From a virus: a stretch of DNA of 64,000 nt. A program made the position numbers and the translations under genes. The notes under the pieces are model-generated. The model did no database searches and was not told the origin of the DNA. It worked only from the letters and a program-made list of their open reading frames with translations. The DNA lies in IMG/VR virus record IMGVR_UViG_3300021962_000035, positions 57,824 through 121,823 of that record; one strand, 5' to 3'. Position 1 is the stretch's first letter, and every line of letters begins with the position of its first letter. Positions 1 through 64,000 of this stretch are shown one piece after another.

Positions 1-56
1 TGCTCCGAGTCTAATGGCTCTTTTAAGAACCATATAGGACTTATACCCTTTGACAT
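1..56 (-). CDS. Partial CDS running off the left edge (MSKGISPIWFLKEPLDSE...), hypothetical protein
   Basis: Translated by hand from ATG at 56 (minus strand); open to position 1; a minus-strand AATATATA lies about 30 nt upstream (86-93). Not in the ORF track. Confidence 0.45.
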   Translation of the reverse strand, partial: MSKGISPIWFLKEPLDSE

Positions 57-117
57 CCCTATGTTATTTAGTTAATATACATAATTATATATTCTCTTCC
101 GTAAAAAATAAAAAATG

Positions 118-125
118 GATATATA
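118..125 (+). promoter_or_regulatory. GATATATA candidate late-promoter element
   Basis: Octamer 18 nt upstream of the 144 start; recurs upstream of many genes; analogous to T4 late TATAAATA (inference). Confidence 0.6.
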
Positions 126-143
126 GAAGAAAAACCTAACAAA

Positions 144-587
144 GTGGGAAGAATTTACGATTATTCTGCGTATAGCGCATCCAAAAAAGGAGGATCCAGA
201 GGTGACTATTCCTTCGGAAGCGAGCTAAAGTATTCTGAGATAGACTTGTTTAATAGACCCGAAGAATATGCAGACCTAGATGATGCTAAAGCTTTTATAG
301 AGTATAGCATAGATCTGATAGTAAAAAAATCTGGTATAGATGACTTTATATTTAATATAGATTCAATAGAACTAGAATTTAAGATTGATGATTACCCTAA
401 CGATCCTAAAGAATTTGATATTGATTTAATTCCTGGTAAAACTATAGATTACAGCCAACTTAATGCGGAAAAGCTTTCTTCTATTATACCTACCTACCCG
501 AATAATTTATCCATAGACATGAATAAATCTACGGACCCTAAGAATTTTAAAATTACCGCTTCCTTCGGAAGCGATTATGTTGACTAA
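144..587 (+). CDS. Hypothetical acidic protein
   Basis: 147 aa ORF, GTG start, preceded by GATATATA; no recognisable motif. Confidence 0.75.
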   Translation: MGRIYDYSAYSASKKGGSRGDYSFGSELKYSEIDLFNRPEEYADLDDAKAFIEYSIDLIVKKSGIDDFIFNIDSIELEFKIDDYPNDPKEFDIDLIPGKTIDYSQLNAEKLSSIIPTYPNNLSIDMNKSTDPKNFKITASFGSDYVD

Positions 588-588
588 T

Positions 589-1503
589 ATGGTACTCGGA
601 TTTAATGATTATCAGAGATCCAAAATAAACGAGAGCGGATCTTATGCTGTCCCCGGAATAAAGGATTCTTGGGGGAGTGGATATGTGATCTCCGTTGTAG
701 ATGCAACCGACGGAAAGGAACAGCCAAAAGATAAGATAATCATACCAAAGAAGAATGAAAAATCTATAGCTTTATGCTACGTAGACAATGACGGAAATCA
801 GTCTGAGTATGTGTGGATACCTATGGATGCTTGTTCAATGAAAAAATCCGATGTCGACGAAATAACTGAGATCCATCTGGATCCATACAAAAAGTGGATA
901 ACTTCAAGCGTGAATAAATCTAAGGTTGATGATTTAATTGAAGATTTTGCAGATCATTTGGAGACATCAAAAACCACAGGGCAAGAAAGAATAAAACAAA
1001 ATGCACAAGATGATGTAGAATTGCTAATGGATCTGATAGGTATACCTGGGTCCATAGAATCTTTCGAATCCTGCGGTGATTATATTTGGGATGCTAAACT
1101 GGACAACGGTATGTTGATCGAAATAACTAAAAGAAGCAAGGACGATCTTTTATCTAAATTTAAAATATATCTAAATGCTAGCGATCACCATCCTTGTGTT
1201 TACATAAATAACGATTCATTAGATAAGAAAACCTCATTCAAAATACCTGATATGAATGTAATCACCGTTCCCAAGGGATTTACTGAGGTAAAGAATCCTG
1301 ATCCTTACATAAAGTACCTTACCAGAAGATCTATGGATATCCACACTCCATCTGATCAAGAGTCCCTTTTCAAACACTTCCAGAACTTAATATCATCAGG
1401 TTCAGGGGACAAGGAATTATTGAAAGATATAGTTTCTCTGCTTTCCGAATTTATGGATAAAAGAGATGTTGAAGAAGCATCGGGAAGCATTAATCAAGAA
1501 TAA
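589..1503 (+). CDS. Hypothetical protein with capsid-targeting-like leader (putative internal head protein)
   Basis: ORF track 577..1503; ATG at 589 directly follows the upstream stop (585-587) and gives MVLGFNDYQRSKINE|SG. Confidence 0.75.
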   Translation: MVLGFNDYQRSKINESGSYAVPGIKDSWGSGYVISVVDATDGKEQPKDKIIIPKKNEKSIALCYVDNDGNQSEYVWIPMDACSMKKSDVDEITEIHLDPYKKWITSSVNKSKVDDLIEDFADHLETSKTTGQERIKQNAQDDVELLMDLIGIPGSIESFESCGDYIWDAKLDNGMLIEITKRSKDDLLSKFKIYLNASDHHPCVYINNDSLDKKTSFKIPDMNVITVPKGFTEVKNPDPYIKYLTRRSMDIHTPSDQESLFKHFQNLISSGSGDKELLKDIVSLLSEFMDKRDVEEASGSINQE

Positions 1504-1548
1504 TCTTAATAGCCGAAACAAAGACCTTTCACATTTCTACAATTAGAT

Positions 1549-1818
1549 ATGGAAATAGGCGAGGATTTTGTTTTACCCTATGGTGAAAGACTTATTTTAA
1601 GTAAACCATCTGGATATTCTGTCGTCGAATATTCCCGTCATCCGGATAAAGATCTTGATAATATAGTGGAAGTTTGGAAATACGATAAGAGGAAGGGCAA
1701 GAAAGGAGAAGCTTCCTGGATAATCCTTAAAGATCTGTATTCCAACATAAGATCTCTGAGAGAAGAATATACACAGCAAACGTTGGAAACAATCCCTAAA
1801 AAATCAGATAAAAAATAA
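1549..1818 (+). CDS. Hypothetical protein
   Basis: 89 aa ORF in operon-like spacing. Confidence 0.65.
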   Translation: MEIGEDFVLPYGERLILSKPSGYSVVEYSRHPDKDLDNIVEVWKYDKRKGKKGEASWIILKDLYSNIRSLREEYTQQTLETIPKKSDKK

Positions 1819-1822
1819 TGCT

Positions 1823-2467
1823 ATGGGGATATTTTCTTCATTATTTAAGAAAGATAAAAAAAAGAAAAAAATGGAAATAAACGAACAAACAATAAATGAT
1901 GCTCGTTCATATTACGGTGCACATGATTTTCAGTGGATTAAGGGGGATGACGCAGGAAATACTGAAATATTTAAAAACATATCCCTGAATGGAGATATCT
2001 CATTTATTGAATTTAATAGCGGTAAAAGAATAAACACGGAACTTCTGGAAGAATTTATGATAATGCTTCCAGCCCAACCAAAACCCGTTGAAATCCCTCA
2101 GCCTCAATATAATCCACCGGTTCAAACCCACCAGTCCACCGTTACCTCCATCATATATGACGATGCAAAAAATGCTCAAATTGATTCACCGATATATAAG
2201 TTACTGAAAAAGCAGAAAAAGAACATGGTCGAGGTTTCAATAAAGATAAAATTGAATCTTCCTCCTAAAGATCTTTACACTGTTCTTTCTGGCTCTTTTG
2301 AGGATGCAGAAAAGGAAATAATAGATTTTGTTTTGGATGGAGTTGATATAGAGAATATAAAAGCATCTCTATCCGATTCTATCAAAAAATCTTATTACAC
2401 TGACTCTAAACCGCAAGAGGGGGCAAAGAAAAGTACAAAACCACAAAAAGAAACCAATGAGCAATAA
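1823..2467 (+). CDS. Hypothetical protein
   Basis: 214 aa ORF; Pro/Gln-rich linker between two domains; alternative start at MEINEQ. Confidence 0.75.
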   Translation: MGIFSSLFKKDKKKKKMEINEQTINDARSYYGAHDFQWIKGDDAGNTEIFKNISLNGDISFIEFNSGKRINTELLEEFMIMLPAQPKPVEIPQPQYNPPVQTHQSTVTSIIYDDAKNAQIDSPIYKLLKKQKKNMVEVSIKIKLNLPPKDLYTVLSGSFEDAEKEIIDFVLDGVDIENIKASLSDSIKKSYYTDSKPQEGAKKSTKPQKETNEQ

Positions 2468-3044
2468 CGAAGAAAAAATATTGACATCCACCCCAAGATT
2501 TGATGTTATCGAAAGGGACGGAAAGGTTGGAATAAGATCCACTGTAGAATCTGTGATAATACTTCCCTTTGTCACAGATGATCAAGGCTTACCTCTAATG
2601 CTAGGAGTTCTTAAAGAAAAGAACCCTTTCAGAGAAGGAGGATATTCGGTTAGCTTGATATCAGGTACGTCAGAGGACGAGGATCCAGATTTTCTAGAGA
2701 CTGCAAAAAGAGAACTAAAGGAGGAATCTGGATTTGATGTTGAAGACAGTTCTAAGTGGTATTTTCTAGGAACAGTAACAGCTTCTAAAATGGTGGATGC
2801 CGAGCATCCGTGTTTTGCTGTAGATGTTACGGGAATAAATAAAGGTGAAGCGACAACTGATGGATCTGAACAGGAAAGACTTTCTGAATTTATTTTTATC
2901 CCTGCTAACGATGTGGTTAAAGCTAAGGATGTCTTTGTACCTGCAATATTTTTAAAACTTTTTAAATTTGTTGTTGGTATGGATCTTTATAATAGAGACG
3001 ATTCGACTTTTGGTAAATCAAAAGGATTTAGCGTAGAGATTTAA
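2457..3044 (+). CDS. NUDIX hydrolase
   Basis: Nudix box variant SGTSEDEDPDFLETAKRELKEESG (REUxEExG) and downstream WYFLG/F-x-A-x-D pattern typical of ADP-ribose pyrophosphatase-like enzymes. Confidence 0.88.
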   Translation: MSNNEEKILTSTPRFDVIERDGKVGIRSTVESVIILPFVTDDQGLPLMLGVLKEKNPFREGGYSVSLISGTSEDEDPDFLETAKRELKEESGFDVEDSSKWYFLGTVTASKMVDAEHPCFAVDVTGINKGEATTDGSEQERLSEFIFIPANDVVKAKDVFVPAIFLKLFKFVVGMDLYNRDDSTFGKSKGFSVEI

Positions 3045-3056
3045 AATTTTTTAAGA

Positions 3057-3344
3057 ATGCAAAATAGAAGAGAAAGAAGAAAACTTCTTAGACAGTTTGG
3101 TCTCCTTAAACCAAACAAATCAAATAAAGCTTTATCCGGTCTGAGCAACATAGAATCTGGTAAAGAACTTCATAGACAGAATCTCCAGGATATGAAGAAC
3201 CAAGAAATATTAAGAAACAAAATTCAGAATCCAGAATCTGTGGAAAATCATGAGATATTTTTCTATAGAAACGAATCCACAGACTATGGTAATTTCCAGT
3301 CGATGCTAATTAATAAAGACTGGGAAAATCTTGAAAATGATTGA
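3057..3344 (+). CDS. Hypothetical protein
   Basis: 95 aa ORF, basic N-terminus NRRERRK. Confidence 0.7.
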   Translation: MQNRRERRKLLRQFGLLKPNKSNKALSGLSNIESGKELHRQNLQDMKNQEILRNKIQNPESVENHEIFFYRNESTDYGNFQSMLINKDWENLEND

Positions 3345-3684
3345 TTTAGTAGAAATGTCCAAAAGGATTAGTGTAAATTTTTATATCTCCAGGCACTCTC
3401 CAAAGGAAGCTAGAAAGCGGTCCAGCTTTTCTAGTGATTTCTATGTGATCGATATCACCAAGATTATAAGGGATCTTGGATACGAGACAATCAGCATGAC
3501 CCCCGAATCTGAATTCATATTAAACCATTCAATTCGTAATAAAATAACTCAGGGAATATATAGTACGAAGTGTGATAGTATACTCGTTTGCTATAGAAAT
3601 ATGCCCTCTGATTTTAGAGACAATCTAGAAGATTTCCTTGAGGAGTTCGTAGACACAATCGAATATTCTATCCACAATTTGTAA
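3331..3684 (+). CDS. Hypothetical protein
   Basis: 117 aa alpha/beta-looking ORF overlapping the previous stop. Confidence 0.65.
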   Translation: MKMIDLVEMSKRISVNFYISRHSPKEARKRSSFSSDFYVIDITKIIRDLGYETISMTPESEFILNHSIRNKITQGIYSTKCDSILVCYRNMPSDFRDNLEDFLEEFVDTIEYSIHNL

Positions 3685-3704
3685 AAAAATTAGGATGATA
3701 GAAA

Positions 3705-5594
3705 ATGCCATCGTATAATAAGGAAGCTTTAGGTCTTCTTTGGGAAGCTTCCCGCCAAGGAACAGCCCAGGACATAGTTTCAGAAATGAGTAACCTGGGG
3801 TCCAATAACCCCTTTAAAGGACCAACTGCTAGGTCTCTCTTTTATGAGGCTGGAAGAAGAAATCCTGGTAAATATGGCCAATACCTATTCTATTCATTGG
3901 GTAGTGGTGGTAACGATTTTATCGATGCCTACTACAGATCGGAATCGCAAGACTATAACACTAGAGTTTCCTCTATAGAATCTAAAAATCCTAGCGCGGG
4001 TTTTTTAGTTAACGAGACTCTTACATTAGAAATGTCCAGTGATTTAAACACCGGAATCCTCAGTGGTCTTATTTCGGGATATGAAGGATCGATAGTAGGA
4101 GGATTATCTGCACCATATTACTGGAAAGATTTCCTTTATTGTAAACACTATGGAACCATTCCAAATAACTATATGATAACTCTTAGGAGATATCCAACCC
4201 CAGTTTTAGATAATTTATCCATACCAGCATACAAGAAAGATTTAAAAAGCACTGAAGCATACACAGCGGGCGGAGTTGGAAGACCTGTTGCTCAAGCGGT
4301 TACATGGTTCGGCGGTAACACCTCTAATACTTTAAGCTCGCTAATCGGATTCACAACTGGGATTCAATGGGATGGTGCCAATCAACCGGACGTAAAAACC
4401 CAAGAAGCCTTTACAAAGGGATTCTTCCAGGACGGACCGGTAAAATGGATCGGTGGAGCTTTGCAAAAAATATCAGATAAAGCGGGTAATGCTTTTGATA
4501 TTGGAGCTGCCATTTTTAATGGAGCTATTGCCGCAACAGACGTTGATGAAACACTAACCAAATCAATCAGAGCTAAGAATTTTAGAGATAATGCCAAAGA
4601 AAGGGGAGGACTTTTAGGTGAATATATTTGGGTTCCTGTTGACGTTGTTTCGAATGGATATAAAAGAGGCATGGGACTTACCTTTAGCTGGGATGCTCTG
4701 ACCATTGTGTTTGAATATGAACTAAGTTCTGTTGGAGAAGTTAACAGTAAGGCGGCACTTTTGGATATCATGGGTAATTTATTGTCCATTGGAACAAACT
4801 ATGGTAATTTTTTAACCCCCGATATTAGATACAATAATCAATTTCCAGCTATAGGATTTCCGGGAGGAGAAAAAGGACTTAATGATTTTTACAATGATCC
4901 TTTAGCTTGGATAACCACTTACGGTGCAAAGCTAGCAAATTTAACTGCTGGTTCTAGCTCATCCGAAAGTCAAGACCAAGGAAGCGAACCGGAAACCATC
5001 GGTGGAGCTGGGGATCAATTTTCTTCCGATCAATTAAATGCCATAAGAGATATTTATACAAAAATAGGTAAGGGAACGGGAAGTCTAACAGAAGCTTTAG
5101 CACAATTGAAGAGTACTCTTGGTGACGACGCTTCTAGATTATTGAAATTTGCAGTGACCTCTGAATTTCTTTCCAGTTTCCAAGAGCCTGTGAGCTTTTT
5201 GACTGGAGCACCAATAGGGGAATGGCATTTGACTATCGGTAATCCATGTAACCCTATAGCAATGATAGGTAATCTAATTTGTGATGGGGTTTCTATAGAA
5301 TTTGGTGATGTACTAGGACCTGATGATTTCCCTACTACTTTAAAAGCCACCTTCACTTTAAAACACGCTAGAGATAGGGAGAGAGGGGAGATAGAAAGTA
5401 TATTCAACCGAGGTGATGGAAGACTTTATCAGACCGCACAACCCACCTCTGCAAATCAACAAAGCTTTGATGCTGTTTCTGATGTTAACGGTAACAGATT
5501 CAGCGAAGAATATGTTAACCAGGCTTTAAACGGAGGAGCTTGGGGTTCACAACTTGATGGATTGGGTGATCAGCAAGGCCCAACAAATCCCTAA
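3705..5594 (+). CDS. Baseplate/tail-tube initiator-like protein (gp48/gp54-type tube fold)
   Basis: C-terminal WHLTIGNPCNPIAMIGNLICDGVSIEFG...FPTTLKATFTLK pattern resembles tube-fold proteins; directly upstream of gp53/gp27-like genes. Confidence 0.55.
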   Translation: MPSYNKEALGLLWEASRQGTAQDIVSEMSNLGSNNPFKGPTARSLFYEAGRRNPGKYGQYLFYSLGSGGNDFIDAYYRSESQDYNTRVSSIESKNPSAGFLVNETLTLEMSSDLNTGILSGLISGYEGSIVGGLSAPYYWKDFLYCKHYGTIPNNYMITLRRYPTPVLDNLSIPAYKKDLKSTEAYTAGGVGRPVAQAVTWFGGNTSNTLSSLIGFTTGIQWDGANQPDVKTQEAFTKGFFQDGPVKWIGGALQKISDKAGNAFDIGAAIFNGAIAATDVDETLTKSIRAKNFRDNAKERGGLLGEYIWVPVDVVSNGYKRGMGLTFSWDALTIVFEYELSSVGEVNSKAALLDIMGNLLSIGTNYGNFLTPDIRYNNQFPAIGFPGGEKGLNDFYNDPLAWITTYGAKLANLTAGSSSSESQDQGSEPETIGGAGDQFSSDQLNAIRDIYTKIGKGTGSLTEALAQLKSTLGDDASRLLKFAVTSEFLSSFQEPVSFLTGAPIGEWHLTIGNPCNPIAMIGNLICDGVSIEFGDVLGPDDFPTTLKATFTLKHARDRERGEIESIFNRGDGRLYQTAQPTSANQQSFDAVSDVNGNRFSEEYVNQALNGGAWGSQLDGLGDQQGPTNP

Positions 5595-5612
5595 ATAAAA
5601 TAAATCAATAAA

Positions 5613-6200
5613 ATGGCACTGGAAATAGATACACTGACCAATAATAAAAGAATATTCAATCCGGATAGCACTTTAAATTCTACCGGTAGCTATGGAGTAT
5701 GGGATCTCACTAAAGCTTCCATGACTTATAATAATGTCTCTGTACAGATAAAAACATTTTTTGCAGTAACTGAGTACTATCAGATGAGACCTGATATCAT
5801 AGCTGCTATTAAGCTGGGTGATCAAGGAATGGTTGGGTCCTTGTTAAAATTCAATAGCGTAAGTAATCCTTTTGCTGTCAAGGAAGGCACTGTCTTTGCA
5901 ATACCTGAATCATCAACTGTACAGGAGAGCTTTAGAACAAAACAAATTAAAGATCAAACGGCCGTTAGTTCGAATACGAACACAAATCCAAATAACGTGT
6001 TTAAGAAAAACCAAGAACAGAAAAAATTCAAGGTTAGCGAGGGTAGGAAAAAATATTTGCAGGACAAAGTAAAAAATAAGCCTGCAATGGATTTACCGCC
6101 TAATGTTCTTCAACCAGGGGAGAAAGTAATAGATAAAAAGAACGGATTCTTCATATTTGCACCTGATGCAGGTGGAGGAGGATTCAATACACCTCAGTAA
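5613..6200 (+). CDS. Baseplate wedge protein, gp53/LysM-like
   Basis: YYQMRPDIIAAIKLG...LLKFNSVSNPFAVKEGTVFAIP matches the gp53/LysM-like RPDxI...NxIxNPF pattern. Confidence 0.75.
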   Translation: MALEIDTLTNNKRIFNPDSTLNSTGSYGVWDLTKASMTYNNVSVQIKTFFAVTEYYQMRPDIIAAIKLGDQGMVGSLLKFNSVSNPFAVKEGTVFAIPESSTVQESFRTKQIKDQTAVSSNTNTNPNNVFKKNQEQKKFKVSEGRKKYLQDKVKNKPAMDLPPNVLQPGEKVIDKKNGFFIFAPDAGGGGFNTPQ

Positions 6201-6210
6201 ATCTATATAA

Positions 6211-7755
6211 ATGGGTAGAGATTCAATAAACATAGTAAACGTAGCTCTAAATAACATGAAGCTAGACGAGGCAATCCAAGTGGATTACTCGAATGGTGCT
6301 AGTGATATACAGTCTCTTAGAAATTCTGGAGAAACTGACGAAAAGCTAACTGGTCTAAATGTTCCTTTTCTTACAATAAACGGTTATAGTGTAACAAATT
6401 TCTTAACAAGATTCAATCTGGATTTGGGTGGATTTATACCAACTGTAAGATTCTCGTTCATAGCAGTTGAAAGTGTTTTTATATCTAACAACTACCCAAA
6501 GGACGGAGATATAGTTTCTCTTTATATGAGAGCACCCGGAGATTACTATAAACCGATTAGAATGGACTTCAATATACTAGATGTTGTCAGCGAGGTTTCT
6601 AGTACTTATTCAGAAACTGGTTCAGATCCTGATGGAAAGGGAATAAATTTGAGATTCACTATAGTAGCTGAATGTAGAATTCCTGGACTTTACACGGAGA
6701 GAATAAAGTCTTTTGCTAATATGAATTCCCATGATGCTTTATTGGAGATTTCACAAGATCTTAATTTGGGATTCTCGACAAATGAAGGTTCACCTGACGA
6801 TAAGATGACATGGCTATGTCCAAACTATTCATATTACGATCTTATAAGGGAAATTACTTTAAGCGCATATAAAGATGACGAGTCTAGTTTTTTCGATTGC
6901 TGGATAGATCCTTATTATAATCTCAATTTTATTAATATGGGTTCCCAGTTTGAATTTGACAGGGATCCAAAATGGCAGGCAAGAATAGTTCCGGGATATA
7001 CGTCAGCTGGTGTCAAAGTGGATAGCGCTATACCAGGAGCACCAACACCAGAAAATAAAACTTTGCCATTAGTTCTAACTAATATGGCTGGATTTGGAGT
7101 TGTACCATATTTTATAAACGGCTACACCTTAACATCAAGGGCTGGTACTAACACCAACGCCTCAGGTTATGTAACTGATATAGGATTCTATGACGAGTTA
7201 TTAGAAACCAACGATCCCACCGAAAAATACGTTACGTATTCTATGGAATCCATAACTCCGGAGACGATCGGGATCGGTTCGATACTTCAGAAAGGTAGAG
7301 CTAGAGATAATGAATATAAAGAAGAAAAAAGGAGACAGTGGATGGGTGTTTTGAACACCGACGGAGTACACAAGAATTATTATCATGCTAGACTGCAGAA
7401 CACAATAAACATGAATGACTGCACTAAGCTAACCTTGGAGGTCGAGCTTACTGATTTTTTCCCGGGTCTTTATAGAGGACAAGTTATCCCCGTCGGAATT
7501 TATGTTTTTACTCAAGGAACAAGACAACAAAATGTAGGGAATATGCCTAACGGTCAGCCTAATACTTCTGCTGCTCCCACAAAGGATGAATTCCTTTCTG
7601 GAAATTATGTGATAGTCTCTATGTCCATAAAATGGAGTATTAGTTCTGGCGGAATGAAACACTATCTGACATTGGCAAAAAGAACTTGGACAGCAAACTC
7701 TTCTGGACCTATACCTAAGGCTTTCCCTATCTCAGCTATAAAGAAGCTATTTTAA
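6211..7755 (+). CDS. Baseplate hub protein, gp27/VgrG-like
   Basis: Late-control-D-like layout: DKMTWLCPN, WIDPYYNLNF, C-terminal LSGNYVIVSMSIKW...HYLTLAKR; lies between gp53-like and gp5-like genes. Confidence 0.7.
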   Translation: MGRDSINIVNVALNNMKLDEAIQVDYSNGASDIQSLRNSGETDEKLTGLNVPFLTINGYSVTNFLTRFNLDLGGFIPTVRFSFIAVESVFISNNYPKDGDIVSLYMRAPGDYYKPIRMDFNILDVVSEVSSTYSETGSDPDGKGINLRFTIVAECRIPGLYTERIKSFANMNSHDALLEISQDLNLGFSTNEGSPDDKMTWLCPNYSYYDLIREITLSAYKDDESSFFDCWIDPYYNLNFINMGSQFEFDRDPKWQARIVPGYTSAGVKVDSAIPGAPTPENKTLPLVLTNMAGFGVVPYFINGYTLTSRAGTNTNASGYVTDIGFYDELLETNDPTEKYVTYSMESITPETIGIGSILQKGRARDNEYKEEKRRQWMGVLNTDGVHKNYYHARLQNTINMNDCTKLTLEVELTDFFPGLYRGQVIPVGIYVFTQGTRQQNVGNMPNGQPNTSAAPTKDEFLSGNYVIVSMSIKWSISSGGMKHYLTLAKRTWTANSSGPIPKAFPISAIKKLF

Positions 7756-7762
7756 AAGATGA

Positions 7763-7770
7763 GATAAATA
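7763..7770 (+). promoter_or_regulatory. GATAAATA variant of the candidate late promoter
   Basis: Intergenic, 20 nt upstream of ATG 7791; one mismatch to GATATATA. Confidence 0.45.
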
Positions 7771-7790
7771 CAATAAACTAAAACAGATTA

Positions 7791-10265
7791 ATGTCATTCG
7801 GAGCAACAGATCAACTAAGGAGTCTTTTCCTAAAGGGCTTTAAACTATCCAAACAAGGAAACTACGAGGATCCAACATATCTTGGATTTAAAATAGTGGT
7901 TGATTTTGGTGCTCTACCAGTCAGAGCTGATGATGGGCTTCCGCCTAGCCCGCTTTTCAGAGAGACAAGTTATATAAATAACGATTTTTTCGGTAACAAT
8001 CCTTTTGGTCAAGCCCAGTATTCGTACAGAACTCAGCCTAACGGAAACATATCATTTCATTCAGCAATATCTTATTTAAGAGAAAGAGAAGCACAGTTTC
8101 CCAGAGGCGGAAAGAGATCCGATATGTTAATCCAATTTAAAAATAGTTTTAGTGATCTCCTTAATAATTCACCTTGGTTTATTCAATCAATTAGCGGATT
8201 AGACCAATTGCCTTTAGTTTCGAGAAAGGGTTTTGCAGTTGAAGCAAATACAGAATTCAGTCCTCAGAGGACACAAGGGAAGGCTTTGGAATTTACCACT
8301 CTAGAATCTTTGAATTTAAGAATGACCGCTCTAGCGGATCTTTACAATCAAGCAACTTTCGATTATGATAATATGCGTGAACTTGTTCCTAGAAATCTTA
8401 GAAAGTTTACGATGTATATTTTCGTTTCGGAGATTCGTAATTTCTTTAAGACGTCTAGATTAATAGGTTCATCTGCAGCCCTAACTGCAATAGATAATAT
8501 AGCTACTCTTCTTGGATCAGGAAACAACCCTGGTACAAATGTTGGTGACGTAGCGGGAGAACAGAATAGCGAATATAACGGAGGTTCTTCGAACACCAAT
8601 CCTGCTAGTGCTTTTAATTCCTTTGTTGGTAATGTTTTAAATGGGGCTGGTGTTGATAATGACTTATCGATGCTCAGAAACCAGCAAGATCAGAGCGGAA
8701 TAAAACCAGTTATAGTTTTTGAGTGTAGAAATTGTGAGTTTGATTTTAGCGAAAGCACCCCGATACCTAGTGAAATAAACCCCGGTACAGATAGTGCAAC
8801 TCCGGTATCCCAAAAATTCAGAGTTATTGTTGGAAGGGTTAGGGTTAGAACTCAATATCCCAATATCAGGCAGGATGAAAAGCCTTTGATACTTGGTGAT
8901 AGCTGGGACGCTGCTAGATCTTCGGTACAGAGAAACCCTAACAATCTAGGAAATGATTTGCTTTCTATTGGTGGCGAGCTTCTAACTAATTTTTTAAGTA
9001 ATTCTTTAAATGATCTAATAAATGAGGGAGTTGCTAATTTCATTAAGCCCAATGTTGCAGGACTGGACACACTAGCTCTTGGTAATATCTATAGCTTGAA
9101 TCCTTCACAGGTATTAGGAAATCTTTCCTTCAACACTGCACAGCAGTTTTTGGACCAGCTAGGAAACATAAATCCCGGATTCAAAGAAACTAATTTACCA
9201 AATCCACAAACAACTGGACTTGGAGGTCCACCTCAAAGGGTTTATCCTGGAATTAACGATGACGTCTACACTAGGGTTCCTGGATCTGATCTGGGGGTAA
9301 GCTCTATAGCAGGTGTACAGGGAAGAGTCTACACTAAACCTACAGGAGACAACTATCCGGGTGTTCCTGGTCAGGATCTGGGGGTTCCTCAGAGAGTTTA
9401 CGTCGAGCCTAAGGGAGATGCTTATGGCGATGTTCCGGGAAAAGATCTGGGAGTTCCCGATAGGGTTTATCCAGCTCCTGTTGGAGACGCGTATGATGAA
9501 GTACCGGGAGCAGATCTTGGAGTTCCCGATAGGGTTTATCCAGCTCCGGGCGGAGACGCGTATGCGGACGTACCTGGTCAGGATTTAGGTGTTCCCCAAA
9601 GGGTTTATCCAGCTCCGGGCGGAGACGCGTATGCGGACGTACCCGGGCAGGATCTGGGAGTTCCTCAAAGGGTTTATCCAGCTCCGAGCGGAGACGCTTA
9701 CGGGAATGTTCCAGGAAGCGATTTAGGCGTGCCTAGCAGAACTTATCCGCAAATCCAAGATGATGTATACAAAAACGTTCCGGGCACAGATTTGGGTGTT
9801 CCTACACGTTCTTATGGTAAAATACAGGATGATGTGTACAAGTCAGTACCTGGTCAGGATCTAGGAGCTCCTGATAGAAGTTATAAGCCTGCAGACGGTA
9901 AAGTTTATCCTGATGCAAATAACGATCAAGCACCTCTTAATACTCAAAAAGTTTATCCCGATTCTGTAAAAACTTCTACTAATTCTCAGATAGAACCTGC
10001 TCCGGTATATTCACAAACCCAGAAGATCAGTTCTAACGGGGAACTTAGAGATCCATCAAACACATTCACCACACAGCCAAATGCTGTTTATCCAAAGGTA
10101 GATCAGGTTAATAGAAAATCCAGGGGGGAAATCGGAAAGGCTTACCCTCAGACAACCGGAGATTTTATAGTTGAAGCCCCACTAAATTTAGGAAATTTAA
10201 AGCCAGAAGGTAAGTATAATATCAGTACAGGCGGATTAAACCCGGAGCCTGAAAAGTTTGAATAA
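7791..10265 (+). CDS. Tail tube-fold/baseplate protein with C-terminal 23-aa tandem repeats
   Basis: N-terminal PWFIQSISGLD...TLESLNLRMTALADLY...RKFTMYIFVSEIR tube-like domain; repeat region in the C-terminal third. Confidence 0.55.
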   Translation: MSFGATDQLRSLFLKGFKLSKQGNYEDPTYLGFKIVVDFGALPVRADDGLPPSPLFRETSYINNDFFGNNPFGQAQYSYRTQPNGNISFHSAISYLREREAQFPRGGKRSDMLIQFKNSFSDLLNNSPWFIQSISGLDQLPLVSRKGFAVEANTEFSPQRTQGKALEFTTLESLNLRMTALADLYNQATFDYDNMRELVPRNLRKFTMYIFVSEIRNFFKTSRLIGSSAALTAIDNIATLLGSGNNPGTNVGDVAGEQNSEYNGGSSNTNPASAFNSFVGNVLNGAGVDNDLSMLRNQQDQSGIKPVIVFECRNCEFDFSESTPIPSEINPGTDSATPVSQKFRVIVGRVRVRTQYPNIRQDEKPLILGDSWDAARSSVQRNPNNLGNDLLSIGGELLTNFLSNSLNDLINEGVANFIKPNVAGLDTLALGNIYSLNPSQVLGNLSFNTAQQFLDQLGNINPGFKETNLPNPQTTGLGGPPQRVYPGINDDVYTRVPGSDLGVSSIAGVQGRVYTKPTGDNYPGVPGQDLGVPQRVYVEPKGDAYGDVPGKDLGVPDRVYPAPVGDAYDEVPGADLGVPDRVYPAPGGDAYADVPGQDLGVPQRVYPAPGGDAYADVPGQDLGVPQRVYPAPSGDAYGNVPGSDLGVPSRTYPQIQDDVYKNVPGTDLGVPTRSYGKIQDDVYKSVPGQDLGAPDRSYKPADGKVYPDANNDQAPLNTQKVYPDSVKTSTNSQIEPAPVYSQTQKISSNGELRDPSNTFTTQPNAVYPKVDQVNRKSRGEIGKAYPQTTGDFIVEAPLNLGNLKPEGKYNISTGGLNPEPEKFE
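9231..9915 (+). repeat. In-frame 69-bp (23-aa) tandem repeat, about 9 full units plus a degenerate unit
   Basis: Consensus PxRVYPAPxGDAYxxVPGxDLGV; two central units are identical in protein and near-identical in DNA; locally GC-rich. Confidence 0.92.
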
Positions 10266-10267
10266 TT

Positions 10268-10972
10268 ATGTCAGGAGAAAATAAAACGTATCTTGGTAGG
10301 GTGGTTGATATCAAGGACCCACTTTACGAGGGAAGAGCAAAGGTTGAAGTCTTCGGTATATTTGACGGACTTCCAGTTGACGATATCCCTTGGGCAGAGC
10401 AGATTGCGGGTTTATCTTTTGGTGGGGATTTTGGTGGGGGTAACCTTACCATACCTAGACTTGGCTCTATAGTGGCGGTTAATTTTGAAGGTAATAACTA
10501 CTACAAACTAAATTTCCACTACGTCAAAGAAATCTCCAAAGATCTTATGGCTGAACTTAAAGAGGAAAACTCTTATGAAGGAACCAACTCTTTAATATAT
10601 GATTCCGAGGCTCAACCTGGAACATTAAAAATGATATACACCAGGAAGAAGGGTTTAGTTTTCCAACTGGGGGATGCCACAATACAACTGGATACTCAAA
10701 ACGGAGGAACTGATAAGGAGAAGCTAAGAATAGTTGTTAAGATGAATGATGACGAGATTAGAATGGAGAAGAGCGGGGGAAAACAGAAGGTGATAGTTAA
10801 ATCTGAAAATATAGAACTCGGAGAGGGAGCTGTAGAAAAGCTAGTTTTGGGTAGCACCTTTTTGACATTCTTTAATTCACACACTCATCCAACTGGAGTT
10901 GGTCCATCTGGTGTACCTGTTGTACCGATGTCCGATCCTCAGCATTTAAGTCAAGTATCTAAAACTAAATAA
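10268..10972 (+). CDS. Baseplate spike protein (gp5/gpV-like OB fold, no lysozyme domain)
   Basis: YLGRVVDIKDPLYEGRAKVEVFG...IPWA...IPRLGSIVAVNF OB-fold; C-terminal HTH (FNSHTHPTGVGPSG) apex motif. Confidence 0.88.
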   Translation: MSGENKTYLGRVVDIKDPLYEGRAKVEVFGIFDGLPVDDIPWAEQIAGLSFGGDFGGGNLTIPRLGSIVAVNFEGNNYYKLNFHYVKEISKDLMAELKEENSYEGTNSLIYDSEAQPGTLKMIYTRKKGLVFQLGDATIQLDTQNGGTDKEKLRIVVKMNDDEIRMEKSGGKQKVIVKSENIELGEGAVEKLVLGSTFLTFFNSHTHPTGVGPSGVPVVPMSDPQHLSQVSKTK

Positions 10973-10974
10973 CA

Positions 10975-12435
10975 ATGCCAGCTGATTGGGGTACATTTAT
11001 AGCTAATGTCGGGAATAAACTTTCAGGCCAATCCATACAGGGATCTTACGATTCTGGAGGAAAGAATGTGGACGATTTTGCAACATATTTAGCTAATCAA
11101 TATGTCCTAGCTGTAGCTGGAAAAGCACAAACACCTTTTGGTAACCTTCATCAGAAGGGGAATGCTCAATTACTTACAACCGCTTTTACTCAAGCTTTTA
11201 AGCTTCTAGAAAAAGAACAAACCCCAACATTAGAGGAAAAGCTAAAAGATCCGGATTATTCAGATCTAGAAGATTCACTTCCTAATGTTAAAACTGACGA
11301 ATATCTGGATAAGTTCGATTTAGATTTTTTAGCGTGGGCTGAGTTAAATGGTGAATCAATACCAGATTTCACATATTCTATATTCTTCTCGCAATTTCCA
11401 GATTTCCCCACGACTAGAGAACAACAAGTTCTGGAGATAGCCAGAAGAATAGTTAAAAAATATGACGGTACATCTGACTACATACAATGGATCTATAGTT
11501 TAAGATTAAGTCCGGACTATCAGGAATGGTCAAAGGAAATTTCTGATAAAGCTTTAGAACTCATAAAAGGACTCGGTACCGCAGAGAGCAAGAAAATTGA
11601 AGATTTCAAAAACCTCCAGAACATAGAGATTACTAAGGAATTGTTTCAGGAAGAACATGCTAATGATCCAGAAAGAATCCCAGATTATATGGTAAAAGAC
11701 TTTATAATTAAATTCACTTACGATCAAAGATATGAGTCTGGTCTATTTAAGGCTTTTAGTGGAAATATTTCAGGCGTAAATAACCTAATTGATCGGAAAT
11801 TAGCAACTAATGTTATTCTAAAGAATCAGAACCTAGATAAGTTATTTTCTAATGACTTTTCGGGATTGGGGTTAGTTAATAAGCTGGACTCATTAAAAGT
11901 CGTACAACCAGGAACTCCTGCTTATCTTAATAGAACACTTAAATTCGCTTCTATTAAGCTCAGTAAATCTATTGCTTATGATTACGAGGCAGCTAGATTT
12001 AGAGATTTGAAGCAGAGATACATTCAGGAATTAGCGGACAAGGAGAAAAAGAATAGTGAATCTGATAATCAGAATGACCCATATTATATAATGGCAACCG
12101 GGGTTTTAGCATATTGGGCATCTACCTTACAACAGCCATTTACGCCAACTCCGCCAGTTCCCCCTTGTTTGCTTACCTTGCCTCTGGGAGGTTTTTTCAT
12201 TCCGATATACTACGGTAGCAGAAAAAGACTTGCAGATTATCTCAAAAGAGCTTTTAATAGTGGGAAAAAATTTAAAACTATTCCGGAGAGACAAATAGGC
12301 GCAAGAGTAGTTGCTTCAGCTTTAGCTTTCTCTTTTGCAGCCAATATGCTTGAATTTAAGCTCATTTATAATGGGGGTGTTCCTACAAGCGGTCCCCCAG
12401 CTCCTATGATCGGTTTTGTCCCCATTGTTTTTTAA
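10975..12435 (+). CDS. Hypothetical protein, probably structural
   Basis: 486 aa ORF 2 nt after the spike gene; no recognisable family. Confidence 0.75.
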   Translation: MPADWGTFIANVGNKLSGQSIQGSYDSGGKNVDDFATYLANQYVLAVAGKAQTPFGNLHQKGNAQLLTTAFTQAFKLLEKEQTPTLEEKLKDPDYSDLEDSLPNVKTDEYLDKFDLDFLAWAELNGESIPDFTYSIFFSQFPDFPTTREQQVLEIARRIVKKYDGTSDYIQWIYSLRLSPDYQEWSKEISDKALELIKGLGTAESKKIEDFKNLQNIEITKELFQEEHANDPERIPDYMVKDFIIKFTYDQRYESGLFKAFSGNISGVNNLIDRKLATNVILKNQNLDKLFSNDFSGLGLVNKLDSLKVVQPGTPAYLNRTLKFASIKLSKSIAYDYEAARFRDLKQRYIQELADKEKKNSESDNQNDPYYIMATGVLAYWASTLQQPFTPTPPVPPCLLTLPLGGFFIPIYYGSRKRLADYLKRAFNSGKKFKTIPERQIGARVVASALAFSFAANMLEFKLIYNGGVPTSGPPAPMIGFVPIVF

Positions 12436-12469
12436 AATAATTCCGAGCTTTTAAAGGAACTTAAGCTTG

Positions 12470-12477
12470 GATATATA
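12470..12477 (+). promoter_or_regulatory. GATATATA candidate late promoter
   Basis: Intergenic, 31 nt upstream of the S1-like gene; preceded by an imperfect hairpin at 12443-12470. Confidence 0.6.
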
Positions 12478-12508
12478 GTAAGATTAATAACTTCTTAAAC
12501 AAAAAAAT

Positions 12509-13699
12509 ATGATTGATTTTTCATCAACTAACACACCAAACTCAGACGATTTTAACTGGGACGTAAGGAATGGAAGAACTCCGAACACTAAACTCAAAAG
12601 GATTCCTAGTGGGTCTAAAATTTATTGCCACGAGCCTTATGCTCAGGAGCTTTTAGATGCTTATAATAACTATTTTGAAGGGTCTTCTTCTAATACAGTT
12701 TTCTCTAAGGATCTTGACGAGGGTAACGTTTATCCTTGCAAGATTGTATCTGTTAGCTTGAATGAAGCATTAGCTCAAACAAGTACGGGTCAAACAATTT
12801 ACATCGATCTTAAGAAGGAAAGAAAAGATGCAGATAAATTAAGAATAACTGGATTATCTTTCAATCCAGGCGACGTTTTACAAGCTAGAGTAAGAAAAAT
12901 CGGGGGTAATTACACAGGATCAGTGGTTGAATACTATATTCACAGTCTTAGAGCTGAATTATTCGAGCAGATTAAGAAAGAGTCTAGTGCATACAGCGTA
13001 AGAATTGAAAGCATCAATAAAGGTGGATACATCGTTGATCTATCGGGTATTAAATGTTTCTTACCTGGATCTTTAGCAGCTGCTAATAGAATCACTGATT
13101 TCGAATCTTATATCGGTAAAGAGCTACACGTAATGATTGAAGGTTATGTCGAAGCTAAAGATATCTTCATCGTTTCTTACAAGAAGTACCTTAACAAAAT
13201 TATGGAGAGCAAGATTCAAGAATTGGATCTTACTAAGAAATACAAAGGATATGTCACAGGAACAAGTGACTTTGGAGTATTTGTTGAATGGGAAGAAGTT
13301 TACACAGGACTCATTCACAAAACTGAATTCAGTGAAGAGCACACAATTGCTAGTGTAAATCCTGGAGACGAGATTGAATTCTACGTTAAGGAAATTAAGG
13401 ATAATAACAGATTAACATTGACACTAGAGAAACCTTTAGAGAGAAATGTTATCATACACGATCTTGATAAACAAATCAAGGACGGAACATGTGAGCCAAT
13501 CGAAGCAAAAATTAAACACAAGAGAAAAAACGGAATTTTAGTTGATCTTGTGGAATTTGGTCTTATGGCTCTTGTCCCTCAGGATAAAATTGGTAAAAAG
13601 ACCAAGAATCTTAAGCCTGGGGATGATCTACTAGTTACGGTTTATGAAGTTGAACCATCTAGCGGAAAAATCTTCGCAGAACCGGTAAATGACCGATAA
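12509..13699 (+). CDS. rpsA: Phage-encoded ribosomal protein bS1-like protein (about 4 S1 domains)
   Basis: S1 repeats (INKGGYIVDLSGIKCFLPGS; TSDFGVFVEW...GLIHKTE; GILVDL...ALVP); N-terminal DDFNWD resembles Bacteroidota bS1. Confidence 0.85.
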   Translation: MIDFSSTNTPNSDDFNWDVRNGRTPNTKLKRIPSGSKIYCHEPYAQELLDAYNNYFEGSSSNTVFSKDLDEGNVYPCKIVSVSLNEALAQTSTGQTIYIDLKKERKDADKLRITGLSFNPGDVLQARVRKIGGNYTGSVVEYYIHSLRAELFEQIKKESSAYSVRIESINKGGYIVDLSGIKCFLPGSLAAANRITDFESYIGKELHVMIEGYVEAKDIFIVSYKKYLNKIMESKIQELDLTKKYKGYVTGTSDFGVFVEWEEVYTGLIHKTEFSEEHTIASVNPGDEIEFYVKEIKDNNRLTLTLEKPLERNVIIHDLDKQIKDGTCEPIEAKIKHKRKNGILVDLVEFGLMALVPQDKIGKKTKNLKPGDDLLVTVYEVEPSSGKIFAEPVNDR

Positions 13700-15095
13700 T
13701 AGAACTCATTTTGACAAAGCGCATGCCCTTAGCTCTTCTGTAATAGGATTCGAATTTGAATTTTATACTAATTTGCTAAAGGGCAGAGCAGCGGAGTTAC
13801 TTTCTAAGCTTGTTAATAAAAAGGTAGTGGTATCCGAAAGGTACCACTCTAATATTGAGGTAGATGCAAATACTTGCAAGCTAGAGCCAGATTATTCTGG
13901 CGGGAGCAAAATGATGGAGTTTATTACTGGTCCGCTTCCTTACAATGAGGCTATCCCTATATTAATTAAGGTTCTTAATTGGATAGACGAAAATGGGTGG
14001 ACAACGGATAGATGTGCATTCCAGTTTTCTGTTAGTTTTGATAAATTCAGAAGGGATGTTAAGGATAAAATAGAGAACTTAGATAAACTTAAATTTATAT
14101 TGGGTCTTGATGAAAACCTGATCTATTCTAAATTTGGAAACAGATCAAAAAACGTTTATGCTAAATCTATAAAAAGGGTGGTTCCCAGAAATAGATTTTC
14201 TATGGTTGAAAATCTGACATCTATTGATCCTAAGATGTTTAAAGTTCCGGAGGACAAATACTACGGAGTAAATTTCACAAAAATTCCAAAGGGATATTTA
14301 GAGTTCAGATATTTAGGAAACAGAGATTATCAAAAGAAAACTAAGGACATTAGAGAAATCATAGATTACGTTATCCTTTATATGTATGATTTATTAAGTC
14401 ATAGAATATCTGGATATACCAAGGAAGATCTTTCAAAGCTTCAGGGAATGATGAACCAATACACAAAGGTTGTTAGATCATTCAGTAACCCGGATTTCTT
14501 TTTCAGAAATTTTCCAGACTTTCATATATTCGTAGATCTTAAGGGTCTAGACGAAAACATAAAAACTTATTGGTCAATTATAAGAGACAAGGTCTTTGAA
14601 ATAATCGTGGAAGGAAACGTTACTTCGGGATACTTCAACTACGACACAACCACAGGAAGATGTCAATTAAAAGATGCTAGAAGTAGAGAAGCTTTAGAAT
14701 TAAAGGATATAGATCTTATTTTATGTGACATAAAGAATGGTATAGTTAAAAATTGTAACATATACAGTTCCAAGATAAAGAAGTCTTCAGTAGAGGAGTG
14801 TTACATAGTTAATGACACTAAAGTTATATCGTCCAAGATTAAGAATTGTGTTGTAGATTTTGGAAATGAACTAGAAGATTGTTTTATAGACTGCGAGGGT
14901 AAAACCATAAACTGTAAAATAATAGAAGGAGTCTTAAGAGCTGGTAACGTTGGTGAAAATGCTGAGGTAAGCAAAGAAACGCTAAAAGTTAAAGGATGGG
15001 AAGATTTTAGAAAAGAAAGATTTATTACAGATAAAAGATTGAAGGATCTCAACGATAGATACAATAATCCAAGGTTCGGTAATATGAACTTTTAA
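13689..15095 (+). CDS. Putative amidoligase (COOH-NH2 ligase, GCS/GS fold) with C-terminal beta-helix-like repeats
   Basis: IGFEFEF, KLEPDYSG, MEFITGPL, RCAFQFSVS, KYYGVNF, YLEFRY motifs; C-terminal IKNxxVKNCNIxxSKI repeats. Confidence 0.75.
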   Translation: MTDNRTHFDKAHALSSSVIGFEFEFYTNLLKGRAAELLSKLVNKKVVVSERYHSNIEVDANTCKLEPDYSGGSKMMEFITGPLPYNEAIPILIKVLNWIDENGWTTDRCAFQFSVSFDKFRRDVKDKIENLDKLKFILGLDENLIYSKFGNRSKNVYAKSIKRVVPRNRFSMVENLTSIDPKMFKVPEDKYYGVNFTKIPKGYLEFRYLGNRDYQKKTKDIREIIDYVILYMYDLLSHRISGYTKEDLSKLQGMMNQYTKVVRSFSNPDFFFRNFPDFHIFVDLKGLDENIKTYWSIIRDKVFEIIVEGNVTSGYFNYDTTTGRCQLKDARSREALELKDIDLILCDIKNGIVKNCNIYSSKIKKSSVEECYIVNDTKVISSKIKNCVVDFGNELEDCFIDCEGKTINCKIIEGVLRAGNVGENAEVSKETLKVKGWEDFRKERFITDKRLKDLNDRYNNPRFGNMNF

Positions 15096-15111
15096 AAATA
15101 ATCGCTAAAAG

Positions 15112-15888
15112 ATGACAGAAGAAGAACTAATCCAGGAAATAGAAGATGCGCTTTCTTTTAGTTGTGCCCTCCCTTATAATCTAAACGAGCAGGAAACCAA
15201 AAGGATAATAAAGAGAGCGAGAGCATGGTTTCTTGATAACTATCAATATGCGGTAGAGGAGAGAGTTTTTGTTCTTGCAAACGCAATATTTCAGCATCCT
15301 GAATTTAGAGCAACCAGACAATTAAAGCTACCTGAATCTATAGTTACCGTTTATGACGTTAGAGAAGTTGGTGGGTATGGTATATCGGGTAACCCTGACA
15401 GGGATTTTGGTGATTCTAAATTGCTCGGATCTGAGCTTCTATTATCGCCTTTCGTAGGAGATAACCTTGTTTATCGTACAGTAATGTACTCATACTTCGA
15501 TCTAGCCAAAGCTTATTTGTTAAATAGCTTTGCTTTCAAATGGAATAAAAACAGTAAAAAACTAACTATTTTAGGTAGAGACCCAAACAGGACTGGAAAG
15601 GGGCAACTTGCTCAGGGATTTGGTGCTGGTGGGGTGGACGTATCAATTAGATGTTTCGTAGCTTTAAATGACGATGACCTCTTTGCAGACGAGCTTTTCA
15701 TCAGATATTGTATAGCCAAGGCTAAAATTGCATTGGCAAATATGCTTTCAGTTTTTACATATAACTTACCGGGTGGGGTACAGGTGAATGCAGCAGATAT
15801 AAGATCCACTGGAGAAGCAGAATTACAGGAAGTTATGGATATGATCAACGGAGAAAATACTCCAAGTTACTTCCTTCAGTGGAACTAA
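15112..15888 (+). CDS. gp13: Neck/head-completion protein, T4 gp13-like
   Basis: FIRYCIAKAKIALANMLSVFTYNLPGGVQVNAADIRSTGEAEL matches the gp13 C-terminal LPGGVxxN signature. Confidence 0.8.
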   Translation: MTEEELIQEIEDALSFSCALPYNLNEQETKRIIKRARAWFLDNYQYAVEERVFVLANAIFQHPEFRATRQLKLPESIVTVYDVREVGGYGISGNPDRDFGDSKLLGSELLLSPFVGDNLVYRTVMYSYFDLAKAYLLNSFAFKWNKNSKKLTILGRDPNRTGKGQLAQGFGAGGVDVSIRCFVALNDDDLFADELFIRYCIAKAKIALANMLSVFTYNLPGGVQVNAADIRSTGEAELQEVMDMINGENTPSYFLQWN

Positions 15889-15907
15889 TAGACTTAATTT
15901 TAATTAT

Positions 15908-15945
15908 AAACCCCTGGTTTTTAAAAATCCGGGGGTTTTTTGTTT
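15908..15945 (+). terminator. Rho-independent terminator
   Basis: AAACCCCTGG-loop-CCGGGGGTTT stem (one G-U pair) followed by a T-tract, downstream of the gp13-like stop. Confidence 0.85.
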
Positions 15946-15969
15946 ACGTTTACTGTGTTTAAAATCTGC

Positions 15970-15977
15970 GATATATA
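15970..15977 (+). promoter_or_regulatory. GATATATA candidate late promoter
   Basis: Directly after the terminator, 18 nt upstream of ATG 15996. Confidence 0.62.
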
Positions 15978-15995
15978 ATACGAAAAAAGATTCCA

Positions 15996-16367
15996 ATGAG
16001 AGAGATTTACAACAGAGATCCTTTAGATCCCAACTACAATCCATACCAGATCGAAACGTCGGATCCGGTAGAGATTTGCGTGGGTCAAATAAAAATGCTT
16101 CTCCTGACAAACAAGGGAGAAGTTTTGGGAGATCCTAAGTTCGGACTCAATCTGGAAGATCTGATATTTACACTTAATTTATCCGAAGCTAGCATAAGGA
16201 AAGAGCTCGATTTATTCCTGCAAACTTATATCCCTTTATTTAAGAAATTGGGTGGTTCATATTCGCTTAAATTTTATCAAGGGACACAAAGAGATATAGC
16301 TACACTTGATTTTAATATACCAGTTAACGGTGGATTAAGTCCGGTCGTTACACTAAGAATAACTTAA
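15996..16367 (+). CDS. gp25: Baseplate wedge subunit gp25-like
   Basis: QIKMLLLTNKGEVLGDPKFGLNLEDLIF matches the gp25 GERxxxPxFGxxL motif; directly upstream of gp6-like. Confidence 0.88.
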   Translation: MREIYNRDPLDPNYNPYQIETSDPVEICVGQIKMLLLTNKGEVLGDPKFGLNLEDLIFTLNLSEASIRKELDLFLQTYIPLFKKLGGSYSLKFYQGTQRDIATLDFNIPVNGGLSPVVTLRIT

Positions 16368-16376
16368 TATAGAGAA

Positions 16377-18101
16377 ATGAACATTTTTAAGAAAAATAAC
16401 ATCCTGATTAACGGTCTATTAAATGACACGTTTACTTTTTTGCAGGACACATATAACCAAACGGCTAATTTATTTACCGTTGCATCTGCATGGGGACAAA
16501 TACTATTTGTTCTCCAGAATCTTTCTCAGATGATCTTATATTTCATTGAGGATTCAATCACTGAGCTTAACATGGAGCAAGCAACTAGAGATTACTCAGT
16601 CAGAAGTTTAGCTAGAATAGCTGGGTATGACCCAGGAAGAGCTTCTGCTGCTCAGGGAGAAGTTACGCTTTCATGGAACAGGAGAGAATCTGATGTTGGC
16701 GGAAGTGCGGTCATAATAAACAATAACGCTTTAATAAGATGCCAAGAAAATGGTAAAGTCTATGCTTTAGTTTTTGGTTCATCTAGAGTAACCATTCAGC
16801 TTAGCGGAAGTTATCCTGCATTGAGAACTAAAATAGCTCAGGGAGAATTTCAGACATCCGTTGTTACCGGTACAGGTAACGCTCTCCAAAGTTTCAATCT
16901 ACCTTCAAGCACTGGTGCTTATCTAGACCAATTTTATGTTAACGTTTATGTAAACGAGGAGAAATGGAGAAGATATGATTCACTATATGACATACCTCTA
17001 AATGGAAAGGGATTCATGGTAAGAACAGGGATTCAAGAAGGCCTTGATATTTATTTCGGTAATTCTAACTTTGGTATGATCCCTCAGAGAGGATCAAGGA
17101 TAAGAATAGAATATTTACAGACATCGGGTTCTTCAGGAAATGCGAATTCTACAAAAGATAAGGGTCTAACCTATAAATTCGTTACAACAGGAACAGATCT
17201 ATTTGGTAAAGAAGTTGATTTAAACAATTACCTGGATATCTCTAACCAGATCGATCCTTCTTTTGGTACAAATCCGGAATCTATAAACCTCATAAGACTA
17301 GTTGCTCCGAAAACAAGTAGATCCTTCGTTTTTGCAAATGCACAGAACTATGAGATATTCTTAAATAAATTGGGAATATTTTCACAGATCCAAGCATTCT
17401 CCACTTTCGATGACGAGTATCTGGATGATGATAACGTTATTTACATTTTCTTGGTACCTGATATAACACTAAACATTTCTTCTAATGAGGATTATTTCGA
17501 TATACCGGTATCTAATTTCCTTCTTACGACTGCACAGAAAAACAAGGTTATAAATCTTATAGAGGATTCAGGTTCAATGATAGCAACAACCGTTGTTAAA
17601 ATTGTCGAACCTACTGTAGCTAGATTTGTAGGTAATGCGGTTATAACAATGTTTGAGGGATATGATCCTGAAACGATCCGACAAGCTATAAGAAAGAAAA
17701 TTTCAGAATACATGCTGAATCTTAAAAGAAGAGATTTTATACCTAAGTCTGACATGATTGCTTTAATTGAATCTGTAGAGGGTGTGGATTCAGTTTCCTT
17801 CTATTTCGTTGGGGAAGCAAATGAAAAGAATCAGCAGCTTATGAGTGGATTAAGCAACGTTAGTCAGGAGCAATTACAGCAACAGGTTGGATTAAATGAA
17901 TTTGGTGATATAATTATAGGAAGAAATCAATTGGTAGTTCTTAGAGGTGGATGGACGGATAGAAACGGAACAGAATATCAGACTGGTATAGTTACAGGTA
18001 AACCTGGACCTTTAAATATAAGCATATCTAAAGTGGTTCCGATGAATTTTAACATGTCTCTAAATTCAGAGATGAAAGCTCAACTTATAAGCAATAAATA
18101 A
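16377..18101 (+). CDS. gp6: Baseplate wedge subunit gp6-like (baseplate J family)
   Basis: LARIAGYDPGRASAAQG, DIYFGNSNFGMIP, IEYLQTSGSSGN, AQNYE motifs. Confidence 0.88.
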   Translation: MNIFKKNNILINGLLNDTFTFLQDTYNQTANLFTVASAWGQILFVLQNLSQMILYFIEDSITELNMEQATRDYSVRSLARIAGYDPGRASAAQGEVTLSWNRRESDVGGSAVIINNNALIRCQENGKVYALVFGSSRVTIQLSGSYPALRTKIAQGEFQTSVVTGTGNALQSFNLPSSTGAYLDQFYVNVYVNEEKWRRYDSLYDIPLNGKGFMVRTGIQEGLDIYFGNSNFGMIPQRGSRIRIEYLQTSGSSGNANSTKDKGLTYKFVTTGTDLFGKEVDLNNYLDISNQIDPSFGTNPESINLIRLVAPKTSRSFVFANAQNYEIFLNKLGIFSQIQAFSTFDDEYLDDDNVIYIFLVPDITLNISSNEDYFDIPVSNFLLTTAQKNKVINLIEDSGSMIATTVVKIVEPTVARFVGNAVITMFEGYDPETIRQAIRKKISEYMLNLKRRDFIPKSDMIALIESVEGVDSVSFYFVGEANEKNQQLMSGLSNVSQEQLQQQVGLNEFGDIIIGRNQLVVLRGGWTDRNGTEYQTGIVTGKPGPLNISISKVVPMNFNMSLNSEMKAQLISNK

Positions 18102-18631
18102 TGGAAAAATTTTCACCTTTCTTCCCCGATCTAAAGAAGGATATTAATTATACGGTATCCGGAATAAAACCCCGTACCAATAATACAACTTTCTATAACT
18201 CTAAGGATGCTTATCCTACACAGGCTCTTGCTGAGGATAGAGCAATTAACATAGGATGCTCTGGCTATCGAAGAATCATAGTTAGCGGCACAGGCGAATA
18301 TAAATTTTCACCTTGCTCTGATGCTAATGAATATAAAACAATTATGAAAGCTATGCCTAAGATTCCGGTTGAGAGAAGGTATTACGAATATGATCCGACA
18401 TCAAATATCTATGATATAAGGGATAGCTTTAATGACAATCTCTATAATGGTTTCGAATATAAAGATCAAATATTAAAGAGATCTTTAGCTAATGCTATGT
18501 ACAGAGATCCCATTAAAGAAGCAATACTGGGTTACTTCAATAGAGTAGTTTTTGGGTTGATCGAAACAACAAAGCAAATTAAAAATTTTGTTAACTATAC
18601 AGTTAAGAAAAACAACAGAAGAGTTTTTTAA
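18101..18631 (+). CDS. Hypothetical baseplate-region protein with a small Cys-containing (DUF3721-like) module
   Basis: YPTQALAEDRAINIGCSGY...FSPC pattern. Confidence 0.6.
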   Translation: MEKFSPFFPDLKKDINYTVSGIKPRTNNTTFYNSKDAYPTQALAEDRAINIGCSGYRRIIVSGTGEYKFSPCSDANEYKTIMKAMPKIPVERRYYEYDPTSNIYDIRDSFNDNLYNGFEYKDQILKRSLANAMYRDPIKEAILGYFNRVVFGLIETTKQIKNFVNYTVKKNNRRVF

Positions 18632-18634
18632 AGT

Positions 18635-21600
18635 ATGTCAAATTTTTTCTACAGAAGGCTTAATTTTTATGATAAAACTGGAAGTCCATTAAATTTCGAA
18701 TATATCGGAGCTACTGGACCGAGCGAGCTTGATCTTAAATTTACCTACATAACTAACTCGTCTGTTTCTAGCTCGGGTGCATGTTCAGTTGCTCAACTTG
18801 ATAATAACACGTCACCTTACATAGACTTAAATCCTACTGATTTAAACGGGTACTACATAAACAGTTGGGCAACGGAAGCAAATGATTATATTCTAAATGG
18901 AGCTGATGTATTTCTATACGGAAGAATTGCAGGTCAGAATGAATTCAGCGCAAAGATAACTTCGGTTGTTGACAATTCAACATATTACAGAGTAAACTTC
19001 GAAACTGATAGCGTATCTGGACAGGAGTTAATAAGCTTGGATAATCAGATATATTTCAACACTGTCTATACAAATAGACCGGGTGGATATTTTAAGGGTA
19101 ACATATATTTCGATCCGGTTTCTTCTGGACTTTACGAAAACCAGCAGATATTCATAGTACAGCTACTCGAATCTTCTGGTAATTTTGAATACGGACTTCC
19201 ACACACTGGGGTAACTGGAGCTACTGCAGGTGTATGGAGAACTAGATGGTACAATGACAGCTACGGCGAAACTGATGTATCTGAAATACTTTTTACTTAC
19301 AAGATCGAAGACCAGTTAGAGGGGGGTGAAGGCAAACCTCTTATAGTTAGCTACCCAAACATAGTTTATAGTGTTGATGCAGATCCTACTGACTCATTGA
19401 CTGGAAACGGATACGTTTCAACAAGCACTGTTAGTTCAGAGGCTCTTTCGATTAACGTTGCAATTAACGCAACAGATCTTGCTTCAAATATTTACGAGAG
19501 AAAATTAATAGTAGAAGATATCAGTAGTGGAACCCCACAGAAGGTAATTGAGATAGATTTCTATGGTGAAATTATTGGCGAGGATGAAAGATTTGATATA
19601 ATGCTTCGAAATATAGGTAGAGCTTTCTACCAAGAAGATTCGATTATATTAAGAGATCACGATCCGAATGAGCCCCTTCCGAATTATTTGGAAATAAACG
19701 AGAAAAGGAAAGAGCTACTTGTAGCAGGAGAGGAAATTTTTCCTTATTTGGGAAGTTATAAGGGGCTTATAAATGTAATAAAATTTTTCGGGTATCAGGA
19801 TCTTAGAATAAAGGAGTATTGGTTAAATCTTCAATACCAAAGCTTGAAGCTGGAATCGCCTTTGCAACAGAATGCACAGTTTCTTAGGGCGATAAAGAAT
19901 CAGCAGAAAGGTGGATATTCCCAAAGCTACCAGATAGGAGATGTATTAGACAATCCAAATTCAGGTAAATATAAGCTGGTTCAGACATATGGACCCGACG
20001 GGAACGGTAACTACGTGTTAGATGTTTCTTCAGAGGAAACCTTGCTTCCTAGCAGAACCTATAAAAAGACCTCCCTATTCGGTCTCTATTACGATATAAA
20101 TAAGACAACCGGATATGATTCTGATTTTGGATATCCTGAGGTTATAGATTCTTTTCAGTTTACTCAAGAGGAAGTTCTTATAAAGATGTTTGCACTAAAG
20201 GAAAGGCTCAAGAGAGATTATCTTCCTTTAAACGCAAGAATCATAGACATCACGGGCGAGGGTATTTACTTCAACGTTTATAATACTAAGGCTTGGACCG
20301 ATGTTATGGAAAGACCTGACATCGAATCAGGATTTTATACTGACATAAAGGTTACACCGGATTTTGGATTTTTAGAAGATCTTAGAAATTTCTCAACAAG
20401 ACCTTTAGCAAATTCAATACAAACCCCAAGCTCATACAATAATTATTATAAAATCGAATCCAGCGTTGGCGGCGGAACCGGAAGTGCTATGTATTTCTCC
20501 GGAATTCCTGCAACGGGACCGAATCCTTTATTGACGGTAACCGCGGGTAAAACATACGAATTTAGTTTCGATACAGATGGATTTGATCTCTACATAACAA
20601 CCGATAGCTCTTTAAATCAGAGCGATCCTATCGGATTAACTGGAAATGGTGCAACTGCGGGTTCTTCTAGTATTGTTTGGTATGTAAATCCTCAGCAGAC
20701 ATCTCCTGTTTATTATTATTCTTCGCCCAATAAGGCACTTCTGAATGGTGTGATCAATGTCTTGCCTTCCGAATTATCTGATCTTGGTAATATAATAGAC
20801 CCTCTTTCATTCCAACAGAATTATAGTGCAAATCAGAATCAATCACTTATAAGTTCAATAAGCGAATTCTATACACTTAAACAGAATTCCGACCTAGTTG
20901 AACTTGGAGATGGGAAATACGATCCACCTGCCTACATAGATCCTGTAACGGGACTCCAATACCAGACACCGATAGGAATGCCTATTATATTGGAGTTGAT
21001 CAGAGACATATGGTCTTGGGATGAGCTTAACATAAGCTGGTCTTCATTATTAATACCTTCGTTCAAAGTTGGAAGCAGGGTATTGTATAAACCCACAAAC
21101 ATATATGGAACGGTTACTAGCGTTGATTACTCTACAGGGATCTACGATATTTTACTCGATAATTCAACTACAGTAACAACTGACGAGTCCTCCTTATTTT
21201 CAAGCATCCAAAATTACACCATACTTAACTGGAAGAACGTAGATTTCTCAAACATGGTTGATATTGAATGGATCATAAATAAACCAGCAACACAACAAGG
21301 AAGCCCTTATAATTTTCAATTTAGAGGATCTATACTGGACTTTTATACATTAGCCCACTTTGTACCATACACTGGGGTTTATCAAGTAACTTGCAACGTT
21401 TATGATGCGTTTAATGCTAAAACAGTAGCAATCAAGAATGGAGCTATAACAGTTAGTCCTAAAGTTATAGATATCGATGCTTGGTCTAGATTTAGAGAGG
21501 TTGAAGACTATAGATGGAGAAATGTATATAGGGGATGGGACGATTACAGCTCTATCTGGGAATATCCCGCCGAGGGAAAATCTATAGAAGTTCTGGAAAG

Positions 21601-22813
21601 AACAATTCCTGCGGAAATACTTGATTTTGCAACATACGGTAATAAATCAGAAGAAGGACAGGATGTTTACGTCAAGGTCAACCCTGATCCAATAGGTGCA
21701 ACCGGATACGTTTCTTTTACCCAGTCTGAAATATCAATAAGCGACATATCATCGTATTTAATAATATCTGGACAATATGGTTTAGCAACAATAACTTGTT
21801 CAACTGCTCACGGTTTACAAACGGGAGACGAAGTAACTTTACTTAACACAATTTCTCAGCTAACTGGAAGATGGGTGGTGACGGTGCCTTCCGGATCAAC
21901 TACCACTTTTAAGATTCCTGTAACAATGGAATCTACTTGGAACTTTACTTATATTCAAACCGGTCCTACTAGAATCTCTGTTGATACATCAATATACCCA
22001 AATCAGTATTTTACTGGAACTGGATCTGTCTCAGTTTATGCTGGGGGCAGACTTATTGGATCAGCTGAAACGGGGGATTCCCTATACAGAACAGCTAATG
22101 CTATAGTTTCCTCTGTAAATTCATTGAGAACTTACCCCGATTATTTCGCATCTTGCTCAGATCCTGGCCTAGACCCTGTTACTGTTGTTATCAGTGCTCC
22201 GGATGAATTAGGCGCAGATCAAAACGGCGTGGCACTGGCTTTTGAAGTTAGCGGATCGCTATCAATATCATCAGCTTCTACTGGATTGACAGGTGGGGTC
22301 ACAGCAGAGGAAACTTACGTATACTGGACAGAGTCTAGTGAATCCCTGCCCAACTCAAATCTTAAATATTGGGGAACAAAGAGGATAAACTGGAACATAT
22401 TCTCTGATAATAACTGGGATAATGGATACGCACACACGTGGTTCGATTATGAATTTAATAATGATTGGCTAGGTGGTTATGAATTACATAATATTAATCC
22501 CGGTGATTTTATAAAGATTAGCACGGCTAATGAATTTGACCCATTCCCAATCGGTATAACAGTTCAGCCTGGAGTTTCCGCTCTAACTATACAGGAGTTA
22601 TCAAATCAGTTAAATAACGCTTCAGATCCTAATCTGACTAATTTTTATTACAGACCCATACCAAACGAGAGCGGTAGCTTACCTTTAAACTCTCCGCCGA
22701 TAAACTTGTCAATATCTAATTCGGTTGTTTCCGCATCTGGATATTTAGCACCTCCTAGTATACTTGGGGGTAATGGATTATTAGTAGCTTCTTTCAATTA
22801 CACTGCGGTGTAA
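18635..22813 (+). CDS. Large baseplate wedge protein (gp7-like) with accessory beta-domains
   Basis: GSYKGLINVIKFFGY wedge motif following gp25/gp6; internal cupredoxin-like, SH3/KOW-like and PKD-like (YTGVYQVTCNV) segments. Confidence 0.65.
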   Translation: MSNFFYRRLNFYDKTGSPLNFEYIGATGPSELDLKFTYITNSSVSSSGACSVAQLDNNTSPYIDLNPTDLNGYYINSWATEANDYILNGADVFLYGRIAGQNEFSAKITSVVDNSTYYRVNFETDSVSGQELISLDNQIYFNTVYTNRPGGYFKGNIYFDPVSSGLYENQQIFIVQLLESSGNFEYGLPHTGVTGATAGVWRTRWYNDSYGETDVSEILFTYKIEDQLEGGEGKPLIVSYPNIVYSVDADPTDSLTGNGYVSTSTVSSEALSINVAINATDLASNIYERKLIVEDISSGTPQKVIEIDFYGEIIGEDERFDIMLRNIGRAFYQEDSIILRDHDPNEPLPNYLEINEKRKELLVAGEEIFPYLGSYKGLINVIKFFGYQDLRIKEYWLNLQYQSLKLESPLQQNAQFLRAIKNQQKGGYSQSYQIGDVLDNPNSGKYKLVQTYGPDGNGNYVLDVSSEETLLPSRTYKKTSLFGLYYDINKTTGYDSDFGYPEVIDSFQFTQEEVLIKMFALKERLKRDYLPLNARIIDITGEGIYFNVYNTKAWTDVMERPDIESGFYTDIKVTPDFGFLEDLRNFSTRPLANSIQTPSSYNNYYKIESSVGGGTGSAMYFSGIPATGPNPLLTVTAGKTYEFSFDTDGFDLYITTDSSLNQSDPIGLTGNGATAGSSSIVWYVNPQQTSPVYYYSSPNKALLNGVINVLPSELSDLGNIIDPLSFQQNYSANQNQSLISSISEFYTLKQNSDLVELGDGKYDPPAYIDPVTGLQYQTPIGMPIILELIRDIWSWDELNISWSSLLIPSFKVGSRVLYKPTNIYGTVTSVDYSTGIYDILLDNSTTVTTDESSLFSSIQNYTILNWKNVDFSNMVDIEWIINKPATQQGSPYNFQFRGSILDFYTLAHFVPYTGVYQVTCNVYDAFNAKTVAIKNGAITVSPKVIDIDAWSRFREVEDYRWRNVYRGWDDYSSIWEYPAEGKSIEVLERTIPAEILDFATYGNKSEEGQDVYVKVNPDPIGATGYVSFTQSEISISDISSYLIISGQYGLATITCSTAHGLQTGDEVTLLNTISQLTGRWVVTVPSGSTTTFKIPVTMESTWNFTYIQTGPTRISVDTSIYPNQYFTGTGSVSVYAGGRLIGSAETGDSLYRTANAIVSSVNSLRTYPDYFASCSDPGLDPVTVVISAPDELGADQNGVALAFEVSGSLSISSASTGLTGGVTAEETYVYWTESSESLPNSNLKYWGTKRINWNIFSDNNWDNGYAHTWFDYEFNNDWLGGYELHNINPGDFIKISTANEFDPFPIGITVQPGVSALTIQELSNQLNNASDPNLTNFYYRPIPNESGSLPLNSPPINLSISNSVVSASGYLAPPSILGGNGLLVASFNYTAV

Positions 22814-22852
22814 AAAGATGTTTTTGATAATTACATAGACTCTTAGACTAGG

Positions 22853-22860
22853 GATATATA
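22853..22860 (+). promoter_or_regulatory. GATATATA candidate late promoter
   Basis: Intergenic, 25 nt upstream of ATG 22886. Confidence 0.62.
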
Positions 22861-22885
22861 ATTAAATTAAATTGTAATTCTTTAA

Positions 22886-24646
22886 ATGTCTTTAACAATA
22901 ACTCAGGGAGATTATGTATACTATCAGGACACCAGTTCGGGTGGTCCTAACGGATGGACATGGAATTTCTCTGGAGGTAGCCCAACCGGTTCTACTGCTC
23001 AGAACCCTTTAGTTAGATATCTCTCCCCATCAACTCCTGGATTCGATACCGTTTTAACCGCATCAAAAACAATACCAGGGGGAATCATTCTAACATCAGT
23101 TAAAACCGAACCTAACCTTATAAAGGTCAATGCAGAAAATCTTACTGTTTCTTTAAGTGCAACTCCATCAACTATAAGAATGAGCCAAAACGTGGTGTAT
23201 GGTGCTAGTGGACCTACTGGTAACCTATCATACTATACATGGTCTTTAGCAGGAACTGCAGGATACACAGGTTTGACTGCAAGTCAGTCTCTTAACGTTA
23301 TTAATTGGCTGACTCTTACCGGATCCGAATTGGGAGCAACTTATTCTACTTATTCTACATCGTCCAGTGTTACTGTTACCAGTATATTGTCAAACACCGC
23401 AAATTCTACGGTGAATGTCACTTATAGCAAGAATGGTCCGGTAGAGATCTATAACTATCTTGATATAGATATTTATCAACCAAACGTAAGCTATTCCACC
23501 ACTACTGCTGTTGCTGGGGGTGCACTTTTAACATCAAATCCTACCCTGGCACTATCTGGGTCCGGATATCTTTTTAATATCGATACTCATGCATCAGTCC
23601 CTAAAAATATAGACAATCAATATTTTAGAGCCCATGGGGAATTTCTTGCTTACTTTTCCCCTTCAATGGATTTTGCTTATCTTAGCCAGTATGGTTATAT
23701 TCCGGGACAACTGGTAACAGCTTTTAATGCACTGACCCTGTGTGGCCTGACACCTCCTCCATTGACGAGATATACCCAGGGAAACTATATGCTTCCTGGT
23801 GATATTGGAACTTATTTCGGAGACCAGTTTATTTTCGCCGATGTTCTTTCAGTGACTAAGACTCTTGTAGATAATAGATATTGGGCTGTCTCAGATGTTG
23901 AATCGATTGTGTTTAGCGATACTTCTGTTGCTTCTCAGTCTTCCAGATCTCTAGAAATTGCAAACGCTACTATATTCTTTCCTGTGGCTTGTAAAGAGAA
24001 CATAGACGGAGGATATACCGGGTTTTCTACGGGGAAGGGCGGAATTTGCTTACCTTCATCCAGTTTTGCCATAGGAAACCCTGAAATACACCTATTCTTT
24101 AACATAGAATACAGCCCAACCGGAAGTATATCAACCATAAATCCTGCATTGACACATCAGATAGATATTCCAATTTCTATGGGGGGATCAGTCGGAAATA
24201 CCCCCGATGGAAGCTTGATAACCGCTCAAGACTCTGCATTCGGTACCTTTTATGGAATTGCATCATTGATAAATACGGAGTTAACAAATCAGGGATATTC
24301 CGCGTATATCCAAGCGGAGGCTTCGCCCGCATATGCATGGGGAAAGGGACAAAATTCTTCGGGTGTTTTTTATAATGCGAATGAATTCCAGGGATTGAAG
24401 ATATCAATAATAGACAGAGGTCCTACCGGGCCTGCAAACCAATTAATTACAAGAATAACGATAACTGATAACGGCCCTTGGCCTATACCTTCAAATCCAG
24501 CTAACACGTATTCTGCTACAGGACTAACGGGAGGAATTACAGCAAACTGGTTAGGCTTTTATAATGACTATATAGCAAATCCTTGGCAAATTACAAATCA
24601 GGCGGATTCTCAACCTAGAAGAGAATGGTATTTTGGATTACCTTAA
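22886..24646 (+). CDS. PKD-domain structural/tail appendage protein
   Basis: N-terminal YQDTSSGGPNGWTWNFSGGSPTGSTAQNPLVRY is a typical PKD motif; Gly/Thr/Ser-rich. Confidence 0.7.
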   Translation: MSLTITQGDYVYYQDTSSGGPNGWTWNFSGGSPTGSTAQNPLVRYLSPSTPGFDTVLTASKTIPGGIILTSVKTEPNLIKVNAENLTVSLSATPSTIRMSQNVVYGASGPTGNLSYYTWSLAGTAGYTGLTASQSLNVINWLTLTGSELGATYSTYSTSSSVTVTSILSNTANSTVNVTYSKNGPVEIYNYLDIDIYQPNVSYSTTTAVAGGALLTSNPTLALSGSGYLFNIDTHASVPKNIDNQYFRAHGEFLAYFSPSMDFAYLSQYGYIPGQLVTAFNALTLCGLTPPPLTRYTQGNYMLPGDIGTYFGDQFIFADVLSVTKTLVDNRYWAVSDVESIVFSDTSVASQSSRSLEIANATIFFPVACKENIDGGYTGFSTGKGGICLPSSSFAIGNPEIHLFFNIEYSPTGSISTINPALTHQIDIPISMGGSVGNTPDGSLITAQDSAFGTFYGIASLINTELTNQGYSAYIQAEASPAYAWGKGQNSSGVFYNANEFQGLKISIIDRGPTGPANQLITRITITDNGPWPIPSNPANTYSATGLTGGITANWLGFYNDYIANPWQITNQADSQPRREWYFGLP

Positions 24647-24696
24647 TAATAATGAGATATCGGAAATAAAATATATAATTTACACTAGAAAATTAA

Positions 24697-27600
24697 ATGC
24701 CTAACAGTTCAATCTACATAAATCAAATAGCTTTAGATCAGGAATTCTATGTCTGGGCTTCGGGACAGGATCTTAGAAGATTCAATGGTTCCACTTGGGA
24801 ATATTATGACTCTACAAATTCTGCTGTTCCCTCTGCATCTCCTTACTATATGGACACCAGATCTATATCTATGGATAATGAGGATAAAGTATGGGTTGGA
24901 GCAGCTCAGGGATTAACGGCAGGATTTAATGATGTTGCTGTTTTTTATGTAAATACTAATAAAGTCACCGAGGGTAGAAGCTGGAATTTTAGTGATTTGG
25001 GAACATTTACTCAACCACAGGAGGTTTCCTTAGTTCACGCCTGTCAGTTTGGCGACGATATCCTTGCCTTTATTAACCCACTTAACGGTGTTGGTGGAAC
25101 TGCTGGTGTTAGTGCATATACTAGGATTACTGGTGTTACCGGGGGGAGACTTTTTTACTATTTGAAGGAAACCGACCAGTGGAAGGAAACTGTCGAAAAT
25201 TACACTTGGCCACACATATACGATATAAAAACCAAAGGGTATGGAGGGTTGGATTATTTCTACTATATGGGGACCTCAGAGGGTCTTTTTGTTGTACCTC
25301 AGGGATCTTTACAAACTTTAACACTAACGGACGGATCTGAATATATTCAACAGGCAAAAGTTTATAACACTAGCACTAGTGGGATAATCTCCGATAATAT
25401 TTACTGTCTAGATTTTGACGAGAATGGAAATCTTTGGATGGGCACTGACTCGGGACTTTCATATTTTAATGGAAAGGAATTTTGGAATTATGGTGTCACT
25501 GGAGGCCCAATAAGTTCTATAAAGTCTAGAGAAAATGGGCATGTATTTTACTCCAAAGGTGACGGGGAGCTTTTAAACGGTACAGGTATTTGGCATTTTA
25601 ATGGTACTACACACACTCAATTCAATACATCTAATTCATCCTTACTAAGCGACGATGTGCTCGATATAAAGCTAATAGAGCACGGTACGACTCAGGAATC
25701 TTTAACTATCCACGAGAACGATCTTTGGGTTCTTGGATATAACACTATTTCTCTTTTTGATTACGATATTCCGCATGTTTACGCCTCTTCTAAGTACGCT
25801 GGAGCAACGGGATGGAACTTTACATACTATACACCCACCGGAGGAGCAGCTCCTCTACCAAAGGTAAACAAATACACATGGACATATCCTGAGTGGATGG
25901 TTTATCAAACAGAATACTTAGCTGATAAGCATCCTGGTTTAGATCCAGATAACCTATTTTTGACTACGAAATTAAGTGATATAGCAGACGGAAGAGCGGG
26001 TAAACAAGCTTATTGGAACAATTGGCCTTTGCCTTCTTTCGAGCAGGATCAAACATCCGAATCTATACAACCTGCTGCTTGGGAAGATGCTATTTCTTAT
26101 ATTTCAGGTGCTTCAGGTAATATCGGAATGCTTAAAGTAACATCCGCTACAACACAGACTTTTCTGGGCGATAAAAAATATTACGTTGGTGGATACATTC
26201 AGCCTGACATTTACACAGGGACTTACTCTATTCAATTTGGATATTACGAGGATTCAACCCCAGCAATACTATCAGGTTATGGTCCTAGCTTAAATTCGGG
26301 TACTTCTTCGACATACAACTCGATGAACAACGGAAAAACTGGATTCGTAGTATCATATTCCGAAAGCGGTAATGTCGATTCTATACTTCCATTTAAAGGA
26401 TTTAGTACAGAGGTTCAGAGCTTATGTGCAAGTGACGATGGACTTTATTTATATGCCTCTGGTACTTTTGATAAATTCATCGAAGTCGGTGAATTTGTAT
26501 GGGGAGCATATGAAAATTTAAGCGGACCAACAGGAGCTACCGGTTCTCCTATAGGAATAACTAATTCTATGGTTCCCGGAGCTACCTCAGGCTCTTATGC
26601 TGGAATAGGAACACCTTCTAACGGAACTCTTATTCTTTCTGCCTCTTGGTTGGTCTCGATTGGCAGCGGTGATGCTGTAGCTTCAACTTATTGTGATTTT
26701 GGATTCAATGGTATAGCAGCAGGAACCGGTGGAAAATATAGTGATGTTAATATAGTTTATCTTAACTTCCTAGATTCTGGAAGTACTAATAGATCTTCGA
26801 CAATTCTTGCTAGATTAACCGGACAAACCATAGTAATTACTCAGGGTAGTAATACTGCATATTACAGAATAGATCAGATTTACAGAGACGGAAATTCATT
26901 TGGGATCAGAACTACCTATCAAAGTGGTGCTACAGTTTCATTCCCTTATAATAACGGAGCTTCAATTACCATAAGCTTTTATGATCGATATAGTACTGTT
27001 TATCCATATACTCTTTATAATGGGTCGTCCCAGGCAAATTCTAAAGCAATTTATGTTGCCAAGATAGGAAGAGATTTGGGTGACTCCTCAACATTTGCTG
27101 ATATAAATGGAGTTACTGGAGATTACCCAAGAAGTGTAAGAAAAAGATATAGAGTAAATTCGTTTAGATACTTTCCGCCAGTTTCGACGTATCCCGGAGG
27201 AACTGCAAGTACCAAAATAGATTCGTCCAAGTATTACGTAAATCTTGCTATAACCCACACTGCAAGTACTCCTGTTACTTTTAATGCTCTAAAAAATCAA
27301 TGGAATAGAACCACTGATTTACCAACGAGTCTTTCTTATATTGGGGATTCAGCATCAAATCAATTTGGAGCTTATGTTAAATTGGATTCCGATAATTTGG
27401 ATTTAGTCGAGATTGCTAATACTTCGGGGTCAACTGGAGGATTTTCTATAGGAGACATCAAATCAGCTAATAACGAAAGCGGAGTAATTATAACAGGTCA
27501 ATCCTCTGGAACTTTTAACATGATGGGCATAGAGGTTCTACACCCTTCGCCATCAGCAACTAAAAACTATCCATTCTACTTAATATCTGGGGCAACTGCT

Positions 27601-28710
27601 AACGGAATAACTGGAGGAATAGTAGATATAGGAGGAACCTCTGCTTATAATAACATAAAGAAAATAATTCCACTTAAGGATAATTCGGGATATTATGTAA
27701 GTACGGTGTTGGGAGATTATGGTCAGGGAATAACAGGTAGTTATTTCGGTAGTCAAACAGTACTCGGATCTACCGGACAAAATTACATATACACCGCTAA
27801 GATAACAGATCAAGCAACCTTAGTAAAAACTTTTAGTAATTCTACTGGAGTCCTTGATCCTGATATGGGACTTATAGCTTTCGAAAAGATAAATGATCAG
27901 CAGTTCTTTACCTCGTATGAAATTAATACCCCAGGATTAACCGGATATAATGTTGCTCTACTTAAAACAAATAACGCTAACAAAAATTTAGATTTAAAAA
28001 ATCTGGATCTCTTTGAAGGAAACTTAGCTTTCGCTAAGGATTCAGATTCTAATATATTTATGTTCGGAGTTAACACGGGAGGAACAGCGGGAGGAACCGG
28101 CAGCTTTATCTCTTTTGGATCGACCGGGGGATTTGCTGCTCTTTCTGAGCAGTACTATCCGGATCTAGGTATAAATTTAGGAAATATAATCTCCAGGCCT
28201 GGATCAGGAGCTTGGACATGGTGCGATGTTCACTCCACTGATAACTATATGGAAGTACCTCTTTTATCTACCGTAGTATTCAGTAACTATGCTTCAAACA
28301 TATACGGTAAAAATAGCAATAAATGGATTCTAAGTAATCCTGAAACCGGCGAGGAGTATCTAAATGTGAAGGAAACTCCTTATTTTATATACACTTTCAT
28401 TAATCCAGGATTCTACAGCATATACAATCAGGTGGAGGATTCATATGGTAATATCTATGAAGTTTCCAAACCCGGATTCATAAAAGTTGTGAATCATAAA
28501 GAGAAAAGAGCAGACGATCCTAGACCAGATTTTGTTGACTCTAGTGACTACACTCTGGAAACTCCTTTAGAATCAAGAAGAGCTTATCAAACTTCAAGAT
28601 TAAACAGAGAATTAGAGGCTGATGAAAAATCAATAATGGAAGCTAACGAAGGCCAATTCGGATCTGCAGTTATCATTCCTGATAATCCAGATGCAACTTT
28701 TAATCGCTAA
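24697..28710 (+). CDS. Beta-propeller (Reg_prop/PorZ-like) tail appendage protein with C-terminal PKD-like domain
   Basis: IISDNIYCLDFDENGNLWMGTDSGLSYFNG and LLSDDVLDI...LWV repeats; C-terminal FIYTFINPGFYSI; AATATATA at 24670-24677 upstream. Confidence 0.7.
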   Translation: MPNSSIYINQIALDQEFYVWASGQDLRRFNGSTWEYYDSTNSAVPSASPYYMDTRSISMDNEDKVWVGAAQGLTAGFNDVAVFYVNTNKVTEGRSWNFSDLGTFTQPQEVSLVHACQFGDDILAFINPLNGVGGTAGVSAYTRITGVTGGRLFYYLKETDQWKETVENYTWPHIYDIKTKGYGGLDYFYYMGTSEGLFVVPQGSLQTLTLTDGSEYIQQAKVYNTSTSGIISDNIYCLDFDENGNLWMGTDSGLSYFNGKEFWNYGVTGGPISSIKSRENGHVFYSKGDGELLNGTGIWHFNGTTHTQFNTSNSSLLSDDVLDIKLIEHGTTQESLTIHENDLWVLGYNTISLFDYDIPHVYASSKYAGATGWNFTYYTPTGGAAPLPKVNKYTWTYPEWMVYQTEYLADKHPGLDPDNLFLTTKLSDIADGRAGKQAYWNNWPLPSFEQDQTSESIQPAAWEDAISYISGASGNIGMLKVTSATTQTFLGDKKYYVGGYIQPDIYTGTYSIQFGYYEDSTPAILSGYGPSLNSGTSSTYNSMNNGKTGFVVSYSESGNVDSILPFKGFSTEVQSLCASDDGLYLYASGTFDKFIEVGEFVWGAYENLSGPTGATGSPIGITNSMVPGATSGSYAGIGTPSNGTLILSASWLVSIGSGDAVASTYCDFGFNGIAAGTGGKYSDVNIVYLNFLDSGSTNRSSTILARLTGQTIVITQGSNTAYYRIDQIYRDGNSFGIRTTYQSGATVSFPYNNGASITISFYDRYSTVYPYTLYNGSSQANSKAIYVAKIGRDLGDSSTFADINGVTGDYPRSVRKRYRVNSFRYFPPVSTYPGGTASTKIDSSKYYVNLAITHTASTPVTFNALKNQWNRTTDLPTSLSYIGDSASNQFGAYVKLDSDNLDLVEIANTSGSTGGFSIGDIKSANNESGVIITGQSSGTFNMMGIEVLHPSPSATKNYPFYLISGATANGITGGIVDIGGTSAYNNIKKIIPLKDNSGYYVSTVLGDYGQGITGSYFGSQTVLGSTGQNYIYTAKITDQATLVKTFSNSTGVLDPDMGLIAFEKINDQQFFTSYEINTPGLTGYNVALLKTNNANKNLDLKNLDLFEGNLAFAKDSDSNIFMFGVNTGGTAGGTGSFISFGSTGGFAALSEQYYPDLGINLGNIISRPGSGAWTWCDVHSTDNYMEVPLLSTVVFSNYASNIYGKNSNKWILSNPETGEEYLNVKETPYFIYTFINPGFYSIYNQVEDSYGNIYEVSKPGFIKVVNHKEKRADDPRPDFVDSSDYTLETPLESRRAYQTSRLNRELEADEKSIMEANEGQFGSAVIIPDNPDATFNR

Positions 28711-29474
28711 TTAGAATTACCCGGCTTAGTATTTTTTTCTTCCCATTCGTCAAAGGTTTCCTCTATCAGTCTCACGATAGGATCTCTAACAATGTCGCTT
28801 ACGGCAAAGTGCATAGTTCCGATGTCATCTTTGTTCTCGAATAGTCTAATAACTAGATCTAATGAAGAAAACTTAGAGTTCTTCATATCAATCTGTTTTG
28901 TATCTCCAGTGATGATCATTTTAGTGTCAGTACCTATTCTGGTCATCGTCGATCTCATGTTTTTCTGAGTGATATTCTGAGCTTCGTCAACTATGATAAT
29001 AGCGTTATCGATAGATCTACCCCTAATGAAAGCTAAAGGTAACACTTCAATGTAACCCTGATCTACCATGATTTGAGTTAGTCCTTCGCCTATTATCTTG
29101 TGGAAGTTATCTAGAAATGATATGGTAAACGGAAGCATTTTTTCTTTAAGATCTCCCTTGAGAAATCCAACCTCTTCTCCCTCAAGAACCGTCACACTTT
29201 TAACGAGTATGATTTTCTTAAATCTTGAATCTGTTTTTAGAAGTTTTAATGCTTGAGCACAAGCGAGATAAGTTTTACCTGTTCCTGCAGGGCCTGCTAC
29301 AATAGTTATCTTATTGTTGTTTATTAAGGTTACTAGAGACTTTTGGCTTTCGTTTTTGAATTTGTAATCCAGTTTCAATTTTTCTAAATTGAAAGATCCA
29401 TTAGATGGCTGATACCCCGGTGGGAATGTCTCGTAAAATTCTTCGTCGCTAATTCTTTTTTTTCTGTTCGCCAT
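28707..29474 (-). CDS. phoH: PhoH family ATPase
   Basis: Walker A GPAGTGKT, IRGRS, IIVDEAQN, TGDTKQID, VRDPIV motifs; track start 29495 (GTG), ATG 29474 (MANRKKR) preferred. Confidence 0.95.
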   Translation of the reverse strand: MANRKKRISDEEFYETFPPGYQPSNGSFNLEKLKLDYKFKNESQKSLVTLINNNKITIVAGPAGTGKTYLACAQALKLLKTDSRFKKIILVKSVTVLEGEEVGFLKGDLKEKMLPFTISFLDNFHKIIGEGLTQIMVDQGYIEVLPLAFIRGRSIDNAIIIVDEAQNITQKNMRSTMTRIGTDTKMIITGDTKQIDMKNSKFSSLDLVIRLFENKDDIGTMHFAVSDIVRDPIVRLIEETFDEWEEKNTKPGNSN

Positions 29475-29484
29475 ATTATATTTT

Positions 29485-29643
29485 TTATTGTACACCAGGA
29501 TTTAACACCTTCCTAGGCTGTTTATTCTTACTTAATAAAATTATTGATTTTTTTGGGATTATTGGGGAATAAATCTCCTTTTTTTGACTTAAAGATATGT
29601 CTTCGATGTCATTTATGGTAAGTTTGTGTTTTTGTACTGCCAT
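29485..29643 (-). CDS. Small basic protein, 52 aa (MAVQKHKLTINDIEDISLSQKKEIYSPIIPKKSIILLSKNKQPRKVLNPGVQ)
   Basis: Translated by hand (below the track cutoff); fills the gap between a minus-strand AATATATA (29669-29676) and phoH; stop 10 nt before the phoH ATG. Confidence 0.6.
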   Translation of the reverse strand: MAVQKHKLTINDIEDISLSQKKEIYSPIIPKKSIILLSKNKQPRKVLNPGVQ

Positions 29644-29666
29644 ATTTAAGTGTTGTCTGAGACATA

Positions 29667-29676
29667 GATATATATT
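29667..29676. promoter_or_regulatory. Overlapping bidirectional element GATATATATT (GATATATA on +, AATATATA on -)
   Basis: Lies between divergent starts at 29643 (-) and 29705 (+). Confidence 0.55.
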
Positions 29677-29704
29677 TCACTTTAAAAAGAAATAAAACAA
29701 CAAA

Positions 29705-30619
29705 ATGGCAACAGTAAACATTACAGAAATTTTAGGAACCGATTCCATCTCAGGATCTAGAGTAACTATCAATTCCAATTTTCTTATTCTACAAAACTGG
29801 ATAAACGGGTACGTTACAGTTTTTGGAGTAGACTCGGTGAATGGTATATTAGATCTTAGCTCAGCTTCAACAGGTAAAGTTCAGGCAAAAATAGGAGCTT
29901 TTGATGCTATATCAGTACCTAGTACAGGAACGGTCAAAGCATCTATTAGCAACCTTGGAGCTGCTGGATTCGTTGACGTTCAGACTACCACTTTAACGGC
30001 TTCGGGAGCGGTTACACTAAACGGAGCGGTTACTTACGGAACTGGCTCAGTATTTACGGTAGGTGGAACGGCCAGCTTCAACGGAAGCTTTAGCGCTAAT
30101 GCTGCTTTAAACCTAGGAACACAGGGTCACATAGTAAGTGCTAACACTACATATCAAACAGGTTTAACAGCAGGATCTGCTTTCCCTGCCAATACTTCAG
30201 GTATCGGAGGCGGTGGACGTATTACTTCAGTGAACTCCCCTTATGCAATAACTGGTTTAGAAGACGTTATTTATGCAAATTGCGGTCCAACAGGATTTTT
30301 CATGAAGGTTGTTGACGGAACTTCCCCTGTAGGAGGTACTTTACCTAACATTCCTCAAGGAACTAGAATTACCATTATTAACACTTCAGCAGCTACTGGT
30401 TACATCTATACTGGTTTAACCGGAACTACCTCCACTTATTATACTGGATTTAATACCAGTGCTTCTTACGGAGGATATTCTTCTACTGGTATCGTTCTAA
30501 CCGCTAGTAAATCGTACAGATCAGCGGTAACTTTACAATGGGAATCTAGAGTTGGACAAGGCCAGGCAACACAAAATGGTTCTTGGATAGTTCTAGCTTC
30601 TACTAATGCTACGGTTTAA
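29705..30619 (+). CDS. Short tail fibre/baseplate appendage protein
   Basis: N-terminal D-S-x-S-x-x-R-x-x-INSNF docking motif (gp9/gp10-like); beta-rich Gly/Thr/Ala body; C-terminal GSWIVL. Confidence 0.65.
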   Translation: MATVNITEILGTDSISGSRVTINSNFLILQNWINGYVTVFGVDSVNGILDLSSASTGKVQAKIGAFDAISVPSTGTVKASISNLGAAGFVDVQTTTLTASGAVTLNGAVTYGTGSVFTVGGTASFNGSFSANAALNLGTQGHIVSANTTYQTGLTAGSAFPANTSGIGGGGRITSVNSPYAITGLEDVIYANCGPTGFFMKVVDGTSPVGGTLPNIPQGTRITIINTSAATGYIYTGLTGTTSTYYTGFNTSASYGGYSSTGIVLTASKSYRSAVTLQWESRVGQGQATQNGSWIVLASTNATV

Positions 30620-30644
30620 TTAGAATAAAAATAAAAGAAATTTA

Positions 30645-32846
30645 ATGGCAAAGACACCATTTATAAGGCCACTACAAGTACAAGGCGGAACATTTTACAC
30701 ATTCTCTTCTTCTGCAGAGGATCTGTCTTTTACGTTTAATAGTTCGGATAGCAAATTTAGATTCTCTAAATTCGCTTTGTTGAATATTCCAAATATAGAC
30801 AACAACGCATCTACTCAGACAAACTATATAAGACTAAATGGACCTGATAGTGCTTTTCTAGACTGGGCAAACAACACGCAACAAATTATAACTGGTGACG
30901 CAAACATAGATTTTTCTCAAAGTTTTCAAAGTTATTGCTTAAATATAGAATCAACTATAACTGGAGACGATCAATACGATTCAAGCTTAAAACAAAACAT
31001 TTCTGAAAGAATATTTTTTAAGTGGCTAAAGGAAATAGGAGCTATAAGATATAGGGCTGCAAACTCTACCGAGGTTTCTCCTGCTCTAGATCAAAACACC
31101 GTTACTGTTGTCAATGATGTTCCTATAACTCAGAAAAGATATGTTGAAGGTGACGCATCCTATGGTACTACCGGAGCATACGGTATGACCGGAACAACAT
31201 ACAATAGAGTAGTTCAGTATGTGGGAAATTTGGATATAGTAAATTCTGTGAAGAATTCAACTAATGCTTATTCTGAAGTTTATGTTTATATTCCAACCAA
31301 AGATGGTAATACACCATATGTTCTTTTCAAGAACGTAACTGATCAGAATTATTATCCAGACTACCAATGGACAAACAATCCAGCTAATCCATTAAACGAT
31401 GAGTATTTATTCTCAAGAAATTATGACGAGACGAATCCTAGCGGATTAACAACTCTTGCTATATTCGATGATGATGTTTTAGGTTCTCCTACAGCTACTT
31501 ATTTTGACACTGGGATAAATGGTGCTACTGCAGCAGGTAACTGGTATTCACCAAGAGATACTGCTAACACATACTTCTCGGACGAACTATTTACCGATCC
31601 TGCTAACTACATATTAACTAAAACTGCAAATTCTCAAACATTAAGTTATGTAAGAAGCAAACTGGACTCAGTCGGGATAGATTTTGATCCTGATTCATAT
31701 CAGGAAATTCTTAGCAACTCTAACATTTCTACTCTTGAAGAATTTAATGCTACTGCGGAAGCATCTGACTTTGAATTTAATGCAGTTTTGATCTATTATG
31801 ATGTCTATGACCCAGCAAATCCTGCTACCTCAGCAACTAATCTTTATGGCGTACTATTTTTAGATGATGTAAACAGTGAAGGAGGAGACATATACATTCC
31901 TAGACTAAAAAAATATAGACCTAATCCAGTAACCAAATTAAACGGTAACTCTTATGGATTTAAGATCAATTTAAAATTTGATACTGACGTAGATCAAACG
32001 GGGGTAGAACAAGCTATTAACGACTACTCTCCATTCTCGCTTTCCATGTTCATGGACGCTATGAACGTTTTACAGGATGCAAGTTCAACTTTAAATAACG
32101 CATCTAGTGACTTCATACAGCTTAGCGATCGAGTTACAAACTTAGAAAACATAACCCTAAGTAGTCCTACTGCTATCAATATGGATAGAAGGATAGAGAA
32201 CATAGAAAGAACACTAGCTGCAAACCAGGCTTTATTTAACAATACACAGTCTGTAATGCAGTTAATAAATCAAAACTATGATCTAGTAAGGTCTATTCTA
32301 AATAATCAAACTAGCGTTGAAATATCATATGATTTAGACTTGGTTAAGCAAGGATCTGGTATCATTGTGGATAGAACGGTACCTAATCAGCTTTCGATTA
32401 TAAATGATTCTCAGGACTTTAATATCGGAGCAGATTCCGGCAGAGGAACTCTAACACAGAACGGACTTAATGAGATAAAGCTTCTTGATTATTCCAATTA
32501 CTATAAACACGTAAATAACGGAAACCCACTTACCCTTACTGGGGATATGACCATAAGATTAAAAGACGATCCTACCCGATGGAAGAAGGGACAGAGATTT
32601 AGATTATCTTTTGGCGACGAGATTTATCCTGGAGGGTTCATAATTAACATACTAACTAATTCTACGGGTCTATATCCTTTAAGTTCACCTAGTGGTGTTA
32701 GCTACTCTACATTGATCGTTTCATTAGACGACTCAGTATTCTCTCCGTACGACTATCTCCCAGTTTTTGACATAGTTTGTATAGACGATAAATCTTTAAA
32801 ATTCCAAGTAGATATAGTAGGAAAAAGTTTAACCAACAACCAATAA
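30645..32846 (+). CDS. Large putative structural protein
   Basis: 733 aa ORF within the structural run, with a coiled-coil segment; family not recognised. Confidence 0.75.
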   Translation: MAKTPFIRPLQVQGGTFYTFSSSAEDLSFTFNSSDSKFRFSKFALLNIPNIDNNASTQTNYIRLNGPDSAFLDWANNTQQIITGDANIDFSQSFQSYCLNIESTITGDDQYDSSLKQNISERIFFKWLKEIGAIRYRAANSTEVSPALDQNTVTVVNDVPITQKRYVEGDASYGTTGAYGMTGTTYNRVVQYVGNLDIVNSVKNSTNAYSEVYVYIPTKDGNTPYVLFKNVTDQNYYPDYQWTNNPANPLNDEYLFSRNYDETNPSGLTTLAIFDDDVLGSPTATYFDTGINGATAAGNWYSPRDTANTYFSDELFTDPANYILTKTANSQTLSYVRSKLDSVGIDFDPDSYQEILSNSNISTLEEFNATAEASDFEFNAVLIYYDVYDPANPATSATNLYGVLFLDDVNSEGGDIYIPRLKKYRPNPVTKLNGNSYGFKINLKFDTDVDQTGVEQAINDYSPFSLSMFMDAMNVLQDASSTLNNASSDFIQLSDRVTNLENITLSSPTAINMDRRIENIERTLAANQALFNNTQSVMQLINQNYDLVRSILNNQTSVEISYDLDLVKQGSGIIVDRTVPNQLSIINDSQDFNIGADSGRGTLTQNGLNEIKLLDYSNYYKHVNNGNPLTLTGDMTIRLKDDPTRWKKGQRFRLSFGDEIYPGGFIINILTNSTGLYPLSSPSGVSYSTLIVSLDDSVFSPYDYLPVFDIVCIDDKSLKFQVDIVGKSLTNNQ

Positions 32847-32859
32847 TATTAAAAAGTAA

Positions 32860-35800
32860 ATGGCAGGCACACAAAATTCCATAAGTTCATTAGTAGCTCA
32901 ATTCCTGAGACTTCAAAAAAATTCATTAGAAATTATAAATGGATTAAACGAAGTTGCGGTATCTACCAATAATACGGTTACTATTGAGGTCCTTGATGAG
33001 CAAGGTCTACCTCAGAACGCTAATATCCCATCTTACGGATTTCTAAGAGGAGAAATACAAAGAATAGACAACAATATAAAAGCTTTAGCAGGGATTAGCG
33101 AATCCTCAGCTACAGTAAGAAATCCTGATGGAACTTACTCACAAGTTTACAAATCGGAAACTTTAAAAGAGCCAGCAAGAATAACTAATCTATCAGTACC
33201 CAGTACTTTTGACGTTAAGGATAATTGGTTTTTTGAAAGCTTCTTAACTCCGCTTCTATACATAAACGTAAATGTAACTGGACAAATACCAGATTCTGCT
33301 GATAGAATAGTTGTTAAGAGAATTATAGCTAACACGACTACTGACGCACAGAAAGATTATTTTGATACTTCTCTTAAGGGACGAAATGATTTATCCTACG
33401 ATCAGTTCGTACAGGCTTTAACTGATAATGGTATAGGCTATTTCGTAGACGAAGACATTGCACAGCTTCCTTTAAGAACGATAAGATTCATTGGTAATTT
33501 TAGCGTTCTAAGCTACTATGATGATTTAGTTACTATAACGGATGCTAGCGGAAACACATTCCAAGAAACGAGAAGAAACTACAAGCTAGATAAATTATCT
33601 TATACTGATACGCTTAGCACATTCAGAGACGGAAGATCTCTTAATGTTGGAGACAAGATATCAACACAGGATGGATCTTTGTACCAGGTAACTTCTGTTG
33701 ATAGAGACCAATCTTCAATACAGGCTAAGAGGGTTTCTGGATATCAACCAATTACTCTCGGTGCAGGAACTCTCTCAATATCTTCTACCGATTTTGGACC
33801 AAGATATGCTCAGGTCAACATAGGATATAACGAGAGACAGGGGATTTTCTTTAAAGCGATAGATGATAATTTTAATATCGTTGCCGCTGTTTGGTCTACT
33901 GGTATAGTTTTCTGGAGTAATGAGCTACAGACAAAAAATCAAAACGGAACAGTCGTTAACTTGGAAACGTACTACCTGAGCGAAGTTTCCGACTTGGGTA
34001 AAATCTTTTTGGGAGCTGCTAAAGAAAATAAGGTACCAGCGGTTGAAGGTTTAGTTCCTAATGTACCGGTAGTAAATCAAACAAACTTCACTGTTGTACA
34101 GATTAATAAACAGGTAACTGAATCAACACCAATAAAGGTGATTAATGATAAGCTACAGGTTAAGTCTTCTATAAAAAATGAAATAGCAGCTCTAGACGAT
34201 TCCATCAACCAAGCTAAACTTCAACTAAACACTGGACTTGCAGCTATAAACGAGGGATCACTTCAGTTAACTAACGTTAGTGATAGTCCTATACTTGGAA
34301 ACAATCTAACTCCAGTTAGCGTAACCGGACAACAAAACACTCCAATTGGTGTTAACACTCAGGCAGTTAAAGCTAATCTATTCTCTTTAATAGGAGAAAG
34401 AGCTAAAAAAGTAGAACTTTATTCATCTCTTGTAACTGAGGTTAAAACTTTATCGATAGACGTTCCCCAAATAGTAACTCCACCTAAATATAGAGTTAGA
34501 GGATTTTGGCCTATACCTTCTCCGCAATTAAGTCCATCTACGGGAGCTCAGGAGGTAATACAATTCTCTGTTAGATATAGATATTTGAGCGACAGCGGTG
34601 CAGCGGTACCTTCAGAGCAGATAGAATTTATAGACAATGACGGAACTAGAAAAAATGCTGCTTTTTCTAACTGGACTGAATACAAGACTGATATCAGGAA
34701 GAAAGTTTATGACCCTAAAAGAGGTATTTACGTTTGGGCTCCAGAGGACACTTCAAATTCTAATGTACAGAACATTAATCAACTGGATCTTGCGATCACA
34801 AAGGGAGAAAAATTAGAAATTCAAATAGCTGCTATATCAGAAGCAGGTTGGCCTGACAATCCTCTAACCTCTGACTACTCACCTTCAGTTATAATTAGCT
34901 TCCCTGATAATTTATCTGTAACTGGTGTTGATGTTGCATTAAGAACAAATAGTGAAGATGCTGCAGTTAATAAAATGCAGGCAGAATTAAATGCTCAAGG
35001 TCTTCCTTCCCATCTTTCGCAACAATTTGTTGCTAATGATAAAACTTATTATCATGACTCAACAGGAATTGCTAGTGGATTCTATACAAATAGTGGGGGA
35101 GTAATAAATCTTTTCGATAAGATCACGGATTTACAAAATCAGATCTCAGTTCTTAAATCTCAATTAAGCCAAGCTAAGGGAGTACTTCAGGTGTTTATCG
35201 TTGATTCAAACAACAACAAGGTAAAAGTTTCTAAAGGTTCTACGGTTAAGCTTAACGCTGGATTTTATAACGAAATATACACAAATCCAACCACAACGGA
35301 CGCTGGTAAAGTTGCATCGGTAACTTATAACATCCAGCTTTTCAACGAGCAATCATCACCTGTTGAATTAGCTTCTGTTATACCAGGAGGTCTTGAAACT
35401 AAAGCACCTTCATCTATAGCTTCATCATATCCTGCTGGTTACAACGACAATCTAAGATACGGCGACGGACCAATATCATTAACTTCTCTCGTAGCAAGTA
35501 ATGTTGAAACGTCAACTGACTTTAGACAAGCACCTCCTTATGCTTCCTCGAGTGCTTATTCACAGTTTCTTTATCCAAGATACAGAAATATAGGATTTAA
35601 TCAGGTTCTTTATTATAACACGGCATTAACTGATATCGGTCAATACTTCACTAACGCTTACAGCTCTTCTTACACATACAATGGGGTTTCTTCTTCAACT
35701 CAAACTAACTTTGGTATTGATGGGGTTTATCCTCAGAATGGTACGATATTTACCCCATACGATCCTACACTTTATGCAGACTATAGCACAGTAACAGGGG

Positions 35801-36510
35801 GTACCGCAGCGGCTGTTTGGAACGGTACGTTTACCGGAAGTACTGGCGGTAATCCGGTAGGAAGCGGATATTTATCAGAATTCTGTATTCATACGAGTCA
35901 CCCTTATCTAACAAGCGTAGGAAGCTCTTATTCATTCACCAGCTATTCTGATATGGTTAAACCTTATAGTTCAACTGTAGTTAGCTACGCTCCTTTCAGA
36001 CACACCCAAACATTCTGGGGAGATACATCTCTTCCTCAATATTGGGTACAGCAATCTTTTAGAACCCCTATAACATTTGCTACTGGTGCTACTGCTTCTA
36101 GAGAAGATAATATGTATGCAGATAAATTAGGTTTCTCCGCTAATGACGAATACCTAATCGGTAAATATTCATGTGGGGCTTACCTATACTTAGGACCTGT
36201 TACTAACACGGTTTTACAAGTACCTGGAACTACTGCATTATCGGTAACTTATCTAGGAGAGGGAGAGACGAATGCAATAAACGTCCCTGTTATATTCCAA
36301 TTTAGAGCAGTCGATAAGCTTGGATATATCGGTGGATGGAGAAAGGCAGGAATACTTTCAAATATAACTTACACTAAGAAAATAGGTATAGATATTCAGC
36401 TTAGAAATGATGACGCATTTTCTTTCGATGTACAAGTTAGTGGATCTTACCAAAATGACACATTAGTAGCTCCTAATTTCGATAGCGGAATTAAAGCTCT
36501 TAATTTTTAA
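32860..36510 (+). CDS. Large putative structural (baseplate/tail) protein
   Basis: 1216 aa; N-terminal and central coiled coils, FN3-like VRYRY...WTEY segment. Confidence 0.75.
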   Translation: MAGTQNSISSLVAQFLRLQKNSLEIINGLNEVAVSTNNTVTIEVLDEQGLPQNANIPSYGFLRGEIQRIDNNIKALAGISESSATVRNPDGTYSQVYKSETLKEPARITNLSVPSTFDVKDNWFFESFLTPLLYINVNVTGQIPDSADRIVVKRIIANTTTDAQKDYFDTSLKGRNDLSYDQFVQALTDNGIGYFVDEDIAQLPLRTIRFIGNFSVLSYYDDLVTITDASGNTFQETRRNYKLDKLSYTDTLSTFRDGRSLNVGDKISTQDGSLYQVTSVDRDQSSIQAKRVSGYQPITLGAGTLSISSTDFGPRYAQVNIGYNERQGIFFKAIDDNFNIVAAVWSTGIVFWSNELQTKNQNGTVVNLETYYLSEVSDLGKIFLGAAKENKVPAVEGLVPNVPVVNQTNFTVVQINKQVTESTPIKVINDKLQVKSSIKNEIAALDDSINQAKLQLNTGLAAINEGSLQLTNVSDSPILGNNLTPVSVTGQQNTPIGVNTQAVKANLFSLIGERAKKVELYSSLVTEVKTLSIDVPQIVTPPKYRVRGFWPIPSPQLSPSTGAQEVIQFSVRYRYLSDSGAAVPSEQIEFIDNDGTRKNAAFSNWTEYKTDIRKKVYDPKRGIYVWAPEDTSNSNVQNINQLDLAITKGEKLEIQIAAISEAGWPDNPLTSDYSPSVIISFPDNLSVTGVDVALRTNSEDAAVNKMQAELNAQGLPSHLSQQFVANDKTYYHDSTGIASGFYTNSGGVINLFDKITDLQNQISVLKSQLSQAKGVLQVFIVDSNNNKVKVSKGSTVKLNAGFYNEIYTNPTTTDAGKVASVTYNIQLFNEQSSPVELASVIPGGLETKAPSSIASSYPAGYNDNLRYGDGPISLTSLVASNVETSTDFRQAPPYASSSAYSQFLYPRYRNIGFNQVLYYNTALTDIGQYFTNAYSSSYTYNGVSSSTQTNFGIDGVYPQNGTIFTPYDPTLYADYSTVTGGTAAAVWNGTFTGSTGGNPVGSGYLSEFCIHTSHPYLTSVGSSYSFTSYSDMVKPYSSTVVSYAPFRHTQTFWGDTSLPQYWVQQSFRTPITFATGATASREDNMYADKLGFSANDEYLIGKYSCGAYLYLGPVTNTVLQVPGTTALSVTYLGEGETNAINVPVIFQFRAVDKLGYIGGWRKAGILSNITYTKKIGIDIQLRNDDAFSFDVQVSGSYQNDTLVAPNFDSGIKALNF

Positions 36511-36534
36511 TATAATATAATTTGGGCTTAAAAT

Positions 36535-39500
36535 ATGTCTCAATCTAGACTTTTTGATTATAATTCTTCGTTCGCTGTAATTAGAACAAATCCTAAATTA
36601 ACGGGTAATTTTAAAATATCTGTTGATTCTCAAGGTGGAGTTTATTTCAATTCGATGAATGTAAATGACACTTTGAGTAATGATGCTTTTAAAAATTTCA
36701 ATATCAGCGGAGAGAACAGTTATGCTACGGATGTATCAGATTTCTTCAGAAACGGAAAGATATCCAATGATCTAATATTTCAGGTTGGAAATTTCACAAA
36801 CGGACAGGCACAATCGGCCCAAGATTTTTCAGATCAATATGATTTCTTTTATGCTAGCGGAGCATCATCTTTAGCTGATAAAAACTATCCCGAAGATTTT
36901 AGCTACTTCGCACCACTTTGGATTAAAAACGAGATCCCTGATTTCTTTGTAATATTTAAACTTAATGATCCATTAGATTATCCATATTCTAAGAACGTTA
37001 CCACTATCGAGCCTTTGACTAAATATAAAGTCATACAAGATTTTGATAGTTCAGAGACATTTAAGATTGCTTATGGTAAAACCCCAGCCGGAAATGATAT
37101 CTACTATTCATCGGGTGAAGTATTTACCGGAAAAACTAGCTCTACTACATATAGCGTAATATCAGGATCTGGTAAGGTTGCTATTTATAATGAGATTGAA
37201 TACTTATCCTCAGTTAATGATGTTTCGTCAACTTTCAGGAATAAGATCTTGAATAAAGCTACTGCAATAAAAACTTTCGATCTTAGAGAAAATACAAAAA
37301 TAGGTAAGTACATTAGAGCCCTCTTCAATAATGATCAATTCTCTAATTCACCTCTTGAGGTTAGTTGGGGATATGATTCTTATACGTATTATAAAGGTGC
37401 AAGCATATCCGATGGTGTTTACACTAAAAAAGGAGAGCTACTTAATCAATACCTTTCAACATCTAAGTCGGATCCTATGATAGATTTGGAGGATTATGTA
37501 ACCTCCGGATTTTCTAGAAATGGTATAGTTTGTCCCAATTTATTGAATCTTGAATTTTTCTTTGATGACGACGATTCAGATCTTTACACGATCAACAGAT
37601 ACATCGGAATGTATGTTTCTAGAAATGATATTGCTTCTATCCGAACCAACGGTAATTTCTTTTACGAATTCAGGAATATGGACGGTAACGAGAATACTCC
37701 AATCCCATCCAGAAATAATGTAGGATACTACTATAATAACACCCCATATGAAATCGGAGCTACTTCGGGCGTTAGAATTTTCTATGAAAATGGATCTGGA
37801 TTTTTACCCGGATCTGATAATGTAAATTTGCTTGATCCTAATAAGCTTTTTTACGTAACTGATAAAAATGACAGTTTCTATAGCTTAAAAAGATCTGAAG
37901 ATTATGCAGTTTATGGCGGAACCGGTCCTAAATATGCCTATGGTCCTTATAGTTACACTACCGAAACCTTTTCAGCAACAGGTTCAACTGGTGCTACTTC
38001 CGGATCTTTAGTTCTCCAGAATAAGACAATAAATCTTCTGAATTTCACAGGTAGCGATGATAAGCTTGCAACAATAAAGGGAGAGCTTGCTTTAGAACCA
38101 GGAAGGGCATACACTGAAATAGAATTCTTAAAAGCTTATGACAAAGAAAAGCCTTTAACTTTTAAGATATTCTGGCCTAACGGCTCTATGAAAGAAGGAC
38201 CAAGAAGATATGACACAGTTAGCTCTGGTGACTATTCTTCTATATTAATATGGACTGGTGGATCGTATTACTCAACTGGTAACTCATATTACTTTAATGC
38301 CTCTACTGGTACTACTAGCGAGATAGCTTCTGCTTTAGCTTCAGTTATAAAAGATATGGATGAATCCACGATGGACTCTGGATACGATTCTTCGTCTTCT
38401 ATAATAAGAGTTAAGAATCCTGGTACTTATGGTAACAGTGCATTTTCTATATCTGTTTTTGGCGACTATAAATCTTTTGAAGACAAATATGCTGGAACTT
38501 GGGATAATAAAACAACATACTCAGCTGATTCGATCGTATTATATGACGAGAACTACTATAAAGCCTCCGGATCTGTGGGTCCAACCGGGGGAAATCAATT
38601 TTCAGCAAATCCTGAACAGACAACCCTTTGGCAGGAATATTCTACGTTCTCTTACCCGGGATATCTTAAAATAAACGGTACCGACGCATCAGACCTAAAT
38701 AAGAATGTAAACTTTATAGGAGGAACTGTTAATAGAAACAATAGAATCATATTCAGCAGTAGCTATTCAGATCTAGTACTACCTGGATATTATGTCAACA
38801 CGGAGTCCGGATATTCTATGATAGAATCTGTTAATAAATTTGTAGATGTACCTAAAGTAGATCCGATAACAAGAAAGCCCGTCGGATTCGTTGACTTCTC
38901 TTATAAGTTAGTTTTAAATTTAAAGGACATCTATTCTCAAATAGATTTGGGATCTGATCAATCATTTAATGTATATGACTCAGCTTCATTAAACATAGGG
39001 GTCTTTACATTCTTCGATATGAAAGAATTTAATTTCGATTTCTGGAGTTCTGACTATGGATACACCCCAAATCCAGAGACTTATAAGTACTTTGAGATCC
39101 AGCCAAACACTCAGAATTCTATAGAAGCTAATGTACCGTATTTCGTTAAAAAGGGACAGATCAGTTATGGAGGAAACATTTATAATGCTGGGAATCTTTT
39201 CTATGGTGCAACGGGATATACATCCTTCTCCGTATCTGATCCTAGCTTAAATCTCAGTGCTTCCGCATTAACGTCAAGCTCTTCCGGTACATCTAACGTT
39301 CCTTCCGGTAATGTTGTTGTTTTCCCTGCACAGTATTCTGACGTCATATACAACTCTTCAACAAGCACTTATTCGGAAATAAACTATACCAGGGATTTGG
39401 AAGGATTCAGTGGATTCTTAGGGATCCAAGGATTACTTCTTGATCCTAAATCTGCTAATCCAACTAAAGAGCAGGTATTCTATTATGGAAAACTGAACAC

Positions 39501-42078
39501 TGAATACGACTACTTAAAAGAAAATTATACCACAGAAAGAGCTAACATATCTAGAATAGTTCCTTATATAAATAAATGGGGATCCTCGATAGGAACAGAT
39601 TCTAGAGGTAACAGATATAGGTTAAACAGCAGTCCAGCTTTTTCTCCTACGAACTTTTCCCCGAGCTTTGATAGGATTCAGCCAGATCCGAAGTATTTAA
39701 CACATGAATGGTTCTTACTTGAGCAGCCTCCGAGATATTTCCCGAAGGAATTTATGAACGATCAGAACAGCTATCTCCCGCATAAGATAGATTTAACTAA
39801 AGCTAGAAGTTCAGATCCGGATGACTCGTTATATCTTTCATCATATTTTACTGTGGATCCTAGCGATTATGATTCAGAATTTAGTGATAGTAGTAACTAT
39901 ACTAAGGAATTGTTTACGCCTCTGGTATTCAACCAAGCTTCTGGATTTTATGAAACTATTTTCAGAGGGGTAAAAATAGTTTTAAAGAAAAGATCTGACG
40001 TAGAAAACACAGGAACTGTACAGAGTTTAAACTCCGACAGGTACATTAAGAATTACAGAGGATACGAGGATTATAAATTCTCTGCTATACTAAGAGCTAT
40101 ACCTGAAGATAATACGATCATACAGTCCCCAGTTAAATATAGCGTAATAGAAAATGAAGAGCAGAAATTCGTATTATTCGTATGCGACTTTATAGTAAAA
40201 GATCAGAAGGCTTTTGATCTAGGTTATACTGGAGGAACGGGCGGAAATCCTATATTAGATTACACTCTCCTTTACACACTAAACGATAAGGAAAAAATAA
40301 AAAGTCCGCTAGTTTCTTCGCAGAATTTTTATCAAATAGACGATATTAAATTAAGCGCAGCTTTGGATCTTTCCCTAAGTTCAGGAAGCTCTGTTAACAC
40401 TACCCAGAGCCCTGGTGTAATAAACATAGTTAGAAACCCTGAATATGATACTGATTTAAGGGAGGAAATACATTCGGTATATGTAGAAAATGCAGTGGGA
40501 GCAACCGGCGGTCCCAGCTCTTCCGGACCTTTAAGTTTTAGCGTTTCTGGTATAAATTCAACTTATCCCTGGCCTACTGGAGTTGGTCCATCCTTCGTAG
40601 AGTTTGGTAGAGTTGCAACCGGATCATCCTACTTATTCTCGATACCTTTCTCGACGTCTAACCCAGTTACGGTTCCGGTCGGGCCTTCTTCGGTATATAA
40701 AAAATACCCGGTTATACAGTCGGAGGGTGGAGCTAAATATTATAAATCCCTTTTGGGTAGATGCTCGGTTTCTTATATAGCTAATAAGTTCAATCTAGGA
40801 TCTCCTTACATATCATATAGAAGTTATGAATGGGATTCTGCTAATCAAATTACCATTGAGACTCCAGATTCATTCGAGCTTTATTTCGAGAAACCCACTA
40901 AAATAACTAAGCCTAGCGGATCTTTAGTAAGCAGATCTTATAACGGACCTCAGGCATTGAAGGGTGCTAGAGTAGAAACTGGATTTGTAATAAGAAAAGC
41001 TCAGATAGGTCTCCCTTCAATAATTACTAGGTATTCTGGTGAATATGAACCCCTTTTCAGAAAGGTTATTCACTTTGATAGAGATAAAACGGATACTATA
41101 GCTGGGTCCGATTCTATAGATCTCTCCTTCAGAAATTGCAATTTTGCACCGGACAAGAAATATTTCGGAATATCTAGGAATCTATCTTTCACAAAAGTTT
41201 CGCAGGGATCAGATATATTGGCAGCAGCAGTCCCTTATCCAGAAGGTCCTGTTTATCCATTGATTGGATTAACCCCAATAGACAAGAAAGACTTTAATTT
41301 ATTCTCATCATCATGGGATCCTGGATATTATAGCAGGTACACCAGTGCAACCGTGGGTAATTATGTTGCTGGTACTAGATCTATGCTCGAGTATAAGACA
41401 TTCTTTGGGTCTAAAGTTATGCAAACCCCAGATCCGGTACAGGTAAACAACTACATAACCCTCGAGATATCAAGAACCTCTGGATTAAAGAGTCCAAATC
41501 TTGTAAATGCTCAGATAGACAGCTATATAGAATCTGTACAGAATATCTCTAAAACAAATTCGAATACAGGAATAGGATCTGTTGGTCCTTATCTATCTGG
41601 TGTTGATTTTAATAAGTTGGATCTAAACATATTTCCCAATGCGGAGATAATTTGGCAGAATTTCCCGGAGCAAAGAAAGGTTAAGGGAATAATCAGATTG
41701 GATAGAATGCTAAGAAGATTTCTACTCAATTCAGGAATCAAGAAGGTGTTTATAGATAACATGATATCAGAATTTGGAGTAGGCGATCCCAAGTCAATAA
41801 ACGACGATGTTAACAACTACATCGACTTAAACGTTTCGCCTTTATACCAGGGTCAAGTTTTTAATTTTTATGTTAAAAAAGTTGCTAATGAGACGATACC
41901 AACTTCCCAATTAGTAAGAGGAGATTTATTCTCTTCCGATCGCTATAAACTGGAATATTTTATAGATAGCGACTATAAATTAATAACGAGAAGTAATTTA
42001 ACATACGAATTCGAATATCCGATGGATAAGGGATTTTCATATTCAATGATGTTCAATTTCACAATAAGTAAGATATAA
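36535..42078 (+). CDS. Very large putative structural protein with a CBM5/12-like module
   Basis: 1847 aa; WDNKTTYSADSIVLYDENYYKA...NP...W at about 38.5-38.64 kb resembles chitin-binding CBM5/12. Confidence 0.75.
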   Translation: MSQSRLFDYNSSFAVIRTNPKLTGNFKISVDSQGGVYFNSMNVNDTLSNDAFKNFNISGENSYATDVSDFFRNGKISNDLIFQVGNFTNGQAQSAQDFSDQYDFFYASGASSLADKNYPEDFSYFAPLWIKNEIPDFFVIFKLNDPLDYPYSKNVTTIEPLTKYKVIQDFDSSETFKIAYGKTPAGNDIYYSSGEVFTGKTSSTTYSVISGSGKVAIYNEIEYLSSVNDVSSTFRNKILNKATAIKTFDLRENTKIGKYIRALFNNDQFSNSPLEVSWGYDSYTYYKGASISDGVYTKKGELLNQYLSTSKSDPMIDLEDYVTSGFSRNGIVCPNLLNLEFFFDDDDSDLYTINRYIGMYVSRNDIASIRTNGNFFYEFRNMDGNENTPIPSRNNVGYYYNNTPYEIGATSGVRIFYENGSGFLPGSDNVNLLDPNKLFYVTDKNDSFYSLKRSEDYAVYGGTGPKYAYGPYSYTTETFSATGSTGATSGSLVLQNKTINLLNFTGSDDKLATIKGELALEPGRAYTEIEFLKAYDKEKPLTFKIFWPNGSMKEGPRRYDTVSSGDYSSILIWTGGSYYSTGNSYYFNASTGTTSEIASALASVIKDMDESTMDSGYDSSSSIIRVKNPGTYGNSAFSISVFGDYKSFEDKYAGTWDNKTTYSADSIVLYDENYYKASGSVGPTGGNQFSANPEQTTLWQEYSTFSYPGYLKINGTDASDLNKNVNFIGGTVNRNNRIIFSSSYSDLVLPGYYVNTESGYSMIESVNKFVDVPKVDPITRKPVGFVDFSYKLVLNLKDIYSQIDLGSDQSFNVYDSASLNIGVFTFFDMKEFNFDFWSSDYGYTPNPETYKYFEIQPNTQNSIEANVPYFVKKGQISYGGNIYNAGNLFYGATGYTSFSVSDPSLNLSASALTSSSSGTSNVPSGNVVVFPAQYSDVIYNSSTSTYSEINYTRDLEGFSGFLGIQGLLLDPKSANPTKEQVFYYGKLNTEYDYLKENYTTERANISRIVPYINKWGSSIGTDSRGNRYRLNSSPAFSPTNFSPSFDRIQPDPKYLTHEWFLLEQPPRYFPKEFMNDQNSYLPHKIDLTKARSSDPDDSLYLSSYFTVDPSDYDSEFSDSSNYTKELFTPLVFNQASGFYETIFRGVKIVLKKRSDVENTGTVQSLNSDRYIKNYRGYEDYKFSAILRAIPEDNTIIQSPVKYSVIENEEQKFVLFVCDFIVKDQKAFDLGYTGGTGGNPILDYTLLYTLNDKEKIKSPLVSSQNFYQIDDIKLSAALDLSLSSGSSVNTTQSPGVINIVRNPEYDTDLREEIHSVYVENAVGATGGPSSSGPLSFSVSGINSTYPWPTGVGPSFVEFGRVATGSSYLFSIPFSTSNPVTVPVGPSSVYKKYPVIQSEGGAKYYKSLLGRCSVSYIANKFNLGSPYISYRSYEWDSANQITIETPDSFELYFEKPTKITKPSGSLVSRSYNGPQALKGARVETGFVIRKAQIGLPSIITRYSGEYEPLFRKVIHFDRDKTDTIAGSDSIDLSFRNCNFAPDKKYFGISRNLSFTKVSQGSDILAAAVPYPEGPVYPLIGLTPIDKKDFNLFSSSWDPGYYSRYTSATVGNYVAGTRSMLEYKTFFGSKVMQTPDPVQVNNYITLEISRTSGLKSPNLVNAQIDSYIESVQNISKTNSNTGIGSVGPYLSGVDFNKLDLNIFPNAEIIWQNFPEQRKVKGIIRLDRMLRRFLLNSGIKKVFIDNMISEFGVGDPKSINDDVNNYIDLNVSPLYQGQVFNFYVKKVANETIPTSQLVRGDLFSSDRYKLEYFIDSDYKLITRSNLTYEFEYPMDKGFSYSMMFNFTISKI

Positions 42079-42081
42079 GAA

Positions 42082-43632
42082 ATGCCAAATACTAATATAC
42101 AATCTTTAAATTATAGCGACGATCAAAGTCAGATAGTATCTAAGTTAAATAATAACTTTGATGAGATTGTAGAGCTTCATGGAGGAACTCAAGGAACGAT
42201 AGGTATAACCGGACCAAGAGGAGCAATAGGAGACATTGGAAATTTTGGGCCCACTGGTATTTCTGGAGGCAGAGGGACCAGATGGTTTGTTTCCTCGTCC
42301 CAGCCTGCAGGATATGCACAGGAGGGAGATTATTGGATAGACACGAATAGCTCTATTTATATTTTAGAATCTAGCGGATGGAATTGGACCGGATATAATA
42401 TAGGGAATTCTTCCTCGCTTTTTAACGTTTCTAATTATTTCTATTCGGGTGGAACTGGATCTGCTATACAGCTAAATCAGGTTATACCACAAAATTATCT
42501 TTTCGTACTTAGTGACGTTACCCCAGAATCAGGGGTTCTTAATGAGCTACTTTCTAAGTTTTCGCTATCGACCAATTCATCAGTAAATGATTCTCCATTA
42601 TTAGAATTTTCAAGAAGTGACATAGAGGACGGATCGATAGCTGATTATTCTCTACATCCGGTTTTTTATTGGCCTTCAGCTATACCGACTGAAAATTCTT
42701 TAGGACTTAGAATTCCTGGTGGTGCTTTTAATATAGGGGTTTCCGGAGGATTTGAAGCTAGTTTTAATAGTCTAACAATAAATTCTCAGAAGGATACCAA
42801 TATAGATTATGGTGCTACTTCGGGGTCAGGAATCTTTGCTACCGGCGGTTATAACGTAAGTGCAGCGGGTGAGTTTAAGATCACCAGTAAATATATGAAT
42901 ATATCGGGAGGATCTGGTAGCATACTAGATCCGGTCCAGTCTGTTGTAACTTTACCCGGAACTTCCCCTCATGTTTATGTAACACCTACAGGGGTTACTG
43001 GGATAAGATCGTCTAGAACCGGAGACACTTATTCTAAACTTTCTCCTTCGGTTTATCATTTGTCTCTAGAAAGCTCTTCAAATAGAGAATTTTGGCTTTC
43101 CACTAAGGGTAAGCTAAGAACTAATAAAGTTAGAGAAAGCATCACATATTCTTCGATAACGCCAACTGCAACCGGTTCAAGCGGATCTACAAACCCGATA
43201 AATTGGTACTTCGTGTCTAGAACATCCGCCACCGGGGGTGCTTATTTAACTAACGGTAATACTGTTATAATAAATCCTTCCGGAACGACAAGTACCCTAG
43301 TAGGTATCGGATTATACAATTCTGCTGATGAAAACTGGGGAACTACTGGTGGATTAATGATGGGCCAATCCATAGATATTACAATCCACAATTCTTCTGA
43401 CGCTAGCGGATCCATTAACGGGTTTAAATATATTGGGGTTGGAACTGGAGCAACTGCTTCGTGTGTAACTAAAGTAACCCTACCATTCTATGCCAAGACC
43501 GTGGATCTTACAGTTGCTAGAGGAATGACATCGGGAGCACTAACCACTGTTTATTACAGAGCTTATGCGCCTTGGTCATACACAGGAGCTGTTGGATCAA
43601 CCGGAGGTTCTGGGGGATCTTTTACTTATTGA
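42082..43632 (+). CDS. Tail fibre paralogue 1 (gp9/gp10-like N-terminus, short collagen)
   Basis: SDDQSQIVSKLNNNFDEI, GXY run, RGTRW...GDYWID. Confidence 0.75.
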   Translation: MPNTNIQSLNYSDDQSQIVSKLNNNFDEIVELHGGTQGTIGITGPRGAIGDIGNFGPTGISGGRGTRWFVSSSQPAGYAQEGDYWIDTNSSIYILESSGWNWTGYNIGNSSSLFNVSNYFYSGGTGSAIQLNQVIPQNYLFVLSDVTPESGVLNELLSKFSLSTNSSVNDSPLLEFSRSDIEDGSIADYSLHPVFYWPSAIPTENSLGLRIPGGAFNIGVSGGFEASFNSLTINSQKDTNIDYGATSGSGIFATGGYNVSAAGEFKITSKYMNISGGSGSILDPVQSVVTLPGTSPHVYVTPTGVTGIRSSRTGDTYSKLSPSVYHLSLESSSNREFWLSTKGKLRTNKVRESITYSSITPTATGSSGSTNPINWYFVSRTSATGGAYLTNGNTVIINPSGTTSTLVGIGLYNSADENWGTTGGLMMGQSIDITIHNSSDASGSINGFKYIGVGTGATASCVTKVTLPFYAKTVDLTVARGMTSGALTTVYYRAYAPWSYTGAVGSTGGSGGSFTY

Positions 43633-43638
43633 TATATA
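43631..43638 (+). promoter_or_regulatory. GATATATA candidate late promoter
   Basis: Overlaps the TGA stop of the upstream gene; 31 nt upstream of ATG 43670. Confidence 0.55.
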
Positions 43639-43669
43639 CAATAACTTATTAAGAACTCCATAGAAAAAG

Positions 43670-45373
43670 ATGCCAGATTTAAAATTACTAAGAATAGAAG
43701 AAGGGGATAATCAGAAAAATTTAGTTGATAAAGTCAACTCAAATTTTTCTAACATTATAACTTTCGGAGGAGGACCTTACGGTAAGCTGGGACAGGAAGG
43801 TCCAGAGGGGGATAAAGGTGCAACTGGTCCGGTGGGTTCTTATGGTGATATGGGTGCTAGAGGAAGCATTTGGGTAGTAGGTATAACTAACCCGGGAACT
43901 ACTGGCTACATTAACGGCGATTTCTGGCTCAACCTTACACCCGGATCAGGAAATCAGATATATCAATTTTCTTCAGAAGCTTGGAGTCCTTATGGATTCA
44001 ATTTACTTTCACAAGATCTATTTAGGATATATCCAAACGTACCAACTTCAGCGGGGGATTCTTCTTATAATGGGTACCATTTAACATCCATAAATCCCTC
44101 CGACTACACATTGGTACTTAGCGACAATTCATTAGTTGGTGCAACTGCAAGTACAAATCCTCAATACTCTAAGCTAGTTCTATCTATAGACGGTGGAGCT
44201 ACCGGAAAGGGATTATTAGAGTTTAGTAAATATGAATATTCTTCTTCCCCTTCATTTACATCTAAAACACCTAGATTCCTTTGGTCCTCAACATCAACAT
44301 CAGCATCTCTTAAATATGGCCTAAGCTTAAGATTAGGAGATTCATTATTTATTGATATACCTAATGGTAATCTTGGATTAAATAACACTTCTTCAGCAGG
44401 AAGCAATCTAAGCCACAGATCTACCGGATTTAATTTATATCTCACAGAAAGTAGAGGACTATCGGTAACAACATCTGGTGATTTCATATTAAATTTTTCC
44501 AGCACTGGAACTGCTTTATTTTCTAATAGAAACATAACTTATACCGCATCAGCTGTCTCTGTTGCTGCAAATTTCAGTATTCCAGTTAGTCTTACTTTTT
44601 CCAATTCGTCTGCTGACTCTTTGCCTCCCCTTTGGCTTTCCAGCAGTTTGCCTAATGTTGGAGGATTAAGACACAGAACTAATGTAGCATCAAGTAGAAG
44701 TTCCAGTCTTTTTTACTTATATGGTCCTAGTGAATTTTATGTAGATGTTAGAGCAAACGGAGAATTCTGGTACAATAAAAGAATAAATTCAATACAGCCA
44801 GTTCAGAACGTCACTTCGATAGGTACTGGAAACGTTACTATTCCTTCTGGACCTACGGTTTCTACTCAATGGTATGCCGTTGTTCCTGGTGTCGTTTATG
44901 CTGCTGGAACACCTTCTCAAAGAATAAATTCAAATAACGGAATAGACTTTGTAGTAAATCCGGCTACTTCGGGTCCTTCTACCTCTACTGGAGTGTATTT
45001 ATGGACACCCGCAACGGGGGCAACTGCAGATTCTAATGGAGGATTTCTTAATCTTCTAAACGATCACGAATCTATAGAACTAAGAGTAAGAACAGCGTCA
45101 GAAAGTAAGTTCTTCAGATTTGTTGGTTTGGGTACATCAAACACTTTTTCAGATCTTCCTTACGTTCCTTACACGTCATATCAAGCAGCAGATCTTAGTG
45201 GTAGTAATTCTGTTGGAGCTTCTCATATAGATTTTACCATAATGAATATAACTGGAACAGGATCTACGGCAGGAACTAGCAGATGGTTTAAGGTCTACTA
45301 TAGTGCTTATGGAGGAAATTTGAATGGAAGTAAATGCGGAATACTATACACTACAGGATCAACAGCAATCTAA
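43670..45373 (+). CDS. Tail fibre paralogue 2
   Basis: GDNQKNLVDKVNSNFSNI, GXY run, RGSIW...GDFWLN, LLEFS. Confidence 0.75.
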   Translation: MPDLKLLRIEEGDNQKNLVDKVNSNFSNIITFGGGPYGKLGQEGPEGDKGATGPVGSYGDMGARGSIWVVGITNPGTTGYINGDFWLNLTPGSGNQIYQFSSEAWSPYGFNLLSQDLFRIYPNVPTSAGDSSYNGYHLTSINPSDYTLVLSDNSLVGATASTNPQYSKLVLSIDGGATGKGLLEFSKYEYSSSPSFTSKTPRFLWSSTSTSASLKYGLSLRLGDSLFIDIPNGNLGLNNTSSAGSNLSHRSTGFNLYLTESRGLSVTTSGDFILNFSSTGTALFSNRNITYTASAVSVAANFSIPVSLTFSNSSADSLPPLWLSSSLPNVGGLRHRTNVASSRSSSLFYLYGPSEFYVDVRANGEFWYNKRINSIQPVQNVTSIGTGNVTIPSGPTVSTQWYAVVPGVVYAAGTPSQRINSNNGIDFVVNPATSGPSTSTGVYLWTPATGATADSNGGFLNLLNDHESIELRVRTASESKFFRFVGLGTSNTFSDLPYVPYTSYQAADLSGSNSVGASHIDFTIMNITGTGSTAGTSRWFKVYYSAYGGNLNGSKCGILYTTGSTAI

Positions 45374-45384
45374 AGATATAAAAA

Positions 45385-47148
45385 ATGCACTTCAATACTA
45401 AATATATTTTAACGGGTGATTCAGCTTCTGAGATAAGGAAAAAGATCAATTATAATTTTGATCAGATCATATCCTTTGCTGTAGGTCCTGATGGCCACCA
45501 GGGTCCTAAAGGACCAGATGGTTACGACGGGCCTGCGGGTCATAAAGGTCTGACTGGCCTAACCGGATTAAGAGGAACTATTTGGTATAAACAGGACGAC
45601 CAGCCAGGAAATTCCAGCAATCCCTTTGATCTTTGGATAGACTCAAATACCAGCGATTATCAGGTAAATTCTAAAGGGACAAATGGTGCATGGAGTTACA
45701 CTGGGTATTCTCTATTTACATCCCCTTATTTTGCCTCTTATGATGGTATTATAGGACCAGCTGGAGTAACTGATAAATATGCTATTGGAATAAAGAGCGG
45801 AGTGGGTCTAACAGAATCCCTTACATCTCTGATAGTGGGGGATCTTGGATTAGGCACAACCGGAGCAAATCCGAATAGATCTAAACTCCTCGTATCTACT
45901 GAAGACCAAACAGCCAGACCAATATTTACGTTTTCTAAAACTGGAGCTATATCTTCGGGTGTTCCCGCTTTCTATTGGAGAACTTCCGGTGCTTCGGCAA
46001 GTTTAAGGTACAATTCTACGGGTGGATTAGAAATTTCTTCTTTATTAGGATTAAGCGTAGATTCTTATACTGCTAGAGCACTTCTATATGGTAATTATGC
46101 AAACATAACATCAACACAAAGCGTTACTATAGGAGGAACAGGTGATTTTTATTTATTCTCCAATACTACAGTTGGACAGGGTGGAAATTTTGCAGTGGAA
46201 TCAACCACCATGAGATTAACATCTTCACTTTTATCACTCTATAGGCCTACTAAAATATCAACCACTTCCACAACTGCTGCTAGTGGATTTGTACTAGACA
46301 CCACAAAAAATCTCCCTTCTGGTACTACTATCAGTGCAAGAGGGATAGAATTGTATGCTGCAGATTCTACCCCTAATGCTTTATTTGAGTTCAGAGATCT
46401 CAAAGACGCTCCTATATTTTCTGCAAGTCCTAGGGGTTCTTTAGATAGCGGTAAACACTCACAGGTTACCTTTGGGTCTACTGGGGGAGCAACTGCAGGT
46501 GCAACGGGTGGACCTTATTTTTATCACGTTAAAAGAGTTAAAGAAGTGAGGGGAGCTACAACTACTGTCACTTGTAGAGCCTGGACAGGAACCACTGTAA
46601 CTTGGCCTCCTGGACCGGTCTATAATGTAATGGACTTATCGTCTACTACTCTATGGGACAGCGACGTCATTTTAGTTACCCCTACTTCTTTTACCTTTGC
46701 TTCAAATAACTATGTTTTCATAAGAATACCTAGTTCATATTCCACAAATTTAGATGGCGTTTACTCTGGTGGATATGCCAATAAGTATAGAATATTCTTG
46801 AATGATATCACTACCTCATCTAGCTATGTTATAGCAGGTTTAGTTTATGATTACTTTACAAAGGCGGGCACTAATATAATTACAAATACCGCATTAATTA
46901 CTTTCAACGCACCAGGGGCATTCTCCACTGGTGATAAATGTCTATATGTTGATATCACCTATCTTGCTCCAGCAAGCACAACTAACGGAAACCCAAGAGT
47001 TTTCTGGAAAACGTGTAACGGAACTAGCGGATTCATAAATCTATCAAACATATACAGTATCGGTAGTATAGTTTCAACTGCTCCAAGTACCGCAGCATCG
47101 CAAACTATAGCAACAACAACAGCAAAAGGAGGAATAGTCTCTGCATAA
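45385..47148 (+). CDS. Tail fibre paralogue 3
   Basis: GDSASEIRKKINYNFDQI, GXY run, RGTIW...DLWID. Confidence 0.75.
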   Translation: MHFNTKYILTGDSASEIRKKINYNFDQIISFAVGPDGHQGPKGPDGYDGPAGHKGLTGLTGLRGTIWYKQDDQPGNSSNPFDLWIDSNTSDYQVNSKGTNGAWSYTGYSLFTSPYFASYDGIIGPAGVTDKYAIGIKSGVGLTESLTSLIVGDLGLGTTGANPNRSKLLVSTEDQTARPIFTFSKTGAISSGVPAFYWRTSGASASLRYNSTGGLEISSLLGLSVDSYTARALLYGNYANITSTQSVTIGGTGDFYLFSNTTVGQGGNFAVESTTMRLTSSLLSLYRPTKISTTSTTAASGFVLDTTKNLPSGTTISARGIELYAADSTPNALFEFRDLKDAPIFSASPRGSLDSGKHSQVTFGSTGGATAGATGGPYFYHVKRVKEVRGATTTVTCRAWTGTTVTWPPGPVYNVMDLSSTTLWDSDVILVTPTSFTFASNNYVFIRIPSSYSTNLDGVYSGGYANKYRIFLNDITTSSSYVIAGLVYDYFTKAGTNIITNTALITFNAPGAFSTGDKCLYVDITYLAPASTTNGNPRVFWKTCNGTSGFINLSNIYSIGSIVSTAPSTAASQTIATTTAKGGIVSA

Positions 47149-47158
47149 AAAATAAATT

Positions 47159-47434
47159 ATGATAAATATGACTGAATTATCAAAAAAAGAAAAAGAAGAG
47201 GTTTTAAATCTCTCTCAAGAGTTTATCAGAATCCACGGTGAAATACTAACTGTAGAGGAAACGATAAAGAAAATGGAAATTAGATCTTCCGAGCTTATAG
47301 AGGAATTAGAAAACTGCAGAGAAAGAGAAAGATATTTCAGCGAAAATCTAGCCAAAAAATACGGCGAGGGAAGTTTAGATCCGACCGGGTTAAAATGGAA
47401 AAAAGAAAATATTGTATATGAAATTACCAAATAA
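47159..47434 (+). CDS. Small coiled-coil protein (fibre chaperone-like, speculative)
   Basis: Heptad pattern ending in KKYGEGSLDPTG; probable start ATG 47168. Confidence 0.7.
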   Translation: MINMTELSKKEKEEVLNLSQEFIRIHGEILTVEETIKKMEIRSSELIEELENCRERERYFSENLAKKYGEGSLDPTGLKWKKENIVYEITK

Positions 47435-48263
47435 AGAAAAATTGTCACAGATTTCTGCTATTCTTTCCAGCAGGTTTTCTATGCTGGTTGTTATTGTTAT
47501 TCTTCTCCTCCTGTTTTTAAAACAATGCGGCGAAACCGCCCACATGGAAGCTGAAGCTAAAAGAGAACATAATAACTACTTAGCATCCTTGGATAGTGTG
47601 AGAACTATCAAAAGTGAAAATGGGCACTTGATTCAAGAGAAATCCGCTTACGAGTTAAAGGCTTCGGAACTATCTAAAAGCCAAAAAGAACTGATTCATC
47701 AATTGGGGCTGAAATCTAGCGGGAGAGGAAACACCCCAAATACAGTAATAAATGTTGTGACTGAAATTAGAGATAGCGTTAAGATTGCTTCTACGGTCGT
47801 AAAGGATCCGAACGGAGAAGAGTCAATTAATTTCTTGCACAATCCACAGATGCCAGGAAATAATAGATTGAAAATTACGGGTAAAACCCCATACACAATA
47901 AGTTTACATGTTGATCCGCTAGATTCCACCAAATATCTTGCCTCTATCTTACCAGGTCTTACATCTTTAAATCTTGAGCAAAACATAGATATTACTACCG
48001 GAATCTATAGAGATCCCAAAACTAAGAGAATGATGACCAGAGTTACTACCACTTATCCAGGTCTAACTTTTAATGATATAAATTCCTTTGACATAACTGA
48101 CAATGCGGATACTAGAAAAGCCCTTAAAGCAGCTAGAAAAGAATTTGGTTTAGGAGTTCAGTTAGGATACGGTATATCAGGATCACAATCTGGGATTTCC
48201 CCAGGTTTTTATATCGGATTTGGAGTTCATTATTCGCCTAAATTTTTACAGTTCGGAAAATAA
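47412..48263 (+). CDS. Membrane-anchored spanin-like protein (Bacteroidota-phage type)
   Basis: N-terminal hydrophobic helix ending LLLLFLKQC, coiled coil, C-terminal amphipathic hairpin FGLGVQLGYG...FYIGFGVHY. Confidence 0.55.
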   Translation: MYMKLPNKEKLSQISAILSSRFSMLVVIVILLLLFLKQCGETAHMEAEAKREHNNYLASLDSVRTIKSENGHLIQEKSAYELKASELSKSQKELIHQLGLKSSGRGNTPNTVINVVTEIRDSVKIASTVVKDPNGEESINFLHNPQMPGNNRLKITGKTPYTISLHVDPLDSTKYLASILPGLTSLNLEQNIDITTGIYRDPKTKRMMTRVTTTYPGLTFNDINSFDITDNADTRKALKAARKEFGLGVQLGYGISGSQSGISPGFYIGFGVHYSPKFLQFGK

Positions 48264-48274
48264 TTTAAAATTAA

Positions 48275-50524
48275 ATGTCTTACAGCACAACATCAAAATA
48301 CGTACAGCTTACTCCATATTTGCTTATGGAGTATATGTATGCTGACCAGCCTCAACCGGAGGAATATTTCGTAAATACCGGTCCTAATACCGTTGGGTAT
48401 CAGAAACTAATCAACGGTTACCAGGATGATGCTGTACAGATATTGAATCCTACAGCGGATTATGATACCACACATAACACTGTTAATAATAGCGTAGTAC
48501 AGATAGGAACTAACTCTTTTGTTACCTTAGATTCCAATTTAATTATACCATTTAATGATTATTCTGACAAGTTAACAAATACTGCTGATTTGGGAATAAC
48601 CTTCCCGTCCAACTTATTGGTTATTTATGATACTGTTAGATACCACATAAGAGCTGGTTACAACCTTTCGAATCTTGATGGTATAATACTGAAAGTTGAA
48701 TATCAAGATCAGAATCTTAATTATGTAACAGCTTCTCAAATATTGCTTAAAAGGGGAACAGAACAGGACTATGAGCTTAATCCGAATCCGGTAACTATCG
48801 GATCCAACATATACGACAAGTACTTTGAGATCAAGCTTCCTAATTTGAAGGATATGAACTACAAGTATCTTGCTGCATCTGAAGCCTTTAAACCACAGAC
48901 TTTAGCTTCATTGATAAGTCAAAGCGGGGACGGATTTGTTTCTGATGCTCCGCTAAGAATATCAGTATGGCAGGTTCAGAGCACAGTTGACTTCGAGGGA
49001 TACTCAAGATACGACTCTGCGAGGGTTGCTTTACTTTCTTTAGAGCAAGAAGATCCTTTTTCTAACATAGGTGCTACTATAAAAGAATCTAACAGGGGAC
49101 AATTCTTCGAATACTATGCTACTGATAACGAAGGATTTATCGAAGACTTTATACTCTTTCAGAACTCGATAGGAAACAGCTATTATATTAGTCACCAAAT
49201 AGAGGTTCTGGAACAGATCGGGGCTGCTATTATACAGACGTCTAGCTTTCAGTCAATTCAAACTACTGCTTACGACACACCAAACTATTACAGACCCATA
49301 GTAAGAAATGCTGCATACTCGTCTTCATTCTTTCTTAGATATACAATGTCACTGATTAATAATGTGGATCAGAGCAGAGTTATAAGGATAGCTTCTTACG
49401 CTTCTAATAATCCTGCACAATGGGGAACTAACATAACTCCGATAGCTCTATCGACTCTTCCGCAGGTACAAAAGATCTATAATAGGGTTTATTCTGCCTC
49501 TGCCATTAATCTAGGAAATAACAGCACACCTACCCCGAAGGAGATAGTTAAATACACTAACGTTTTCATTCAGCAGAACTATGTTACCGCTACTGCTAAT
49601 AATCTTACTTTCACGAATGGTAATTTGACACAGAACAACGGTACATCGAACACGACTGCTGTTGGAATAGGCAAGCTTACTATTTCTATATCACCGTTTG
49701 ATAACTACTACAAATTCAAATTCGTTTTAGCTGGACCGAACGGTATACCTACATCTATAGATTTAAGTAATAGCGGACTATTCAAATTAGCTTTCCTTGA
49801 TAATGCGGGTAATAAAAACTATGTGCCTTCTTTGCTTGATAATAATATCGCTAAGCCAGCTTTAGGTGAACTTGCTTTTAAAGTTAACGAATCACAATCT
49901 ACAAAGATACTTCAATTCACGGATAGAAGATTTTTCATAACAAATGGAAACGTAACAGTTTCTCAGGCTAATGAAACTTTGGCCCAATCTGCAGCCAGCA
50001 ATTCTTCTTCTTTGCTTAGAACTTCTACCCAAACTTTGGCAGAAACAAATACTCCAGTAGCTTCGACCTCGCCTACGAATGAGTCAACCTCTGTTTTATA
50101 TTGGGGATACTGGAAGAAGGACGGTGAAACTGAATTTGTTGTCGGCGCAACAGCAGCATCACCTATTATACCTGATGCCATGACTTCTTCGGGAACAATG
50201 CCAATCGGTCTTACTGAAACTGCTCCTAAGCCGATAGTTCAATCTATAGTGCCAGCAGCAGGTTTGGGTAGCGGGGTAATAAATGCGGGATCTCCTGACG
50301 GAACTAATCAGACTAGTCAGTTAACTGGATCAGCTCTTATAAGTGCTTTATCTGCTCAAATAGAGGGATTCGTTGCTACTGGATGGAAGGATCAAACGAT
50401 AATCACATACTTCTTAACACCAGGTAGACCTGGATATTTGCAATACCCAGGTTTAACCAAAGCTGAGTTTATAAAGGCTGCTGACGGTATACTATCAGAT
50501 GCCTCAATAGAGAAACTAAAATAA
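48275..50524 (+). CDS. Putative structural protein
   Basis: 749 aa beta-rich ORF with a low-complexity S/T/A linker before a small C-terminal domain. Confidence 0.75.
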   Translation: MSYSTTSKYVQLTPYLLMEYMYADQPQPEEYFVNTGPNTVGYQKLINGYQDDAVQILNPTADYDTTHNTVNNSVVQIGTNSFVTLDSNLIIPFNDYSDKLTNTADLGITFPSNLLVIYDTVRYHIRAGYNLSNLDGIILKVEYQDQNLNYVTASQILLKRGTEQDYELNPNPVTIGSNIYDKYFEIKLPNLKDMNYKYLAASEAFKPQTLASLISQSGDGFVSDAPLRISVWQVQSTVDFEGYSRYDSARVALLSLEQEDPFSNIGATIKESNRGQFFEYYATDNEGFIEDFILFQNSIGNSYYISHQIEVLEQIGAAIIQTSSFQSIQTTAYDTPNYYRPIVRNAAYSSSFFLRYTMSLINNVDQSRVIRIASYASNNPAQWGTNITPIALSTLPQVQKIYNRVYSASAINLGNNSTPTPKEIVKYTNVFIQQNYVTATANNLTFTNGNLTQNNGTSNTTAVGIGKLTISISPFDNYYKFKFVLAGPNGIPTSIDLSNSGLFKLAFLDNAGNKNYVPSLLDNNIAKPALGELAFKVNESQSTKILQFTDRRFFITNGNVTVSQANETLAQSAASNSSSLLRTSTQTLAETNTPVASTSPTNESTSVLYWGYWKKDGETEFVVGATAASPIIPDAMTSSGTMPIGLTETAPKPIVQSIVPAAGLGSGVINAGSPDGTNQTSQLTGSALISALSAQIEGFVATGWKDQTIITYFLTPGRPGYLQYPGLTKAEFIKAADGILSDASIEKLK

Positions 50525-50534
50525 ATAGAAGAAC

Positions 50535-51083
50535 GTGTTACTTAATCCGAAATCAAATAGCTTCTACTTCAACTTTCCTAAAGGATTCTTTTCTGACAGG
50601 GTAACACAGAAGTATGAGGAGTACATTAAAAAACAACCAATTCCATTTGATAACGTTCCTCAGTATGTGAATAGCACTATCCAATCTGTCGGATTTCCTG
50701 GACTGGCAATAGATTCAGTAGAGCAGGTTAGAAATTTGGGTAAAAAGATAGCTTATAAGAGCTCTACCCCTATACAGGATCTTTTCTCGAAGGATTTCAC
50801 CATGAACTTTAAAATGGCTGACGGCTTTATAAACTATTTTATAATGCTCGATACCGTTTTGGATTTTTTGAATTTTGCAAATGATCAGATCTTTATCCAG
50901 GCGCTTCCATTGAGAATAATGGACAATGAGGGTAACATAATTATGTCGGTGACTTTCCAGGAGGTTCTTTTCACGTCATTTTCTGAATTAGAACTTAATT
51001 ACACCAACAATAATCCAGGATACAGCTCATTTAGTTTGGGCTTCAAATGTAACTACATAGATATAGTTCTCGAAGCTAAGTGA
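50535..51083 (+). CDS. Tail tube/tail terminator-like protein (gp19/gp3 fold)
   Basis: IQSVGFPGLAI...DFTMNFKMADGFINY...LRIMDNEGNIIMSVTF...FSELELNY...FSLGFKCNY tube-fold pattern; GTG start. Confidence 0.65.
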   Translation: MLLNPKSNSFYFNFPKGFFSDRVTQKYEEYIKKQPIPFDNVPQYVNSTIQSVGFPGLAIDSVEQVRNLGKKIAYKSSTPIQDLFSKDFTMNFKMADGFINYFIMLDTVLDFLNFANDQIFIQALPLRIMDNEGNIIMSVTFQEVLFTSFSELELNYTNNNPGYSSFSLGFKCNYIDIVLEAK

Positions 51084-51091
51084 GATATATA
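51084..51091 (+). promoter_or_regulatory. GATATATA candidate late promoter
   Basis: 19 nt upstream of ATG 51111. Confidence 0.6.
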
Positions 51092-51110
51092 ATTAAATTA
51101 AACACTAAAG

Positions 51111-51347
51111 ATGAAAAAGTTTTCAGAAGTAAAAGAACTAAACGAGATGAAGTACGGTCAGCCACTAGGTGGTGAAAAAGACCAAATGAAAAATCTTTTG
51201 GTAGCAGCTGCAGGTAACGACCAAAGAGTATTAAATGACTTGGTAAACTGTCTAACTGATGCACAAATGAAATCTTGTTTCGAAAAGCTTTCTAAAGTTT
51301 ATGGATATACAGGTTCTGTTGGTCAGATAGTTCACCCTGCAGTTTAA
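51111..51347 (+). CDS. Small putative internal head protein
   Basis: MKKFSEVKELNE|M leader resembling the T4 capsid-targeting sequence; own promoter motif. Confidence 0.7.
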   Translation: MKKFSEVKELNEMKYGQPLGGEKDQMKNLLVAAAGNDQRVLNDLVNCLTDAQMKSCFEKLSKVYGYTGSVGQIVHPAV

Positions 51348-51364
51348 TCCATAAAAATATTTGC

Positions 51365-52072
51365 ATGAATTTAGTAGGAATAGATTTTTCTATCAACTCC
51401 CCCGCATTTTGCTGTTTTAAAGATGGGAAGTACACTTGGGGATCTTTAACTAGGTCCGATAGGAGTCCCGAGTCCCTTAGAAAGAACTCTAAGAAGCCCT
51501 TTTCAGTTTTAGATACGGAAGAAGATTTCAAAATGATTTTCCTAGACAAAAAGGAGTTACCCGAGGATTATACCGGAAGGGAGAGAATCAAGATAGTTTA
51601 CTTCTTGGAGATTGTGGATTCTTTATGGAGTAGCATAGAAAATATTATGGGAGATTCCGAATTTCATGTTGCTATGGAGGGTTTAAGCTTCTCCTCTAAT
51701 GGTAATGCACTTATAGATATTTCCATGGCTACTGCATTGCTAAGAAAAAAGATAATTGATAGGGTTGGTGCGGATAGGTTTCATGTTTTCTCCCCGACCT
51801 CTATTAAAAAGTTTGCCTTAAAGGGAAACGCCAAAAAAGACGAATTGTATAATTCCCTATGTTCTTACAAAGGGGACGAAACAAATTTAGCAAACTTTGC
51901 TAATATATTAGAAGCTAACCAAACTGAGTGGATAACACCAGCTAAAGTGGTTAACAAACCGATTGATGATATTGTGGACGCAACTTGGATAACATTGTAC
52001 TTAAAGAAAGAATTAAAGGAAATTTATGGAATTAAAGGAAATTTTGAACCAGAACTCACAGAAAGCCTCTAG
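51365..52072 (+). CDS. RuvC-like Holliday junction resolvase/endonuclease
   Basis: LVGIDFSINSPA (D), VAMEG (E), SPTSIKKFALKGNAKKD, DDIVDATW catalytic pattern. Confidence 0.85.
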   Translation: MNLVGIDFSINSPAFCCFKDGKYTWGSLTRSDRSPESLRKNSKKPFSVLDTEEDFKMIFLDKKELPEDYTGRERIKIVYFLEIVDSLWSSIENIMGDSEFHVAMEGLSFSSNGNALIDISMATALLRKKIIDRVGADRFHVFSPTSIKKFALKGNAKKDELYNSLCSYKGDETNLANFANILEANQTEWITPAKVVNKPIDDIVDATWITLYLKKELKEIYGIKGNFEPELTESL

Positions 52073-52292
52073 TAAACTAAACTACATCACTGGACCTTCA
52101 GGTCACTCAAACGAGGCATTTCCCGCACCATTCAATTTATTGTATGCTATTCTAAAGATAGCTAATCGTAAGAGCCATTTAGGAGCTCGCTACGAGACTA
52201 TATCCCTTTCTTTAATGAAAACATCTAATGTGGATTATCATGTCCGCACACATCACCTATTGAGCAAGAATACACATCAAACCAAGATATAA
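52026..52292 (+). CDS. Possible small His-rich hypothetical protein
   Basis: 88 aa ORF filling an otherwise empty 220-nt gap, but overlapping the RuvC-like gene by 47 nt. Confidence 0.35.
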   Translation: MELKEILNQNSQKASSKLNYITGPSGHSNEAFPAPFNLLYAILKIANRKSHLGARYETISLSLMKTSNVDYHVRTHHLLSKNTHQTKI

Positions 52293-52388
52293 GTAGAAAA
52301 AAAAGACAATTTTATGGGAAAATAAAAAAAATCAAGAGAAACAAAAAGAAAACACAAAGTAAAACTAAAAATTAAAATTTAAAAAATC

Positions 52389-53360
52389 ATGAGTAATTTA
52401 GACATCTTCAATCTCGACGCAGAGGCGTTCGTAACCCCAACCGCTAAACAAGGAGCAGGAAAAGACCTTGAATTTTACAAACCTTATCCAGAGGACGGTA
52501 AAGACGGAGTTTACAAATCTTTAATCAGATTCGTACCAAACCCAGCTAATCCAGCAAAATCTAAAATCCACAAGTACTACGTTTACTTAAACGATCCAGT
52601 TAGTGGAAACGCATTTTCTGCAGATTGTCCTTCAACAGTAGGTAAAAGATCTATTCTTAAAGACCTATTCTGGAAATTGAAAAATTCGCATTCAGCTGCT
52701 GATCAAGAATTAGCTAAGAAATTCTCAAGAAAAGAGGATTACTATTCATTAGTTCAAATCGTACAAGACAAGAACAAACCTGAATTAGAAGGTAAAGTAA
52801 TGATCTTCAAATTCGGCAAAAAATTGAACGACATGATCGAGGCCCAGCTTCAACCAGAATACGGAGATCCTTGCAATCCTTTCGATCTTTTCGAAGGTAG
52901 AGAATTTGCGGTAAGCGTTAGAAAGGTCGGAGAATGGAACAACTACGATCTTTGTTCTTTCATCGGAGAGAAAACCCCAATCAAAGTTGCAGGTAAGCCA
53001 ATGAAGAAAACCCAAGAGGATATGAACACTATCTTGGAATACTTAAACGAAGGACCTAAAAATCTAACAAGCTTTGATTACAAAGATTGGGATGACGAAA
53101 TGACTGACAAAGTTATGAGTGTTATTAAGAACACAGTTCCAGAGGCACGTATCATCAATGAAATCGTTGGAGGAGTTAGTTCAGCACCTGTAAAGAGTGC
53201 ACCATCTACTTCTTCTAATGACATCTACGCTGAAGCAAGCCAAACTAAAGTTGGAAATTCAGTTAAAAGAGAAGAGCCAGTTCAGGAAGAAGCTCCTGTT
53301 AGATCTAGCAGCAGCTCATCTTCTTCATCTTCATTAGAGGATCTTTACAACGACCTTTAA
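52389..53360 (+). CDS. gp32: Single-stranded DNA-binding protein, T4 gp32-like
   Basis: IRFVP, CPSTVG, PELEGKVMIFKFGKK, NPFDLFEGREF, WNNYD motifs; Ser-rich linker and acidic LEDLYNDL tail. Confidence 0.93.
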   Translation: MSNLDIFNLDAEAFVTPTAKQGAGKDLEFYKPYPEDGKDGVYKSLIRFVPNPANPAKSKIHKYYVYLNDPVSGNAFSADCPSTVGKRSILKDLFWKLKNSHSAADQELAKKFSRKEDYYSLVQIVQDKNKPELEGKVMIFKFGKKLNDMIEAQLQPEYGDPCNPFDLFEGREFAVSVRKVGEWNNYDLCSFIGEKTPIKVAGKPMKKTQEDMNTILEYLNEGPKNLTSFDYKDWDDEMTDKVMSVIKNTVPEARIINEIVGGVSSAPVKSAPSTSSNDIYAEASQTKVGNSVKREEPVQEEAPVRSSSSSSSSSSLEDLYNDL

Positions 53361-53374
53361 TAGATAATTTAACC

Positions 53375-53405
53375 GGGGACGGCTTTATGGCTGTCCCCTT
53401 TTTTT
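53375..53405 (+). terminator. Rho-independent terminator after gp32
   Basis: GGGGACGGC-TTTATG-GCTGTCCCC stem-loop followed by T7. Confidence 0.9.
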
Positions 53406-53410
53406 ATCCC

Positions 53411-54475
53411 ATGCAATTAGAAAAAATCGAGGACCTAATAGGTGTAATTCTCAATAGGGAATTTCAAGGCAATCCTGCTAAACAAATAGTTTATAAGTCA
53501 GGAAATCGCCTTAATTTCTCGTGTCCTTATTGCGGGGATTCTCATGACGCCAAGAAAAAGAGGGGTAATTTTTATCTGGATACTTTAGCTTACAAATGTT
53601 ATAATGGAGGATGTGGAATATTCAAAGATTCTGTAACTTTCTTAAAAGATTTCGGTCTTTATAATAAACTAACAGGAAGCGAGAAGGAAGAGATAAAAAA
53701 TATCATAGAGGAGAACAGAGGAAAAAGAAGAACGGTTTATGGCAAAGTTGACATAAGCTACTTCTTTGAGAATGACATCTCAGAAATATTAATAAAGAGA
53801 TCCGACTTTATGAACGCTCTTGGGTTACAGGAGGTCTGGGGATCTAAGATACAAAGATATGTTCAGAGAAGGAATCAGAGAATAGATTCTAGATTTGCCT
53901 GGGATGCTAAAAAAGAAAGACTATTTCTATTCAATCTAACTCCAGATGAAAAGATAATAGGTCTCCAGGTCAGAAACATGAATTCTATAAAGGGCTCTTC
54001 CAAATATCTAACTTACAAATTAAGCGGGATATATGAAAAGCTATTGAATATTAAGGATGCCGAACTTCTGGATAAAGCCAGAGCTATAGATCCTATTTCG
54101 CATGTTTTTGGTATAGGATTCTTAGATTTCGGTCAATCTATAACCATTTTCGAGGGACCAATGGATTCTTGGATGTGGACAAACTCGGTTGGTCTATGTT
54201 CTCTTGAAAACAAATTCCCATTCGAGATAGATGATGTTAGATATTGGTATGACTGGGATAAAGCAGGAATAGAAAAATCTGTCGATTTATTGGCTAAAGG
54301 TTTTACTGTTTTCAACTGGGGAAAATTCTTAGAAGAAAACGATATAACAAAGAACAGAAAATGGGATCTTAATGATCTCGTGGTTCATCTCAGAACCACA
54401 GGAAAGAAAATTAGGAGATTTGATAACTACTTTACAAACGAAGCACTTGACCTTAGATATTTTATTGATAAATGA
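53411..54475 (+). CDS. gp61: DNA primase, T4 gp61-like
   Basis: Zn finger CPYCGDS...KCYNGGCG; TOPRIM IFEGPMDS and YDWDKAG. The track start 53387 lies inside the terminator, so ATG 53411 is preferred. Confidence 0.92.
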   Translation: MQLEKIEDLIGVILNREFQGNPAKQIVYKSGNRLNFSCPYCGDSHDAKKKRGNFYLDTLAYKCYNGGCGIFKDSVTFLKDFGLYNKLTGSEKEEIKNIIEENRGKRRTVYGKVDISYFFENDISEILIKRSDFMNALGLQEVWGSKIQRYVQRRNQRIDSRFAWDAKKERLFLFNLTPDEKIIGLQVRNMNSIKGSSKYLTYKLSGIYEKLLNIKDAELLDKARAIDPISHVFGIGFLDFGQSITIFEGPMDSWMWTNSVGLCSLENKFPFEIDDVRYWYDWDKAGIEKSVDLLAKGFTVFNWGKFLEENDITKNRKWDLNDLVVHLRTTGKKIRRFDNYFTNEALDLRYFIDK

Positions 54476-54719
54476 TCCTAGCTCAGGAACCGATAAAACC
54501 GGTGAATGGGAAAAACAGTGCGATGAGAGAAGTACTCCCCGCATAAAGTTTCCTCTTAAGCTTAAAGACGATTCTCTTGGACAGCTCAGTACAGAATTTC
54601 CTGAACCTGTTGTAGAGGAACCAAAAAAGAAAGTGGTGGATAAAACCAAAGATTCGGTTAAAGTTGTTTCTTTAACCAATAACAGAAAGAAAGATAAAAA
54701 TAAAAATAAACTATTTTAG
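54465..54719 (+). CDS. Small basic hypothetical protein
   Basis: 3' part of track ORF 54372..54719; in-frame TTG at 54465 overlapping the primase end; fills the gap to uvsY. Confidence 0.45.
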   Translation: MINDPSSGTDKTGEWEKQCDERSTPRIKFPLKLKDDSLGQLSTEFPEPVVEEPKKKVVDKTKDSVKVVSLTNNRKKDKNKNKLF

Positions 54720-55163
54720 ATGTCAGGCGAAAAAACAGACTTCGGTAAGATCTTTGAAAACGAAAGATCAGAATGGAAAGAAACAATACAGGTAATAGCT
54801 ATCCAAATGAAGGATATAAAAACCCTTGCAAAAGCCCAGGTTGATCTTTTCAGCCAACGCCAGGTGCTACTTGAATACAGCTATAAATTGGCAGCGATTG
54901 TTTCCAAATTAAATTCTAAATCGAGAGTAGAAAAATCTAAGAAGCTAAAGGATTATTCAGAAAGAAGCGATGTTAGATATGGTGCTAACGAGAAGACAGT
55001 ATTAATAGACGGAGATTTAACCGAGATAGCAGAAAAAATAGAGCTTGTGGAAAGCCACAGAAAATTCATAGATCAAACCATACAAACGGTTGATCATATG
55101 TTATATGGGATCAAATCGAGAATAGCCTTAGAAGACTATTTAAGGGGGTCCACTGTAAAATAA
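54720..55163 (+). CDS. uvsY: Recombination mediator UvsY-like
   Basis: 147 aa helical protein with EKTVLIDGDL...IKSRIALE pattern, immediately upstream of uvsW as in T4-like phages. Confidence 0.75.
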   Translation: MSGEKTDFGKIFENERSEWKETIQVIAIQMKDIKTLAKAQVDLFSQRQVLLEYSYKLAAIVSKLNSKSRVEKSKKLKDYSERSDVRYGANEKTVLIDGDLTEIAEKIELVESHRKFIDQTIQTVDHMLYGIKSRIALEDYLRGSTVK

Positions 55164-55171
55164 GATATATA
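55164..55171 (+). promoter_or_regulatory. GATATATA motif
   Basis: Between uvsY and uvsW, only 4 nt before the ATG, so spacing is atypical. Confidence 0.35.
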
Positions 55172-55175
55172 CAGA

Positions 55176-56714
55176 ATGATTAAATTTCAAGTTTCTGACG
55201 ATGATCAATGGATAGTGCTAATGGAAGCATTAGACGAGGTTGAGAAGAAGCAGATCGACATATCATTAACCAAGAAAATACACAATTTCTATTTTCATCC
55301 CCTAGTTAAGAAAAAAATCTGGGATGGAAATATATGCTTTATTGAAAAGAAGGGTGGGGCATGGAAAATTCCCATAGGCCTTTGGAGAGAAGTTTTGCAA
55401 ATTGGCGAGGATTATAATATCAAGATCGAAATAAATGGTCTGGATAAAATAGTGAATAACGATCTTACACTGGAGGAGTACACAGAGTGGGTTAATGAAT
55501 TTTTTGCTGGTGGTATCGGAGGAGATCCCGATAAGATGCCTAGGGATTATCAAATTGAAACAGCATGGAAGTTAATTAAATACAGATACTCGATATCGGA
55601 GGTTGCTACATCATCAGGTAAGACCCTTATATCTTTTATGATATTCGCTTACCTTAAACAGAAAGGACTGATAAGAAAGTTCGTTATGATCGTTCCTAGT
55701 ACAAACTTGGTTTTTCAAGGCAGCGAGGATTTTGAAGATTATGGAATGCACAAGATTGGTTCTAAAATACAGCAGGTAGGCGGAGGATCGAAATTAAGAG
55801 AAGGATGCGATGTTATTATCGGAACTTTCCAGTCTCTGGTTAAACAAGGTCCAGAATTCTTTGAAGAAGCTGACTTGGTTTTCGTTGACGAAGCTCACCA
55901 TACAAACAGTATGTCAATCAAGAAAATTGTTGCAAACTGTATGCACTCTAGATGGAGATTTGGACTAACTGGTACTCTAACAAAAAGAGGAACCGCGGAT
56001 TATCTAACAATTCAACAATTTTTAGGACCGCTTATAGTTGAGATCTCACCAAGCTTTCTTTTTGATAATAATTATGCAACCCCCGTTTCCATCAAGGTTG
56101 TTATTATGGATTGGCTTGAAAAAGAACTCAAGGACAAACTTGCGGATCTTAAGCTCAACAATAATAATCTAGAAGGAAATGAAGTTTACAACCTAGAGAG
56201 AAAGCTTGTTGTTGAAAGCAAGAAAAGGCTTAATTACGTGGTTGATTTCATAAGTAAAACCTCCAAAAATTCACTTGTTCTTTTCCAATCGGTTAAGGAT
56301 GAGTATGGTAAGCAAATTTGGAACCTGCTAAGGGAGAAGAATAACGACAAGGAGGTTTTTTACGTTGATGGCGACACTAACGAAGGTTTAAGAGAGGAAT
56401 ATAAGGCAAGAATGGCATCAGGCTCTAATAAGATCCTTATAGCAACCTATGGTACATTTTCTACCGGTATCTCCATAAATAACCTACATAACATCTTTTT
56501 AGTGGAATCTTATAAAAGTGAGGTCCTTATTAAGCAGAGTCTGGGTAGGGGTATGAGGAAGATGGAGGGGAAGGATAAAGTGAATATTATTGACTTTGTG
56601 GACGATTTCTCGACACCAAAGTACCAGAACTACCTTTTAAAGCATTCTGAGGCCAGAATACAGATCTATAAGAACGAATCCTTCGAATATAAGATATACA
56701 AAGTAAAACTTTAA
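55176..56714 (+). CDS. uvsW: SF2 DNA helicase UvsW
   Basis: PRDYQ, ATSSGKT, VDEAH, GLTGT, TYGTFSTGI, QSLGRGMR motifs. Confidence 0.95.
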   Translation: MIKFQVSDDDQWIVLMEALDEVEKKQIDISLTKKIHNFYFHPLVKKKIWDGNICFIEKKGGAWKIPIGLWREVLQIGEDYNIKIEINGLDKIVNNDLTLEEYTEWVNEFFAGGIGGDPDKMPRDYQIETAWKLIKYRYSISEVATSSGKTLISFMIFAYLKQKGLIRKFVMIVPSTNLVFQGSEDFEDYGMHKIGSKIQQVGGGSKLREGCDVIIGTFQSLVKQGPEFFEEADLVFVDEAHHTNSMSIKKIVANCMHSRWRFGLTGTLTKRGTADYLTIQQFLGPLIVEISPSFLFDNNYATPVSIKVVIMDWLEKELKDKLADLKLNNNNLEGNEVYNLERKLVVESKKRLNYVVDFISKTSKNSLVLFQSVKDEYGKQIWNLLREKNNDKEVFYVDGDTNEGLREEYKARMASGSNKILIATYGTFSTGISINNLHNIFLVESYKSEVLIKQSLGRGMRKMEGKDKVNIIDFVDDFSTPKYQNYLLKHSEARIQIYKNESFEYKIYKVKL

Positions 56715-56722
56715 TTTTTGGG

Positions 56723-56730
56723 GATATATA
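56723..56730 (+). promoter_or_regulatory. GATATATA candidate late promoter heading the 56.7-60.8 kb operon
   Basis: 16 nt upstream of ATG 56747. Confidence 0.62.
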
Positions 56731-56746
56731 AAGAAAAACTTCGGAA

Positions 56747-57286
56747 ATGAGAATAAAGAAATTTGACACTTTTAGCGAATCTATATTAGAGGGTAAGTCT
56801 GATTATTATAAAGGAAACACCAAATTAAGCAGATGGCTTAGAAAAGTGGACGGGAATATGGAGTACGAATATGATAAGCTTAGAGCTGCATCGGAGCCAG
56901 TAGGCAACGACAACGGGGCTTCTACTATCAATAGCGTAAATTCTCTTTTACCTTTAATGGGAAGATTAATAGCTAGCTCTGGTGCTGCTATAGCAGATTT
57001 CTTCTTTAAAGGTGATTCTAAGGATTCCTACTCTAAATTATCGAAATCTGAGCTAAAGGATAAAAAGAAAGACGTTTTAGACGATTGGGAGAAAGAAAAG
57101 ATAGGTGATAAGAACGTTACAGAAAAAGACGCTGAAGATTTTTATAAATCTGGGGTACTTAAGGGCAAAAAATACTTTGGTAAAGATTATCAACCACTTA
57201 AGCCTAAAAACGACGACGAGAAACAATATAGCAGCTATTTGACGGGTGCTATGGGAAGATATTACGATAAAATCCACAAGAAATAA
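56747..57286 (+). CDS. Hypothetical helical protein with capsid-targeting-like leader
   Basis: MRIKKFDTFSESILE|GK leader. Confidence 0.75.
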   Translation: MRIKKFDTFSESILEGKSDYYKGNTKLSRWLRKVDGNMEYEYDKLRAASEPVGNDNGASTINSVNSLLPLMGRLIASSGAAIADFFFKGDSKDSYSKLSKSELKDKKKDVLDDWEKEKIGDKNVTEKDAEDFYKSGVLKGKKYFGKDYQPLKPKNDDEKQYSSYLTGAMGRYYDKIHKK

Positions 57287-57287
57287 T

Positions 57288-58220
57288 ATGAGTAATAGGG
57301 TTTTAGATTTTTCTGGCTTTAACAAGCTTTTTGAAGGCGGTGCTGCTATAAAGACCGCAAGGAGAATCCGTGAGGACGAATTTCCCAAAACCCTTGAGAG
57401 TATAAAGCAAATTCTTTTCCCGTTACTTTCAATTGACCCAACTAAGATTAATGACGAGTATATAATAATCGGAAGTATCGGTAAGAAGAAGAACCCGGAC
57501 GACACATCCGGTGACCTTGATCTTGGATACGATAGCTCTTGGTTTGCCAGAGAACATGGTATAACTGTGAAAGAGGTTTCTTCATTTACCTATAATATTA
57601 TCATAGAGAAATTAGGAGATGCTTTAGGGTATCAGCCTGAGATAAATTTTATGAAGGGACTGAACATAGTTAGCGTTGGATGGCCAATTGAAGGTGATGT
57701 TAATAAGGGAATAGTTCAGCTTGATCTTATCCCGATTTCTAGTATGGAATGGGCGGAGTTTATTTACTATTCGCCAAACTATAAGATAGGAGAAAGCAAA
57801 TATAAATCGGCTCACAGAAACTGGTTGCTTTCCGCTATATTATCAGCAAGAAAAGAAGTATTAGATACTGACGAAGCTGGTGAAATTATGGACTACAATT
57901 CACCTGTCCTAATTCTTAGTGATGGTCTCTTCTGGCACACCAAATCATATAGAGGGGCTAGAATACCTAGATTAAAACACTCTAAAAAAGTGGAGGGAAG
58001 CGAGAGATTCGTAACCAGAGACCCACAGGAATTTGTAGATTTCGCTCTAGGACCTGGCTACACTGTGAATGATGTTAAAACATTTGAGGATGTGCTAAAA
58101 ATTATAGAAGACCCAAAATTTGATCTGCATGACAAATTACCTGAAATAAAACAGAGATTTTTGGAATACCTTGAGAGAGTTGGACTAGAAATACCAACGG
58201 AAATAAATAGAATCGATTAA
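57288..58220 (+). CDS. Pol-beta-superfamily nucleotidyltransferase with capsid-targeting-like leader
   Basis: IIGSIGKKKNPDDTSGDLDL (hGS...DhD) plus third acid in VQLDL; start ATG 57288 (MSNRVLDFSGFNKLFE|GG). Confidence 0.82.
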   Translation: MSNRVLDFSGFNKLFEGGAAIKTARRIREDEFPKTLESIKQILFPLLSIDPTKINDEYIIIGSIGKKKNPDDTSGDLDLGYDSSWFAREHGITVKEVSSFTYNIIIEKLGDALGYQPEINFMKGLNIVSVGWPIEGDVNKGIVQLDLIPISSMEWAEFIYYSPNYKIGESKYKSAHRNWLLSAILSARKEVLDTDEAGEIMDYNSPVLILSDGLFWHTKSYRGARIPRLKHSKKVEGSERFVTRDPQEFVDFALGPGYTVNDVKTFEDVLKIIEDPKFDLHDKLPEIKQRFLEYLERVGLEIPTEINRID

Positions 58221-58230
58221 AAAATAAAAT

Positions 58231-60258
58231 ATGTCAGGAATTAGTCATTTATATGATCTCTATAACAAGAAAGGAAAGGATTTTATCGATAGTCTTTTCA
58301 ATTCTTATGTTACCGTCAATGAGAAGATGGATGGATCTGCTTTTATCTTCGAAAGAGATATAGAGACAGGTAAATTTAATTTCTTCAAGAGAGATCAAAG
58401 AAACCCTATAACGTTAGTTGATAGGACATTGATGAAGTATTACGAGAAGCCTATTCAGTATATCGAATCCCTTCCTCCTCACATCATCAAGGAGATTCCT
58501 AGAGGGTGGAGATTCGGTCTTGAATATTTTGCCAACAATGCTCCAGTAGAGATTGTTTATGACGAGGTACCTAAAAACAACCTAATACTTTCTTATGTTC
58601 ATAAGAAGGATGAATTAGGAAAGGCTATGGGAACTATTCAGGGCAAAAATAAGCTTGACGATTGGGCAGATTTATTAGGTGTTGAAAGACCTCCTATTAT
58701 TTTTCAAGGATACTTAAGCAAAGAACAAAAGGACAGAATCCTAGATTTCTTAAGAACCCCATTCGAAGATCTCGTAACTGAGTACAAAACTAGAAGCTTC
58801 GTTGCTTTTATTATCGGAGTACTTAATCCGGAATTAAAGAAAACAGCTTTAAATGCAGATCTACAAAAACCAATAGAAGGTATTGTATTTAGATTCGGAG
58901 AAGAGGATGCAGAGCAGGAGCCAATCTTATCTAAGATGGTAGATCCTGTTTTCACAGAACTTGCTAAATCTAAAGCGAAAAAGAGAGTAGAAGAAAAACC
59001 TAGCGACTTCTTAGGAATCACGATACTTGATGTAATGAACTTCATTCTTGAACAAGGTGTCGAGACATTCGAGGTTGAAGGAACAACGGAGGATGAAAGA
59101 TACATTTCATTCATTTCTGACGTCTTCTCTAAATTCCTTGATGAGTATGGTTATAAGTACAAAGGAGCAGATTTTCAGGAGCCTGAGTACTTAAAAAGAG
59201 AAGAGTTTAGATTAAACAAAAATCTGATAACTGATAAAAGAGTATTAAGATACCTAGATGAGGATGAGTCTTTTGAATCTTTATTTAAGCTTATTCTAAA
59301 TTCGTTTAGAAAGATCAAAAAAAGAGCAGGCGGAATAATAACTCCGGGAATCATAGATCAATTCAATTCGGTGGTTTCTTCGATAGAGAAGATGGTAGCT
59401 GCCAAAGAGAGCAAGCCAGCTATAACCGAATCCGAAATGCCTTCCTTCCTTGACTTCAAAAAGAATAATCTAAAACCTAAAAAGGTGGAGTATGTAACTA
59501 GCGAATCTGAGGATGGATCAAAGGCTGACGATCACTTCTATTCTTATAACGAATTCATATCAGCTTTAGAAACAATTGATACAACCAAGAAGGATATACC
59601 TAAAATTGAGGAGAACAAAGAAAAGGTAGAAGAGGATGAAAAACCCGAACTTAAAGACGTTAATCTTTTAGTCGGTAGATTCCAACCATTCCATAACGGG
59701 CATTTAAAAATGGCCACTTTCCTTAAGGAGAAAAATGATCTTCCGAGTATAGTTGCTGTCGTTCACCCCGGACATAATAAATCAGGTAAATCCCCATTCA
59801 GTGAGAATGTGGTAGCAAAATATATGGAATCGGTGGTAAAAGACAGCCCGGGAAAAATTGAAGGGTACTTCATTGTTAAAAGGGGTTTACTTGGAGTAAT
59901 TTACGGAGCAGCTAAAGAGATGGGTTACAAAGTTAATCTAATCGGAGCTGGTGACGATAGAATGGAAGACTACAAAAAACAATCAGAATACCTTAAAAAA
60001 GCTGGTGGAGATTTTCCTAAGGAAATTGAGGTTGTAGAAACACCTAGATCCACATCAGGTACAGAAGTTAGAAAAGCTATAGAAAATGAAGATTTCTTAG
60101 CATTCAAGAAATTGGTTCCGCAGGGGGTATCATCTTTCTATAACAGCTTGCTTTCCTCAATAAACGGTAAGGGTATCAAGGAATCGGAAGAAGCTATTAC
60201 AGAGAGTGAAATAGCGGAGCTTGAAACAAAAGCTTTAAAAGAAAATATTGAAAAATAA
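58231..60258 (+). CDS. RNA ligase (Rnl2-like) domain fused to a HIGH-family (NadM/cytidylyltransferase-like) nucleotidyltransferase
   Basis: Ligase motifs I EKMDGS, III FGLEY, IV EGIVFR, V LSKMVD; C-terminal LLVGRFQPFHNGH, SPFS, SGTEVRK...LVP. Confidence 0.85.
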   Translation: MSGISHLYDLYNKKGKDFIDSLFNSYVTVNEKMDGSAFIFERDIETGKFNFFKRDQRNPITLVDRTLMKYYEKPIQYIESLPPHIIKEIPRGWRFGLEYFANNAPVEIVYDEVPKNNLILSYVHKKDELGKAMGTIQGKNKLDDWADLLGVERPPIIFQGYLSKEQKDRILDFLRTPFEDLVTEYKTRSFVAFIIGVLNPELKKTALNADLQKPIEGIVFRFGEEDAEQEPILSKMVDPVFTELAKSKAKKRVEEKPSDFLGITILDVMNFILEQGVETFEVEGTTEDERYISFISDVFSKFLDEYGYKYKGADFQEPEYLKREEFRLNKNLITDKRVLRYLDEDESFESLFKLILNSFRKIKKRAGGIITPGIIDQFNSVVSSIEKMVAAKESKPAITESEMPSFLDFKKNNLKPKKVEYVTSESEDGSKADDHFYSYNEFISALETIDTTKKDIPKIEENKEKVEEDEKPELKDVNLLVGRFQPFHNGHLKMATFLKEKNDLPSIVAVVHPGHNKSGKSPFSENVVAKYMESVVKDSPGKIEGYFIVKRGLLGVIYGAAKEMGYKVNLIGAGDDRMEDYKKQSEYLKKAGGDFPKEIEVVETPRSTSGTEVRKAIENEDFLAFKKLVPQGVSSFYNSLLSSINGKGIKESEEAITESEIAELETKALKENIEK

Positions 60259-60266
60259 AACTTAAA

Positions 60267-60830
60267 ATGAGAAGACTAATATCTACATTCGAGCAATTCA
60301 AAATAAACGAGATGGATTCAAAGAATCTACACGAATCGGATGGATTCGGGACTTCCCCATTTCTACTAATTAAGAACGGTGATATTTACAACTACTTCTT
60401 TAACATAGAAGAAGAAAATGGAGAATCCGAGAAGGGGTTTCATTTCATAGTTGGGAAATACTCTAACAACGAAGTTATTGATGGACCTAAAAATTCTTAT
60501 TGCGTATTAACTTTAAATGAAATAGCTCAAGAGCTCATAGAGGATATCGCTGTAGAGAAGGAGGAAGTTCCCCAGCCAAACACTATGAAATTCAAAGCTG
60601 GCGGAAACATGGTTTCTAGAATAATGGAATATTGCTCAAAATGCTTAAGCAGCTATTTGGAGGCAAATCCTAAGGTGAATAGAATATATGACGAGATTCA
60701 GGATAATCTAGAGTTTGACGGGAAGGGAGAGTATATTGAGTTTATGAAATCGATAGTTATTTCTTACCTAGGAACAAACTGGTCAGTTCAACAGGGATCC
60801 ACTAAAAAATCGGTGTTAATAAGCAGATAG
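60267..60830 (+). CDS. Hypothetical protein with capsid-targeting-like leader
   Basis: MRRLISTFEQFKINE|MD leader and a second L-H-E site. Confidence 0.75.
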   Translation: MRRLISTFEQFKINEMDSKNLHESDGFGTSPFLLIKNGDIYNYFFNIEEENGESEKGFHFIVGKYSNNEVIDGPKNSYCVLTLNEIAQELIEDIAVEKEEVPQPNTMKFKAGGNMVSRIMEYCSKCLSSYLEANPKVNRIYDEIQDNLEFDGKGEYIEFMKSIVISYLGTNWSVQQGSTKKSVLISR

Positions 60831-60886
60831 GGTGAAACATTCACAATAAATAAAGTATAAATTACAATCTAAATAAATAAATAATC

Positions 60887-61066
60887 ATGGAAAAATTCGA
60901 ACAAATCAAGGCCTTGATCGAAAGCACTCAAGGAGACGTAGAAAAGTTTTTTGAAAAAGGTAACGGCTCAGCTGGTACAAGAGTAAGACAAGCTATGCAA
61001 GAGTTAAAGAAGCTTGCTCAAGATCTTAGATTAGAAGTACAAGAGGCTAAAAACAAAAAAGCTTAA
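60887..61066 (+). CDS. Histone H1-like Hc1-family small protein, 59 aa
   Basis: Translated by hand: MEKFEQIKALIESTQGDVEKFFEKGNGSAGTRVRQAMQELKKLAQDLRLEVQEAKNKKA; the GNxxAGTRxR motif is typical of Bacteroidota Hc1-like proteins. Not in the track. Confidence 0.85.
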   Translation: MEKFEQIKALIESTQGDVEKFFEKGNGSAGTRVRQAMQELKKLAQDLRLEVQEAKNKKA

Positions 61067-61089
61067 TTAACCCTTTAAACAAAAAGCTA

Positions 61090-61299
61090 ATGAGCTATTA
61101 CGTAGTTAAGACAAGTTTCGAATCCGGAGAGGTTAACAAGAACGGAGATCCTGTTTACAAAAAAGCAGAATTCTTAGTATCTGGTGAATCTGTTATGGAA
61201 GTTGAAACTAAGATGGCTGAATACTTAGATGGTTCAGTCGGAGGATTTGAGACAACTCAAATCACAAAATCAAAAATAGAGGCTGTCGTAGGCGAATAA
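61090..61299 (+). CDS. DUF4494-like small protein
   Basis: YYVVKTSF...KKAEFLVSGESVMEVETKMAEYL...FETTQITKSKIEAV resembles the Bacteroidota DUF4494 N-terminal domain. Confidence 0.7.
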   Translation: MSYYVVKTSFESGEVNKNGDPVYKKAEFLVSGESVMEVETKMAEYLDGSVGGFETTQITKSKIEAVVGE

Positions 61300-61300
61300 A

Positions 61301-61486
61301 ATGTCTAAAACAAAAAATCCCGAAACAAGTTCTTACACACCGCCAAAAACCATTAGGAAAATCCAAAAAGGTGATAAAGGCTACGCCCTAGTTAAAAAAG
61401 CTTTTGATAAAGCTTTTGAAGGAGATACAATCATGAATTTTTCTGATTGGACAAAAAAAGAGAATAAAGAAAATGTCGAAGACTAA
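61301..61486 (+). CDS. Small hypothetical protein (paralogue A)
   Basis: Shares MSKT..ET..Y.PP...IQ.GD.G[YF]ALV.K...F.DW with the next gene. Confidence 0.7.
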   Translation: MSKTKNPETSSYTPPKTIRKIQKGDKGYALVKKAFDKAFEGDTIMNFSDWTKKENKENVED

Positions 61487-61712
61487 TGCTGAAACAAAAT
61501 TTTATGCTCCCCCTCAATCGCCAATTGCTATTCAACCAGGAGATACTGGATTTGCCTTAGTAGGCAAAGGATATAATCGATTTATTTGGACCTTCAATGA
61601 TTGGTACAAATCTAAAAAGAAAATTATCAATCCAGACAAGAATTGGGATTTATCCTCTAAACCCATAACCCAAAAGGAATGGGAAGAAAAGAAAAAGGAC
61701 TTATATTTATAA
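61473..61712 (+). CDS. Small hypothetical protein (paralogue B)
   Basis: Paralogous to the previous gene; stop codon lies inside the terminator hairpin. Confidence 0.72.
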   Translation: MSKTNAETKFYAPPQSPIAIQPGDTGFALVGKGYNRFIWTFNDWYKSKKKIINPDKNWDLSSKPITQKEWEEKKKDLYL

Positions 61713-61724
61713 GTCCTTTTTTTT
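61692..61724 (+). terminator. Rho-independent terminator (possibly bidirectional)
   Basis: Perfect inverted repeat AAAAAGGACTTATA / TATAAGTCCTTTTT followed by extra Ts. Confidence 0.85.
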
Positions 61725-61726
61725 GT

Positions 61727-61734
61727 GATATATA
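61727..61734 (+). promoter_or_regulatory. GATATATA candidate late promoter
   Basis: Immediately after the terminator, 19 nt upstream of ATG 61754. Confidence 0.62.
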
Positions 61735-61753
61735 GATCAAAATAGAATCGACA

Positions 61754-62560
61754 ATGCTTAGGATTTTATCATTTGATCAATATTTATCAGAAGGAGCGGA
61801 TTTCGCAGATAAACTAAATGTTCTTAAAACAACTAAAACAACTTCAGCAGATCCTGTTGTTGATAGTTTTTATAGCTCCATTAAAAATACCCAGCCAGAA
61901 GAATTGCCTAGAGGCAGCAACAAAGGTCCAAAGGTCGAGCCTTTACAAAAAGGTGTTGGTGCAAGACCCGGAGATCCTTGGTGTGCAGCATTTGTTCATA
62001 GTGTTTTAACCAAGACTAATTTTTCTTCGGATATAAAGAAACAAATACCTGACGATGCAGCAGTTAGATATCATTGGAATAATTCAAAGGCAAAAAAGAT
62101 CTCATATGATTCAAAAACAAGCCTAGATACTATACTTCCTGGTATGGTTTTTTGTTATCTTACGAAGGATAAAAAAACTAATACTTACCCTGGACACGGA
62201 CACACTGGTATAATTTTATCGGTTGATAAAGACAAGAAAACTTGGACCGGTGTGGAGGGTAACGCAAATCCTCTAGACGGGAGCAGAGAAGGTTATGGAA
62301 CCTTCATCGTAACTAGAAAATTTGCAGATCCAAGCATATCTAAAGATCCCAAAGATCACCCTGCTAAAATGCTAGGTTTCATAGATTATTTTGCACCATA
62401 CAGAAAAAATTCAGGATTTACTAATTCTCTATCATCTAAATTGAAATCAGCTCTAAATGAGCTACTACCCAAAACCAATAAAGAGGTAGCTTATCTCTCG
62501 GCGCATCCAGAGGTATTAAAAGATTACGAAGAAAATTATAACAACAGAAATAAATCATAA
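61754..62560 (+). CDS. CHAP/NlpC-P60-type peptidoglycan amidase/peptidase with capsid-targeting-like leader
   Basis: SNKGPKV...PWCAAFV (Cys), GHTGII (His), VEGNAN motifs; MLRILSFDQYLSE|GA leader. Confidence 0.85.
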   Translation: MLRILSFDQYLSEGADFADKLNVLKTTKTTSADPVVDSFYSSIKNTQPEELPRGSNKGPKVEPLQKGVGARPGDPWCAAFVHSVLTKTNFSSDIKKQIPDDAAVRYHWNNSKAKKISYDSKTSLDTILPGMVFCYLTKDKKTNTYPGHGHTGIILSVDKDKKTWTGVEGNANPLDGSREGYGTFIVTRKFADPSISKDPKDHPAKMLGFIDYFAPYRKNSGFTNSLSSKLKSALNELLPKTNKEVAYLSAHPEVLKDYEENYNNRNKS

Positions 62561-62564
62561 GAAT

Positions 62565-62942
62565 ATGCCAGCAGTAAGTACAGCACAACAGAGATTAATG
62601 GCTCAGGCCTATGCAATAAAAATGGGGGAGATGGATCCTTCAGATCTTAATCCTAAATACAAGAAAGCTATTCTGAATCTTGCAGATAGCATGACCAAGA
62701 AGGAGTTGGAAAAATACGCTTCGACAAAGCACAAAAATTTACCACATCACGTTAACGAGGAAGTAATGGGTGATATGCCAGTTAGTTTAGAACCTGTTGG
62801 TTCTGATAAAATACCGACGTTTCAACCGAAGGGACCTGGAAAAATAGTTCCCTTCCTAGATCCAGACTCTAGACAAAAGAAAAAAGGTAAGAAGAATTTA
62901 GAAAATCTTAAAGATTATAGAGATTGGTTGGATCAAAAATAA
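62565..62942 (+). CDS. DUF3008-like protein
   Basis: MPAVSTAQQRLMAQAYAIKMGE...DSMTKKELEKYASTKHKNLP matches the DUF3008 pattern (MPAKSKAQQ...SMSEKELEELASTK). Confidence 0.75.
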   Translation: MPAVSTAQQRLMAQAYAIKMGEMDPSDLNPKYKKAILNLADSMTKKELEKYASTKHKNLPHHVNEEVMGDMPVSLEPVGSDKIPTFQPKGPGKIVPFLDPDSRQKKKGKKNLENLKDYRDWLDQK

Positions 62943-62959
62943 TCTTCTCTTAGTAGTTA

Positions 62960-64000
62960 ATGGCTAAATTCCCATCAAATCCCAAGATTGGCCAAGCTTT
63001 TATTGGCGATCCAGGAACGTTATACGTCTGGAACGGATATCAGTGGCAGCTAGTTACGGTTGGGGGGAGTGCTGGAGCACAAGGTGCCCAGGGAGCACAA
63101 GGACCAGCTTATGGTTCTAGCGGTTCTAGCGGATCCTCAGGAGCCCAGGGTGCTCAAGGTGCTTCTGGATCGGGAACATCTGGTTCTTCCGGTGCTCAAG
63201 GGGCTCAGGGTGCTCAAGGTGCTTCTGGATCGGGAACATCTGGTTCGTCCGGTGCTCAAGGGGCTCAGGGTGCTCAAGGTGCTTCTGGCTCTGGTTCTTC
63301 TGGCTCTGCTGGTACTAGCGGGGTTGATGGTAATTTTTATGGTTCTTCTGGAAGCTCTGGTAAAAATGGGTCTTCGGGAACATCAGGATCTAACGGGTCC
63401 TCGGGGACATCAGGATCTAATGGGTCTTCGGGAAGTTCGGGAAGTTCGGGAAGTTCTGGTACCTCGGGTACCTCTGGTAGTTCAGGCAGCAGTGGAAGCA
63501 GTGGAACTTCGGGAAGCAGCGGAACTTCGGGATCTAATGGATCTAGCGGAACATCGGGAACCTCTGGTATTGCAGGAATCTCAGGTATTAACGGTTCCGA
63601 TGGAACTAGTGGAACTTCGGGATCTAGCGGGACCTCAGGATCTAGCGGGACCTCCGGAGCTAACGGTTCCAGTGGAACCTCTGGTGCTAATGGATCATCT
63701 GGATCTAGTGGAACTTCAGGAACATCTGGACTTGCAGGAATTGCTGGCGTCAATGGTTCTAATGGAACGAGTGGAAGTTCAGGGAGCAGTGGAGGTACTG
63801 GATCTTCAGGAACATCCGGATCTAGTGGATCTAGTGGATCTAGCGGAACATCTGGATCTAGTGGGTCTGCAGGAACATCCGGATCTTCAGGAACCTCTGG
63901 CTCTAGTGGAAACACGGGTTCTAGCGGAACATCAGGTTCCAGCGGAACTTCGGGTTCTAGTGGAAGCTCTGGATCCAGCGGGATTACCGGATCTAGTGGA
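62960..64000 (+). CDS. Gly-Ser-Ser/Gly-Ala-Gln collagen-like fibre protein, truncated by the window end
   Basis: Translated by hand: MAKFPSNPKIGQAFIGDPGTLYVWNGYQWQ, then GAQ and GSS/GTS triplets; no stop seen before 64000. Absent from the track because it has no stop. Confidence 0.9.
   Translation, partial: MAKFPSNPKIGQAFIGDPGTLYVWNGYQWQLVTVGGSAGAQGAQGAQGPAYGSSGSSGSSGAQGAQGASGSGTSGSSGAQGAQGAQGASGSGTSGSSGAQGAQGAQGASGSGSSGSAGTSGVDGNFYGSSGSSGKNGSSGTSGSNGSSGTSGSNGSSGSSGSSGSSGTSGTSGSSGSSGSSGTSGSSGTSGSNGSSGTSGTSGIAGISGINGSDGTSGTSGSSGTSGSSGTSGANGSSGTSGANGSSGSSGTSGTSGLAGIAGVNGSNGTSGSSGSSGGTGSSGTSGSSGSSGSSGTSGSSGSAGTSGSSGTSGSSGNTGSSGTSGSSGTSGSSGSSGSSGITGSSG
63121..63300 (+). repeat. 60-bp in-frame tandem repeat, 3 copies (GSSGAQGAQGAQGASGSGTS)
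   Basis: Lines 63121, 63181 and 63241 align with 60-nt periodicity; copies 2 and 3 are nearly identical. Confidence 0.9.

Follow-up and report, generated by a model that had tools for sequence, protein, structure and literature searches.

The uncultured T4-like jumbo phage of Bacteroidota from which this DNA stems probably packs tagged repair enzymes into the capsid and delivers them along with its genome, judging from the sequences of its genes and their relatives. The enzymes are encoded in a run of four genes. Three transferase folds had been claimed for two adjacent genes of this run, and all of them were recovered: a Pol-beta-type nucleotidyltransferase in gene 2, and a PF09414 ligase and a HIGH domain in gene 3. 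The fuller reading, that the genes belong to a late capsid-cargo island whose tagged enzymes are packaged, injected and mend RNA ends, with or without making a cofactor, against defences, could well be correct.

In the mechanism we propose, each product would bear a short amphipathic tag in which two aromatic residues, at i and i+3, precede [LIV]-x-E; in the gene 3 fusion this tag would be internal. The tag would dock the protein on the scaffold core of the prohead, as the T4 capsid targeting sequence does, and the gp21-type S77 protease would cut after the glutamate. The cargo, a family-X-polymerase-like Pol-beta enzyme and the PF09414 ligase/HIGH fusion, would be ejected with the DNA. The polymerase-like enzyme may then supply missing nucleotides at 3'-OH ends and the ligase may seal them, the likeliest substrate being cleaved tRNA or other RNA, and the HIGH domain may make an adenylylated cofactor, possibly NAD+. 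The cargo enzymes would blunt RNA-cleaving or NAD+-depleting defences prior to phage gene expression. The phage proteins so far known to be injected are for the most part inhibitors, RNA polymerases or an ADP-ribosyltransferase. If the mechanism is true, a polymerase-like enzyme, a ligase and an adenylyltransferase delivered from the head would bring enzymatic repair to the pre-packaged counter-defences.

The four genes lie in a variable island of putative cargo genes

The genes are co-directional on the + strand of the window (the whole 64-kb stretch of DNA analysed) at 56747-57286, 57288-58220, 58231-60258 and 60267-60830, and encode proteins of 179, 310, 675 and 187 aa. The gaps between them are 1, 10 and 8 nt, and one GATATATA motif lies 17 nt upstream of the first ATG, which confirms the closely spaced run behind a single motif that had been described. 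The ATG start of gene 2 agrees with its homologues. The flanking features are:

56723-56730, + strand: GATATATA, late-promoter-like motif, 17 nt 5' of the gene 1 ATG
56747-57286, + strand: gene 1, lysine-rich protein of 179 aa with the leader MRIKKFDTFSESILE, mature pI about 9.2, no recognised fold, cargo candidate
60267-60830, + strand: gene 4, acidic protein of 187 aa with the leader MRRLISTFEQFKINE, no recognised fold, 45-90% conserved in the clade
61754-62560, + strand: neighbouring CHAP-domain peptidoglycan hydrolase with the leader MLRILSFDQYLSE and, at 61727, a separate GATATATA copy, tagged cargo candidate

The motif was found 11 times in the window, against 6.2 copies expected, and exclusively on the + strand. 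The whole record (122 kb, 44% complete) has 22 copies on the + (coding) strand and none on the other. Sixteen of the 22 are located 17-32 nt upstream of an ATG, and the genes that follow encode head, tail or cargo proteins. GATATATA is a promoter-like motif that appears to behave like a late promoter, the predicted late timing being read from the motif itself.

A discrete cassette, as proposed in the earlier note, was not supported, since gene 1 is replaceable, some relatives have further tagged genes inserted at the locus, and the entire primase-to-CHAP region is syntenic, to a degree that the four genes do not exceed. Gene 1 is poorly conserved (27-87% identity to relatives), is missing or replaced at several loci, and its position is held by a thioredoxin in L035. 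Gene 4 gave no family or Atlas match. The run of four thus sits within a variable island of candidate cargo genes.

The leader follows the rules of T4 capsid targeting

Genes 1, 2 and 4 begin with the capsid-targeting-like leader that had been noticed on three of the four genes. Its strict motif was present at 10 of 105 N-termini, with 1.15 expected (Poisson P about 4e-7). In T4, residues 4 and 7 govern targeting, residues 8 and 10 govern processing, and the cleavage motif is L/I-x-E (PMC9026906). The leader fits these rules with its aromatics at i and i+3 and the following [LIV]-x-E. The phage has genes for both an S77 protease of the gp21 type and a gp23 capsid protein; the tag is also found on the capsid propeptide and is repeated in the protease-scaffold protein, which has ten YS[EK]YLAE repeats. 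By their N-terminal tag and the gp21-type protease the tagged products are candidates for T4-type capsid-targeted cargo, and the tag was also found on CHAP and SGNH hydrolases.

The junction was followed in the gene 2 family.

57288-57335, + strand: gene 2 leader MSNRVLDFSGFNKLFE, predicted cleavage before GGAAIK

Residues F11, E16, G17 and G18 are invariant, and the leader has a lower pLDDT (67-75) in the AF2 model. The [LIV]-x-E site stands just before GG in 68 leaders and also in front of 25 internal enzyme copies in polyproteins. Among these 93 junctions, P1 is E in 89 and P3 is L, I or V in 85. Another 25 homologues are leaderless and begin at MGG; in this family the leader is a separable unit. 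The conserved xxE|GG junction is a simple sequence rule by which capsid cargo could be predicted in uncultured T4-like phages, and foreign proteins fitted with the tag could be loaded into the capsids of such phages.

The proteins could instead be ordinary cytoplasmic late enzymes of RNA repair or NAD+ salvage, with an N-terminal motif that serves another purpose or arose from gene-start shuffling among neighbours. Cytoplasmic RNA ligases, RlaP-type enzymes and NMNATs of phages are well known (PMC7824862, PMC9503650), the homologues without a leader in Atu_ph07 and Lak show that the tag is dispensable for the enzyme, and NadV and a CCA enzyme sit elsewhere in the genome in four of the five complete relatives. 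We consider this unlikely, since the tag agrees exactly with the T4 rules for targeting and cleavage, recurs on the capsid propeptide and in the protease-scaffold protein, and has its terminal [LIV]-x-E at 85-89 of the 93 family junctions, the internal polyprotein ones included.

The system for packaged cargo proposed here resembles the T4 internal proteins and Alt in the N-terminal tag with aromatics three apart, the [LI]-x-E site, the S77 gp21-type protease, the gp23-type capsid and the variable cargo loci. It differs in that the T4 cargo consists of small basic proteins and an ADP-ribosyltransferase, whereas here nucleotidyl-transfer enzymes and cell-wall hydrolases are the predicted cargo, one of the tags lies internally and there are polyprotein versions.

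Gene 2 encodes a Pol-beta-type enzyme with a family-X-like fold

57336-58220, + strand: mature part of gene 2, Pol-beta-superfamily nucleotidyltransferase with family-X-like palm and thumb; G62-S63, D76, D78, D146, SKYKxxxRN helix

The AF2 model of gene 2 had a pLDDT of 95.7 and a pTM of 0.90. The motifs G62-S63, D76-x-D78 and D146 are each at least 90% conserved in 87 diverse relatives. With the hG[GS] loop, the DxD, a further acidic residue in third position on the sheet of the palm and a palm that aligns to many members, the protein belongs to the Pol-beta superfamily. The nearest solved folds (VIA) were Pol beta, Pol lambda, TdT and African swine fever virus (ASFV) Pol X, with Z 9.1-9.6 over 165-204 residues. 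All top 50 structural matches were family X polymerases and spanned palm and thumb, the region aligned with Pol beta being 148-335. With ASFV Pol X the alignment covered 166 of about 175 residues (Z 9.3-9.4). Gene 2 has the family X palm and thumb at the level of the fold; at 10-17% identity, the middling Z of about 9 shows a resemblance in fold only, which does not extend to the substrate. Neither the Pol X models of Pfam and NCBIfam nor any other Pfam, PHROG or NCBIfam model matched gene 2. The BFVD matches include giant-virus Pol X, with weak E-values.

The earlier note had listed CCA-adding enzymes, toxins and CD-NTases among the Pol-beta folds. Gene 2 resembles neither a CCA-adding enzyme nor a CD-NTase, its nearest folds being family X DNA polymerases, and DNA repair is therefore a live rival to repair of RNA. 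A minimal family-X-type polymerase and the ligase would then act on the phage's own DNA (350-430 kb), the one filling short gaps and the other sealing nicks, at entry or at replication, by analogy with ASFV Pol X and its ligase (genomes of the complete relatives measure 343-434 kb). Besides the structural matches, including those in BFVD, the position of the four-gene run directly after the primase and helicase genes favours this. The likeness to ASFV extends to a ligase gene that is adjacent to the nearly end-to-end aligned polymerase, and ASFV packs repair enzymes in its virions. The differences are the 10-17% identity, the missing Pol X sequence match and the partner, which in gene 3 is of the RNA-ligase family. 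This family assignment, with PF09414 as the only match of the ligase domain, argues against DNA repair, as do the low-identity Z of about 9, the lack of a Pol X model match and natural fusions of the gene 2-type enzyme with a CCA-adding tRNA nucleotidyltransferase. On balance DNA repair is rather unlikely, and we return to packaged RNA repair as the preferred reading.

Gene 2 was also considered as RlaP (PF10127), which extends RNA 3'-OH ends by 1-2 nucleotides (bioRxiv 10.64898/2025.12.29.696909). As in gene 2, a Pol-beta-superfamily enzyme stands there beside, or fused to, an RNA ligase. The C-terminal domain of RlaP is helical, whereas the gene 2 model has a Pol-X-like thumb that includes beta strands, and no PF10127 HMM match was obtained in the protein, its 87 relatives, its own record or the five complete relatives. 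RlaP is absent from all five of these, which leaves its role vacant.

At E<=1e-3 the gene 2 family comprises 508 representative clusters (50% identity), nearly all metagenomic, with GenBank members only in Atu_ph07 and the Lak genomes, leaderless in both. If true, the proposed mechanism would give this large uncharacterised family a function and a test.

Gene 3 joins an RNA-ligase-type domain to a HIGH domain

58231-59010, + strand: N-terminal PF09414 RNA-ligase-type adenylyltransferase domain; K32 in KMDG, E98, E216-G217, K235
59011-59412, + strand: helical middle domain (about residues 257-390); AF2 helices, pLDDT about 60-88
59413-59580, + strand: linker with a conserved I-x-E-S site (E400) and the leader-like motifs PSFLDFKK (404-411) and YSYNEFISALE (437-447)
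59653-60165, + strand: C-terminal HIGH-superfamily nucleotidyltransferase domain; GRFQPFHNGH 482-491, SGTEVR 609-614

PF09414 scored 16.6-19.6 bits on gene 3, below the cut-off of 27. It matched 18 of 19 relatives at E<0.01, and the L069 orthologue reached 28.4 bits. It was the sole family match of the ligase domain, which also gave Atlas feature hits; no confident AF2 model of the domain was obtained. Residues K32-M-D-G, E98, E216-G217 and K235 would correspond to motifs I, III, IV and V of the covalent nucleotidyltransferases and are retained in 56-57 of 57 unique homologues. With the family HMM and these motifs we judged the domain to be a PF09414 RNA ligase. Of the 'Rnl2-like ligase' with intact motifs, the PF09414-level ligase and its residues stood and the Rnl2 subfamily did not. 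T4 Rnl2 and the PF09414 ligases share with gene 3 the KxDG nucleophile, the conserved Glu, EG and Lys, and the adenylyltransferase domain followed by a helical domain. Gene 3 differs from T4 Rnl2 in the attached HIGH domain, in the missing match to T4_Rnl2_C (PF18043) and in the hhalign comparison, which found nothing (probability 1%).

The HIGH domain passed PF01467 (CTP_transf_like; 28.7 bits, cut-off 21) and TIGR00125 (31.3, cut-off 27.7). Foldseek returned adenylyltransferases at E 2e-6 (NaMNAT, NMNAT, PPAT), the target-normalised TM-score to 1f9a was 0.70, and the profile found an archaeal NMNAT in the PDB at E 6e-5. Its Rossmann-like fold with HxGH and ISxTxxR-type motifs places the domain in the HIGH superfamily. 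The NMNAT equivalogs failed (TIGR01527 22.5 vs 181.2, NF002243 28.3 vs 127), with the first ~50 residues alone aligning, and an NMNAT assignment would rest only on these residues and the SGTxxR motif. The distribution of NadV is mixed: four of the five complete relatives have it, and the nearest one and the phage's own 44%-complete record lack it; in two complete relatives the ligase/HIGH fusion was the only HIGH protein found. The 'NadM/cytidylyltransferase-like' label is retained for the fold; the failed equivalogs, the loss of the HIGH histidines in one subclade and the nearest complete relative lacking NadV leave the NadM assignment itself unsupported. Phage NadM/NadR enzymes that act with NadV in NAD+ salvage carry the label 'NARP2'. 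Gene 3 is like them in GRFQPFHxGH and SGTxxR of the archaeal/NadM type and in the NadV of four of the five complete relatives; it differs in that its HIGH domain is joined to a ligase and not to a Nudix or kinase domain, besides the TIGR01527 score.

The linker is mostly of low confidence in the AF2 model. Among the 57 homologues, F406 and E447 are found in 57 and F409 and F442 in 56, and these internal leader-like motifs are better conserved than the catalytic residues of gene 3. PSFLDFKK and YSYNEFISALE had been overlooked in the earlier note. Of the two internal ITE sites that it gave for the fusion, AITESE at 397-402 is conserved (E400 in 55 of 57), and the one at 655-660 is not.

T4 RNA ligase 1 (gp63) also promotes tail-fibre attachment. 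By analogy, the fusion might be mainly a structural or assembly protein in which catalysis is secondary or dispensable. LR756500 and standalone megaphage homologues (EDVQGS) have lost the catalytic Lys, Glu and EG, the subclade L068/L069 has lost the HIGH histidines, and the proteins nonetheless persist, which hints at a non-catalytic role. The retention of the linker motifs in 56-57 of 57 and the location behind a late-type motif amid structural genes agree with this. Of the 57 sequences in the clade, however, 56 have all ligase motifs intact and 54-55 still possess the HIGH histidines, which indicates selection for catalysis. A mainly structural role is accordingly improbable, and an enzymatic cargo is preferred.

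The three enzyme types are linked in other T4-like phages

Beyond the phage's own clade, the gene 2-type enzyme, ligase and HIGH domains are linked in other T4-like phages. The gene 2-type enzyme is adjacent to an RNA ligase in its own clade and in Atu_ph07, where a KLDG ligase-like gene adjoins the gene 2 homologue, and is fused to one in P0244. It is possible, though we put it forward tentatively, that T4-like jumbo phages load a whole repair and cofactor kit into the head by the tag, in some lineages as one polyprotein cut by the prohead protease, that the kit includes an unrecognised widespread Pol-X-like family, and that it is injected against RNA-cleaving or NAD+-depleting defences. P0244 combines three copies of the gene 2-type enzyme with ligase-like, HIGH and Nudix domains. 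P0303 and P0348 combine a HIGH domain, a CCA-adding enzyme and the gene 2-type enzyme, and P0303 additionally has a Pnkp-like kinase and HD domains. P0244 and P0303, the two whose DNA was checked, are uninterrupted ORFs near portal or gp23 genes.

Gene organisation and a late-promoter-like motif

The window forms the final 64 kb of a 121,823-bp IMG/VR virus record, for which a completeness of 44% was estimated. Nearly all genes are carried on the + strand. The head genes of the record encode a portal of the T4 type, an S77 prohead protease of the gp21 type and a major capsid protein of the Gp23 type; the protease is joined in the same polypeptide to a scaffold-like tail rich in repeats. Complete relatives with the same region measure 343-434 kb, and terminal repeats were found in 3 of them. 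No tRNA genes were detected within the 64-kb window, and a blastn search of the region against GenBank phages gave no match. The genes under study and the motif in front of them are as follows.

56723-56730, + strand, GATATATA, late-promoter-like motif
56747-57286, + strand, gene 1
57288-58220, + strand, gene 2, Pol-beta-type nucleotidyltransferase
58231-60258, + strand, gene 3, fusion of a PF09414 ligase and a HIGH domain
60267-60830, + strand, gene 4

The four open reading frames, their gaps of 1, 10 and 8 nt and the position of the motif agree with the earlier note. In the whole record, GATATATA was found in 22 copies on the coding strand and in none on the other strand. It lies 17-32 nt 5' of an ATG in 16 of the 22 cases, where sheath, protease-scaffold, baseplate, fibre or tagged genes follow. 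This occurrence is not due to chance, and the motif behaves like a putative late promoter element of the phage. Generic sigma-70 and terminator scans gave background levels only. Another copy, at 55164-55171 of the window, lies just 5 nt 5' of a helicase ATG and is therefore too near to serve the helicase gene.

Gene 2 encodes a predicted Pol-X-like enzyme

The gene 2 protein had no match in Pfam, PHROGs or NCBIfam, nor in the PDB when searched as a single sequence; its profile gave only a marginal match there, to kanamycin nucleotidyltransferase. A full scan of 1.84 billion representatives yielded a family of 508 clusters at E<=1e-3. Near-invariant in 87 diverse relatives were G62-S63, D76, D78, D146 and a SKYKGxYRN helix, residues that correspond in sequence to the Pol-beta catalytic pattern. 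An AF2 model computed from the 87-member alignment reached a pLDDT of 95.7 and a pTM of 0.90. With this model, Foldseek returned weak matches only, to family X and terminal transferases. In an exhaustive VIA search and a second look, family X polymerases ranked first throughout. Pol beta (148-335), Pol lambda, TdT, Thermus Pol X and ASFV Pol X were aligned over 165-204 residues with Z 8.5-9.6, whereas RNA-specific transferases, CCA enzymes and CD-NTases were aligned over the palm only (about 100 residues, Z 5-7.5). The ranking and the aligned length indicate a Pol-beta-superfamily enzyme with a modelled Pol-X-like palm and thumb. CCA-adding enzyme, toxin and CD-NTase options for gene 2 were set aside on account of the palm-only alignment. 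Gene 2 is not RlaP by HMM, and its model differs from RlaP in the C-terminal half, which is helical in RlaP. The relatives among viral predicted structures are all uncharacterised.

Another Pol-beta enzyme, unrelated to the first and matching NTP_transf_2 at 22.9 bits, is encoded upstream of the window at G000:C1:41845-42540 (L092:46-741), directly before the gene of an 893-aa protein that is followed by the protease gene.

Gene 3 joins a ligase-like and a HIGH domain

The N-terminal 260 residues of gene 3 matched PF09414 RNA_ligase as the sole family. The score was below the cut-off in gene 3 itself; 18 of 19 relatives matched, one orthologue scored above the cut-off, and the language-model neighbours belong to PF09414 too. 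K32 (in KMDG), E98, E216-G217 and K235 are conserved in 56-57 of the 57 unique homologues. The sole exception is the LR756500 protein (32% identical), where the ligase residues are N, Q and DS, and in the standalone ligase homologues of 630-735 kb phages the motif reads EDVQGS and the lysine is missing. Since catalytic residues are lost in such distant homologues, a structural role is retained as a rival to the enzymatic one. An hhalign comparison of the ligase profile with a single T4 Rnl2 sequence was uninformative, and in an AF2 model of the whole fusion (27-sequence alignment, at least 71% identity) the ligase domain had a pLDDT of 30-50. In LR756500, a leader-bearing protein of 421 aa whose EKLDG is intact (L002:3704-4969), matching nothing in Pfam or NCBIfam, is encoded at the place of gene 2, next to the fusion with the lost ligase lysine.

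The C-terminal domain of gene 3 is a HIGH nucleotidyltransferase, above generic cut-offs, and its fold matched NaMNAT, NMNAT and PPAT about equally. The previous assignment as a NadM/cytidylyltransferase-like domain was borne out for the HIGH fold and for a likeness to archaeal NMNAT in the first ~50 residues and SGTEVR, but the NMNAT equivalog models failed by a wide margin. NadV is present in 4 of 5 complete relatives and absent from the closest; in 2 of the 4 NadV-bearing ones, no HIGH protein other than the fusion was found. In one subclade the HIGH histidines are lost (FDNLD). With this mixed evidence, NAD+ synthesis by the HIGH domain is possible but unproven. The idea that it was once a separate tagged gene was dropped, because a search for standalone tag-bearing HIGH proteins gave mostly short-contig fragments. 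In the subclade with the degenerate HIGH motif, a 500-aa metallophosphoesterase-like gene directly follows the fusion (L069:9979-11481).

A capsid-targeting-like tag

The T4 leader has the sequence MKTYQEFIAE. A strict tag was defined as an N-terminal [FY]-polar-x-[FYW] followed by [LIVFM]-x-E within seven residues. Of 105 N-termini, 10 carry it, where the internal frequency predicts 1.15: those of genes 1, 2 and 4, the CHAP gene (61754) and six more, including the capsid protein. In T4, residues 4 and 7 of the leader govern targeting and residues 8 and 10 processing, and gp21 cuts after L/I-x-E (PMC9026906).

The gene 2 family gave the strongest evidence for the tag. Of 150 representatives, 25 begin with MGG and 68 have a leader of 6-25 residues abutting the GG; another 25 are internal copies, in front of which the junction of the leadered members recurs. 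Glu occupies P1 of this junction in 89 of 93 cases, and Leu, Ile or Val occupies P3 in 85 of the 93. The leader is thus a separable unit, and the junction behind it is conserved and of the cleavage type.

The fusion has no N-terminal tag. Its poorly modelled linker contains I-x-E-S (E400), PSFLDFKK and YSYNEFISALE, and 56-57 of the 57 fusion sequences, LR756500 among them, retain F406, F409, F442 and E447. A second AITESE, reported in the earlier note, is not conserved.

The tail of the S77 protease, upstream of the window (G000:C1:45290-47251, the same as L092:3491-5452), contains ten YS[EK]YLAE repeats with a 14-residue period. They resemble the cargo leader and may be a candidate docking partner. 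The CHAP-domain peptidoglycan hydrolase at 61754-62560 also begins with this leader, is preceded by a GATATATA motif of its own, and may be a head-delivered cell-wall enzyme.

Enzyme linkage in other phages and proposed function

RlaP is a known precedent for a Pol-beta enzyme paired with RNA ligases (PMC7824862; bioRxiv 10.64898/2025.12.29.696909). Agrobacterium phage Atu_ph07 has a ligase-like gene with KLDG, and the start of a gene 2 homologue without a leader overlaps with it; the homologue in a Lak phage has no ligase neighbour. 3' of the Atu_ph07 pair, four or five paralogous proteins of ~255 aa with MRWHQL.E starts are encoded (L090:7694-10786).

In other T4-like phages the enzymes occur within single open reading frames. 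P0244 (1802 aa) combines three gene 2-type enzymes with a ligase-like region that has KVDG and with HIGH and Nudix domains. P0303 (1636 aa) consists of HIGH, a CCA-adding enzyme, DUF5661, a Pnkp-like kinase, HD and a gene 2-type enzyme, and P0348 of HIGH, a CCA-adding enzyme and a gene 2-type enzyme. [LI]-x-E sites, such as LLLE|GG and VITE|SE, lie between the domains of these proteins. The DNA of P0244 and P0303, the two checked, is stop-free under the standard code and lies near gp23 or portal genes. A small leader-bearing gene after the LR756500 fusion (L002:6973-7257) resembles by eye the DUF5661 segment of P0303 (941-996).

The best-supported account is a capsid cargo that would be synthesised late with a tag, processed by the prohead protease and ejected from the head along with the DNA. 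Broken ends of nucleic acids would then be mended by the polymerase-like enzyme together with the ligase, and an adenylylated cofactor would come from the HIGH domain. The ligase family and the fusions to CCA enzymes favour RNA as the probable substrate; DNA is retained as a rival, since gene 2 has a Pol-X-like fold. Each ingredient of the cargo account is already known: the capsid tag from T4, a Pol-beta enzyme associated with a ligase, and HIGH adenylyltransferases from phages. No published account was found of the gene 2 family, of the fusion between ligase and HIGH domain or of repair enzymes bearing a tag, which is weak evidence since most subscription journals were outside the search.

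A locus resembling a plastic island of cargo genes

The four genes had been proposed as a candidate cassette. In 80 IMG/VR loci, synteny extended over the whole stretch from the primase through the small genes past gene 4, so that co-conservation of the four genes alone says little. Gene 1 is weakly conserved and replaceable, a thioredoxin taking its place in L035. Genes 1 and 4 had no match in Pfam, PHROGs or NCBIfam, and gene 4 none in the Atlas either. A gene 2 match was absent at this site in the loci L037, L061, L068-L070 and L073. L035 has three extra tagged genes between the fusion and gene 4 (NlpC/CHAP-like, unknown and SGNH-like, as read from the sequences without HMMs), and L069 has the metallophosphoesterase-like gene 3' of the fusion. 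The locus has the look of a cargo island with plastic gene content, and was likened to the variable internal-protein region of T4. At the end of the window (62960-64000), an open-ended gene with long collagen-like GSSGTSG repeats and a locally raised GC content (0.448) presumably encodes a fibre protein.
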